From Ruditapes philippinarum (Eukaryota): 64,000 bases of DNA. Numbering within the stretch: position 1 is the first letter of the stretch; every line of letters starts with the position of its first letter. The notes under the pieces were generated by a model that was not told where the DNA came from, searched no databases, and worked only from the letters and a program-made list of their open reading frames with translations. Positions 1-64,000 of this stretch are shown piece by piece. Location of the stretch: NCBI RefSeq assembly GCF_026571515.1, contig NW_026851606.1:1-64000 (forward strand), given 5' to 3'. The translations under genes were made by a program, and so were the position numbers.

Positions 1-186
1 TGGACAGAGTTATGCACAGGCAAATTGTATATTAAATCATTTTCAGTGCATTATAACTATCAAAAAATCATCAATTTAAACACAATTTTGCCTAATGGTA
101 TAAATTGTTCATCCTTTTAAGACTTTGAAGATGGCATATATTTTTTTCAGATGAATGCTTTTAAAAGAAACTTTTTTCATTTACAG

Positions 187-3100
187 GTGTTTAGTGCATC
201 CAATGTAGAACTAGTCACAAAAACTCGCATGGAACATTTAACAGAACAAGACAAGGAAAAATGTAAAAAGAACAATAAAACACCAATAGAATCATTCCTA
301 GGAGTAGCAGAGGAACATAGTAAAACACAAGGGGCCTCAAATGGGGTAAGTATTTGAGATTTAAACACAAAGGGCCTCTAATGTTTCTAAACACATGGGG
401 TCTCAAATTTGGTAGGTATTTGAGATTTAAACTCATGGGGTCTCAAATTAGATAGGTATTTGAGATTTAAACTAATGGGGTCTGAAATGGGTAGGTATTT
501 GAGATTTATACACCAGGCCTCAAATGAGTTATATATTTATGAAATTAAACACCTGAGGCCCCAAATGGGGTCAGTATTTGTGATTTATACACATATGGCC
601 TCAAATTTTATAGGTATTTGAGATTTAACTCATGGGGTCTCAAATGGGGAAGGTTTTTGAGATTTTAACACATGAGGCCTCAAGTGGGATAAATATTTAA
701 GAGTTAAAGACCTGGGGTCTCAAATGGGGAAGGTACTTGAAATTTTAACACCAAATGCCTCAAATGGGGTAGGTATTTGAGATTTGTACAAATGATGCCT
801 CAAATGAAGTATGCATTTCTTATCTCAAAACTTAAGTGTTACATTTACTATTATTCATAGTCTATATCAAAACATCTCAAAGCTTTGAGTGTGACATTTA
901 CTTACATAAACGTGACATTTGGAGGTATATAACCCTTTTCAATTCATAGACTTTCTTATTAAGCCAGATAAATATAGGCATTCTGACTTGACATTCTATT
1001 TTTTCAATGTTGTCTGTTTGATACGAAGTGCACTGAATACTTTTTATTTTTGTTTACAGGACCTCACAACAATGTCAAACAACCCGTGCTCTATTACGCC
1101 AGAGGAATATTTCAATAAAATGATAGATCTTGGCGAGCGTGATGTAGGCCGGCCATCGGATTTGACAACAAAAACTCAAAAATTTAAAGCCACTTTATGG
1201 CTTTGTGAAACATACCCCCTTTCCTTACAGGAACAAGTGGTGCCTATTATAGACTTAATGGCCGCAAGTAATGCACATTTTAAAAAGTTGAAGGATTTTA
1301 TTACGTTGCAGCTACCTGCAGGATTTCCAATCAAAATTGGTGAGAAGTTTATTTAAATTTCAAGATTTATTTTCTTTCAAAGTGATTCATTTTATTTTAA
1401 AGTTTATAAAGCTATATATATCGACTGTTAAAATTATGATTTGAATTTTGAAAAAAAGAATACTAGCAAAATGAAAGAAATATGTTTGTATATTTAATTT
1501 TACCCATGAAATATGGTGCTATATCAGTCAAATATATTTCATATTTTTTAAAAATAAATATCAAATATAAATATGAAAGTGGGCGGAGTCAAAACTCATA
1601 TTTATTTTTCAGGGAACTTCTTTCGCCCATTTTGTTGGAAAAAATCTGAAAATACAAAACAACTTTTGTTGAATTTTTGTTTTGAAAACTATCTAGAATG
1701 ATAGAAAATGGTCTAACTAAGAAAATAAATCCGAACACCAATATCTTTTAATTCAGTTATTAATGCTGTACAGACGTTTAAGAGTTGTTTACGTGACGTC
1801 ACAAAATATAGCGCCAAATATCGCGTGCAAAACAAGACGCATTAACATATTACTGCGCGCTGTACAATTGCAGTTGCGTAGCAAGCAATGGGGTGTATTA
1901 CCATTGTTCTTTGATAATGAAATTAAATAAAAAGGTTATTTTTTCGTTTTTCGTGAAATATGGTATATATTTTCACTCAACATGATAAAATGCCACATAT
2001 TTTCACTCGCCGTCCCGGCTCGTGAAAATATGTGGCATTTTATCATGTTTCGTGAAAATATATTCCATATTTCACTCAAACGAAAAAATATCCTCTTAAT
2101 ATTTCTGTGCATGCACAAAACCATTAATAAATGATTTAAATTAAACTCTACTTAAAAGAGCAGCATAAATATATTCTGGATCATTTTATTCTGTTTATAT
2201 ACAATATTCATGAGTGGTAAATATTGATTTCCTTAATATAAACATATTTCATTACATATAGCTTTATACCCTTTAAAGCTATCACAGACAAATTTATATT
2301 TATTTCATGTTACTTAGTTTTCAAGCTATCTCATACATTATTCAGAAAGTACAATATTATTTGATTTTTTGGATCAAATTCGAGATTCATAATAATGATT
2401 GAAACTACACTTATAATGTTATCTAATAATTAAAATGTTGTGTTTTTAGAAATTCCATTATTCCATGTATTAACGGCAAAGATCACATTTGGTAACATAT
2501 TTGCACGAGACACTCCCGTCGATGGCGTGTCTATGTTAGAGGATGCAGGCTTTACAAGTTGTACTGTAGAAGATAATTGTTTTGAACCGCCTCCCGGCTA
2601 CATGAAGTTAGGTAAGTGACCTTTATAAACTGAGAAATTATATATAATATACTTATCAGTGCTGTGTTCCTTTTTACTTGGATCTTTATATACAAATTTA
2701 TCACACTTTTCCTTATTTACTTGGTTCCTTTAAACAGATCAGTCCCAACAGCATAACATACTTAATTTTTCTCAGAATTTAGTCCATAATTTGGCAGTTT
2801 TTGACTGACTTTTTTCAAAATTTACCTTATTTCAAAACTCTGCTTTTATTTAGGATGGAAAAAAATTTACATATAATATTTGCTTTGTGGCCAAATGTTT
2901 GTCACTTCTGGGATGTTGAATTCTGAATACATATGAGACCAGGGCTGGCAAAATCAAATGTCTGTATTGCCAAGGTTGTTCCACAGCCTGTATAGACAAG
3001 TGAAATTTTGATAGAATGTTCTTTATAAATATCATAGAGACAAATAAAGAAATGCTTTAGATAAAAGGTTAAGTAATTAAAAATCAGATTTTGCCCGACC

Positions 3101-5776
3101 TGGTGAGAAAGCTATCTTGATAATTTACTAAAGGTAGTTTATCTACCCAGAGAACAATTCCCTGGATTAAAACATGTAGAGGCTTAGCAAGGTTTCCTTC
3201 GATGGGTAAACCACAAAACTTTCTCTGTGATTTGACCATTCCATATATTACTTGAATCAGTTGGAAGTGTTACTGTATATATAATTATCATTGACTGTAT
3301 TTTTTCTGAAAATGAGTATGTTTAAACTAATGGTCAACCTGTTGATGTTTCAGCTGGAAAAATCTTATCTTTTTGTTGCGATATTATAATTGATAAAACA
3401 ATTACAAATGTGTATAATTTGACAAAGAAAAAACTTTTTTATTTGTTCATATTCAGTTGTAGTGATAAGATGAGATAAGAAGACATGTTTTACATTATGT
3501 TACTATTTCTGTTTATACATGTAGATGATATAACTATTTATAGATTTTATGATAATTTTATTGATGATAAATTTTAGCTCTTCTGCTTTTCTTCATAGAT
3601 AATGTTACTATTTATTGAAAATACTTCTAATGGACACTTATTGGATTTCTTTAAATACAACCTGTGACAACTGTGTCAAAGAATCAAGTCTTTGGCACAG
3701 TGGTCTGAAGGCTTGTGATTAATTACCTGTAAACCAGTGGAGAAATGAATATTTGAATCCCACTAAGGTTGTGACTTTTCCAGGTGCATTTGCATCTTTC
3801 TGTTACCAATTTGAAATGTTTCTTAGGCTACACGCATACAAATGTAGATAATATTACTATTTATAGATATTGTTACTATTTTTAGAATGATAATGTTACT
3901 GTATGTAGATAATGTTACAATTCATAGATGTTACTATTTATAGATATTGTTACTATTTTTAGAATGATAATGTTATTATTCATAGATAATGTCACTATAC
4001 ATAGATAATGTTACTTTTCATAGATAATGTTACTATTTATAGATAATGTTTCTATTTTTAGAATGATAATGTTACTATTTATAGATAATGTAACTATTTT
4101 TAGGTGATGCCCATCATGAAAGATTACGTGATGAGGATGATGAATTACTACAGTTTGCCATACAACAAAGTTTAATGGAAGCAGGGACAGAAGATGAACA
4201 GGTTAATGTAAACACACTATTTACTTTGTTTTGACTTTGAGAAAATTGTTATTCATTCACCAGATCTCTCAATTTATTTTCATAATTTATGACAATTTTC
4301 CATAAAAACTGAGGTGCAGTACTATTTTTTTTTTCATTAAAAAAATGTTCCCATCTTATAAGAGGGTCTTAGCAAAAGTGCCATTTTAGAGACAAAATTA
4401 GGACCCGCGTCTTATAAGTGGTCCGTCTTAAAGAAGAACAAATATGGTAGATACTAGATAGAGAATTCTGTTTCAGTATTAACTTATTTATTTTGCATTC
4501 TGTTACAAGTACTATTGTATTTTTGATTCCAGTACTGTTATATATTCTCCAGATACTGTTACAGTACAGTACAGTTCAGTACATTCATTTTTCCCTGGAT
4601 TTGTACAATTATTAACATACTTTTCTTTGATTCTTTACCAGTACAAATATATATTTTTTATTCTTATCCAGTACTGATATTTCTTTTCTGGATTCTTTAT
4701 CGGTACTGACCTACTTTGAGTGGATTCTATTCCAGTTCTGATAATTTATTTCGCTGGATTTTTATATAAATACTGACCAAGTTTTCTGAATTTTACACCA
4801 GAATCAACTATTTGATCCTCAATTCTGTACTAGTTCTGACCTATGAATGTCCGGACATGTTTATGTTTTAATAGGCAGTGACTATTTAACTTAAACTTTT
4901 ATTTCAGTTGACTTTTTATGAAGCCTTACAAAAATCTCGGCCAAAACGTGGGAGAGCACAGCAAGAAGAGAGGATGTTGCAACAGTAAGTTTTTCAAATA
5001 AAATAAATATACCTATACAGTATGATAAAAAAAAATGAAATAGTCACAATATTTATATAAGAAAGATAATAGGTATTTATATGGATATGTTTGACTCAAA
5101 GCTACGCATTACTCATCTACCTTTGAAGTAAAGGTGTGGCCATGGCCAAATGGTTATGTTCTTTGACATCAGACCACTAGCCTCTTAATGCTGTGGGTTC
5201 AGATCCAGTCCGGTAGCTTATGGAATGTTGGTGGTTCTACTTATGGAACGTCGATGGTTTAACTTGTGAGCCTGGTTGTGTCTGAAATAATTCACTGAAG
5301 AGTACCGGAGATTTATCACCAGTGTTTGAGAGGGGAAAAAAAGTCAATAAAAAAAGTACACAAAAATTATGAACCAAACCTGTCCTACAATTGCAGTGAC
5401 TTGTTAGATGGATAAAACGGTATACTTTGTAAATGGTATACCGTTTAAATGTATTCCATGTATACTATTACACTCATACATATGATCAGTTTGTGTTGTT
5501 TTAAACCATCGTCAGTATTATTCATCATTCATGTACTGTTTCAGAGCCATAGCAGAAAGTATTGCCTTACAGTCAGGTAGACCTATTGTATCGGAACCTA
5601 TCCCAGAATACTCCGAAAGAGAGGAACGGAATGATACCGGACCTAATGATATAGATGAACAATTGCGTATCGCCCTTTTAGTGTCTCAACAGGAAACACA
5701 GGAAGCCGAGCGCCTGCGTCGTCAAGAGGAGGAAGAACTCGAGAGAATTCTACAACTGTCGTTGGAAGATAAATAA
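187..5776 (+). CDS. ANKRD13: Ankyrin repeat domain-containing protein 13 (ANKRD13A/B/D-like, UIM-containing); 3' six coding exons, 5' part lies upstream of the window
   Basis: Exons 187-345, 1060-1339, 2450-2611, 4104-4201, 4908-4984, 5545-5776 all have AG/GT boundaries and consistent phases (0,1,1,0,2). The spliced protein contains [46 protein letters not shown]...[25 protein letters not shown] (ANKRD13 C-terminal domain) and UIM motifs ([42 protein letters not shown]). Confidence 0.93.
322..815 (+). repeat. ~40-bp degenerate minisatellite (~13 copies) spanning an ANKRD13 exon/intron junction
   Basis: The unit AAACACAAGGGGCCTCAAATGGG|GTAAGTATTTGAGATTT starts inside the exon and is reiterated with variation into the intron. 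Confidence 0.85.
1930..2098. mobile_element. ~170-bp long imperfect palindrome, non-autonomous DNA element end or MITE; related copies at ~23017-23180 and ~33195-33310
   Basis: Arms ...CATGATAAAATGCCACATATTTTCAC / GTGAAAATATGTGGCATTTTATCATG... are mutually complementary around a GC-rich centre. The copies share a similar centre (GAGTGGCATAGCCAC, GAGTGGCGGTAGCCATGAG). Confidence 0.6.
3500..4103 (+). repeat. 19-23-bp minisatellite (GATAATGTTACTATTTATA(G)) ending exactly at an ANKRD13 acceptor
   Basis: Dense array at 3845-4103 with degenerate copies from ~3500. The last unit GATAATGTAACTATTTTTAG supplies the functional AG at 4102-4103. Confidence 0.8.
5136..5330 (+). mobile_element. tRNA-derived SINE, family A, degenerate
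   Basis: A-box-like TGGCCAAATGG and B-box-like GGGTTCAGATCC; body resembles the copies at 31757 and 36660. Confidence 0.6.
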
Positions 5777-8237
5777 CGATGTTGCTTATTCGAAATGTGC
5801 TGAACTCTTCAAATGTGCAGTTTTAAAAGAGATAGTCCATCCATAAATTTTGTGCTTTAATTTGGATGACTTGAAGCCAGTGGTTATAAGTAGGACAAGT
5901 GTTATTTATCAGTTTATTTCTAAAGTGCTTTTGATATTTAATAATTTAAGTGTATTGAAGTTGTTATTGAGAAAAGAAAATTTTTGTGGATCAGCAATAC
6001 TGTGGATTTTCATGTATTTTTTCTACCCACACCCACAGTTCCACGCCTTGCATTCTTTTGATATACAATTGACAGATTTATAGTTTTGGGTTTATTTTTA
6101 ATATTTCGTATGTATGGTAAGCTACATGTATTGATAGATTAGTAACGTTTAAGATATGAAAACCTTGTACTCTATGTTTTTATCCCTTAAACTGCTGCAC
6201 CAACAGTAAGTAGACTTTGCCATCAGTATTATAAGTGTAAACCCAGACCCATCTGTATGTCCGTTCTGTCCAGTTTTTGTATTTTGATAATAAAATACCT
6301 TAAACTGTAAATGGACTGTTCCAAATTCAAAGCAGGGCAAATCCATTACAAAAATCCAGCAGGTTAAATGGGCTGTTATATTTTATCTTCACAATTACGC
6401 TGAAAGGTTATAATTGCTTTAACCATTATTTGGTCATTTTCTTGTCAGCAGTTTATTTATCAGAAAGTTGTATGTTGCACAAAAATATTTTAATATATCA
6501 ATGTTTCCATTAGTCAGCTTTTGCTTGAAAAAAAAATTTGCTGATCAAAATTATTTGACATTTTAACTCATTTGAGCATAAAAGACTCCAGATGAGCTCT
6601 TGTGTTTGCCCAGTGTTGATCATGCATCATTGATTTTTACTTTGAAAGATGATGAATGCGGCTATGTATGTTTCATTGATAAAAGTTGTCCACAGACATA
6701 TATTCCTTCCTGAATGAACTCTAATGGCATTTCAACCAAAAAAGAAAAACTTTCTGTTTAAAAAAAAAATATGCTAACACCTTAAATATTAGTAATAGCC
6801 TTTAATTAGATTGACACATTTGTCTGAATTTATAAGCTATGGTCCTCAAATTTTAACTTTTAATTCAATTCTGATGACATCATAACTCTATGTCATACTT
6901 TGCCAACTGTAATTTTTAAATTTGGACCACAGATAGGCTTATGTAAGTGAAATCAAAGTCTGCCCTTGTATGACACTGAATGTGACCTATTAACCTGTAA
7001 CCCAGTGACCTACTTCTTTATCATAGAATTTATGACCTTATTCAGTATAGGTTCTTAGTTGAGCGATTTAGGGCTTTCAAGGCTCTCTTATTGGTGTTGT
7101 AAATGCAAAATCTACATCATGTTTAACTTGCATTTTTTTATGCTAAACATGTACAGGATGATTTTTGCAAAAAAGTCATGCGACATACTTTTTGTAATCA
7201 GAATTGTTCATACAGTTTATATCCCTTAACATTGATAATTAAAATCTGTTGGTTTGTAGTACCAGCTTATGCCATGCAATCGCACATTGTTGCCATCAAA
7301 ACATAAGCATAATTTTGATCCATTAAATAAACTATTTGGTACACTTGAGTATTGAAAGATTGTAATGCAAAACAAAAGGTTTATGGTGAAGGAGTTATTT
7401 ATGTTTTAATTCCCCTTTGTAACCACTTCAATATCTAAGATAATTTGTTGTTGTTGTTGTTAAAATCAAATAAATATTGAATTTTTACCTTTATTTTATC
7501 TGTGATTGAAATATGAACTAAAATCCGGTTGGTAGAAATAAATCACTATCAATAAGTTTCTATGAATTTTATTTGTTTCCTCCTTCAAACTTCGCCCTTT
7601 TTTCAAATAACAGATCAAACATAGCATATACATGTATGTTCATATTATAGAGTTTTTCCAAACTTTCGGTCTACAGACAGCAACAGATTCTACCCATGTG
7701 ACCAGTGCCTGTAAATCGATGTTGCCTGATCATGGTCTGTGTTTGTTCGCTACTCAGTACCTATTTAAAAATTTTCCCTAATAACTATGAATGGTTTAGT
7801 TCATATTGAAAGATGGGCAAGTTCATTTGACATGGTAAGGGTTAAGTATAATGTCAGATTATTTTTTCATTTTTTTTTTCAAGTTATTGTCCGATGAGTG
7901 ATTTGTCAAGTGCATGCACCATGAGTAAGAAGCCCATAGAAATAATGTAACATGCTTTGTGGTATACATTCAAACCTGTGCTAAAAATGGAGAAAAGAAA
8001 AAGTTGAAGGCTGTCCGAGTATTTGTAAAGATGTACATGTATTTAGTTTGGTCAAAGACATGTTTAAATTTTGTATATATTTATATTACTCAAGTTATTA
8101 TCAGCATAAACAGGGTGGGTAAGTGGGATAACGTGTAGAGGGGAATAAAGCTTCAAGTGAAATATAAATGTGCAAGTTTTTTTTTCAATTATTTTCTCAT
8201 AGAAGCTACATTTATTAACCTTCATTTAAACATTTAA

Positions 8238-8592
8238 AGGGACTCCACTGAAGTTTAAAAGCCTAAAATCATAACTTTTGTATTTATTACGTAAATGAGC
8301 TGGGGTACTTTAAACAGAAATATATGCAAAGATAGTTAAGAAATATACTTTGAAATAAATTGAAAATCGTATTTTTATGCTTTTCTTAGCCCAATTTGAG
8401 TGAAAAACGTTTAAACGCTTTTCATTTTGGGTCATTTTTTACAATTTGAATAATTATTCTTGAATAACGAAGTGCGCGAATGATCTGAAATTGTGGACAA
8501 GGATAAGTGGTCTTAACCTACATCAAATGGTACATTTATCTTGAAAAAATATTTTAAGTCCAATCATGTCAAAAAAACTCGGTGGAGTCCCT
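8238..8592. mobile_element. MITE with TTAA target-site duplication (Kolobok-like non-autonomous DNA transposon)
   Basis: TTAA|AGGGACTCCAC ... GTGGAGTCCCT|TTAA: 11-bp perfect TIR beginning AG, with TTAA at 8234-8237 and 8593-8596. Confidence 0.8.
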
Positions 8593-10348
8593 TTAATATG
8601 TTCATATCTGACAGGGACCTCTACTTCTTTTCATTTTTGGGGTGATTGGAGTCAAGGTCAACAGACCTAAAAAATAGTTGGGGGGTAGGTTGTAGGGATA
8701 TTTTTTTTTGGTCATAGAGATTTGCTCACTCTTGTAGCTTTCACTCGGGTAATTAATTAAAGGTCTTTTATTGACTGACCTTTTGTTTATTATTTTGTAA
8801 CTACATGAATATAATTTTTTTTATGTATCAATGTGCCATCTGAAAATATAAAAAGAAAAAATAATGTACAGATTTTTCTTGATAAATGCCATCTCCTTTT
8901 ACAAGATTTAGTCAACTATTTATCATTTGTGAGGTAGTGTAGGGATAAAGTTACTAACTTAACATATTATTCTAGTCGAGTCTGAATTTATAAAACTGTT
9001 TTAAAAATAAAAGAGAAAGTTACTGTATGTATGTGCTAAAAATGACCTTTTATCATGTACAACATTTGTTTTGTTTGCTTTTTAACAAACTAACTTTGAA
9101 TAAAGACCAAACTTCTGAATGTTCTTACAATTTATCTTGAAATGTTTAGTACATGTACACATGTATACTGATGAATAGTTTGTTTGGTAACAAATTATAA
9201 ACAAGAAGGGGCAATCTATATACCCTCTGGTCTAGTGGCTTAATGTTATACATGTATATAGTTGACTTTAGGTCAAATTAATGAATTGTGCTACAACTGG
9301 TGATAACTTTGTTCCATGTAGTTAGGTCACAGTGTTTTTATGTTATGTTAAAGACAATCCATTCAAAAATAAAAAAAAGTTATAGCTAGTGATAGAAATC
9401 AGATGAAATTTGTCCCAATCGATCATCGGTTCAATCTGATGGGACATAATCGATAACTTTTTAAATAAAGTCGCGTTAAAAAGAAATAGGGACCTAACAT
9501 TTCTTTCCAAGGCACTTAATTATGTCCAGTAACATGAGCTTCATTTAGCACTTTTCAAAACAGTTTTAACCTTGTATAGTCATGATTTTACGAAATACAT
9601 TTTATTTTTCAATGGATGTCAAATAATAACATTCACATCACATTATATTAACGTAACTATTGTTTACATCACATATTGATCCTGTTCAACTCCAAATTGT
9701 CTCCGAGATGATTTTTTGAGGGTGATTATTGTCGCTTTACATAACAGTAACTGATTATCAGCTACTTGTGACAATCGGAACATCACTAGTTATAGCCACT
9801 AACAGCACAAATTAAGCAAAATTTAGACATTCAACCTTGAAGGTCAAGGTCATTTATGAATGAAGGTCAAGTTTAGTCTGGTCCACTTACAGGTCTTGTC
9901 TCAAGGGTTGTTGTGGCTAAGTTTGAAGACAATACACCAACAACTTAATATGATCATGGTACAAGTTTTTGGCCGACATGACTGTAACAATACCTGTATT
10001 TTTTTATAGTTGAGCTAAAAATCAATGCATACGATGATTATGAAAAACTTTCAGTCACAAATTAGACATATCTGAGATACTGAGAAAAAACAATTAATAA
10101 GTAAGATTGGAGAGATTATTATTTTTTCATCATTTCTCCTTGGATATCACAATTTCCCTGAGAATGGGCCATTAAATACAACCAAATTTCATTTTGTTTT
10201 TAATGGACTATTATATTTTATTACATTGTGTTACAGTCTTATACTTTTGACAATATAAATTTATCACATACCTGTGCCGATTTTGCGGCTTCGTAAATAT
10301 TGTATTGCACAGTGGTGCATAAATTTTGATGTGACGTCATTTGCGTTA

Positions 10349-11154
10349 CTGTAACCCAAATTCGCGAAAACAAATTTTCGCGTTTTGCCGAGGTCGGACA
10401 TATTCGCGAATATTAATTTCCGCAAAAAAAAAATTTGCGGATTGGAAAGTCCGATGGGGCCGTAAAATCCATTAGCCGACTATTAATCTTCAATAATTGA
10501 GGTCATTTTTGGTGTCTTAAATGGGATTAACATTACGCTAGCCTTATATATTGTATTGGTAAGTGAATTGTGATCACAATTCAGCAAAACATTTTCTCTG
10601 TATATGTACATGTACGCATTGTTCGTCTTCATTTCTAAACATGTCGTTAAAAGGGTGGTTGATAAAAAATAAACCCTCAGAATGCAGGGATGTTTCAGCA
10701 TCGCTTTTGCCTGATCATGATCTGGAAAGCACACCAGAAAAGAAAAAAAATGATTAAAGCGGCAAACAAAGCTGTATTTAAAATTGTATCACCAAAGAGT
10801 GGTGTAAAGCGTAAACGTGGAAGTTACGGACATTATGATTTTGATTGCTATATGGACATAGAGTTCTTTTGATATTTATAAAATAGTAGTACATTTGTAG
10901 TTTACTTAGTTTGTGTTTTTATTGCTTTATATATGGCAATATTCATAACAATTCATTACTTCCTAACATGTGCCCGTAAAATTCGAATATATCCGGTCAA
11001 GGAGCTTTGCATGAACAACGTCTAAAATAAATATTTCTCTCCAATTTATTCGCGAAATCGAGTGGACTTATTCGCGCAAACAAATATTCACGCTTCGTGG
11101 CCATCCGCGAATAAAGCAAATATTAATTGGTCGCGAATATTCGTTGGGTTACAG
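10349..11154 (+). mobile_element. Internally deleted Tc1/mariner-pogo-type DNA transposon
   Basis: TA|CTGTAACCCAA ... TTGGGTTACAG|TA (TA TSD), subterminal TTCGCGAA repeats, and an internal remnant KAANKAVFKIVSPKSGVKRKRGSYGHYD resembling a transposase N-terminus. Confidence 0.7.
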
Positions 11155-11534
11155 TATATAAACATAGCGTTAAGACGCGAAAAATGTTGGCCTTACACTT
11201 TAGGCGCATTAATGAAAAATGTTTTCTTTACATTAACTGTCTTAAATTTTTGGTATATGATAAATAGAATATTAAATTCATGTAAGTTCATCACTGAGTT
11301 TATTGAGTTCATTGAATAAAATAGTATTATGCTCGCCAGAGCATGAGAGGCTCACATGAAATAATTTCATTCAACTTGTTCAAAGAAATTCAGTATCAAA
11401 GTTACACTCATTCAATATCCTCTATTTGTATAATTATACAAAACCAAAAAGTCATTGAAAAAAGTAAATATGTAAAACAACTAGCATGATGGCAATCCTG
11501 TCATTTGTAGACAAATTCTAAAAATGTTTTTGTC

Positions 11535-13320
11535 ACACTTAAATGATTGCTGATTTCTTTTATCTCCACACTGAAATGATGACTGATATTTACTCTTTCC
11601 TTCTTACTGAAATTATTGCTGATATTTGCTATTACCTAAACACTGAAATGATTGCTGATATTTACTTTCTCCTTCTGACTGAAATGATTGCTGATATTTG
11701 CTATTACCTTAACACTGAAATGATTGCTGATATTTACTTTCTCCTTCTCACTAAAATGATTGCTGATATTTGCTATTAATTTAACACTGAAATGATGGCT
11801 GATATTTACTTTCTCCTTCTTACTGAAATGATTGCTGATATTTGCTATTACATTAACACTGAAATGATTGCTGATATTTGCTTTCTCCTTCTCACTGAAA
11901 TGATTGCTGATATTTGATTTCTCCTTAACACTGAAATGATTGCTGATTTTTACCTTCTCCTTCTCACTGAAATGATTGCTGATATTTACCTTCTCACTGA
12001 AATGATTGCTGATATTTACTTTTTCCTTATCACTGAAATGATTGCTGATATTTGCTTTCTCCTTCTTACTGAAATGATTGCTGATATTTCCTTTCTCCTT
12101 CTCACTGAAATGAATGCTGATATTTACTTTTATCTTAACACCGAAATGATTGCTGATATTTGATTTCTCCTTCTAACTGAAATGATTGCTGATATTTGCC
12201 TTCTCCTTCTTACTGAAATGATTGCTGATATTTACCTTCTCACTGAAATGATTGCTGATATTTACTTTCTCCTTCTCACTGAAATGATTGCTGATATTTG
12301 CTTTCTCCTTCTCACTGAAATGATTGCTGATATTTGCTTTCACCTTAACACTGAAATGATTGCTGATATTTACTTTCTCCTTATCACTGAAATGATGACT
12401 GATATTTGCTTTCTCCTTCTCACTGAAATGATTGCTGATATTTACTTTTTCCTTATCACTGAAATGATTGCTGATATTTACTTTCTCCTTCTAACTGAAA
12501 TGATGACTGATATTTACTTTCACCTTAACACTGAAATGATTGCTGATATTTGCTTTCACCTTAACACTGAAATGATTGCTGATATTTGCTTTCTCCTTCT
12601 CACTGAAATGATTGCTGATATTTACTTTCACCTTAACACTGAAATGATTGCTGATATTTGCTTTCTCCTTCTCACTGAAATGATTGCTGATATTTGCTTT
12701 CTCCTTCTCACTGAAATGATTGCTGATATTTGCTTTCTCCTTCTCACTGAAATGATTGCTGATATTTCCTTTTACCTTAACACTGAAATGATTGCTGATA
12801 TTTACTTTCTCCTTCTCACTGAAATGATTGCTGATATTTGCTTTCTCCTTCTCACTGAAATGATTGCTGATATTTGCTTTCACCTTAACACTGAAATGAT
12901 TGCTGATATTTTTTTTCTCCTTCTCACTGAAATGATTGCTGATATTTGCTTTCTCCTTCTCACTGAAATGATTGCTGATATTTACTTTTTCCTTATCACT
13001 GAAATGATTGCTGATATTTACTTTCTCCTTCTAACTGAAATGATGACTGATATTTACTTTCACCTTAACACTGAAATGATTGCTGATATTTACTTTCTCC
13101 TTCTAACTGAAATGATTGCTGATGTTTTCTTTCCCTTTCTCACTGAAATGATTGCTGATATTTGCTTTCTCCTTTATGCTAAAATGATTGCTGATAATTT
13201 GCTTTAATGATGGGTGATATTTTTTATCTCCTTCTCACTGAAATGATTGCTGATATTTTCTCTCTCTTTCTCAATTAAATGATTGCTGATATTACTCTCT
13301 TCTTCACACTGAAATGATGA
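11535..13320. repeat. 36-bp minisatellite (~49 copies), consensus CTGAAATGATTGCTGATATTT(A/G)CTTTCTCCTTCTCA
   Basis: Direct head-to-tail units with no spacers; source of the spurious MIADI... ORFs. Confidence 0.95.
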
Positions 13321-13819
13321 CAGATACATTTTGAAATGATAGCTCAAAGTGTATAAAGCTATATATCTGATGCAAAAATTATTGTTTGGATTTAAAAAAA
13401 AGAATACTTCCAAAATGCTTGTGTGCAATTAATTGCCTTAAAGCGAGTGATGCATGCACAAAGTCATTGCTAATTGGATAAAACCCTACATAAAATAGCC
13501 AAATAATATTTTGTTACGGAACATTTTATTCTGTTTACGTATATTATTCATGTGTGTTAAATAACAGAGACATTCTATGTTACAACTTTTTCGGCAATCA
13601 ACCATATAATAATGGAACCTAGCCAATATAATTTTACTGTTGATAATTTATTTAGAAAATATTACATAAGATATCGATTTATACCCTTTAATAATTGCTT
13701 CTTACTGAAATAACAGCTGATGCATTTTATTAGCTTCTAACTAGAATGATGGCTGACTATGATCCATTCTTGCATGCAATATAGCCTCTTATTGTTTACT
13801 TGTTTCATTTTAAGTTAAA

Positions 13820-15795
13820 TTCACACTGTAAAAGTCATAAGGCTACTTTCCAACTTTGCTGGTGGGAGAAGACCTAAGCTAGGTGCTTCTTCACGCAAAA
13901 AATCACCTTGACCTCTCTGGGCCCAAAAGCAATCAAAAGAGATTGCTAAGCATAAGCTTGATATATCCACTAATTTTGATCGCAAAATTTTATTCTTAAC
14001 TATAGTTGCTGATTGGAAACCACTTTTTTCTGTTTGTAGTAACAGTGACCTTGACTCTGGGGGAAGGGGCAAAAGCAAATGATTACCTCCTTTCCTTACT
14101 CTAGTTATTGACCGCAACAGTGACCTTGACTCTATGGGGCCCAAAAGCAAATTCCTAAGCAAGATCTTGACATAAGCTTGCTATACACCACTTTTCATTG
14201 AGATATCTTATTCCAAACTTTAGTTATTGACAAGAACCCATTTTCTATTTTTAGTAACAATGACCTTTACTTTAACCCTGAAGAGCCCAAAAGTAATCCA
14301 AAGCGATTCTTCGCATGAGTTTGCTACACATCAAGTTTCATTTAATTATGTCATTCAAAACTTTAGATATTGACCAGAAACTAAATTTTCTATTTTTACT
14401 AACAGCAACCTTGACCTTGACCCTCCATGGCATAAAAGCAATCCTAAGCAAAGTATTTACATAAACTTGCAAATAAACCAAGTTTCATTGAAATACTTCA
14501 TTCCTGACTCCAATTATTGACCGGAAACCATTTTTCTTTTTAGTCCCCTACCGGTTGAACCGGAGGGGACTTTAGGTTTACCCTCCGTCCATTTGTCCGT
14601 CTGTCTGTCTGTCCATCTGTCAGTCCGTCCGTCCACAAAACTGGATCCCGCGATAACGCAAAAAGTACTGAAAATATTTTTATGAAACTTGATATATGGA
14701 TAGATGGCAGTATGGAGATTATGCACGTCTTTTTTTTTTTTTCCTATGTTGAAAATTTTGGTTGCTATGGCAACAAATAGTCTGAAAATATGGCAAATTT
14801 AACACATAAACTGGATCCAGTGATAACTCAAAAAGTACTGAAAATATTTTTATGAAACTTGATATATGGATAGATGGCAGTATGGAGATTATGCACATCT
14901 TTTTCTTTTCTTCCTATGTTGAGAATTCTGGTTGCTATGGCAACAAATAGCCTGAATTTCAAGATTTCTGATTTAAATTTTTCAGCTTTTTCACTATATG
15001 TTCTTTATTTCTTAAGGTGTTTACTTCAAACTTTAAATATAAGTTTCTGGTCATCAACCACATCATATGTGACAAGGTTTATAACTCTAGCACAAAAATA
15101 TCAGTATTACCTCCCTTGAACTTAGATTTTTTAGGGGGAAAAATGTTGTCTTTTTTCTTATTATCACTCGACATTTTTGAGAAGGTTAAATACTCTAGCA
15201 AGACTATTTCCAGAATTATGTCCCCCTTGAACTTAGATTTTTTTCGAGAAACTGGTATTTTCACTACAACTTCTTCATTCCTTATAGGATTTACTTTAAA
15301 ATCCCACATCGTAATAATATGACAAGGTTGTATAAACATAATTTCCTTACTAAGCATGGAAACTTAACACATTACTGTGATATAGACAAACTTATTTTAT
15401 TATGTTTTGTGGTCGATATTTTCAAATACAGACTTCATCCTCAAATTCATTATAAATGGCAATACACAGGAGTGTATGACAATTAAAGAACTTTTTGAGG
15501 GACCGGTAGGGGACTACTGTATTGCCCGCAATACTATCAAGTGCTTGTTTTTTTTAGCATCTGTAACACTGAAACTGACCCTTGGGGGTCAAAAAGCAAG
15601 CTCAAGGGAGGTCTTCACATAAGCTTGATATAACCAAGTTTATTAAGACAAGTCAATTTAAACTTTAGTTCTTGACCAGAAACCATCTTGTTTGACACAT
15701 ATCTGCCCGTCCATCCAACCACCTTTATGGCCATTGGCTCGTTACCACAGCAATCTAATAACCAGGATTTTCAAAATTAAAATCCTGGTTAAAAA
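13820..15795. mobile_element. Nested Helentron/HINE-like non-autonomous elements: an outer element with degenerate ~130-bp internal repeats, interrupted by an opposite-orientation element at ~14540-15550
   Basis: Inner element: terminal hairpin AGTCCCCTACCGG..CCGGAGGGGACT, (GTCC/GTCT)n microsatellite, duplicated internal ~175-bp unit, and a matching subterminal CCGGTAGGGGACT near the CTTGTT end. Outer element: TGACCTTGAC repeats and a terminal hairpin AACCAGGATTTT..AAAATCCTGGTT. Confidence 0.6.
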
Positions 15796-16279
15796 TGGGA
15801 ACTATGTTAAAGGCAGTTTTTGCTTACCATTGTATTTAATCTAAAAGGATGACTTATGCTTTAGCATATCACTCCAAATGTGACTAATATTGTCTGAACA
15901 TGCGGTGTATGATTCCCGACTATAAGACAGTCAGCTGATGAAGTACTGCAGTTGCTTTCTTAAAGTTATTCATTTTTCTACCATCATGTCTCATCCTCCA
16001 CTGCAAAAAAATAAAATTTAATCATTCCCTTTTTAAAAAATGGACATAATTTAATGCATAAATAACAGCAATGGATTTGTGCTGAGAGTTTCTAAGCCTT
16101 GTTTACAAACACAATTAGCAGATCTGACTCCCTGTAAGCCATCCTTGATTCCAGTGGTATGGATATTAGATATTTATAACAAATTCCTCAACTGGTGCTC
16201 AGCATTAACAGCATGATTCTTGAATCATTTAGTCATGCAGTCATGTATCATTCTAAGGAGAAATTAAACATGAATAAAT

Positions 16280-17150
16280 ATTGGCATGCCACCAGGTATT
16301 AATAGAGGGCAATTAAAGTATTGGCATGCCACCAGTTATTGAGGGCAATTAAAGTATTGGCATGCCACCAGTTATTGAGGGCAATTAAAGTATTGGCATG
16401 CCACCAGGTATTGAGGGCAATTAAAGTATTGGCATGCCCACAGGTATTGAGGGCAATTAAAGTATTGGCATGCCCACAGGTATTGATGGCAATTAAAGTA
16501 TTGGCATGCCACCAGGTATTGAGGGCAATTAAAGTATTGGCATGCCACCAGGTATTAAGGGCAATTAAAGTATTGGCATGCCACCAGGTATTGGGGGCAA
16601 TTAAAGTATTGGCATGCCACCAGGCATTGAGGGCAATTAAAGTATTGGCATGCCACCAGGTATTGAGGGCAATTAAAGTATTGGCATGCCACCAGGTATT
16701 GAGGGCAATTAAAGTATTGGTATGCCACCAGGTATTGAGGGCAATTAAAGTATTGGCATGCCACCAGGCATTGAGGGCAATTAAAGTATTGGCATGCCAC
16801 CAGGTATTGAGGGCAATTAAAGTATTGGCATGCCACCAGGTATTGAGGGCAATTAAAGTATTGGCATACCACCAGGTATTGAGGGCAATTAAAGTATTGG
16901 CATGTCACCAGGCATTGAGGGTGATTAAAGTATAATGGCATGCTACCAGGTATTGAGGACGATTAAATCACCTTAATTGGCATGCCACCAAGTATTGAGG
17001 GTGATTAAATCACAGTGGCATGCCACCAGGTACTGAGGGTGATTAAATCACAATGGCATGCCATTAGGTATTGAGGGTGATTAAATCACAGTGGCATGCC
17101 ATGAGGTATTTATAATGTGCAATTAAAAGTATAAGCATGCCACTAGGTAT
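16280..17150. repeat. 36-bp minisatellite (~24 copies), consensus TTGGCATGCCACCAGGTATTGAGGGCAATTAAAGTA
   Basis: Direct tandem units that degenerate toward 17150; each has an internal palindrome TGGCATGCCA. Confidence 0.95.
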
Positions 17151-18089
17151 TCCTCTCTTATTAGCATGTCAAACTGAGGAAAAAATAGAAAATAATTTTT
17201 CCAGTATTATTGTACACTCTTAAGTACGCTTCACAAATTAGGAAGTCAGGAAAATCACTTCTAAGCTCAATGTAGTTCAACATATTTTTTTTTATCAATT
17301 TTCTTTTTATTAAGTTGCTACAAAGAATGGACAAAGTTATTAATTCGTTGTGCATTGTTGTATAATAATGCACAGTTATTTTTTCAAATGATCGGCCTCC
17401 CCAATTATATTCCTATGCATTTAAACTGGAACTGTGCATTATTCTACAACAATGCACTCAGAATTTATATCTATTTCCTATTTTTCTAGTGCTTTTGTAC
17501 AATAATGCAGGTTTTATCTTTCAAATTGCTATTTAATTAATCACTCTGACTCTGACACTCATTCAGGTAAACATGAGTCTTTAACCGCCGTATGAAAACA
17601 TCTGCGAATGTTTCTATATTCAAAATTTCACCATTTCTGTGTTAAATGTTGAATTCTGCTTAAGCCGGTGCTGGGGGGCGTGGACGGTAACTTGCACTTT
17701 CCAGTACCGTCCATGAACAGGCTCAATCAAACCGAGCCTGCAACATTTTCAATTATGTTGTGTTTGACTTTCTTTAGTGATTCTGTTTTTCTCTATTTTA
17801 TTAACAATACATGTATCACTGCGCAATTGAACTTGCATTTACAGCTAAAATTGCTAACACATTCAATCAGAGATGTTATATTTCCAATCCTTAAAGATCG
17901 TTCAGCACAACATTATTTTTGTGTTTGTGGTATTTTAAGTTGTAACTTTTTGGCATTTTCTAATTGGGTGGTTCCAATATTCCTACTTGAATAATGTTGA
18001 ATCACCCTTAGGATATGTTGCCTGCTTTTTAACTTTGTCTTTTGACATCTTATCTGTGATATGCAGGCTTCATAACCATAGATCCCCTT

Positions 18090-19995
18090 TCAAACTTCCC
18101 TTCCAACCGTCCATACCACCCTTACTACCTATGGAATATACAACTATATAAACGGCCTCCAACCTCCCCTTCTAGCCGTCCATACCACCCTTACTACCTA
18201 TCAAATATACATAAACTATCTAAACGGCCTCCAACCTCCCCTTTTAGCCGTCCATACCACCCTTTCTACCTACTGAATATACATAAACTATTTAAATGGC
18301 CTCCAACCTCCCCTTCCAGCCGTCCATACCACCCTTACTACACATCAAATATACATAAACTATCTAAACGGCCTCCAACCTCCCCTTCTAGCCGTCCATA
18401 CCACCCTTACTACACATCAAATATACATAAACTATCTAAACGGCCTCCAACCTCCCCTTCTAGCCGTCCATACCACCCTTACTACACATCAAATATACAT
18501 AAACTATCTAAACGGCCTCCAACCTCCCCTTCTAGCCGTCCATACCACCCTTACTACACATCAAATATACATAAACTATCTAAACGGCCTCCAACCTCCC
18601 CTTCTAGCCGTCCATACCACCCTTATTACACATCAAATATACATTAAACTATCTAAACGTCCTCCAACCTCCCCTTCTAGCCGTCCATACCACCCTTACT
18701 ACACATCAAATATACATAAAACTATCTAAACGGCCTCCAACCACCCCTTCCAGCTCATACCACCCTTACTACACATCAAATATATATCAACTATCTAAAC
18801 GGCCTCCAACCACCCCTTCCAGCTCATACCACCCTTACTACACATCAAATATACATAAACTATCTAAACGTCCTCCAACCTCCCCTTCCAGCCGTCCATT
18901 CCACTCTTACTACCTGCTGAATATACATAAACTATCTAAACGACCTCCAACCTCCCCTTCTAGCCGTCCATACCACCCTTATACCTATCATATATACATA
19001 AACTATCTAAACAGCCTCCAACCTCCCCTTCCAGCCGTCCATACCACCCTTACTACCTGCTGAATATACATAAACTATCTAAACAGCCTCCAACCTCCCC
19101 TTCCAGCCGTCCATACCACCCTTACTAAATGCTGAATATACATAAACTATCTAAACAGCCTCCAACCTCCCCTTCTAGCCGTCCATACCACCCTTATTAC
19201 CTATCATATATACATAAACTATCTAAACAGCCTCCAACCTCCCCTTCCAGCCGTCCATACCACCCTTACTACCTATTGAATATACTTAAACTATCTAAAC
19301 GACCTCCAACCTTCTCTTCCAGCCGTCCATACCACCCTTACTACCTATTGAATATACTTAAACTATCTAAACGGCCTCCAACCTCCCCTTCCAGCCGTCC
19401 ATACCACCCTTACTATCTATTGAATATACTTAAACTATCTAAACGGCCTCCAACCTCCCCTTCCAGCCGTCCATACCACCCTTACTACCTATTGAATATA
19501 CTTAAACTATCTAAACGGCCTCCAACCTCCCCTTCCAGCCGTCCATACCAACCCTTACTACCTATTGAATATACTTAAACTATCTAAACGGCCTCCAACC
19601 TCCCCTTCCAGCCGTCCATACCACCCTTACTACATATCAAATATACATAAACTATCTAAAACGGCCTCCAACCTCCCTTCTAGCCATCCATACCACCCTT
19701 ACTACATATCAAATATACATAAACTATTTAAACGGCCTCCAACCTCCCCTTCTAGCTGTCCATACCACCCTTACTACCTGCTGAATATACATAAACTATC
19801 TAGACGGCCTCCAACCACCCATTCCAGCCGTCCATACCACCCTTACTACATATCAAATATACATAAACTATTTAAACGGCCTCCAACCTCCCCTTCTAGC
19901 CGTCCATACCACCCTTACTAACTACTGAATAAATTACATAAACTATCTAAATGGCCTCAAACCTCCCCTTCTAGCTGTCCATACCACCTTACATC
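18090..19995. repeat. 72-bp minisatellite (~26 copies), C-rich on the + strand
   Basis: Unit ...AAACTATCTAAACGGCCTCCAACCTCCCCTTC(C/T)AGCCGTCCATACCACCCTTACTAC...; 24-codon periodicity in the ORF track. Confidence 0.95.
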
Positions 19996-21107
19996 CTACT
20001 ATTTTAGATTCTACACTAAACTTAATTCTACTCTTTTTTTTGTAATTTTTGTGAATTTTGTTCTTTTTTTATTTTGTTTTTAAGATTTTTTTTATTTATC
20101 TTTTTTATTTTTTTTTTTAATTTTTGGCTATCTACCTTATAAATGCTGTAGCAAACCACAATAATTATCTATGAAACAAAATTTGGAGACAAACTCTGAT
20201 ACCAAAATGATAAAATTTTTCTAAAAGAGTAATTAAAATTGTAAAAGTTATTTTCAAAATTTTAGAATAAAAAAATATTTTGATAAAAAGATTACTAAGA
20301 AATAAACCACTAATTATACATGTATAAGGTATTATCAAGAAGTGCTTTAAATCTAAAAAAATATATCTATATTATAAATTAACAAGTAAACAAGGTAAAG
20401 GGATTTGTTCTCTTAGAAGACTAAGCAAAGAGTAATAGCTTTTGAAAACTTTATAACAAATTATTTAAAAGACAAGGAAATGCAACACAGAGTGGCAAAT
20501 TGAGTAAAAATTGCCATGTTTTTAAAGCAAAAAGTCCATAAGAATCGTTATCATTAAAATGTGAAAATGTAAAAAAATAAAAGCCAGTAAGCTAAACTTA
20601 TTTCTGTTGTCATTGAATTAACATTTTTATGATCTTACTGCTCTAAAAATCATAATCTTCAATTACCCAATGTTTACTTTATATTCAGTTTGGAAAAAAA
20701 AAAGAACCACTGACAATCCATTTTAAAATAGAGTATCATCCCTTTAAAGACTTTCACTTTAACTGTGATAATGAATGTAAAAGTGAGACAGTGAAAAAAG
20801 TAAATTACAAAACTAAACAAAACAGTAAAAATCCTTAAAAAAATGTTAATAATACAAAAAGATCATTAATTTAGTATTATATCAGTTAAAGGTAACTTAT
20901 GATGTTCAAATATTAAAACAAATTTAAAACAGCATAATGTGTGGAACTGAAATGACCATTGCTATAGTGAAAAATTGGCTTAATTATGGACTGTTCAGCA
21001 CAAAAATTGCCCCCTTAATATGCCTCCTAAAATATGCACTTGACACTAATGACTGAAATATAAAAAATGGGATGCTAGTTTTTAAATGAGACTTCAGAAC
21101 ACAAAAA

Positions 21108-24100
21108 TCATTTAGAACTAGAAATGTGTACATAGGTTTCCTCCATATTCCACTGTTTTGCCAGTCTATGGATGGACAACAGGTCAGTTGAAAAGGGTGC
21201 AATATATAAAAAAACTAGAAATGTGTCCATAGGACACAGTGCCCCCACACTCCACCGATTTGTCAATCTTATGTCTCTAGGTCAAATTTTTTTTTGGCTA
21301 CATGTGCCCAACTTGAAAACTAAAAATCTTTTATTTAAGTAAAGGGCAAATACTATAAATACTGAATAAATCCACAAGAAAATCCCAAGGTGCATAAGTA
21401 CACATGCTGACCAACATTCTTGTAAACGTTCAGGCCTACAGGTCAAATACTTTTTGAGTTACCTGCAACACAAGTTGAATATTGTAAATTTTTACTAAGT
21501 CAAGGGCAATAACTCTAAAAATACTAAAAATGTCCACACCAAAATATCCAGGTGCACAACTTCACATGCTGAGCAACATTCTTGTAAGGTTTCATGACTC
21601 TAGGTCAAATATTTTTTAGTTACGTGCGACACAAGTTGAAAATTGGAAATTTTTTATTAATTCAAGGGCAATAACTCTAAAAATGCTAAAAATATCCACA
21701 CAAAAATACCAAGGTGCACAACTACACATGCTGAGCAACATTCTTGTAAGGTTTCATAATTCAAGGTCAAATACTATTTTGTTACGTCTGACACAAGTTG
21801 AAAATTGGAAATTTTTACTAATTCAAGGGCAATAACTCTAAAAAAACTAAATATATCCACACAAAAATACCAAGGTGCACAACTACACATGCTGATCAAC
21901 ATTCCTGTAAGGTTTCATGACTCTAGGTCAAATATTTCTTGAGTTACATGCGACACAAGTTGAAAATTGCAAATTTTTACTAATTCAAGGGCAATAACTC
22001 TAAAAAATACTAAAAATATCCACATGAAAATACCCAGGTGCACAACTACACATGCTGAGCAACATTTTTGTAAAGTTTCAAGACTCTAGGTCAAATACTT
22101 TTTTAGTTACGTGTGACACAAGTTGAAAATTGGAAATTTTTACTAAGTCAAGGGCAATAACTCTAAAAATACTAAAATATCCACACGAAAATACCCAGGT
22201 GCACAACTACACATGCTGAGCAACATTCTCGTAAGGTTTCATGATTCTAGGTCAAATACTTTTTTAGTTACGTGTGACACAAGTTGAAAATTGGAATTTT
22301 TTACTAAATCAAGGGCAATAACTCTAAAAATACTAAAAATATCCACATGAAAATACCCAGGTGCACAACTACACATGCTGAACAACATTCCAGTAAGGTT
22401 TCATGTCTCTAGGTCAAATATATTTTGAGTTACGTGCGACACAAGTTGAAAATTGCAAATTTTTACCAAGTCAAGGGCAATAACTCTAAAAGTACTAAAT
22501 ATATTCACATGAAAATACCCAGGTGCACAACTTCACATGCTGATCAACATTCCTGTAAGGTTTCATGACTCTAGGTCAATTACTTTTTGAGCTACCTGCG
22601 ACACAAAAAGAGAAGGAACGGACGGACAAGGGTAAATCTAAATCCCCCCATAGTGGGGGCACAAAAATGATAAAATTTCTGAAAACTGATGAAATTGCTC
22701 TTATTTATGTCTCCTATTTATTTTGACAACACTATTTGATAAAAACTCATTAAAAAAACTAACTACCCTACACCCCCTACAGCATTACTACACTACAATA
22801 ACTAACTAGTAAAAATACCTCCGAAAGTTGGGATGACTTGGGTTGACGTGGATGGCGGGCCGTTTTGCAGCAGGGTACCAATCTGTATCATCGTCCCTAC
22901 CACTCTTGCGGCTCACTGAAATATATAGTAACTCATGTTTATTTCAAAGATATGTAAGCTATTAGATTGACAGAAGTTAAAATATGGCATATACTTACTT
23001 AGAATTTTAATTATATAAGAGGATATTTGTTTGTTTTGCATGTAAGATTGAAATATATTTCACTGAGTGAACACCAGATACAATATTTTCATGAGTGGCA
23101 TAGCCACAAGTGAAAATAGAATAGCTCGTGTTCAGAATGAAATATTTTCAATCTTATATGCAAAACAAATAAATTTTCTTCTTATTTCATGCTTTATTAG
23201 TGATTTTAAGTATGTTTACTGATTTTACCGCGTAACATCGCGCATTCTCCTTTATGTTGTTCTATTTAAATTAGTTATGATATTCTTTTCACCCACATTT
23301 AGATAAAGTTCGGCGTAACTGTCAGCAAAAATTTTTTTTTTTATAAATTTCACTAGTGGTTTAACAGAATATAATCATCCAATATTTACAGTAAAACACT
23401 GGAAAGCATGAAATAAATACATGTACTTGTTTCTTTTTGTTAGAAAAAGTCTATTTCATGTACCTGAAAACAAGATTGAAATAAAGTAGTTAAGTAGATA
23501 CAAAATGTAATTATAAAGATTGCAAAATACAAAGTAAACATAACATAAATCAGAGGAAAAAATTTTGTTTTCAGAACATGCAATGAGCCATTTTGTCTGA
23601 AAAATGAACAATTTGTAAGGAAATGTTGATAATTTATCCATCTAACACTGGTGAAGTTCTGAAATAAAATATAAACAGGCATGATAATATAATTGAGATG
23701 AGCACCTTTCTTACTGCTGTCCTTGCTATTTTTAGACAGCAGGAGACTGAAGTCAAAATGCTCTTCAGCCTCAAGACGCCATTCCTCCATCTGCCAGATC
23801 ATCTCATTTGTGAGGCTGGTAAATATTAATAGAAATGTTTAGTATGAATTTAAGTTTCACAATAACAATAAAACAATCATGAGTGTGACAACAGGCCCCT
23901 TCCTGTTAATTTTAGAAGAAAATAAAGGATTCAATTTAAAACATTTTGATCTGGCAGCTCAAAATATAACATAATATTTAATTTATTTATGCACTGTTTT
24001 CTATTTTTCATTTATTTTTATTTGTAGAGAAAAACATAGAGGAAAGGACCTAGAGTCTTATCATACATAAAAGTTCTTGTAACAAATATTCAATTGAAAA

Positions 24101-27100
24101 CCAACTAAAAGAATGAAAATGTTAGTTTATTGATAAAATAGAATAGTAATAGATGAAAGTCCTGAGTGAAACCAAAACACTTGTAATTAACTATTTATTT
24201 CACTCAAAGACATTGTATAAAGTACTTACTGTGTACCAAACAGCTCTGGAAATTCAGGTTCACTGAGCTGATTAAGTAGAGGACTTTCTATGTCAGGTAA
24301 AAGAGGCACTTCCTCTCTTGCAGGTGTTGATGTCCGTGCTATCTTGATGGCCGAAGAACTAGTACCACTACCACTAGGCCTATTATCCCTAGACAGATGG
24401 GGACTAGGGGTCCTAGGCCTTTTGGAATGGCACCTGTCCCTGGCACATCTAGATCTGGACCTGGAACGCCTAGATCTAGACCTAGATCTAGAATGTCTTC
24501 TTTGTCTGAAAATAAAAGAAAAGAAAAAAATCAATATACAATTGTGAACAAGAAGTAATAATTTTTTAAAATTTATTAAAATGATATTGAAATGTATAAT
24601 TCATGTCTTCAAATTTTGAAATTTTAAAGCAGCATGCCTCCAGATTCATGCTGGTTTTTATTAAAATTTTGAAAATGTATTTAAAAGTATAATGTTGTGT
24701 AGTGAACATTTAAGAAAGTAACTAACATAAAATTCTAACTAAATGCTGCTGCACTAACCTTTGGGAAAGGTCAATGGCTTCAATTAAAAAAAAGTTTAAA
24801 AACAACATTTACGTTTTATTCATCTATTTCATAAAATATTTGAAAACTTAAAAGTTTGATAATTTTTATTTTTTGAAGCAAAGTTTGACCGGGAGTGAGT
24901 TTGACTTCTTGTTTCTTTACTGGCTACAGTTTTTAACTTAAATATTCAAAGTCTATGTAAGTTTTTATGTTACTATGTCAGCATAAAATAGACAAAAAGT
25001 GTTAATTTTGGCTGTGTCCATAAAAAAAGAATTTCATTTTCAATTCTTGTTAATTTCTGAAGTACAAATTGATATTCAAATTGAGAGAGACCGTCTGCTT
25101 ACTGGTCAGGGACCATCAACCGGACACTTTTTGAACATTTTTCCTTACAGATTTCATAATTTTTAACCTAGAAATAAAAAAAATTGACAAAGTTCAGCTA
25201 GGTTCTTCTCCTAACTAACAAACTAGTTTGTTTATTTCTGAATGTATTTACTCTTATATCTGAGGCTCGACAAGGAGGGTATCAAAATTACCTAAATTGT
25301 CAACACTACAGTACCAATTGTGTCCGGACAGATATGTACATGACGTGTTTTAATTCAGATAAAAGCTTGGGTGCTTTGATTTGTGACTTTTAACATGGTA
25401 TACATTATTTCAGCAACAAATGCTGAAGTTTTGGATATTCTATTGTTTACTCTGCAAATGATTATAGCTGGTATATGAGGTCAGGCATTGCTTTCTTGGC
25501 CCGCAAATTTCAACGTCAACATTCTTGAAATATACATTAAAATATTACCATTTACGGAGGTTGAAATAAATTTATTTACTTAATTTTAGAAGATACATGC
25601 ATTTATTGTTGATATAAAAATGACTGACCACCACTAAACAAAGAAAATTCTAAATTAAGCATTTTTGGGGCCGTCCGGGTTTGGTGGTTGTCCGGTTTTG
25701 GTGGTCCCCAACCAGTATATTGTAAACAGGAATTTTAAAATAAACTCCAGTTAAATGTAGTGATATAATTACCATCTTTCAACTTAAAAGTTGTCATCAG
25801 ATCTGGTAAAAAAAATTAACTAAAATCAAAAGTAAAAGACAGGCAACCATTACATGATGATTCAGAGTCAACTCGTCCCCTGGTCAACTCGTCCTCTGGT
25901 CAACTCGTCACCTTTTTGGTCAACTCGTCCCTTGGACAACTCGTCCCCTGGTCAACTCGTCCCCAACTCGTCCCCCCCCCCAATAAATTATCATAGACTG
26001 TTAAAATAATATATTATAAAATTACTGAATTTGACATATTTTGACGCTTTTTGTATGGGAATATTTGGAGGGTTTTTTTGTTGTTAATTAAATATATCAT
26101 GACACGTGCCTTTGGTTATTAAAGTAAACACATAGTAATTTGATAACCGGATTAAAGACACATTTGCCTCTGTGGTTGGATACGTATATACATATTAAAA
26201 GAACGCGTGTCTTTAATTAGAAATTATACAAATCGCGTGAAAATCGTGCCAAAGGTTGTTATAAAATTTTATTTTCCAAATGTCGACTTTGTTTTTGATG
26301 GTGTATGGTCAAATATGTGAAAATGTTGAATTAAATACAATTAATACATTCAATATGTTGACTTGTATTATACAAGAAATTCTGGAACTCGGTTTTATAC
26401 AGCTCCTCTTTGAGATCAATTTAAAGATTTATTTATGGAAATTTAATATTAATCTTTACTTATTATTAGATGGCAATTGAATATTTAGTAATTACTTTAT
26501 GTTTTCAATTAGTTAATATCCACGGCAAATATCATTGTACGGATTTTTTATTTAAAAAATAATAATGAAAAAAAAATACTAACTCTTTCAAAAGGCATGT
26601 ATGTTTATACAACTCCTATGATAATGGACCATAATATTACAATGAAATTCAATTTTAAAAAAATCAGAAACAATTGACAATTTCACAACAAACAATTATC
26701 ATGTTTTTAATTGACACGATCCTTCTATAATGAGATCAATACGCACCGACATAAAGTTTTTAGCACTTCCAATTTCTGTTAATCTGTCGTCAGTCTTTAA
26801 TCCATTCAGGGAGGAGGTAAAAATCAAAGAGTTGGACCTAATTTTAGTTTTAATTATCATTAAAACTCCGATTAATTAAACATTAATTGAATGTTTGCAA
26901 ACTTACCTGTCTTTGTAATTTTACATCAAAGCTATGCCTGTGGGTTAGATAAAGATCATTAAAATTTAACGTAAAAAAGACGTTATTTTATTAATATTTC
27001 GATATCAATCAAATTCATTATAAATTTTACATAAAAAGTACTATTTAAAGACATTGATTTACAACATAATAGTGACGAATAGATCGAACGTAGGGGACGA

Positions 27101-28253
27101 GTTGACCATATTAGGGACGAGTTGACTCTTTGAGGACGAGTTGACCAAAAGTAGGGGACGAGTTGACCAAAAAGGTGACGAGTTGACCAGAGGACGAGTT
27201 GACTAGGGGACGAGTTGACCGGATTGCTTACATGATGATGCTTCCTTTCTCCTATTATTGAGACAGAAATTTCAGTTTTTTTACAAGAATCAGACAAAAA
27301 ATACGACTTTGGGATCCTGACTTTATAACAAATAGTCTTAAGTTTATTAATGTCGCGCAAAAACTGCTATTTAATTGAAAATGATGTATCATATACATGC
27401 GAAATTGAATTGTTATGGCGGCCATTACTCGTTACTAGGGAGTGGATTCTGCGCATGGGATCTATTGTCTTTTAACCAATCAAAACATAGCTTTCACGGA
27501 CAATAGCGGATGTAAAGTAAATAGTCCCTCTAAAATGGGCTAAGAACTATTACATGTAGCATACCAACGTGTCAAGAAAATATAAATAATACTTATGATA
27601 TACAAATCTTTAGATTAATTACTATATCCAAGACTTAATATTGAAGGTTATTTGTTATAATTATCTGGGAATCCCCTAATCTATATATAGCAATAGTCGG
27701 TTGCTATGCAAAACGAAAGTGAAAATGATTCTGATCTTCTCCACTTAAATTTGTAATAATATGTTTCTTTCAATAAATGGGGATAAAATATTTTGTTTGA
27801 CCGAATGAATTGTGAAAGTTTGAATTAAGTATTTATCTACCCTGTTTAATGACATGGACTTCTCTCAAGGAATGTCAACAATCGACGTGTCAAAGTGAAA
27901 GTGAAGTTCGTTTGGCGGCATTTTTTAAAATTTAAAATAAATTTCTACACTAAATTAATTTACACATTCACGTGTAGAACAAGTGTGATAATATTTTTAA
28001 GAGCTATGGTCTAGAAATGAGTTGAATTTTGATTACGAACTAAGTCGTCAAACTAACCTTACCCCGCCCACTTTCATTTAGCTACAGCATAAAACTCATC
28101 ACGAAAATGATTAAATTCATAGAATTTAGCTTAAAATATCATAAAAGAGATATACTAATTTAAAAATGTTATATTCATGTATCAATTGAAGCCTTTGATA
28201 TATCAAAACACTTACGAATGATATGAAGATTTTGCTTCTTTGTGAGAGCGCAT
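21108..28253 (-). CDS. Putative orphan gene encoding an RS-rich, predicted nuclear protein (~189 aa)
   Basis: Exons 28253-28216 (MRSHKEAKSSYH), 24505-24230, 23815-23715, 22915-22819 and a tentative terminal exon 21165-21108 have canonical AG/GT sites. Phases match (2,2,1,2) and give one open frame: MRSHKEAKSSYHSQRRHSRSRSRSRRSRSRSRC...PEFPELFGTHLTNEMIWQMEEWRLEAEEHF...DDDTDWYPAAKRPAIHVNPSHPNFRRLAKQWNMEETYVHISSSK*. No family recognised. Confidence 0.55.
21214..22666 (+). mobile_element. Helentron/HINE (pearl-like) non-autonomous element with ~11 internal ~120-bp tandem repeats
   Basis: 5' end ACTAGAAATGTGTCCATAGGACAC (hairpin), array of CAAGGGCAATAACTCTAAAAATACTAAAAATATCCAC... units, (GGAC)n, and a terminal hairpin CCCCCATAGTGGGGG followed by an A-run. 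Confidence 0.8.
25102..25715. mobile_element. MITE with TA TSD
   Basis: TA|CTGGTCAGGGACCATCAACCGGAC ... GTCCGGTTTTGGTGGTCCCCAACCAG|TA imperfect TIRs. Confidence 0.6.
25859..27227. mobile_element. Mutator(MULE)-like non-autonomous element with 9-bp TSD and subterminal repeat arrays
   Basis: TSD TTACATGAT at 25850-25858 and 27228-27236; left array (GGTCAACTCGTCC)n and inverted right array (GGACGAGTTGACC)n; G...C termini. Confidence 0.8.
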
Positions 28254-28318
28254 TTTTTTCAACTTGTCTCAACAGATTTATGTATGAATCTGAACGTGCC
28301 AGCCTAACAACAAGACTC

Positions 28319-28380
28319 CTTATATATGGTATCTAGGGGGTAGCCCGACCAATCAGCGACAAGTATCACGTTGATCAATC
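28319..28380 (-). promoter_or_regulatory. Core promoter (TATA + CCAAT) of the orphan RS-rich gene
   Basis: Minus-strand TATATAAG at 28326-28319, ~70 nt upstream of the ATG at 28253. CCAATC at 28349-28354 and TCAATC at 28375-28380 lie further upstream. Confidence 0.5.
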
Positions 28381-29520
28381 AGTAACGAGTATTCAAAATT
28401 CCGCGGCAGACAAACTTTTGTTTTCTCTTTGTTACAAAAACATTGTTTTGGAAATAAATATGTATCGGAAGGTAAAATAGTTCATTCAATGATAATTCGC
28501 TTTAGTTTAACTTCTCATGAAAAACCATTGTACCACCATGTTAACAGATTTTTAGTTAAGCTGGGCTATTTTCTTGGCATTTTAAGCAACAAAATTTGAA
28601 TATTTATGATTAAAATCCACTGTTTATTTTATTTAAACCCTTTATCATATGGTAATTCTGTCCAAATTTTACATAAAATGAAAAACTTACGAAGGCAATG
28701 TCAATATACATGCCAAAACAATGCAAAATTAATTAAAATGGAAATAAATGGGCCAAGAGATAGCACAGAAAATAGACAGTTTTTAAGTGTTGCACGATGT
28801 TCACGAAAATGTCCCTTTACTATGTTATAACGCTCAAAAGTCTCTAGAATTTATGAATTTACCGTAAATACATTTTGAATTATGATACATTTATTTGTGA
28901 TAGACTTACTTTACCTTGATCATTCAATCTGTTCTAAAGAAGTTTGATTCAATTAAGTTCGTAATGTTACTTGTAAGACGTTGGATAAGGAGTCTTGATT
29001 TCTGTCACTTCACATATGTTGTAACTGTCCCTGCTCGCTTTGCCATATTACCCCGGACAAACAATGTTTCCAGCCGACAGATTCCAAAATTATAAAATTA
29101 TGACTGTTCAAAAGTTGTCATTTTGAAAATAGATTTAACGTATCGCAGTCCATGTCATGCACATTACTTAATTAGCTTTAAGTAGATCTTAATTAACTAA
29201 AATCATATTTTTTTTATAAAAAAAATGTTAAAATATAGATCTACATTGCTCAACTTTCAGACTAGTCTATAATACTGGAAAAGAGTCTTGCAATTAAATT
29301 TTGAAAGACCCTCATGGTTACATGTATGTATACATCGATATCGTGCTTAAATTGTGTTGTTTCCTTTAGAAAAAGTAACGTGTACATTAAATGTACATGT
29401 CTTCATGTGAACCATTTCCTTATAGACTATATAGGCATTTGTTTTCAAAACAGAACTACGAGATGGATATTTCCCTGGATATAAAACATTTGCGAAAAGC
29501 TATACTTGGAAACTCCTAAA

Positions 29521-30148
29521 AACAAGAGGGCCATGTCAGATGGCCCTGGATCGCTCCCCTGACAAAATGTGACCTAATTTTTGACTAGAGACGACCCATA
29601 TTCAAACTCGACCTAGAAATCATCAAAACAACCTTCCTGACAAATTTCAAGAATATTTGGATCAAAACTGCAGCCACTAGTGTTAAAAAGATTTTTCTAT
29701 TTTTAGCTTCTGTGACCTAGTTTTTGACCGGAGATGACCCATCTTCGAACTTGACCTAGAAATCATCAAAACAACCTTCCTCACAAATTTCTAGAATATT
29801 TGGATCAAAACTGCAGCCACTAGAGTGCTAACAAGCTTTTTCTATTTTTAGCTCCTGTGACCTAGTTTTGAGGGGAGATAACCCATCTTCGAACTTGACC
29901 TAGAAATCATTAAAACAAACTTCCTGACAAATTTCCAGAATATTTGGATCAAAACTGCAGCCATTAGAGCGTTAACCAGCTTTTTCTATTTTTAGCTCCT
30001 GTGACCTAGTCTTTGACTCGAGATAACCCATCTTCGAACTCGATTTGTATTTCATTGAGACAAACATTCTGACAAAGTTTGACAATGATCCAATCAAAAC
30101 TGTGACTGCTATACTGTTAACAACCCAATTGTCGATGACAATCTACGC
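29521..30148 (+). mobile_element. Helentron/HINE-like non-autonomous element with ~4 internal ~120-bp repeats
   Basis: AACAAGAGGGCCAT..ATGGCCCT 5' hairpin, TGTGACCTAGTTTTTGAC...GAACTTGACCTAGAAATCATC units, and 3' end CCTCACCT..AGGTGAGCTAAAA. Confidence 0.7.
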
Positions 30149-31600
30149 CGGACATAGCCCCATCACTATACCTCACCTTGACCACTTTGTTGTCAGGTGA
30201 GCTAAAAACCCATAATCAAATTCATCAAAATTCTGTACAGACCAGTATGTAATCTGGGGCTTCCAAGCAAATGGGGGTTCACTGTGTAAGAAGATGAAAT
30301 AGCAATAGTGTAAGGGAGGTAACCCAAACTAGCATGTTGCAATTTTGACCCCTGGGCTTTTATTTGAACAAACTTGGTAGACACTCACTAGAAGATGATT
30401 CATGCAAAATATCTAAGCTCAAACTTTTCCGGTTTTGTAAAAGAATTTTTTTAAGATTTTACTATATATTTACATGTATTTATGACCATGACCTTTTTTG
30501 ACATTGACCATCAAGTTCAAATTATTCAAATTTGCTTAAATTGTCATAACTTTGTCATTATTTACGGATTTGATTCATACTTGGACAAAAGAACACATAA
30601 ATGACAAAACCAACATGTTGAATTATTCTTATTTGACCATGACCTTATTTGACCTTGAATATCAAGGCCATGTGAACACTATCTGAGTTTTGGTAAAATG
30701 TATATGTCAAAACAAAGCTTTTGCTTAACTACTTAACTGATATGTTAGATATAAAAAGTGTATACATTTCACTTATTTTAATTTAATTGCTTGAATGAAT
30801 TAACTTTCAATCTATATTTTTCTGTAATACGACAGTAAGGAAGATAAAAGACCAAGGAATAAATATTACACATGTTTATTTTACAGTAACAAGTTAAGTA
30901 CATAAAACACATGCATTGTTACATTTATATAGTTCACTGAATAAAAATGTGAAAATATTGTTCAAATATATCGTAAAGTAACCATTATTACATGGATACT
31001 TTGCTAATATCTCATAATTTGGTCATAATAAACACATACAAACTCAACAAGAATGATGGAGATAGCCAATCACATTGAAAAATACATAAAATTATGGGTA
31101 AATCTTAATAGATAGCCAATCAGAATTAACATTACATAATTAGAATCATGGGTAAGTACAATAAGACAGCCAATCACAAATATCAATACATACTGTGATA
31201 ACAGAAATATTAGTAAATATTCAAAGTAATAGTACTGAAGAAGCAAACTTTAGAACAGTAAATTATTTATTGCATACAAAATAATATCTAAAATGTTTTG
31301 GTTTATTGTCAGTCTAATGATTCTAATCACTTGGATGAAAAGAAATAATGCTAATAACAAAAAGATGCAAACTTTTTTTCTTCAAATTTAAGCATTTTGT
31401 GCTTTTCATAATTAGTGTCCTGTTAACAATGTTGTTTGAACACAATTTCATTTGGTTATAACACTTGCCTAAGCTAGAAGTTATTTAAGTATATATCTCC
31501 TATGTCACTCTATTTGATGTTTGATGATAAGAGAGTTTTATACATGTCTTTATACAAGATGAAAGCATGGTAATTGTTTGTAACCTAAGTCTTAGTGTCC

Positions 31601-34600
31601 TTATTGTCCTGGTGCAGATAAACTTTTATCCATAAACTTCCTCTTTGCAAAACAAAGCCACCACTGAAATAATAAATAACGCTTTTTTATACATAAATAT
31701 CTTGACTTTGTATACAAACCTGAAAAAAATTAGAGAATATATTTATCCTTGTATCTGTGGCCAAATGGTTAATGTCATTGACTTCAAACCACTTGCCCCT
31801 CACCACTGTAGGTTCGAATCGTGACAGAGACTTTTGATTTTTTCATGTGAAGATGTCCGTGGATCTACTCAGGTTCCTATTTTTGCCTGAAATAATGTGG
31901 CGAGGGGCACCTGAGAGGTATTGCTCCAGTAGTAAAGCTGGAAAGTTGCCATATGACCTATACTGTGTTGGTGTGATGTAACCCCCACCCCCCAAAAATA
32001 ACCCTGTGTGTAAGCTAGCTGGATGGCTTCCAATAATACTATAATACTTTAGTGAATAAACTGGCTAATGAGCTGATTTTTTATCTCAACTACTTAGCAG
32101 GAGCTATCATTTAAACAGCGCACTCTACTATTCTCAGCGCTTGACAGTAAAAATGGGGCATAACTATGTAAAAATGCAACTCAGAGTTATGGGACCTATG
32201 CCCATGATGTATGAGATAACTACAGAGAACAAATGGCTAAGTTTCAATCCATTCTCTTCATTAGCTTTGCAGACAAAAAACTAAAGTGTGACCCCCAATG
32301 CTATGATCATTAGACAATACAAAGCCCTCAATAGTCTCGAAAAAATCCAGCTGAAAATAAAGCTTAAGATAGTGTGACAACTAAAGATACCTTTTTCAAA
32401 ATGCTTAACACATCAACAGAACTTTACAATATATGTTCAACATCTCTCCAATTAACTTGCTCACATTAAATGGTTCTCAGTTTTCACAACTTTTAAAATC
32501 CTGGTAAAAAAATTGTGAATTTTCAGTATAAAATTGTTACCTTGGAAGGCTTATCATTTGCTGGGTCGAACACTTTTTCACACATTCTAAGTCCGGTCTC
32601 CTGTCTTATTTGCTGAAGGTATGCTCTCATTGTATCTATGATTAAAAAAAAAAGTGAATTAATTTACACTTAGTATAAGCAACAAAATCATCAGTCAACA
32701 AATATTTTGTATGTTGGTTAATCCTGAAAAAAATAAACCACTCACTGTGAATTGCTAACTGACATTATGCACAAACAAGCACATTCAACCGTAAGAGAAT
32801 ATTTACCATATATTCAACAGTTAATGAAGACTCAATTATTATATACCTATTTCCTAGACTTGTTGTATATATAAGCCTATATAATATCACAATTCAATGA
32901 GTTCATATAAGATATTTTAAATCCTAGCAAAGACTTATCCTCTACTGAGCCTACAGAATCATTCTTATTACCTATCTTAAATGAACTTGCCTGTCTTTTA
33001 ATTTCGACAAAACCTTTTTTTCATTTCTAGAGAAAATTTCAAAATATTTACTGATTGAATAGTGAACATTGCAAATAATAATCGGACAGCATGGATGTGC
33101 CAGCTTATCTTGGCCTGCACTGTTTGCATGTGTAGAATCTGTTACTGCCAGGTTAATACACATCTAGGATAATTCCAGCTTTTTGTATAAATACAGGATT
33201 TATTTTCACAGAGATGAGAGTGGTATGAAAATAAATATTTCACGAGTGGCGGTAGCCATGAGTGAAATATGTTAATTTCCATACCATGAGATGAAAACAA
33301 ATCTTGGATTTAAAGAAAAAAAGCTTGAATTTTCTTATTGTTATGTACATTTTCCCCTTTATTAGCATTTACAATTTGAAAGTCTTCCCCTTAAATTTTG
33401 TGTATTGGCTGAATTTAGAAGAAAGTAATCAGGCAAAACACAAGTGAAAATATGGAAAATATGTTTTGGTGACATTTTGAGATGAATATTATATTGTCTA
33501 CGACTGGAATTGCCTGTTTAAGGTTAGATTAGACCAAACTTACCTTCTTCGGACCGGTTGGCTGGTTTTGTAAACATCGCATTAAGAGGAAACTTTCCTT
33601 CACCAGGGATCGGAAAATTTGTTATTCCTAACGTGTACATCTCCTTCTGACCGTCATTCTTTGAGCCACACTAAAGTAAAGAAAGTTAGATGTTAGACAC
33701 GAAAAATCATCTTATGACACTTCCTGTTTTTATACAAGAATTAATAAACAAGGGAGATAATCACTAATTCATTAACAAGTAATCAAACATTAAACATAAT
33801 GAAGTTTCTTTATATTTTAGTTTCTGTAATTAAAAGCATCAACCTAAAAAATATACAAGGAAGAAAATCACTGATAAGTAATCAAATATTAAACATATTG
33901 AGTTTCTTTTAATTTTATTTTCCTTGATTAAAAAGCATTGACCTAAAAACAAGTGTTTTTTTTCTTCTTTATAAAGAGCAAACATGTGACTGTTTCAAAT
34001 TATTTTAATAAAGAGTTTAAAGCATGTTTAATGATTTTCACTTGAAAAAAGTTGTGCTGAGTTCATAAAAGTAGCCAAAATGTTAACAAAGTAGTAATTT
34101 GACTTCCACACAAAATGCTTCAAGTATAATTAGACATTGTGTATTTCCAAAATGCAAACATTAGTTCAGCTATTTTGTAAAGTAGTACCATTTTGGAAAC
34201 TATAACAGGTCACCAATAAATAAAAAAGGGTGTTGCAAAATTAAAGTAATATTATTTTTTAGGCTTAATGTTGGAATTTCAGTTTCTGAGGAATATCCAT
34301 TACAGGCTGTTGAATTTTTTTCCCTGGGAATATAGTCTAGGAAGTTATGTATGATATATGTATACAGTTTTAATAAATATTTTATATACTGACCTTTTGT
34401 AATTTCTTCAAACATTCACTAACATATAATGTAATGTAAATAAGAGTTCTGTCAGCTTCACTCTGAAATATTGAAAACACATTTATCATTTAACAATCCT
34501 TGGCTTATAATATCTAGTTATTTATTTTTTCATTATTTTTTTTAGGAGGGTGAAAGTATTACATCTTTTCTCTTTACTTGTCAGAACTGATCGTGATACC

Positions 34601-37600
34601 ATTGCCACAAGCACAGAAACAGGCCTTCATTTTGTCCGACCAACCTCTGTATTATTTGGCTATTAAACTAACTTTAAATTCTCATCTTACAATTCCCAAA
34701 ACTCCATAAACTATTTAAAAGAATTCTGAAGGTTTATATTTATTTTTTTCTTGTGTTTGAGCATTTGTAATAATACAAAACTTTTTTCATATTGTAACAA
34801 TCTGATGTGATAGAATTTCTTTTATAAACATGTACCTGTATTATGATAAGGAAATAAAGAAATATCAAGTTTTAAGAATTTTTAAGACTATTTCAGAATA
34901 CATCTGGGCAGTATGCCCACAAGTATACAGTAACTATATATCATAACAAATAACCATAGTAAATAGTCAAATGGTCGATATCAAAAGTAATTGCTATATA
35001 AAACATATTATTTCATAAAGTTACACAGTATTTTTAGCAATAAGACAATAATACCATGACAATGTACATTAATAAGTTAACATACCTTAATTTCATATGT
35101 CCTGAAGAAAATGTTTGCCTTGAAATAATAAATAGCCTCGTCAATGATGTCAAAATCTGTCGCTGAAATATTTGAACACAAGAAATAAACAAAATGTTCA
35201 GAAAGCTCAACATGTAGGAACTTTTAAATTCATGATGTAAAATATTTTATTATTTGGTAGGTGTTAATTATCTGCAGCTCACTGTGAAATGCATTTATTA
35301 TTAATTTAATAAATCATTTTTTAATTGAGTTTTGAGCTATATAGTGTCAACTTTCCAGATTTATTGCAGTTGCTGGAAGAAAATCTCATATTTAAGACCC
35401 CTCTGTGCAGCACTATTTCAGGCATTTGATAGGTCTACTTCTTTTAATTCCATCCCAGGCTACTGAACATTTTACAGTGAGTAAAGAATCATTCAGGGTT
35501 CTTAAGTTAGCTGGATAGCAAAAACGATCCATGTTGGAACTAAAACTCACAGAAGTGAGCTGCAAATAAATATAAACATTCCAGCAGATTAAATTTTGCC
35601 AGTAATATAGTGAATATTTATTTTAAAGAAATCAGGTGGTTTTTTTTTCTTCTTCAGCACTTTGGGAACATGACCCTGCCCTAGAATTGGGAATTTTTAC
35701 AATGTTGTAACTTGTAAACAAATTGGGAGAAACTGGCAACATATTGTATGCATCAAAAAATGACAAAGAATTCAAATATTTGGTAAATTAAACTGCTTTT
35801 ATACTTCACATCATAGGGTGCTAGAGGGAGACGTGCCCCCTTCTGTTAAGGGGTTTGAAGGGGGGCGGCAGCCCCCTTCGCTCCTTCATCGCCAAGAAGA
35901 TTTTGGACCTGTGAGAGGCTAAAATTGGCCTCAGGACGATCAAAAGGTAACATGTAACCAACGCTGAAAAGCCTTTGCTTCCCTACGGCACTTTGAAATC
36001 AGTTTGAATGGAAAAAAACAACTCAAAATAATGATTTTTGGCAAATTTGAGATGTCCCTTGTTGCCATGGTAATAGGAAATGCAAGATTGAGCATGCCAT
36101 TACAAAGGATATGGTGCAGTCAACATTTGTGCCAAGTTTGATGAATATTGAAGCATCTTTTATAGTTTCATAGCAATCTGAACTTGTAACAGGAGGCTTT
36201 TCAATGAAAACAGCCATTTTTCACGAAATACTCATGCAGTAATGGCTTAAATTGGTTATTTCCTCCTTGAAATTGGGGACATAACCATACTTTTAGGCAT
36301 TGGGAACATGACCCAATATCAGTCATCAAAATTGGTCAGATAAAAAACAACCTGGAAATGTAAAGAAAACCTACTGTCTTTTGGTGCTGGCCCTTTATAT
36401 GATGTCCTCAATGGCAACATAGCCATGTTCCCAATATGTTTAGGTGCATCTGTAAATTTGGAATGGTAGGCCTGTAAAAATAAAATGTTCATGTAAAAGA
36501 ACTAAAATTTTATAGAATAATGTTCCTTGCTTTAATATTAATGTTATATTAAAGTACGGAACATTTTTATGTTCTACATTGTTTCTCTATCCAATATATA
36601 ATTAATGTATAATATAATAATGATTCTACTAAAAACTTCAACATTATTCATTTTGGTTACTTGTTTGCTTTATTGGGTTTTACGTCACACCAACACAGTA
36701 TAGGTCATGTGGCGATGTTCCAACTGATGGAGGAAGACTGTGCATTATTTTAGGCACAAACGGGCACCTGAGTAGAACCACCAGTGTTCTGTAATGGTAA
36801 GCTAGCTGGATAGCTTCCTCACATGAGAGATTCCAAAGTCCCTGTCAGGATTTGAACCCACAGAGATGAGGGGCAAGTGGTTAGAAGTTAACGACCTTAA
36901 CCACTTGACCATGGACGCCCCTTTTGGTTATTTAAAATTTAACCTTTCAAAATTCAATTTTCTGCTGTATTTTTGCATAGCTGGAGAGTTGAATCTCTTG
37001 TGCATAAATAAATAATCTTTAATACATCAAGTAGAAATATAGATCTACATCTCTGCATCAAATAAGTAAAATGATTGCTAATTTTTTTCACTGATTGTTA
37101 TCATGTCACACAACCACTGCAGGTAGGGGAAGTCATTTTCAGGGGATTTTCAAGGTTAAATTGACGCACCAGTGAGTTATTCTTATCAGTTCTGTGGAGT
37201 TCTATGTGGCTTTTTTAAAACAATGTCAAACTGCTCTGGGTAAGTCTGCTGAGTATAAAGCACTTTATACACAAGTTAAAACTGCCTATTGGCATTTTTA
37301 TTATTTAGTTCGTGAGAATTGAAAATATGTGACTAGTTGCGGTTTGAAGGTAAAAATTAATACAAAGCTTAAAATTCCAACTCTTGCGATGATTTTATCA
37401 CGCATCGAATGTGTGCATTTCCTGTTTTGCAAGTCAAAACTCAGACACCTGACCTCATTACCTGACCTGTGTCAATTGTGAGCCCTTGGTATGCTCCAAT
37501 GTCTCAAATTTTGATAACAAAGTTACCATTTTGTGTGGCTTTACATTAAACATTACACATTATCATCATTATATTTATATCTTTGGTTTTAGTGCTGAGA

Positions 37601-37955
37601 TGACAATGATTCAGTTCCTTTAGGGGGTGGGGCACACAATCACTATGATCAAAGACTGTACATTAGTCATTATGATTGGTCACTGCATAATTTACATATA
37701 TAATATGCTTCTTATTCAAGAATTAACTAACTATACTTCAAGAGTTTCACCAGGAGATATGCATGATATGGGAACGTTTGAATGCATTAGATCAGATATC
37801 CGTTGAATTGATCTTTATATTTTCTATAAATCTGCTTATTACAGTCGTATCGACGAAAAATAAAACGTTTGGCAAAACAATACAAATATTCCATGGTAAT
37901 TCTGGTTATATTATTTGTAATGACTTCAAATTTAGATGAGAAAACTTACAGGCAT
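31601..37955 (-). CDS. ARPC3: Actin-related protein 2/3 complex subunit 3 (p21-Arc), 177 aa
   Basis: Exons 37955-37950 (MP), 36471-36375, 35162-35086, 34462-34394, 33670-33544, 32635-32541, 31663-31601 total 534 nt, with GT-AG introns and consistent phases. Protein [144 protein letters not shown]. Candidate polyA signal AATAAA (-) at 30880-30875. Confidence 0.97.
31757..31995 (+). mobile_element. tRNA-derived SINE, family A
   Basis: GTGGCCAAATGGTTAATGTC...GTAGGTTCGAATC head (A/B boxes) followed by a non-tRNA body ending TGACCTATACTGTGTTGGTGTGA; same family as 36660-36920. Confidence 0.7.
35633..36354. mobile_element. MITE in ARPC3 intron 2, with a GC-rich internal hairpin at ~35825-35880
   Basis: Imperfect TIRs CAGGTGGTTTTTT / AAAAAACAACCTG, repeated subterminal TTGGGAACATGACCC, and GAAAT abutting both ends. 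Confidence 0.55.
36660..36921 (-). mobile_element. tRNA-derived SINE, family A
   Basis: Reverse complement reads GGGCGTCCATGGTCAAGTGGTTAAGGTC...GTGGGTTCAAATCCTGACAGGG; body matches 31757-31995. Confidence 0.7.
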
Positions 37956-37974
37956 TTTTCCTTTTTAGTGGTAC

Positions 37975-38000
37975 TTTCACTTCCGTGTTTGTCACGTGAC
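37975..38000 (-). promoter_or_regulatory. ETS site plus palindromic E-box (CLEAR/USF-type GTCACGTGAC) just upstream of the ARPC3 start
   Basis: CACTTCCG at 37978-37985 (CGGAAGTG on -) and GTCACGTGAC at 37991-38000, within 50 nt of the ARPC3 ATG. Confidence 0.5.
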
Positions 38001-39087
38001 TCTTAAAGCGCTATTCTCTGTTTCCCGTTTTTACGGTACTATTGGCAACTCTCTCGTGCACTGAGACCCTCACATCACATAATTGAGTAATATGGCATTT
38101 TTGTTAACGTTACGGATACATATTATCTCAAATGAGATCCTACACATATATGTTATATCTATTTAATGAGTTCAAGAAATTATTTTAAAGTGAACCTCCG
38201 GTAAACTTTAATTTATCTCAAATACTGAGTTCTAGTGAACAAGTACACTATAGCTGCTGGGTAAACTATACTGGAAAATGCGCTAGCTGATTCCGATATA
38301 AATTTTGCAGTTTGTACGAGTCCAATAGAATCGGTATCATACTGCTGTACAATGTGTTATAAACTAGTCATCTAGAATTGCTATTCAATCAATATCAAAT
38401 CACTAAATTTTCGCTCTGTTAAGCCTTGTTTTCATTTTCATAGTCCAAGTGAGTCATATCAAATCCTTACTACTCTGAGTTGTTTAATAAACTCTTTATT
38501 TTGCTATGCAAATTTAAAGGAGGAAACACATAATAATTAATTAAAGAAAACACTCAAAAACATCAATGTATGATATTGAATATATAGAGTTACAATGTAT
38601 TGCAAGTACAAAATGGATTTAATATGGAACCTTTGGGACTCTGAAAATGTAATTGAGAATAGATCGATAGAGAGCAAGATGGATTTGATATGAAGTTTTT
38701 GTTTTGTTTTTTGGATAAGGAAAATTATAAAGAGGCAAGATGGGATACAACATGCAACTAATACGATTTTTAGGACCCGTTAAATGAAAACAAGGCGATA
38801 TTGATCATCGCCTGATGCACATATGCTTGATGTGAATAGGTTACATCTTATAACATGTGAAATAAAAAGAAACACGTGCTGGTTATATAACATGGAAAAG
38901 AAGTGGTTTGCTGGTTAAAAACAGTTAACAAAAAAAAACCTTTCACACAGAAAAAAATATCACCATAGCTTTATGTCCATTTGTAAATTTGGATACTTTC
39001 CAAACACATCTGCATAAAGTTAACATGCAGTTAAACGCATTTCCGGTTTAAATGGAATGAAGCAAATTTAGATAGTGTGTAAAAGAT

Positions 39088-39867
39088 TTTTTGTGCCCCC
39101 ACGTTAGTGGCGGGCATTTAGATTTACCCTTGTCCGTCCGTCCGTCCGTATATCCTTCCGTCCGTCCGTCCGTTCACTTTTGTGTCGCACGTAACTCAAA
39201 AAGTATTTGACCTAGAGTCATGAAACTTTACAGGAATGTTGATCAGCATGTGTTGTTGTGCACCTGGGTATTTTCGTCTGGATATTTTTAGTATTTTAAG
39301 AGTTATTGCCCTTGACTTAGAAAAATTTTGCAATTTTCAACTTGTGTCGCATGTAACTCAAAAAGTATTTGACCTAGAGTCATGTAACTTTACAGGAATG
39401 TTGATCAGCATGTGTAGTTGTGCACCTGGGTATTTTCGTGTGGATATTTTTAGTATTTTCAGAGTTATTGCCCTTGACTGAGTAAAATTTTGCAATTTTC
39501 AACATGTGTCGCACGTAACTCAAAAAGTATTTGATCTAGAGTCATGTAACTTTACAGGAATATTGATCAGCATGTGCAGTTATGCACCAGGTATTTTCTT
39601 CTGGACTTATTTAGTATTTTTAGAGTTATTGCCCTTCACTTAGAAAATTTTTGCAATTTTCAACTTGTGTCGCAAGTTACTCAAAAAGGATTTGACATAG
39701 TCATTAAACCTTATGGGTAGGTTGCTCAGCATATTCAGATTTGCACCTGGGGTTTCGCTTGTGAATTTATCCAGTATTTGTAGAGTTATTTCCCTTGACT
39801 TAGTAAAAAGATTGACAGAACAGTGGCGCGGTGGGGGCACCCGTGTCCTATGGACACATTTCTAGTT
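39088..39867 (-). mobile_element. Second copy of the HINE family at 21214-22666, opposite orientation, ~5 internal repeats
   Basis: Ends TTTTTGTGCCCCCAC..GTGG and GTGTCCTATGGACACATTTCTAGTT, (GTCC)n, and the same ~120-bp unit reverse-complemented. Confidence 0.8.
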
Positions 39868-40480
39868 CTTATTTAAAAAAAAACTTGAACATAAATCTAT
39901 TGTATGGGCAGATGCTGACACGAGCACTGAATGCTAAATATAGTTTATTTACTTTATTACAATGGTCAGACTCTAGCAACTTAACTTTACGTACATGATA
40001 TTACACTGAAAGACACTTCTTACGCAGGACTTTTCAAAATTGTTTTACATAAATATGATTAAAGATATATCATTGACACTTTACAAATACTGGTTTGGCC
40101 ACTAGTTGCAAATATGATTATAATAGGATGATAATAATATCATTTATAAACACTTGAAGGATGATCATTTCATGGAGCATATATGTAGCTGGTGTGAGCA
40201 TTTTTAATTTAATGAATGCCTGATTTTATGTTAACTAGCAGCACTGCAGAAACAAATAATAACATTGAAATGTAAAATGAAACACCCAAGCCCCATCTGC
40301 ATGCATCAGACAGATCTACATTTATATGTATACATGTAAATCTGTGGACAAGTCATTCACAGATTTATAATTTAGTAGTAATTTATTTTGGCATAAGCGA
40401 CCTTTCCAAATATTGAGAAATACATGACAGCAAAAATTAAATATATTTGCACCAAATAACATTGTCATTAATAAATAATA

Positions 40481-43400
40481 ATGCCACGATATGCACAGAT
40501 AGTCATGGGTCCAGCCGGCAGTGGAAAGGTATCTGTTTTTTGTTTGAAGTGCCAAGACACGTCATTTATGTAACTTGTATAATATTCGTCTAGAAGTTTC
40601 GGATACAGATACAGCATGTAACTTGCATGCTTTCCTCAGTAGACGTACAAGAATTCTTTTAATTTATTTGTGCAAATTATATATTCAAAGATCTATATTT
40701 ATATCGAGAAGATTAAGTAAATCTAAAAATTACAAGAGAATTTTTTTCTTTTATTTTTTGCATTTATTAATGTTCTTCATAACTATAATCATCCAATTTA
40801 GCACTTGCCTGGTGGCCCATGGCCAGTGAAAATTAGTTCGGGCCAGTGTAAATTTTAAGAAAATTAAGTTGAATATATAGCAGAATAAATACAAAACTGG
40901 AATTTGGGCCAGTAAATTTAAAATCTTAAATTCATTGACTGTAACTAGTGTAAAAACTAGCTGTTATTAAAGCAGCTACAACACCTTTGGATCACCCCTC
41001 CTAAATGATCAGTTAATTGCAGTCTATGTAAATGAACTTATAATGAGCTATCTGAGATTTCTTACAGATTTCAAACAAAGTGAGATGTTACGGTATCAAG
41101 AAAAGATAACTCTTTAAATGATATTTCATACTGTTTATTGTGTTACTTCTCTTTACTTATTATATTTGAATTATATAGGAGTTATAATATGCATGCACCC
41201 TCACATACCATGTTCTCTATTGAGCTCTGGTTATAAAAACATGAGTTAAAATATTCACAATAAATTAACAGAACAGACAGAATCTTGTAACCATTCATAC
41301 AACTTAGCATTAATGCCTATGAAAATTTAAAAGTAGACCTTAACAGACTTCCTGACAGTTGAAAAAAACTGTCAGACATTAGGTCTGACAAACCATGAAA
41401 ATCTGTCGGACCAAAACGAAATCTGTCAGACCGAATAAAATTGATCAAAATCAAAGATAAACTTGTGTTTGTATTTCTAAGACACTTTTTGTTTTTATTT
41501 TATCGCCGTAAAAATCAACACATTCTGTACAGCGCATTTTCATCTCCTCCCAGTCATACACCAACGATTCATGGTCCTGCTTCCATATTTCATTAAATTT
41601 TGTCTCAGGTCTGTTCTTTTCATCCTTTTACTGTTGTTCTGCCCACTCCTCTGACGAAGATTTTCGTTTTTTCCCAGGTTTGGCACCTTTAGCGACGCCA
41701 TTTTGTATACATGCGGCTTGGATAAAAGCCGGACATTCGGACCGATCAGGAATAAAAAATCGTCGGACCTGATCAAAATTTATCTGACATGTCCGTCGGA
41801 CCGACGTATTTCGGGAAGTCTGCCTTAAATTTACAACACACCTGAATGATCTAGATGTAAGAGGAATCATTCTGGTTTGACATAGTTACCCAGCATATTC
41901 TACAGAAAACAGTGATTTCAACACTGATTGGGCCAATGAGGTTCATTCCGTTCAAGGTTTAATATATCATATTATACATGTATTTATTTTATTATAATGT
42001 TATACTTTAAGGTTCTATGCAATTCCTCATTTTCAGTCAACATACTGTAGTAATATGGTTAGACACTGTGAAAATCTACGCCGGACTGTTCATGTTGTCA
42101 ACCTTGACCCGGCTGCTGAACATTTTGATTATCCGGTGCTTGCTGGTAAACAATCTATAAATTTTTCACATTATTTTCAACATTTAAACATTGCCAGCAG
42201 ATTTCAAAATTAACTGTAATAATTACCTGTTGAGCAATGTGTTCTGGTTTAACTTCTCTATAATTTTTGTTTTGCAAATGTAATGAAAGGATAGTGGTTC
42301 TACTCAGAGAGGCACCTTAGGGGTCCCTACACCAGTGGTGATCTTTACCAATTGTTTGGTTTAGTTGTTTGGAACACCAACAAAATTTGGGTCAAATGGT
42401 GCCGAAACACAAAATTTAACTTTAGGTATTACCTTAGGTGTTACAAACTTAAAGCAATACCAGGGGTCAAAACTACCTTATCTGCTGGAGCTTAGAGATA
42501 GAAAGAGTCATCTAATTTCACGCCCATTCATTTGCCTCTTACAATCACACAGAGATAAACAGTGGCTGCAATTCTAATGCCTCAATCCTGAAAGGCATCC
42601 CCTCAGCCAGAAATGGGGGCCTTTATAGTGCCAGTGTGACTTTTATTGTGTCAAGATACATGTAATTATAGGACTGAGCTCTTACTGTCAATAAGATTGT
42701 TTCAGATTTCTTTTATTACTGACTTACTGGGACACCTCAGTGACGTCACCTGATTTCTCGGACAATCCCAGAGATCCGGGACCGGGACATTTTATGCCAT
42801 GTATGGCATAACCAATATTTCTATTTGAACACAAAATTTATCTTTTATGACTTACACTAGACTTACAATCATACTTCAGATGTTCGTGAGTTGATTCAAG
42901 TAGATGATGCAATGGAAGATGAGTCTTTGAGGTTTGGTCCAAATGGTGGACTTGTATTCTGTATGGAGTGAGTTGTCTGTTTATTGACTAGTCAATATCA
43001 TTCTTTCAATATCATTCATATATGAGTTGAATTCTTACTGTATTTTATGTAAATCTTTTGAAAATTTGTATGTGCTCATTTAAACACATTTGTAATTAGG
43101 TTTATATATACATAAGTTATTGCTTAAAACATAAAACATGTGAAATAGTAAGGGTTAATTTTCTCTTATATTTTATATAGTGTTTTTATCCTGCTTTATA
43201 TTTGTTCAATGGATCTTTTTATAGTATTTTAAAATTTTCCCTTTATTCAGGTTGACAATAGGCACCCTATTTAACATGTTATTTACTAAACAATACATGG
43301 AAATTCATAGGATTTAAAGGTCTTATCACCCGCTGTTTTTATTAATGATTATGAACATAGGACGTCAATAGTAGATTTGTGTGCATTTTTATGAAGATAA

Positions 43401-46400
43401 TAAAATATCCCTTTACATATAATGTTTTTGCTTCAACAAGAAAATATGAAAAATATTTGAAATATTTACAGATATCTTGCCCAAAACTTTGATTGGTTAA
43501 AAGAGCAGTTAGAAGACATAGAAGATGATTATATATTGTTTGACTGCCCTGGTAAGTGATAACTCTTTGGTACTACAAATCCAGGTTTGATCCCCCGATA
43601 CACCAATAAAAGTAATAACAGTGTTTGGGATAAAACTTCAGAAAAAAATGTATGTAGGTCTTTTCGAATGGTTGTTTCACTATGCCTGGTAAAGAGCCAG
43701 TTGCTACTTCTGGATTGAAGAATAGAGAAATTTCTCTCTCAGATGCTTTATTATTAAGAAATCAGAATTTCTTTAGTCTCGACTATAAATTAACATCATC
43801 TTACTTTAAAGGTTGATTTCAAAACCACATGTAAAGTCAAGAGTATTACAATTAGGACTATGAATATGAGTATAGGCCACATTTGAATGCGTTTTTCCCC
43901 CCTGTCAATTACAGATTTCTTTAATTTGTTAAATGTGAAAAGGCAAATTCTTAAGTATCGTTTACTGTAACACAAATTTTTTAAAATGTATTTCAATTGA
44001 CTTGTTTTTAATGTGATTTTTTTTATCTTTTACCAGGACAGATTGAGCTGTACACACATATACCGGTGATGCGTCAGTTAGTCGACGTGTTACAAACATG
44101 GAATTTTAATTTGTGTGGCGTTTACTTGATAGACTCGCAGTTTCTTATCGAAGCATCGAAATTTGTCTCCGGCACCCTTACAGCATTGTCTACAATGGTT
44201 AACTTAGAAACACCACATGTAAATGTGATGACAAAGTTAGATCTACTTAGTAAGAAAGATAAAAAGGAGTTGGAAAGGTAAGTAAGTCTGGGAATATCAA
44301 CACTGTTACATAACATTATTACAACAAAATTTCTAATTATATTTAGCAGTGTCACCTTTAAATACCTTAAAATATTCAAAGTTTTTTGCAGCTTATATGA
44401 CCTTTGGAACATTCAGTTTCCAATCTATTTTTCAGCTAATCTAGCTTAAAGTGCAAGAGGGAGCATTAAAGATTGCTTATCTAACCTCTAGGCTTTAGTT
44501 CACCCTGCATCCATTGCAGAAAGTCCTGTTTTAATTGTTGAGATAATTCCAATCCATATGTTAAACTCTGGTTGCCAAGACAATGGAAAGGAGGTAGGGG
44601 TGGCCTAGTAGGTAAGGTGTCCGTCTTAACCCAATGATCATGAGTTCAAGCCCTAATCAAGTTTTTCTGTAAGAATTAAAAAAACCATGGTGCACTGTTT
44701 GCTATCCTGTTAGTGTTTATTTTGAAAATTTCCCTAAACTTGTTGAATGGTTTTGTCCATAAAGAAAGTTGGACAAGTTTGTTTAAGATATTTAGTGTGG
44801 TAAGGGTTAAAGAATATAAAAATTATAGGAACAGTTTATTTATCTATGTTTAACATGATGTAGGTACCTGGAGCCCACAATGCAAGGACTGTTGTTTGAA
44901 GAATTTGAAGATGAAAAATTCAGCAGAAAATTCAAGAAATTAAATGCAGCAATAGCATCAATGGTTTGTAATATTTCTTGAAAGCATGTCTCCTCTGGAA
45001 TCATGAATTTAGAAAATATTTTAACTGTAAAAATATGATTTCGTTAACTGAACAAATAAAGTAAAGTTAGGCATCTATGAAAGTAGCTCGCAATGCACAT
45101 GAATTAGCCAAAATGTGTCAAATATATACAAAAATATCCGTTAATCCATTAGTTTTCTGAGAAAAGATAAGGTGATGAAAATCCTACAGTCTGTTACAGT
45201 ATGCATATATAAGTAATTTAATAAATTATTGTTTAAAGTTTGTTGTGTTTAGACTTTTAAGTTTGTTTAATATTTTGTAGATAGATGATTACAGCCTGGT
45301 AAAGTTTTTACCTCTTGACCAATCAGATGAGGACAGTATAAATGATGTATTGTTACAAGTTGATATGTGTCTACAGTATGGCGAGGACCAGGAACCAAGG
45401 GAAATGAGGGTAAGGTCATATTAATCTTTAATTAGATATGACGATAAGTACTTAGAAATGAGGGTAAGATCATATTAATCTTTAATTAGATATGACGATA
45501 AGTACTTAGAAATGAGGGTAAGATCATATTAATCTTTAATTAGATATGACGATAAATACAGGGTGACCTCTCATAAGAAATGAGGGCAAGGTCATATTAG
45601 TCTTTAATTAGATATGACGATAAGTGCAGGGTGACCTTCCACAAGAAATGAGGGTAAGGTCATATTAATCTTTAATTAGATATGATGAAAGGTACCCAGT
45701 GACCTTCCATAAGAAATGAGGGTAAGGTCATATTAATCTTTAATTAGATATAACAATAAGTGCAGGGTGACGTTCTTTTAGAAATGAGGGTATGGTCATA
45801 TTAATCTTTAATTACATATGACATTAAGTACAGGGTGCCTTTCCTTTAGAAATGAGGGTAAGGTCATATTAATTTTTAATTAGATATGACAATAAGTACA
45901 AGGTTACCTTCTATAAGAAATGAGGGTAAGGTCATATTAATCTTTAATTTGATATATTGTTAAGTACATGGTTACCTTCTATAAGAAATGAGGGTAAGGT
46001 CATATTGATCTTTAATTACAGATTGTAACGTACAGGTTGCCCTTCATTAAGAGGTTACAATAAGTATGTATTGTCCTTTAAAGGGAAAAGGTTGTCCTTT
46101 AATGGAAAATGAAAGTAAAATATGACTTCACATTATTGACATTTATTTGACTTTGAGCCAACATATTTTAAGTTTCATGTATTCATGCAAAATTGTAAAA
46201 CTAAATATAACTATATATTGTATGAAAAAGAAAATTTGAAAATCTTTAGTACAATGAAGCTACAGTTGCCTCTTCTAAGATTGAACAAATAATCCCGCAA
46301 AGGGGTGTGGTGGCCTAGTGGTTAAGGTGTCTGCCTCTCAACCCAGGGATCATGGGTTTAAGCCCTACTCAGGTCACAACCGTGTTTCTTCATATGACAC

Positions 46401-46946
46401 CATTGCTTCTAAATTCCAGGAAGTGGACTCGAAAGTGATTAATATAAGTTGCAAGAACTTGTTCTGCAATCAAGCTAAAATAAACATGTTTAAACAAACC
46501 ATTCATAAATAATCATGATTTTCCGACTGACTTCAGATGATGATTTCACGTTTTATTAGCTGTTTGATTTTTAAAATTCTGGTGAGCAATACAAGGCCAC
46601 CTTGTCTTTCTTGTTCATTACTTAATGCTTACCCTGCTGAAATCAAAAGTAATAAGCTTTTGCCACCAATATAGGGCCTAGTAGGCATACTTATCAGTAT
46701 AGTTTGACTCAGCTCCATGCTTTAAACTGATATTTCCAAATTTGATAATGGGCAGTTCCCAAAAGCCCATTCAAGAAATTCAGGAGGTTTTGGACTTCTG
46801 CATCTGTTGACTTCAAGATTTGTTGTACTTTGTGAATTTACTTTTGTAGCATATAATTATATTTGTATTTTTCATATCACTGAATTTGTCATGTTTTACA
46901 GGAAGCTGGAGATGACCCAGATGTGGACAGTGGGTTTGATGGATGA
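40481..46946 (+). CDS. GPN3: GPN-loop GTPase 3, 279 aa
   Basis: Exons 40481-40528, 42037-42145, 42880-42967, 43472-43551, 44037-44277, 44864-44963, 45281-45409, 46902-46946 total 840 nt with consistent phases. Motifs: [20 protein letters not shown] (P-loop), [23 protein letters not shown] (GPN loop), [38 protein letters not shown]. Confidence 0.97.
41344..41822. mobile_element. MITE with CAG...CTG termini (hAT-like) in GPN3 intron 1
   Basis: CAGACTTCCTGA ... TCGGGAAGTCTG TIRs, subterminal (TGTC(A/G)GAC) repeats, and CCTTAA directly flanking both ends. Confidence 0.7.
45401..46030 (+). repeat. 54/68-bp minisatellite (10 copies) seeded on the GPN3 exon-7 donor
   Basis: Units start at 45401, 45455, 45509, 45577, 45645, 45713, 45781, 45849, 45917 and 45985, each beginning GAAATGAGG followed by a GTAAG-type donor (variants GCAAGG and GTATGG). 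Confidence 0.92.
46300..46498 (+). mobile_element. tRNA-derived SINE, family B (other copies: ~58365-58550 on -, partial at ~44590-44660)
   Basis: GGTGGCCTAGTGGTTAAGGTGTCTGCCTCTCAACCCAGGGATCATGGGTT head; shared tail AATATAAGTTGCAAGAACTTGTT...AAATAAA(C/T)ATGTTTAA. Confidence 0.7.
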
Positions 46947-48859
46947 CCTTGACCTCTCTGTAAGAAATGACCTTGACCTACATATGCCAGATGACCCTGA
47001 CATTAACTGTGAATGATGATGTCATTTTTGGAATATGTTCTGAAAGCTGTGATATAAAGATGTGGAAGGGAAGTGTAATGGGACACTTGATTACATATAT
47101 TTGAAATAAGATAAAGTGCAGTCTTGCAACAAGATTACTGTTTACATTGAAACAATTCATTTGAACTTTTCTTGAAAATAAACAAGAAAATTTGAATGTA
47201 TTATTATGTATTGAGGTTTTTGTTCATTTCTTTTCTGTATGAACATTTTTGTTGTTAAATCATTTGAATAACACAAGTGAAACATTAATAATGTACATGT
47301 ATGTGATGATTTTGTCTCCTCAGAAAACGAAAGATCAGGGTGAGCTGATATCATAGACTGTATAATGAGTATTCATGATGATACAGTATCATTCATAAAT
47401 ACCTTAAAATAGGCTGATATGCAAAGTATTTGTGAGATATATAATTATTCATAAATATAAACATGCTGTAAATTTGTTTACATTTCTGTTAATGTGACTT
47501 GTTTAAGGAATTGGCTGTTTGCTGATGTTGTAATAACTTGTGGCCCAATCTATTTGTATACATATATGTTTATTGTTTCTTTTCATGTTTATATCTATAT
47601 TTTAATATGCATGAGCACATACAATAAAATAGTATTCAACTAAATTAAACTTAAATCAAATTACTCAAGTTTACTTAAAAATTGAAAGTGATTTGAAAGT
47701 TGTCGATGCGTTTCCTATTTTAACAATATCTGGAAAGGTTCAATGAAAATTCTGGTACCTGAAATCAAATATGAAAGATCGGCAATATTTTTAAAATTTT
47801 GGTATAATAAATAAAACATAATTTAAAGCGTAACGCTGTCGTAGACCTCATATGATTTGCTTTTCTGTATATATTTATACATCCTCAAACTAAAAATGAT
47901 ATTCAGTTTCTACAGCGCTCTGATTACAGTACACATATTACATAAATGGTTTTCCTTACCTATATAATAGTATTAAATTATCTTTGCAGTTCTTAGGACT
48001 TAAATTCAAATGACGTAAGTCCCAGACCGTTCCATTTCTAATGTACGAGTATGTGAACAAAGTACTGGTTATGTAAATGATTTATCCGGTCATAATTAGA
48101 AATTTTAACACTAATACATTTTATAAGTTTTATTCCTTCTGGACCATTTGAGCTTTGTTTTTAGAACATTCGAAACATTTTTACAAATGCATGTAAGTTG
48201 TAAATGCGTTTTGATTAAAATGCCACATTTTTAGCAATTAGATCTACCTTACTTTGATATTTATGTAGTGTGTTTGTGTGTCTTACTTTTCCTTTTCTAC
48301 AGCTAATAAAACTTTAAAATTAACAACATTAAAAAAACAAAAAAACGAATATATAATTTTGTTTGTCGGATTTTTTAAAATCTATTTTTATTTGCCTTTG
48401 CTATTTTATACCATTATTAAAGTTGTTTTTTTCTAAATTGAAACGAGCTTTTCGGTAAAGTACGTCTTTTAATTAGTATTTATTGATTTTATATATTCGA
48501 TTCAAGTTTTTGATACAAAATTGAATTGATAAAATCAGGCAATATTAAAACTTGCCTTTGGATAAATATAGAAACCGTAATGTCGTATGTTTTCATCTAT
48601 ATTACTTTACAGAAAAGTTCTAAAGGATTGTGATTTGGTAAGCTTTTTCGATTATTCTATATATAGACATACTTTTTGAACTGTGGTCACAATCTATGAC
48701 ACTCTGATATTATCTTAGGTATCCGTTTATTGGTGTTTAATTATTGTGTAAATTTATCAGGGTATACAGCTTACACCGAATACAGCCGGGTGCCGGTCGT
48801 ACGACCGTTGATAAAACGGCACAGGGCAAACTTGCACTATACATGCATTCTAGATATAG

Positions 48860-49245
48860 TATACACCGTATACAGTTTACACTGTATACGGTTAACACCG
48901 TACTTATTTAACCCTGGACGCAGTTTACACTGTATACGGTTTACGCTGGAAACAGTTAACACCGTACATAGTTTACCTTGGACACAGTTTACACTGTATA
49001 CGGTTTACACTGGGTATAGTTTGCATCGTATATAGTTTACCCTGGACACAGTATAAACTGTATTCGGTTTACACTGGATACAGTTAACAACGTATACAGT
49101 TTACCATGAACACAGGTTACACTGTATACGGTTTACGCTGGATACAGTTAACACCGTATTCAGTTTACCATGAACACAATCATGTTTCAATGTACACCGA
49201 TAGAGCTGCATACAGCTTTTACCATACACTGTTTACAGTTTACAT
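48860..49245. repeat. Degenerate short-period minisatellite ((T/C)ACAGTTTACACTG-like units)
   Basis: Repeated CAGTTTACACTGTATACGGTTTAC motifs. Confidence 0.75.
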
Positions 49246-49269
49246 AGAATATTGATAATGATAGGTCTG

Positions 49270-49455
49270 TTACTGATTATGATGGGTGATCAGGACGATG
49301 GGGATTATAATTATGATAATTGTAATGATTATGATGATTGAGATAATCGTTTTAAGATCACGTTGTTATTGTTGATGATGATGATCACATTGATTATGAT
49401 TATAATAATAATGATGATGATGATGATGATATCGTTACTGATATTGATGATGATC
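49270..49455. repeat. Degenerate (ATG/ATT/ATA)n microsatellite
   Basis: Runs of GATGATGAT/ATAATAAT. Confidence 0.75.
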
Positions 49456-50073
49456 ATTAACTTTAATTCTAATAAAGATATATTATTGAGACTTTATATG
49501 TGGGTTCTACCTGTCACACTGATTTTCAGGTCAAAAGGTCATAGACACTGTAACCTTATATAGGCAAAATGTAAAGGTCGATTTTCTTATGAACTACCAA
49601 AGCCATTCACTTTAAACTTGGTTTACTTGTTCACTATCATCGTGCAATACAATATCAAAATGGCAGATGATCCTAAAATTATATTTTGCAGTTATGCCCC
49701 CTTTTTTACATAGATTTTTTGTCCTGATTAATCTTTTTTTTAATCTTTTTTGTATGATTAATTTCTCAAAAACTATCAAAGATATTGTTCACGGACAGAT
49801 AAACATGGTGGGATTTTTTCTAAATTATCTCCCCTTATCTCCCCTTTAATTTATTTTTATTTGAAATACTTGTTGGCTATCAAGGCAAAAATAACCGCCA
49901 AACAGTTTATCAGAAGTATCTTCCCTTTTCTATGTTGCTTAGATCCTGAGAAAAGTGAAGCGCGCTGCTCCTCGGACAGCTCATGTTTTATTCTGTGTGT
50001 ATGCTTTAAAAAAAAATAAAAAAATAATAATGCACTATATCTTGCTTTATTTTCAGCTAAAAGTGCTGCAAAT

Positions 50074-51617
50074 ATGAGTAAAGTGACGGTGATAAAAGTT
50101 GCATCTTGGTAAAGATTACAAGTATTATAAATAGATATAATTATATATTTTCTTTTAAGATATCAAAACCCTAATAATTACATGACCCAAATCATACTTT
50201 AAACAAAATTATACGTCAGTTGCACTTAAATCGTCAAACAATCGTACACAATTATATACTATTTCGGCCGTTTCCGTCAAAACTCGGTGAATATCAAAAC
50301 ACAGACGAAATTGCATTCACTTGATATGATTAAGACAATTATAAATATAATTTTCGTTTCAGGGCATGCATTCTGTTTGTTCTATCTATCATTTTGATTC
50401 GAGATAAGAGCATGTTTGGAACAATACAAACAACTTTAAGAGACATCTGCTTGCCAATGTCCTCTTACCCCAAAACTCCAATACAACAGCTAGACCTTCT
50501 ATCATTGACAAACGCGCAAGCGCAACCGGAAAGTAGGGCGCCATTGGCAGACAAAGAAGAAGCCACAGCAGACGGTAATAATGCAAACAATTTAGCATAC
50601 GAAACTAAAATGATATCTCTGAATGAAACACGTAGCATAGTAGGTATAAACTCGAGTACAGTCACACACATTGCATTTCTAAAAGTACACAAAGCAGGTT
50701 CGACTACTATTCAGAATATGTTATTTAGGTTTGGAATCAAAAAGGATTTAAATATTATTCTGTCGAAAAAAGGGAACCAGCTTTGGAGCAAGGCTGAGGA
50801 ATTGCCAATAAGAAAGGGTCAGCATTATGACATTTTTGCTCTTCATACAATTTACAACAAAAAGTTTTTCGACAGCTTACTTCCGGCGAATCACGTGAAG
50901 ATTGGAATTATACGCGAACCGTTGAGTAGAATGATAAGCGCGGCATATTATCATCGTGACGTTTTCCATGTCGCATACTTACGAAGAGTCCCACGAGCAA
51001 ATTATATCCACAACTTAGTGAACTTTCCAGAAAAGTATGACCGGCTGCTGTTTTCCAAGACACGGAATACCATGGCGCGAGATTTTGGATTTTCCGGCCA
51101 TTGGAATCAGACTGAAATCAAGACATATTTGGAAGAACTTAATTCCCAGTTTCTCTTCGTTCTGCTAATGGAGAAATTTGACGAATCATTAGTTTACCTA
51201 CGTCGTCTGCTCAATTGGTCAGTGTCTGATATTCTATACATTAAAACTAACTTGCATAAGCATCCACCGGTTGTTCTCAATGGTAAAGAGCAGGAAAAAT
51301 TCAGAAAAACAAATGTGTATGATTTCTATGTGTACAATTATTTTAGTAAAGTTTTTGATAAAAAGTTAAAACAAGCGCCTAGTGATTTTTGGCAGGAAGT
51401 GACGTATTTTAAAAAGTTAGTTCAAGAAGTTAGCTTTTTGTGTGGCCATTCTAAAGTAACTCAGTCTGCGGCACCAGTGTTATCTGTTAAGGAAACGAAA
51501 TTTAACGGTCATTTTGAAGTGACCAGTGCCGACTGCGCTATGATGAAAACTCCAGAACTGTCCTTTATTGAAAAATTACGACGAAGGCATCGCAGAAGAC
51601 AGAATCTGGCGTCATAA
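50074..51617 (+). CDS. Galactose-3-O-sulfotransferase family protein (GAL3ST-like), copy 1; type II Golgi membrane protein
   Basis: Exons 50074-50108 and 50363-51617 (phase-2 intron, TG|G) give MSKVTVIKVASWACILFVLSIILIR (signal anchor); 5'-PAPS motif IAFLKVHKAGSTT, 3'-PB motif IREPLSRMISAAYY, and EKFDESLVYLRRLLNW. Confidence 0.88.
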
Positions 51618-53139
51618 GCATACAAATTTATAACTTTGCGTATCGACTTAATTAGGAAACAGATTTCACAAAAAGCAGCAAAAATATAATTATGTTAAAA
51701 AGGATATGTTTTATGCTACCCTAAGATTTTCCATTAGTATTTTTTCTTGTTAAGACAGGCTGATGTTCAGGTCATATGGCGTCTTTTGTAGCTTTACTGG
51801 TCAGATGTCAGACTTGAATGGTCATCTGGAAAATTAATGTTTTATGAAAATAACACCGGATGTGATATAATTAAGTAATGAGGATAAAGGAAGCAAATTG
51901 TAAACAAAGTAGTTTTAATTTATACAATAATCCATACAAAATACTATTTCACTATAACAGTACTATTTGCAAAATACAGAAGGTTTATGGCATATAAGCA
52001 ATTATTTAGAAACTGTAACATGACACACAAAAAATATCTCAGTGATATAAATTTTGAGGATAACTGGGCCTTTAAATATGACAATGCATTATTTAAAAAA
52101 AAAATAGACGTAACGCAGGCTAACGCCACATACACGTGCGTCATTATTATTATAGAATATCAAACCAATCTTATCATTAACCAATGATGTAGATACATTT
52201 TACTCCTTATATATTATAAATATTTGTCTATGTACTATTTCAAAAATAGAAAAATAGACGTAAAATGAAATCTATCAAAACAATAGAATAATTTACCAAT
52301 AGTGTCGTTATACATGTGCATGTCATTTTCTGGTCATATTTTTTTTTGCTATATAAAATATAATTTATCAAATGTTGTTGTTGTTGTTGTTTTTGCTTAA
52401 ATTTTTCTTTTCGTAAACAATTGTTACATGATTTAATTCCGTCAATTGAATTTATTTTAAAAAATAATAATCAAAGGTATTTCTTTGACATGCGTAATAA
52501 GTGCCCCCAGACAAAAAGATTAAAATCTCGAAGGGAAAAATAAATTTACGTTACAACTCCAAGCGCAATCGTCTCGAAAACAAGTTCATGTGCGGGTAAG
52601 TGGACTTTTATTTTCTTTCATTTTCATTTATTTATTTATTTATTTTTAATGCTATTTGTTAAATAAATATTTCGTTTTCGTTTATTGTTTCTTTGCTCTA
52701 ATTCAATCGTTAATTATTTATAAAATATGTTGGAAAGTACGGTGTTCAAAGTATTATAATATGTTCAAGTACGGTGTTTAATGTGTCACATTCACAATGT
52801 TTTTAATGTGTTGGATTTCTGACTTCAGTGTATAAATATTGGTTCTTAAAATTGGTACTAAAACAAAATGTAAAATATTGCTGATTTACTAAGAAACAAA
52901 CTTATCTCAGGATAAAATTTTGTGAATAATAAATATTATATTATCACAAAGTTATTTATTAACGGAATAAATTATATTTATGAATAGCGAATCATTTAAA
53001 AGAAACTTTCAAATCAATTTGTTTGCTCTGTTAAGAATTTTAGTATTATGTACTATTGGTTATGTAGCCTTTGCCACCCGTTTAGACCCAGGCCAGTCTG
53101 CACACCCGTGCAGTCTGTGTAGCTTTTAAGCTATTGAAT

Positions 53140-53420
53140 GTGTGTGCATTTGTGTTTATACTCGCCTCCGGGTGCCCATATGGGCGAGTCCTCCAAACTA
53201 GTATTAGCCGTTTTAGATTTTGGAGGAAAGTGCAATATACAGATATAGACAATTCCAGAAGTTTCTCCTGGTTCTTTAGCATGCCAAGTGTTTAAGCACT
53301 CATACAAGGGACCACGGTTTTAAAGTCTCATGCGGAAGACTGATAAGTAATTTTAGTCGGCCAGCCAGGGAATCGAACCCACAATGCCGAGATTACAAGT
53401 CTCGTGCTCTATGCGGGATG
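53140..53420 (-). mobile_element. tRNA-derived SINE, third family, degenerate
   Basis: Minus strand reads ...AGCACGAGACTTGTAATCTCGGCATTGTGGGTTCGATTCCCTGGCTGGCCG (B-box) followed by a non-tRNA body. Confidence 0.5.
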
Positions 53421-53503
53421 GTCTAATCAATGTATGGTAATGCTAATATTCATTCTGTAATATTTTAGACCTTTTCTTATTTTCTTTCAGTTAACAGATA
53501 ACA

Positions 53504-55286
53504 ATGTTGGTGTCGACTAATTTTCATACGTTTTTCAAAATTATCTGTTGGTAAGTGATTTCTAAGTTAAATATGAAACAATTTTACCAGTTTTCACTGG
53601 CTACTAAACGCTGAATTTGGATATTGATATGTATGAAGGTGAATCTTGCGCATCTAAACGAAAACTTCACTTCAGCTCTAAAGACAAATGTTTGAGGCTG
53701 TTCCATTTTACGCCCTTCTGGTGCCATGCTTTTCTATTCTGTCAAAACATTAAAGAATTGAAAAGAAATTTGCTGTTTCAGTTATTTCTTTGTGTAACAT
53801 ATCATGTTTTTATTTTATTTTTACCTTTGTTCTCAATTCATGGACATTTTTCAATTCTATTATGTTCGGTAAATAGTTCAGTATTTTAATACGTTTTTTT
53901 TTATATAAGTCATATAAGAAATAGTCTATATAATAAAGTCATATAAGAAATAGTCTAGATTTTTTGAATGCATCTGTAAAGTTCATATGTGATCAGTCAT
54001 GTTTCTTTCTGTTAACGTCATACTGGTACATTGTAACTAAATTCGTAGATTAAATTACTGTATTATTTTTCAGCACCATAGTGTTATGCGTCGGCATGCT
54101 CTTTACAACAAATTGGACACGAGAGTCAGGAATGTGTCAACATATCTCAATGCAATACATTCGTCCACTCAAAACTCGTGCAGTTGCACGCGAGGATCAC
54201 GAGATTTTTGAAGACACGAGGAAAGCTCTCATGAGCGTCAATAAATCTTCTTTTAATTTAGACAGCCCGCAAACTTTCAGTACTGGAAACAATTCTCTGA
54301 CGATTAATCAAACAGCTACAGGAGAAGGAAAAAAGCCAAAAATCACTCATATAGCATTCTTAAAGGTTCACAAAGCAAGTTCGACAACCATGCAGAACAT
54401 TTTCTTCAGATTTGGACTGAAAAATAATTTAAACATTTTACTTCCCAAAAGGGGTAATTACCTCCAGAAAAAGGCGGATCAAATGCCAATTAAACGACCA
54501 AACCATTATGATGTATTTGCCATACATACAATTTACCATAAATCGTTTTTCGACAGCCTACTTCCGGTAGATGCCGTAAAAATCGCAATAGTTCGGGAGC
54601 CAATCGACAGAATGATAAGCGCCGCCTACTATTATCGCGACGTGTGGCATAAACCCTACTTAACTAGAGTCCCGCGTGCAGGCTTCATTCACAACCTTGT
54701 CAAATATCCGGAGAAATACGAGCCCAGCTTTTTTTCGGACACCCGAAATGCGATGGCAAGGGACTTCGGATTACCGAATAAGTTTAAGCCAACTGACACC
54801 CAGGGAGTTCAAAACTACTTACAGCATCTAAACTCTCAGTTTTTATTAGTATTATCCGTGGAAAAAATCGACGAATCTCTAGTGTTAATGAAACGATTAC
54901 TCGGATGGGAATTGAAAGAAATATTATATGTAACAAAAAACAAACACAAGCATACGCCAATCGTACTAAGCGCTTACGAAAAATCCAAATTTAGAAAAAC
55001 ATCGTTTTTAGACTTTAAAATTTACGACTATTTCACAAACGTTTTGGATGAAAAACTTAACAAAATGCAAGAAGACTTTTGGAAGGAAGTTAACTACTTG
55101 AAAACGATACTAAAAAGGTTAAACGTGTTTTGTTCAAGTAACAATCAAAGTCTCGGAATAGTTATAGCAAAGACAAATTGGAATGACCAATTCAGCATTT
55201 ATAAAAACGATTGTAAATTAATGTCAACTAATGAACTTTCGTTTATTGCAAAGCTTCGAGCCCGTCATAGACAAAGAAATTCATAA
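53504..55286 (+). CDS. Galactose-3-O-sulfotransferase family protein (GAL3ST-like), copy 2
   Basis: Exons 53504-53550 and 54074-55286 (phase-2 intron, TG|C) give MLVSTNFHTFFKIICCTIVLCVGMLF (signal anchor); motifs IAFLKVHKASSTT, VREPIDRMISAAYY and EKIDESLVLMKRLLGW. A likely 5'UTR exon donor is at ~52596. Confidence 0.88.
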
Positions 55287-57332
55287 CATTAAATCATATT
55301 ATTTTATTTATTTATTGTTTTTGTAAAAAAAAATGTATCTTTTTTAATATATTATTAAAATGTTTAATAAAACCAAGTTACAGTTAATATTGGCGTGTTA
55401 TTGGCTTATTGCTGGTATAGTTTACTTTGTCCCATGTATTTGCTGGAATAAAAACATGTATATACACTGTACTATGTCAAATGTTGTCTTAATTTAGACA
55501 TATACTTTTTCATAATATGAGAAAATTCAGCTATTCAAAATTATGTGCTGGCCACATGAGCTTTATGACAAACATTATGTATAAAATATTGTTGTTTTTT
55601 AATAATTAAACAAGCAATGCTTATCTAAGTGATTTTTATAGGAGAAAAATAATCTACGTTTGCATCGGTTTGTTGTTGCGACAAATAAATGACATGAATT
55701 CTTACGTTCCCGACTAGCCTGACTTCTGTTAGAAAAAAAATCATTCTTCTTCCAAATGACTCTTTTTTTTTTGCAAACAAGCACCGAGATTGTTACGATT
55801 TAGTCATGGTAAAACAATTAGTTTATTTAGTGATATGTCGTAAATATAATTAATATGGAGAATATTTTGAGGAAATGTTTTACATGTATACCCTTTCACG
55901 TGTTATTAATTCGAAAAATCAAATAAAAAACATCTTTAAAAACTAATAAAATTTGTTTCTTTTATTTAAACAACACAATTAAACATACTTTTACTCATAA
56001 AAAAAATAAATTATTCAATGAGTAAACGCCAAATAATTATTGATATAAAACCAATTAAAATTGTGATCATTAGTGAGAATCTATATCATTGAAATATATG
56101 GAATATTTTTGAGTGTGATCAAATACAAAGACATTCAGTACTCATTATGCAAAGATCACGTCCCCAATCTTCGTTTACATCTAACGGTAACCTGGTAGAT
56201 CTACTTTCAATCCGAGATGATGATTAGTAAATGGCGAGGTGTTCCAAAGTTTTCAAAGTCATGAGTGCAGGCTTCATACAGTCAAAGTCAAGTTTTCTGA
56301 TCAGGATCCATGCTGTTCGCTATCAGTTTCTCTACTTGCTATAGGGTTTGTAAGCGAACAGCATGGATCCTGATCAGACTGCGCGGATGCTTGTACATAG
56401 TTTTTTTTTTGAAAGACCATGGTTTTAGGAAAATAGCAATTACAATTTTAGAAGGAGAATTAATTTTAGATTGGGAAATTTGATAAGATCTCTATGCATT
56501 ACTCAAAACGAACAAAAAAAACACCCAGGTTGACCAAACTCTTTGCATCTGCACCGATTACAGGATCTAACAGCTGAATGGTGTCTATGAGTAGACATGC
56601 ATGGTTGCCTGTCCTTGGTTTGCGCACAATACGGACACTAGACAAAATTTATGAAACAATCGAAGCCTTAAAATATATTTACAGTGTATTTATTTATTTA
56701 TTTATTCGTTTATTTACATACATGTCACGTAGATTTATACCTCAAGATTCATCTAAGCAACAATGTACAAAGCAATTTGAATCAAATTTACAACATCATT
56801 ATCAATTATTTCGTTTTATTCTAAATGAAAATAGAAGGTCTCTGGCCAGTTTGTCAAGCTGAATGACAGATAGTTCTTACATGGACAAACAATTGCCAGT
56901 TTCTAAGAAACTGTGAAGGGTATGGATTGAAATGATTGCACACTTGGTTCATGCAAAATAGTTGCAAACTTTACAAATGTTAAGGTTTCAGCATTTGACC
57001 TAATTTTTGAGGATATATTTTGGTCTTGTATACTCATAACTTGAGAATTGACAAGCAACTATTCTGGGCTTTTTCCATCTGTAAGTTTTGAAGTTCGTGA
57101 AACAAGACAAAATATGTTTTTTCCACATAAATATATATTTGAATAAATGAGTAGAAAACCCAACCAGAATAGTTACTTGCTAACTCGCGAGATATGCACA
57201 TGACCAGTTTATATCTTCAATAACTTCGTCAAATCAGAACCTAGAAAGCTAAAACCTAAAACTGAATATGTCATAAACCTTGCCTTAATGGATAGACATA
57301 TTAAAAAAATATTTTTCATAACACTCACTTAC

Positions 57333-57709
57333 CTGGTCAGAATACGGTTGGGCGTTATACATTTTCATGACTCGGTCGCCATTTCGTCAAGTTTGCGACC
57401 ATGTCACTCGCTTAAATCAAGGATCCAACCACTTCACGTCCTACTCCATGACGCAGTGGTCCTTTTTTGCTCTGCTACACATTTGAGCGAAGCCAGATAA
57501 ATCACTGTGAGCGAATACAAAGCCAATCAAATCACTGTGAGCGAAGACAATCAAGTCACGGTGATCAAAGCCAATCAAATCATTGTGAGCGAAGCCAATG
57601 AAATTACCTTGAGGAGTTCTTCGACCTAAGTGGCGATATCTTAACGCTGTATTCAATGCCACGCCTGATGAGGTACTGAAGACGTTCACGTTTGGTTGCT
57701 TGTCGCCAT
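57333..57709 (-). pseudogene. Spliced but stop-riddled two-exon remnant (pseudogene or non-coding transcript)
   Basis: AAAAATGGCG start context at 57709, donor AAG|GTAATT after 57608, acceptor TAG|CAG at 57474, donor CAG|GTAAGT after 57333. The ATG frame has several internal stops. A ~27-bp tandem repeat fills the intron (57490-57600). Confidence 0.3.
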
Positions 57710-58817
57710 TTTTTATGCGATAATCAATCGAAAATTTACAATTAAAAATGTTTGAAAGGTGAAAGGCATGAATAGTTACACCTCTTTAAACCGAAAATGT
57801 TCACTTGGTCGCAGCTGAAAATACATGCATTCACAAAGACTGTAAACAGGGTTGACGGGACTTTCGATATTCTGAACATTTTCAGCTGCGTCAGACTGAA
57901 TTTTGGCTGCTAATTAGGTGTCAGTGTTCATTTAACTTAATATTTGCCCATAGTCGGCCGATTGAGAAACGATTTTATCCACCGATTTGGCATTCCGCAG
58001 ATTTCGGCAACCTCATTAATTCAAAAACCTACCTAACATTTTCGTGTGCGCAACACTGAAGATTTTCTGCTGTAAGGGTATAACTATTCAACTTGTTCAT
58101 GTATTCAAGTGATGCCGATTGGAACTGTTTAGTTAACGTGGACGTTTTGTCTACTTCTTCGTCAACCCTAAATCCTAAATGAACTTTCTTTTTATTGCAC
58201 CAACCTAAACATTTTTGCTGAAAATGTGTAACATATTAACTTCTTGAACCGATACAGGAACGGAAATATGCGTTCCCGTTCCAAAGATTCGAACGTGATA
58301 GTTAGTCTCTCAAAATGTGTAGGTGAACAGTAAAGTCATTAATACTCATTCTCTAAGCACAACTGGGTTAAACATATTTATTTGCGAAACAAGTTCTTGC
58401 AACTTATATTAATCACTTTCGAGTCCGCTTCATGGAACCAACAAGTACTGGTGTCACATGAAGAAACATGGTCGTGACCCGGTTAGGGCTCGAAAACATG
58501 ATCCTTGGGTTGAGAGGCAAACACATTAACCACTAGTTCACCGCTCTCCTTAAGCAACTACAAATATCAAGAAGCTCAAATATCTATGTAAAAAGAACCA
58601 CGCTTATTAGTAAATTTGAACATTTTTTCAAAGGACCATACAATTTGATTTTCGATTTAGCTTCGGCAGAATTCCCGAAGGACTCACCGATACCAGAGGA
58701 CACAGGGTCCCACTGTATATATCACCATATCCAGTTCTGCGAATTTAGCCCGAGTCAGACGAAAAATCCGAAATTTGTCTTCCAATTTTCTTTTATTGTC
58801 GAAGTTTCGACCAATCA

Positions 58818-59168
58818 ATGCAGCTGGAGCTGGAGCTGATAACTAATGGCGAGCTCGAAGAGCTGGTCCGAAGGGTCTGCTCGCATTGCGAGCTTTACGG
58901 TAAGGCGAGTACCTGCTAGATAGTGCTGGTTTTGAAAACTTTCGCAGGAAGTACTCAAAAGTTATGGGTAATAGACCAATCGCAACTTTTCGACTTACAT
59001 GATAAGGATAAAAGCCGAGCAATTCTGATTAAAAACGGATGCATAGACTTGTCTCCTGCGCACTTCAATGTGTACCATAATAGGACTGGGAACCAAAAAA
59101 AATGCAAGTTGTGTATAATATACCGCATGGCACTTTTAAAACGGAAAATGTATGATAAAAATGTATGA
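58818..59168 (+). pseudogene. Disrupted ORF of unknown family with two CxxC motifs
   Basis: MQLELELITNGELEELVRRVCSHCELYGKASTC*IVLVLKTFAG...KKCKLCIIYRMALLKRKMYDKNV*: 116 codons with one internal TAG (58917-58919). Confidence 0.3.
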
Positions 59169-61324
59169 TTATATCAACCGACTTCCCGTTCATAGCCTTT
59201 GCTTATTTCATATATCTGGTTCCCTGTCGTATTATGGTTCCCATCTACGTTCTCTGACTGGTGGATTAAATTTAGATATCATATAAAACACGAAATGGCC
59301 ATATAGATAGTGTAGGTGTGTAGAGTGCGGCCGACAGTGTGCAGTTCTAAGTGTATTGAAAATAGTTTTAAGTGTATTGAAAAAAGTTAAATGTGTTTCT
59401 ATTCCCTTCGCCGAAAGATGGCGCAGCCCTAGAAGACCTAGAAACCTGGGACTGGCATATACATGTATATTGCCCAAAAGACGATTTCTTGCCATTAACA
59501 ATTTAAGAGGACGGTTTATTCCTGGTCTCATTATACATGCACATGTTTTATAAAGGCGACTTTTATAATTCCCGTTTGATTAATGTATAACCGCCCTTAG
59601 GATATGTTGCCTGCTTTTATAAGCTTTTTTTTTAATGTTTATTTATTTTTTTATTTTATTTATTTATTTTGACATCTGGCTTTATGCAGGCATTATAACC
59701 TCTGATCACTCTTCAGAATAGTAGTAAATATACAATGTTTTTTTAGAAAATCACCCTCACTGCAAACGCTTCCATGACAAAGGGGTTAACTAAATGCTGC
59801 TTTAGTCGGTAATAGGCGGCGTGGACGGTAGCTTGTACCTTACGCTACCGTCCATGGACAAACACAATCAATTCTGCTGTTTTGGACGTTCTTTAAGTAC
59901 TCTAGGGTTCTCTTCTCTATTGCACATGTATCACTCAAGTTATAACTTGGTAAAATGGTTTGAATTCAACACCATGGTATTCAACTGTTCTACACGTCGC
60001 CTCAATGAATCAAGTTTCATGAAAATTCTTCAAAAAAGTAAAGGAAATATAGGACGGACACCAAAAAGGGAGCTCGAACGTTTGACCCTCGAGTGTGATA
60101 TTTACTTAGACCTTACTTACTCATAATCTGTGCATTGAATGATACAATGATGGATTGTTTTATATGATATAAATCTATAAAAATGAAAGTCCAATGTTTG
60201 ACCTTCACATTAACAGAATTTTATCAGACTATCGCTTTTTTTAAATAAAAGATACGTCAAAGTAACGAAGTTGTACTTATGTTTGTGCGAACCTTTAATA
60301 ATAGTACAAAATGTATATGTTTATCTGGCTTCCGGACCCATGTACTTTAAAATCAAGTAATGCTGTGTGAGGAATATTCTACACCCATAATTAATTCTCA
60401 ATAACTCCTTAGGATTGCGATACAATTTTTTACAAAAAAATACGCCTTATCAAACATTTTAATTTCAAAAGACGTCATAAAGGTGCATCGAAATTTGTTG
60501 TTTATGACAGAATGTTAGATTTTTATTTATATCCAAATAATCAGAAGTTCGCCATTTTGCTCTAAGCCATTTTAAAATATGCGTTACATATGACAATTGT
60601 TTATCAGTGATCAATGCTGATAAATTGAAGTTATAAACAAATATTTCATCTAAAATTACTTTGTTCAGTTGATATTTTCGTTGGACTTTCTTTTTCAAGA
60701 TTTTTTAAATAGATAACGCGTTACATTTTTTTTTGCTCTGTACTTTTTCTCATATTGGAATGCAATTACTTTAAAGGACATCTGCTATTATGTCTATGTG
60801 CATGTTTCGATATCAAATAATTTAATGTTCCTAAAGTTTAGATAAATCATTAATGACTGCTTTAATGTTATTTTACTAGAACAAAAGTGATTAGCCTTTA
60901 CTATTAGTGATAAGACAAACAAGCTTGTACTTTCTGACAGCTGGTACCTCTCTTTTTAATTAATTTATGTTGAAATCTTTTTAATTTTGAATGGACTGTT
61001 CCGAATTCAAAGCTTGGCTATTCCATTACACTAATATGGTGAGATCAGGTTTCTCATAAAAGCGTATCATACAATTTTTTTTGTTCGCTCATAAAGACCA
61101 CCTACAAATAAAGACCTTCCTGTAAATAAAGATCACTATTTGACAAATCGTCATCTGATAATATTACGAACAGACTACACACCAAATAAAGACCATTTGT
61201 CTAATAAAGGCAATGTGTGGTCTCTCATTGTACGGACGGTCTTTATTGACAGGTTTGACTGTAGTATGATAATACCTGAGTTATGAAGATAATGTAGATA
61301 TACGTAAAATCCAGAGAAACAAAT

Positions 61325-61559
61325 GAGCCGCGTCACGACAAAACCAACAAAGTGCGTTGGCGACCAGCATGGATCCAGACCAGCATGCGCATCCGCGCAG
61401 TCTGATCAGGATCCTTGCTGTTCGCTTACAAACCCTATTAGAAGTAGAGAAACTGATAGCGAACAGCATGGATCCTGATCAGACTGCGCGGGTGCGCAGG
61501 CTGGTCTTGATCCATGCTGGTCGCAAACGAATTACGTTGGTTTTGTCATGACGCGGCTA
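61325..61559. mobile_element. Palindromic MITE with GAG terminus and AAAT TSD (Sola-like); partial copy at ~56297-56390
   Basis: AAAT|GAGCCGCGTCACGACAAAACCAAC ... GTTGGTTTTGTCATGACGCGGCTA|AAAT; almost the whole element is an inverted repeat. Confidence 0.8.
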
Positions 61560-63389
61560 AAATTGTGGTGCTATAAAAATAGCCACTTCGTGAGACATAA
61601 GAGACGTAATTGTTATATGCATACCAACTTTTTTTATGTCCCTAGGGTTAAACATACGTAAATTAATAATCTACGTAAAGAATACATTCGTACATATCAA
61701 TAATTAATGTATCGCCCTCTGGTCAGAATATACTTACGTTCTAACAAACTGTATGACACAAATTAAAAAACATTATTGAAAACAATCTATGAAAAACGTT
61801 TCAGAATAAAACAAATTTAATATATATTAAAAATATGGACTTTTTCAGTTATAATCTTTAAGGTTTTTTTTAGAAATTTTTTTCTGGTTTCAAAGGTAAT
61901 GTATACTTTGTTTTATAACAAATCTTTGTATTAAATGAACGTAGTTAACTACAAAATCAAATGAACATATGAAAAAGAAAAAAGAATCAAAAGGACGGCT
62001 TTAACGAATCTCGGATATGATAAAACAATGTTTAATATGCACAATTTCTGAACTTAATAATTTTGATGCTGTGAGACATCGACATTACATAAAATATTAT
62101 ATAGAAAAGCTCATTTCAACGTTGACAAGATCAGAGAGCGTTCATGTATCAATTATGTCTTTTCGGCATATCTTTATGTCAGACACTGCGAAAGAGAGCG
62201 AATACTGCAAAACCCAGCGTATCTTCCAAAGACACACCTTGGTGTGACATTGGTATCAACCAAAAAGACAACGATAATAATTAAAGGCTTCTGCTTTGGG
62301 AGGATTTTTTCATAAACCCTCATTCCCTGCGAGCTCCAGCCCGCAGGGTATTGGTATGCGGCATGGAAGAGCATGTGGCCTGTTTTAGGTACATATAGGA
62401 GCACGTGATCTGTAAATCGTACTTGAAAGGTACATCAACGTTGTAAAAAAATTAAAATAAAATAATAAAATCTATACTTCGTGCTATATGGTATTTTCAA
62501 ATGGGTATATGAAAGAATATTCAAGTGCAATTAAAAAAAAAAGAATTGGATGTAAACATTAAAAATAGTGTTGTAGTCTGTATCATCAATATGTTTGCAA
62601 GAGAAATCTCAAACGTCTGGATGGTACAGACGAATGACATACCAAAATGCCCTCTCTCGTCTCCGGTCTTCGACGGTCACCGGTCTCCAAAGACGTTCTT
62701 CTATTGATACTATATTCTCGAAAAAAACTTTTTTTAAACAATTTTGAAAATAGTTAAAAATGAAATATCTTTTAAATTATTGAAACTTATCCCGCTTTAT
62801 AATTATTAAAAGTTATCCCCACAGGAAACCTTTTTAACTTGTTTCATAGTGCTACGAATCGACACAGTGCGACAATTAAGACGTTCAATTTGTTCTTGTC
62901 ATGACTCTCTGCATGGGAGGTTTGTTTATTCGATGTGGTCAGGGTTGGTAGAAGTTATACGGAATCTTCAGTCTTCACTTCAGAACAATGCACAAATGTT
63001 TGTACTCGGAGTTGAAGACATTTTTTTCCTGCAAGGAGCACTCGCGGAAAAACAAAACAATAAATTCTAATACATAAATAAATGAAATAAAATATAAAAA
63101 AAGTTAACACGACAATTCAGAAATGTCATTCAATCAAAAACACCAGGCATGTTTAACGTGATTCCAAAAATGCAAAGGACAGAAAGTAAAACAAATAAAC
63201 ATAAAAAACGGAAAACAAATGGAAGGAAAGTACATGGATTTAAGGTGTTTTTCTAGTGGAGATAAACTGGCAGCTTTTCTTAGATGTCATTGCTTCTGAT
63301 GATGTATGAACTTAAATAATTTTCCGGTCTGTCCTTGATACCTGCCTGCTGCGGTATCTCGTAATTTAAATTGTATAGGGCTTAAACTA

Positions 63390-63493
63390 TATGGTGGCTG
63401 ATTTGTGCCATTTCGTCACTTTGTCGTATTTTCGTGTTTTCGTTTGGCGCCCAGCGGAGCGAAAACACGACATGGTATAAATCAGCCACCATA
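63390..63493. mobile_element. Small MITE
   Basis: 15-bp perfect TIR TATGGTGGCTGATTT / AAATCAGCCACCATA; no clear TSD. Confidence 0.65.
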
Positions 63494-64000
63494 CCCTGCA
63501 CTTTCCTAGAACATTCTGTTTTACTCGGGATTTTTCTATCAGCTCATGAACCTCTTCATATCATGGATGCTTCCGAAATCTTTTCTGGAACCGACAGAAG
63601 TTATTGAACAAGGCTGAATGTCCTGAGGATGTGAACATGATAATGTTAATACATTACCGATTGTTTGAAGAAAGGTTATTTAATCGTCTAAATTTTGCTC
63701 GTGACCAAACTACGATATGTTGTGACGGTGCAGACACCTAGCAACGGTTACGGAAAGTACGCGCCGTTGCATTGCATCTGATCCGTTATCGAGACGAAAC
63801 AGAATATAGACAAATTTCGACAAAACAAATTGACAGACAATTGTTGAAATTGCACAGATAATTTTATACATGTACTGTAATACACAAGAGTATTTACTTC
63901 AATATAAGTGTCTCTTGTACGGAGATTGACTCAAAAATTTACCACTTCTCTCGGTTCAAATTTCATGTACATTCATTTACAAAAGTTTTTTGTAAAACAA

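What the first reader, a model, noticed from the sequence alone, without database searches (positions are those of the whole stretch)
17640..18085. Conserved hairpin modules shared with 59.6-60.0 kb but in permuted order
Seen at both loci on the same strand. Module A: CTGCT..AG.CGGT....GG.GGCGTGGACGGTA.CTTG.AC.TT....TACCGTCCATG.ACA...CAATCAA (17655-17730 vs 59797-59871), a 10-12-bp stem conserved while the loop diverges. Module C: CTCTATT..ACATGTATCACT plus a small hairpin (17790-17836 vs 59915-59949). Module B: CCCTTAGGATATGTTGCCTGCTTTT...TTTTGACATC...ATGCAGGC...ATAACC (18005-18077 vs 59594-59700), where the GCCTGC/GCAGGC stem is retained despite a long T-rich loop expansion. The order is A-C-B here and B-A-C at 59 kb. 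Stem-biased conservation plus permuted order is what a circular or tandemly propagated element (retrozyme-like RNA, rolling-circle DNA, split terminal repeats) would leave. Module A at 59821 partly fits an HDV-like ribozyme (G.U-started 7-bp P1, GUA/UAC P3, 8-nt loop, following GG), but I cannot find a convincing P2 or J4/2, so this is only a hypothesis. Both loci sit next to orphan or decayed genes.
Basis: partly seen in the sequence, partly recalled or inferred. Interest (0 to 1): 0.7.

Follow-up and report, generated by a model that had tools for sequence, protein, structure and literature searches.

The report
Naiad parasite repeats with ribozyme-like core
The two spots are worn copies of one very abundant non-coding repeat whose head-to-tail units explain the shuffled order; the repeat shares its junction with a Naiad jumping gene and is likely copied by its enzyme, and its predicted fold holds a loop matching twister-sister-like self-cutting RNAs that would likely cut only when two units pair.

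Summary
The modules are real. Both loci are decayed copies of a 630-nt non-coding unit found head-to-tail in a 1.4-Gb mollusc-like genome (9,467 exact tail matches; a 283-nt sister unit has 3,703). A-C-B and B-A-C are two cuts through that repeating unit. Copies share one 3' end, have scattered 5' ends and can exceed one unit. The unit's junction matches the junction of a resident selenoprotein-type Naiad Penelope-like element (110 of 129 aligned bases), so it is most likely a non-autonomous Naiad parasite: retrozyme-like, but with no hammerhead. Module A is a four-helix fold with compensatory changes across four lineages. It is not HDV-like. It carries the 11-nt catalytic loop of twister-sister-like ribozymes (exact in the 283 unit), closed only by a G-U pair and a palindromic tetraloop, which suggests cutting as a dimer. 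Cleavage, expression and circles are not shown, and both window copies have damaged cores. The scan found this family before on other DNA of this genome; I took the Naiad-junction and twister-sister leads from those notes and tested them here.

The parts
17582..18102 (+). Locus 1: one copy of the 630-nt unit, running across the unit junction (unit positions 563-630 then 1-448), cut off on the right by a 72-bp minisatellite
   Evidence: 86% identity over 455 columns plus 91% over 69 to a natural unit
17582..17644 (+). End of segment D (present in the 630 unit, absent from the 283 unit); holds the 3' half of a doubtful HDV-like fold
17645..17747 (+). Module A: predicted four-helix junction; closing helix 17645-17651/17741-17747, hairpin H2 17680-17714, hairpin H3 17718-17740
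   Evidence: 10 of 30 pairs with changes on both sides across 7 sequences, 89% of cells paired versus 38-48% when slid; z -3.6
17658..17674 (+). Twister-sister-like loop: strand 17658-17663, palindrome 17664-17669, strand 17670-17674; predicted cut 17661|17662; this copy has G at 17673 where the family has A
   Evidence: residues compared with PMC11620745 passages; family tally; coordinates
17748..17800 (+).
   Evidence: 121 of 181 ends of 630-type segments at unit positions 143-158
17801..17905 (+). Post-junction segment homologous to the Naiad 5' end; its first 55-60 nt are a variant shared only with locus 2 (second half of module C)
   Evidence: alignment to Naiad junction, 0 of 500 shuffles as good
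18005..18077 (+). Module B: long imperfect hairpin in the part of the 630 unit that the 283 unit lacks
   Evidence: z -3.4; unit comparison
18098..19992 (.). 72-bp minisatellite that truncates locus 1 (not part of the element)
   Evidence: TRF
59568..59719 (+). Locus 2: module B with a T-rich expansion (59625-59670) in its loop
59793..59871 (+). Locus 2: module A, H2 (59821-59855) intact, H3 and closing helix lost by a 22-nt deletion, three loop residues of the twister-sister-like core changed (59799-59815)
59872..59990 (+). Locus 2: decayed tail (ends about 59921) and post-junction variant; no longer significantly like the Naiad junction
   Evidence: 436 of 500 shuffles as good; only other close match is an allele with the same flanks

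Best explanation
The two loci are decayed copies of a head-to-tail 630-nt non-coding unit that shares its junction with a resident Naiad retrotransposon and is likely copied by the Naiad protein, and module A is a predicted RNA fold whose twister-sister-like loop would likely cut the multimeric transcript when two units pair. Steps: (1, shown) the unit occurs in dispersed partial tandems, so any stretch shows a permutation of A-C-B. (2, shown) about 130 nt around the unit junction match the Naiad tail plus 5' end. (3, inferred) the Naiad protein binds that junction in a multimeric or circular RNA, nicks DNA and starts cDNA inside the RNA at the tail, giving one fixed 3' end, scattered 5' ends and copies longer than one unit. 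(4, supported by covariation) module A folds on the + strand. (5, inferred, untested) the palindromic arms of two neighbouring units pair and complete two active sites, releasing monomers that may be ligated into circles, as minimal hammerheads do in other Penelope-like elements. My odds: steps 1-3 about 0.9, step 4 about 0.9, step 5 about 0.5. Both window copies are probably inactive.
For: Tandem units at 97-98% identity. Exact tail counts 9,467 and 3,703, reversed controls 0. Fixed 3' end: 77 of 94 (283) and 121 of 181 (630) ends; longer than one unit: 38 of 80 and 14 of 113. Naiad endonuclease motif: 114 hits, control 0; 10 of 22 distinct fetched places carry unit positions about 117/145-252 roughly 1 kb upstream of it at 78-86%; N-terminal GIY-YIG with in-frame TGA; junction alignment 110 of 129 (630) and 110 of 131 (283), 0 of 500 shuffles. 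The published Naiad_Scon 5' end matches the same segment at 46 of 55 gap-free positions, counted by eye. Internal initiation in a Penelope-like element: PMC11167929. Covariation; circular fold z -7.0 on + versus -2.8 on - for the 283 unit. Homologs with a third set of stems and the same end in two metagenome contigs. Loop residues equal those named for the LINE-1 twister-sister-like ribozyme, 11 of 11 in the 283 unit, 10 of 11 in the 630 unit and both metagenome homologs, the variable one being the N-1 base that tolerates change. Chance of such a loop: 7 and 10 of 3000 module shuffles. One-pair stem with palindromic tetraloop that works as a dimer is known from axolotl retrozyme hammerheads (PMC7229834). 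5' ends of 630 copies: 8 versus 2.4 expected in the 8 nt after the predicted cut (p=0.003).
Against: No cleavage, expression or circle data: run X24 is labelled RNA but behaves as GATC-junction DNA, and runs X2 and X4 hold an unrelated repeat at similar or higher depth. Rfam finds no twister-sister match. The outer helix has two sound pairs; the third is unpaired in 5 of 7 sequences, and none of its pairs covaries. A plain hairpin over the same bases fits the alignment about as well and is the predicted monomer fold (-8.7 versus +1.4 kcal/mol). The palindrome shows no compensating change: 32 of 94 doubly changed copies stay palindromic, a CpG-decay pattern (my count). No 5'-end excess in the 283 unit (4 versus 2.6) nor in a 3-nt window in either; 90 and 82 read-throughs of the site versus 2 stops each. 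The SL4-like loop has only UGCA on a longer stem. The descriptor was written after I had the lead. Module A is absent from the Naiad 3' UTR that I read, so its origin is unknown.
Confidence: 0.5

Rival explanations
1. Same Naiad parasite, but module A is non-catalytic: a folded handle that binds the Naiad protein or host factors, or an internal promoter, and arrays arise from read-through multimers or template jumping without cutting.
For: Plain hairpin fits as well as the ribozyme-like pairing; copies read through the site freely; Naiads thrive without hammerheads (PMC8557442); hammerhead cutting was not needed for insertion in vitro (PMC11167929).
Against: Does not explain why the most invariant block across four lineages spells both strands of a known catalytic loop with only the tolerant N-1 base varying, a 0.3% event per module shuffle.
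Confidence: 0.36
2. The cutter is an HDV-like ribozyme, either module A or a fold in segment D just upstream of it (unit positions 527-603).
For: Segment D passes a strict HDV descriptor (G-U first pair, U20-G25, C22-G, P4, CUAAA, 5-bp P2) met by 5 of 3366 shuffles; 68 of 150 collected copies pass.
Against: Module A: 0 hits. Segment D: the loose descriptor is met by 372 of 3366 shuffles and the strict one was set after seeing the hit; P1 has an A-A mismatch and L3 is 9 nt; natural variants favour a competing hairpin fold (a P1-breaking change in 10 of 150; a compensatory pair in the competing fold); no Rfam match; the very active 283 unit lacks D.
Confidence: 0.08
3. A DNA element spread by rolling-circle (Helitron or other HUH) replication; hairpins act as single-stranded DNA signals.
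For: One fixed end with variable other end and tandem units also fit rolling-circle copying (general knowledge).
Against: The fixed end coincides with a Naiad junction; the fold is much stronger on one strand with G-U pairs, UUCG and GNRA loops.
Confidence: 0.04
4. A, B and C are independent repeats that lie together by chance.
For: Module C's second half is weak.
Against: A and B are fixed parts of one unit in many loci.
Confidence: 0.01

Closest known systems
Animal non-LTR retrozymes (Cervera and de la Pena 2020, PMC7229834; Li, Clavereau and Pollet 2026, 10.64898/2026.07.22.740005)
   Same: Short non-coding head-to-tail units, dispersed as monomers to multimers, self-paired predicted fold, non-autonomous derivatives of Penelope-like elements.
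   Different: No hammerhead; partner is a Naiad; the 630 unit is longer than the 170-400 nt reported; circular RNA not shown.
Naiad Penelope-like elements, clam selenoprotein group (Craig et al. 2021, PMC8557442)
   Same: Shared junction sequence, 5' truncation, partial tandems, some inverted 5' pieces, no canonical hammerhead.
   Different: No ORF; module A is not in the Naiad 3' UTR read here; no (TA)n preference. That paper reports non-autonomous Chlamys elements (MRC1); I saw no non-autonomous Naiad in the passages read.
[quoted passage not shown]
   Same: Both strands of the catalytic internal loop, in the LINE-1-rbz order; N-1 base variable.
   Different: Inner helix reduced to a G-U pair with a palindromic tetraloop; outer helix of two good pairs opens into a four-helix junction; no canonical SL4; activity untested.
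Minimal dimer-dependent hammerheads of newt and axolotl retrozymes (PMC7229834)
   Same: One-pair helix capped by a palindromic tetraloop in a tandem retroelement, completed by pairing of two units.
   Different: Different ribozyme class.

Membership tests
Non-autonomous Naiad (Penelope-like) element | Shares terminal or junction sequence with an autonomous Naiad in the same genome | tested here: met
Non-autonomous Naiad (Penelope-like) element | 5'-truncated copies, fixed 3' end, partial tandems | tested here: met
Non-autonomous Naiad (Penelope-like) element | Inverted 5'-truncated piece next to the 5' end in part of the copies | tested here: met
   10 of 186 insertions
Non-autonomous Naiad (Penelope-like) element | (TA)n target preference (frequent, not universal in Naiads) | tested here: not met
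   6 of 186 flanks
Non-autonomous Naiad (Penelope-like) element | Mobilised by the Naiad protein | not testable with these tools
   needs in vitro priming assay
Non-LTR retrozyme | Type I hammerhead in each unit | tested here: not met
   no CUGANGA core on either strand of either unit; no Rfam hit
Non-LTR retrozyme | Short tandem non-coding units with self-paired fold | tested here: met
Non-LTR retrozyme | Accumulates as circular RNA | tested here: inconclusive
   no usable RNA reads; cyclic contigs fit DNA tandems too
Twister-sister-like (lantern) ribozyme | 11-nt catalytic internal loop | tested here: met
   11 of 11 in 283 unit, 10 of 11 in 630 unit; window copies 9 of 11 and 7 of 11
Twister-sister-like (lantern) ribozyme | Stable helix on each side of the loop | tested here: inconclusive
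   inner helix only in a dimer (-18.1 kcal/mol versus +1.4 as monomer); outer helix two good pairs, no covariation
Twister-sister-like (lantern) ribozyme | Mg2+-dependent site-specific self-cleavage | not testable with these tools
   only an indirect, mixed 5'-end test
Twister-sister ribozyme (canonical) | SL4 loop G-UGCAAGU-C docking on L1 | tested here: not met
   only UGCA, in a 13-15 nt loop on a 9-10 bp stem
Twister-sister ribozyme (canonical) | Match to the Rfam model | tested here: not met
HDV-like ribozyme (module A) | Nested double pseudoknot P1-P2-P3-L3-P4 with J4/2 cytosine | tested here: not met
   0 descriptor hits at both loci, both strands
tRNA-derived SINE | tRNA-like head and LINE-derived tail | tested here: not met
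   ARAGORN 0 in 5 loci; no tail match in 3' regions of 30 RT loci, some of which did not reach their 3' end
TRIM / LTR retrozyme | Defined LTRs with constant 4-5 bp target duplication | tested here: not met
   variable 5' ends; no constant duplication, 10 of 186 with 7 nt or more

The most novel reading that the evidence does not exclude
Naiad elements have their own retrozymes: short RNA parasites that replace the hammerhead by a twister-sister-like ribozyme which is active only as a domain-swapped dimer of neighbouring units, is cut into monomers, circularises and is reverse-transcribed around the circle by the Naiad protein from an internal start.
Probability: 0.4. Interest if true: 0.8.

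Novelty: new variant of a known kind. Interest (0 to 1): 0.6.

Why it matters
Naiads are the Penelope-like clade said to lack hammerheads, and how they and their RNA are processed is open. A 283-nt parasite reduces the cis-acting needs of Naiad copying to a junction of about 130 nt plus module A, which makes the start site and the protein-binding element directly testable. If module A cuts, retrozymes are not tied to hammerheads, twister-sister-type catalysis occurs at over 10,000 copies in an animal genome, and dimer-dependent activation through a palindromic arm is a solution reached by more than one ribozyme class in tandem retroelements.

Tried and rejected
Rfam: nothing at gathering score in the window; only sub-threshold hairpin-type matches in three loci and one small region. 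Core-word scans for hammerhead, hairpin, twister, pistol, hatchet on both units: none on the + strand that fits; my twister-sister word in that scan covered SL4 only and missed the L1 loop. Canonical GIY-YIG Penelope-like elements as partner: 77 loci of 139 listed places examined (25+20+12+20); those with a readable endonuclease frame were C-terminal type, many with their own hammerhead core, and module A near them was only independent insertion. LINE partner: none in 30 RT loci. I first read the insert at L064:1300-1407 as a SINE tail; it is the Naiad 3' UTR. Viral contigs: 8 pattern hits, none with module A context; 3 of 5 metagenome hits were chance matches in GC-rich DNA. A long-range pairing between the G-rich linker and segment E and a kissing pair with the H2 loop were considered by eye and dropped: segment E folds locally. 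Expression: X24, X2, X4, X12, X7 gave no usable evidence. Palindrome covariation: none. Helenus/Ajax TRIMs: abstract only, ends do not fit.

Full report
Observation. The H2 stem is identical between the loci at 20 of 20 positions, its loop at 9 of 15. Module C is half the family's 3' end and half a weak match private to these two loci (35 of 2000 shuffles as good; no other place). The window is eukaryotic DNA: 32% GC, minisatellites, two sulfotransferase ORFs and an ANKRD13 exon; the genome has 1.41 Gb, and one run that holds the repeat is labelled mollusc metagenome. No orphan or decayed gene flanks either locus.

What the loci are. Locus 1 matches many places at 84-88% over its whole length. 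Several are head-to-tail arrays of a 626-631-nt unit, in which the order runs A, tail, E, B, D, A. Locus 1 covers unit positions 563-630 and 1-448; locus 2 covers B, a shortened D, A and the tail. That is the whole permutation. Locus 2 is a single old insertion; its one close match is an allele with the same flanks. A second unit of 277-283 nt is the same thing without B and D. Exact 25-nt tail patterns occur 9,467 and 3,703 times, reversed controls 0.

Insertion anatomy. In 246 loci not chosen by module A (100 of them chosen by tail patterns, which favours copies holding the tail), 77 of 94 ends of 283-type segments and 121 of 181 ends of 630-type segments fall in one 16-18-nt window about 55-60 nt past module A; segments under 88% identity or 35 nt were dropped. 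5' ends are scattered; 38 of 80 and 14 of 113 copies exceed one unit, up to at least 8 units. 10 of 186 have an inverted piece of the unit at the 5' end; there is no constant target duplication and no (TA)n preference. This is the Penelope-like pattern described in PMC8557442 (passages, section 6 and supplement searches seen).

Partner. Canonical GIY-YIG elements and LINEs did not share sequence. An earlier scan note (e1-9868364) pointed to clam Naiads. The published Naiad_Scon starts with segment E (46 of 55 positions, by eye). A short endonuclease motif finds 114 Naiad places here. In 10 of 22 distinct places fetched, unit positions about 117/145-252 match about 1 kb upstream of the motif; the others are truncated, interrupted or of other subfamilies. 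The protein has an N-terminal GIY-YIG and in-frame TGA. The Naiad junction (tail, then 5' end) aligns with the 630 unit at 110 of 129 and the 283 unit at 110 of 131 positions, with locus 1 less well, and with locus 2 no better than shuffles. PMC11167929 (parts 1-2 of 4 read) shows that a Penelope-like protein binds RNA across this junction and starts cDNA inside it. I infer the same here: the fixed 3' end is the start site, and only RNA that spans a junction, a multimer or a circle, is a template.

Module A. Four lineages (630, 283, two metagenome contigs from another source) keep a closing helix and two hairpins by compensatory change: 10 of 30 pairs change on both sides, 89% of cells pair, against 38-48% when slid (7 sequences, related, so not independent). 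The + strand folds better. It is not HDV-like and has no Rfam match. The least variable block is 25 nt at its 5' side. Following note e1-10133843, I compared it with residues named in PMC5660989 (parts 1-2 of 7) and PMC11620745 (passages). The 283 unit has all 11 loop residues of the LINE-1 twister-sister-like ribozyme in the same order; the other three lineages differ only at the N-1 base, which those papers report as tolerant or partly tolerant. A descriptor of this loop with flanking pairs hits 7 and 10 of 3000 module shuffles, and 25 and 72 of 3000 whole-unit shuffles on both strands; it was written after the lead. 258 of 311 collected copies keep the loop (copies with over 4 changes excluded). 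Between the two strands lie only six bases: a G-U pair capped by a palindromic tetraloop. PMC7229834 (parts 2-3 of 6) describes exactly this design in axolotl hammerheads, which work as dimers. A swapped dimer scores -18.1 kcal/mol against +1.4 for the monomer form.

Against the ribozyme. A plain hairpin over the same bases fits the alignment as well and is the predicted monomer fold; unconstrained co-folding of the 283 segment prefers another duplex. The outer helix has no covariation, the palindrome no compensating lineage (32 of 94; one search likewise shows decay), SL4 is not canonical, 5' ends are enriched past the predicted cut only in the 630 unit and only in an 8-nt window, and copies read through the site 90 and 82 times against 2 stops each. 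Read-through is expected of circles or uncut multimers, so it does not decide. No run gave RNA evidence. Both window copies are damaged in the loop (one change at locus 1, three at locus 2, beside the N-1 base).

Segment D passes an HDV descriptor at unit position 527, but natural variants favour a competing fold and the 283 unit does without it; I give it under 0.1.

Comparison and novelty. It works like a non-LTR retrozyme but is not one by definition, having no hammerhead. The 2026 preprint 10.64898/2026.07.22.740005 (part 1 of 5 and passages) ties retrozymes to Penelope-like elements and has no occurrence of twister or bivalve. Searches listed no paper on non-autonomous Naiads or on twister-sister loops in such repeats; the library lacks most subscription papers and Repbase was not seen. 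PMC11481361 (passages and one supplement), PMC10085705 (passages) and PMC10886601 (abstract) gave no match. The scan's own notes report this family from other pieces of this genome; they are leads, not support. Verdict: new variant of a known kind; interest 0.6.

Noticed in passing
L230, Naiad 3' UTR (G000:C5166, about 400 nt before the 3' end); also L134, L135, L141: The Naiad 3' UTR holds short palindromes and a small hairpin that earlier scan notes read as a dimer-type twister ribozyme. By recall only, this stretch resembles the Meta domain of MetaSINEs; if so, that domain may be a ribozyme. Not checked.
   Followed up: no
630 unit positions 527-603 (L021:6978-7054, - strand); 3' half at window 17582-17625: HDV-like descriptor hit in segment D, competing with a hairpin fold that natural variants favour.
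   Followed up: partly
G000, 114 places, e.g. L218, L230: Naiad family with in-frame TGA codons at cysteine positions, i.e. the selenoprotein type; at least two subfamilies (L225 and L226 differ).
   Followed up: partly
L050, L063, L064, L017, L033: Several insertions of the 283 unit or Naiad tail land antisense in the H3 loop of module A; only 1 of 186 in the less biased set, so a hotspot is unproven.
   Followed up: partly
run X24: Recorded as RNA-Seq but unstranded, 73-80% chimeric, with loose ends at GATC: it behaves like a Hi-C DNA library.
   Followed up: yes
run X7 (organism B): A second organism label holds the 283 unit as a 313-nt contig with one difference; sister species or carry-over not told apart.
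   Followed up: no
window 50394-51617 and 54081-55286: Two tandem single-ORF galactose-3-O-sulfotransferase paralogs (about 70% identical DNA); ANKRD13 C-terminal exon at 919-1356.
   Followed up: no
window 21210-22667 and 39088-39870: 162-bp tandem arrays with shared flanks in opposite orientation, 83-86% alike.
   Followed up: no
window 56296-56390 and 61389-61495: Short palindromic repeat, 96% alike, MITE-like.
   Followed up: no
window 11569-13318, 16275-17101, 18098-19992: Two different 36-bp minisatellites and a strongly C-skewed 72-bp minisatellite create the long spurious ORFs of the window.
   Followed up: yes
L074-L130, L187-L206: Several families of canonical C-terminal GIY-YIG Penelope-like elements with minimal hammerhead cores coexist in this genome.
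   Followed up: partly
window 17801-17860 and 59922-59990: The two window copies share a post-junction variant not seen in other collected copies; a rare old subfamily or local conversion between loci 42 kb apart is unresolved.
   Followed up: partly
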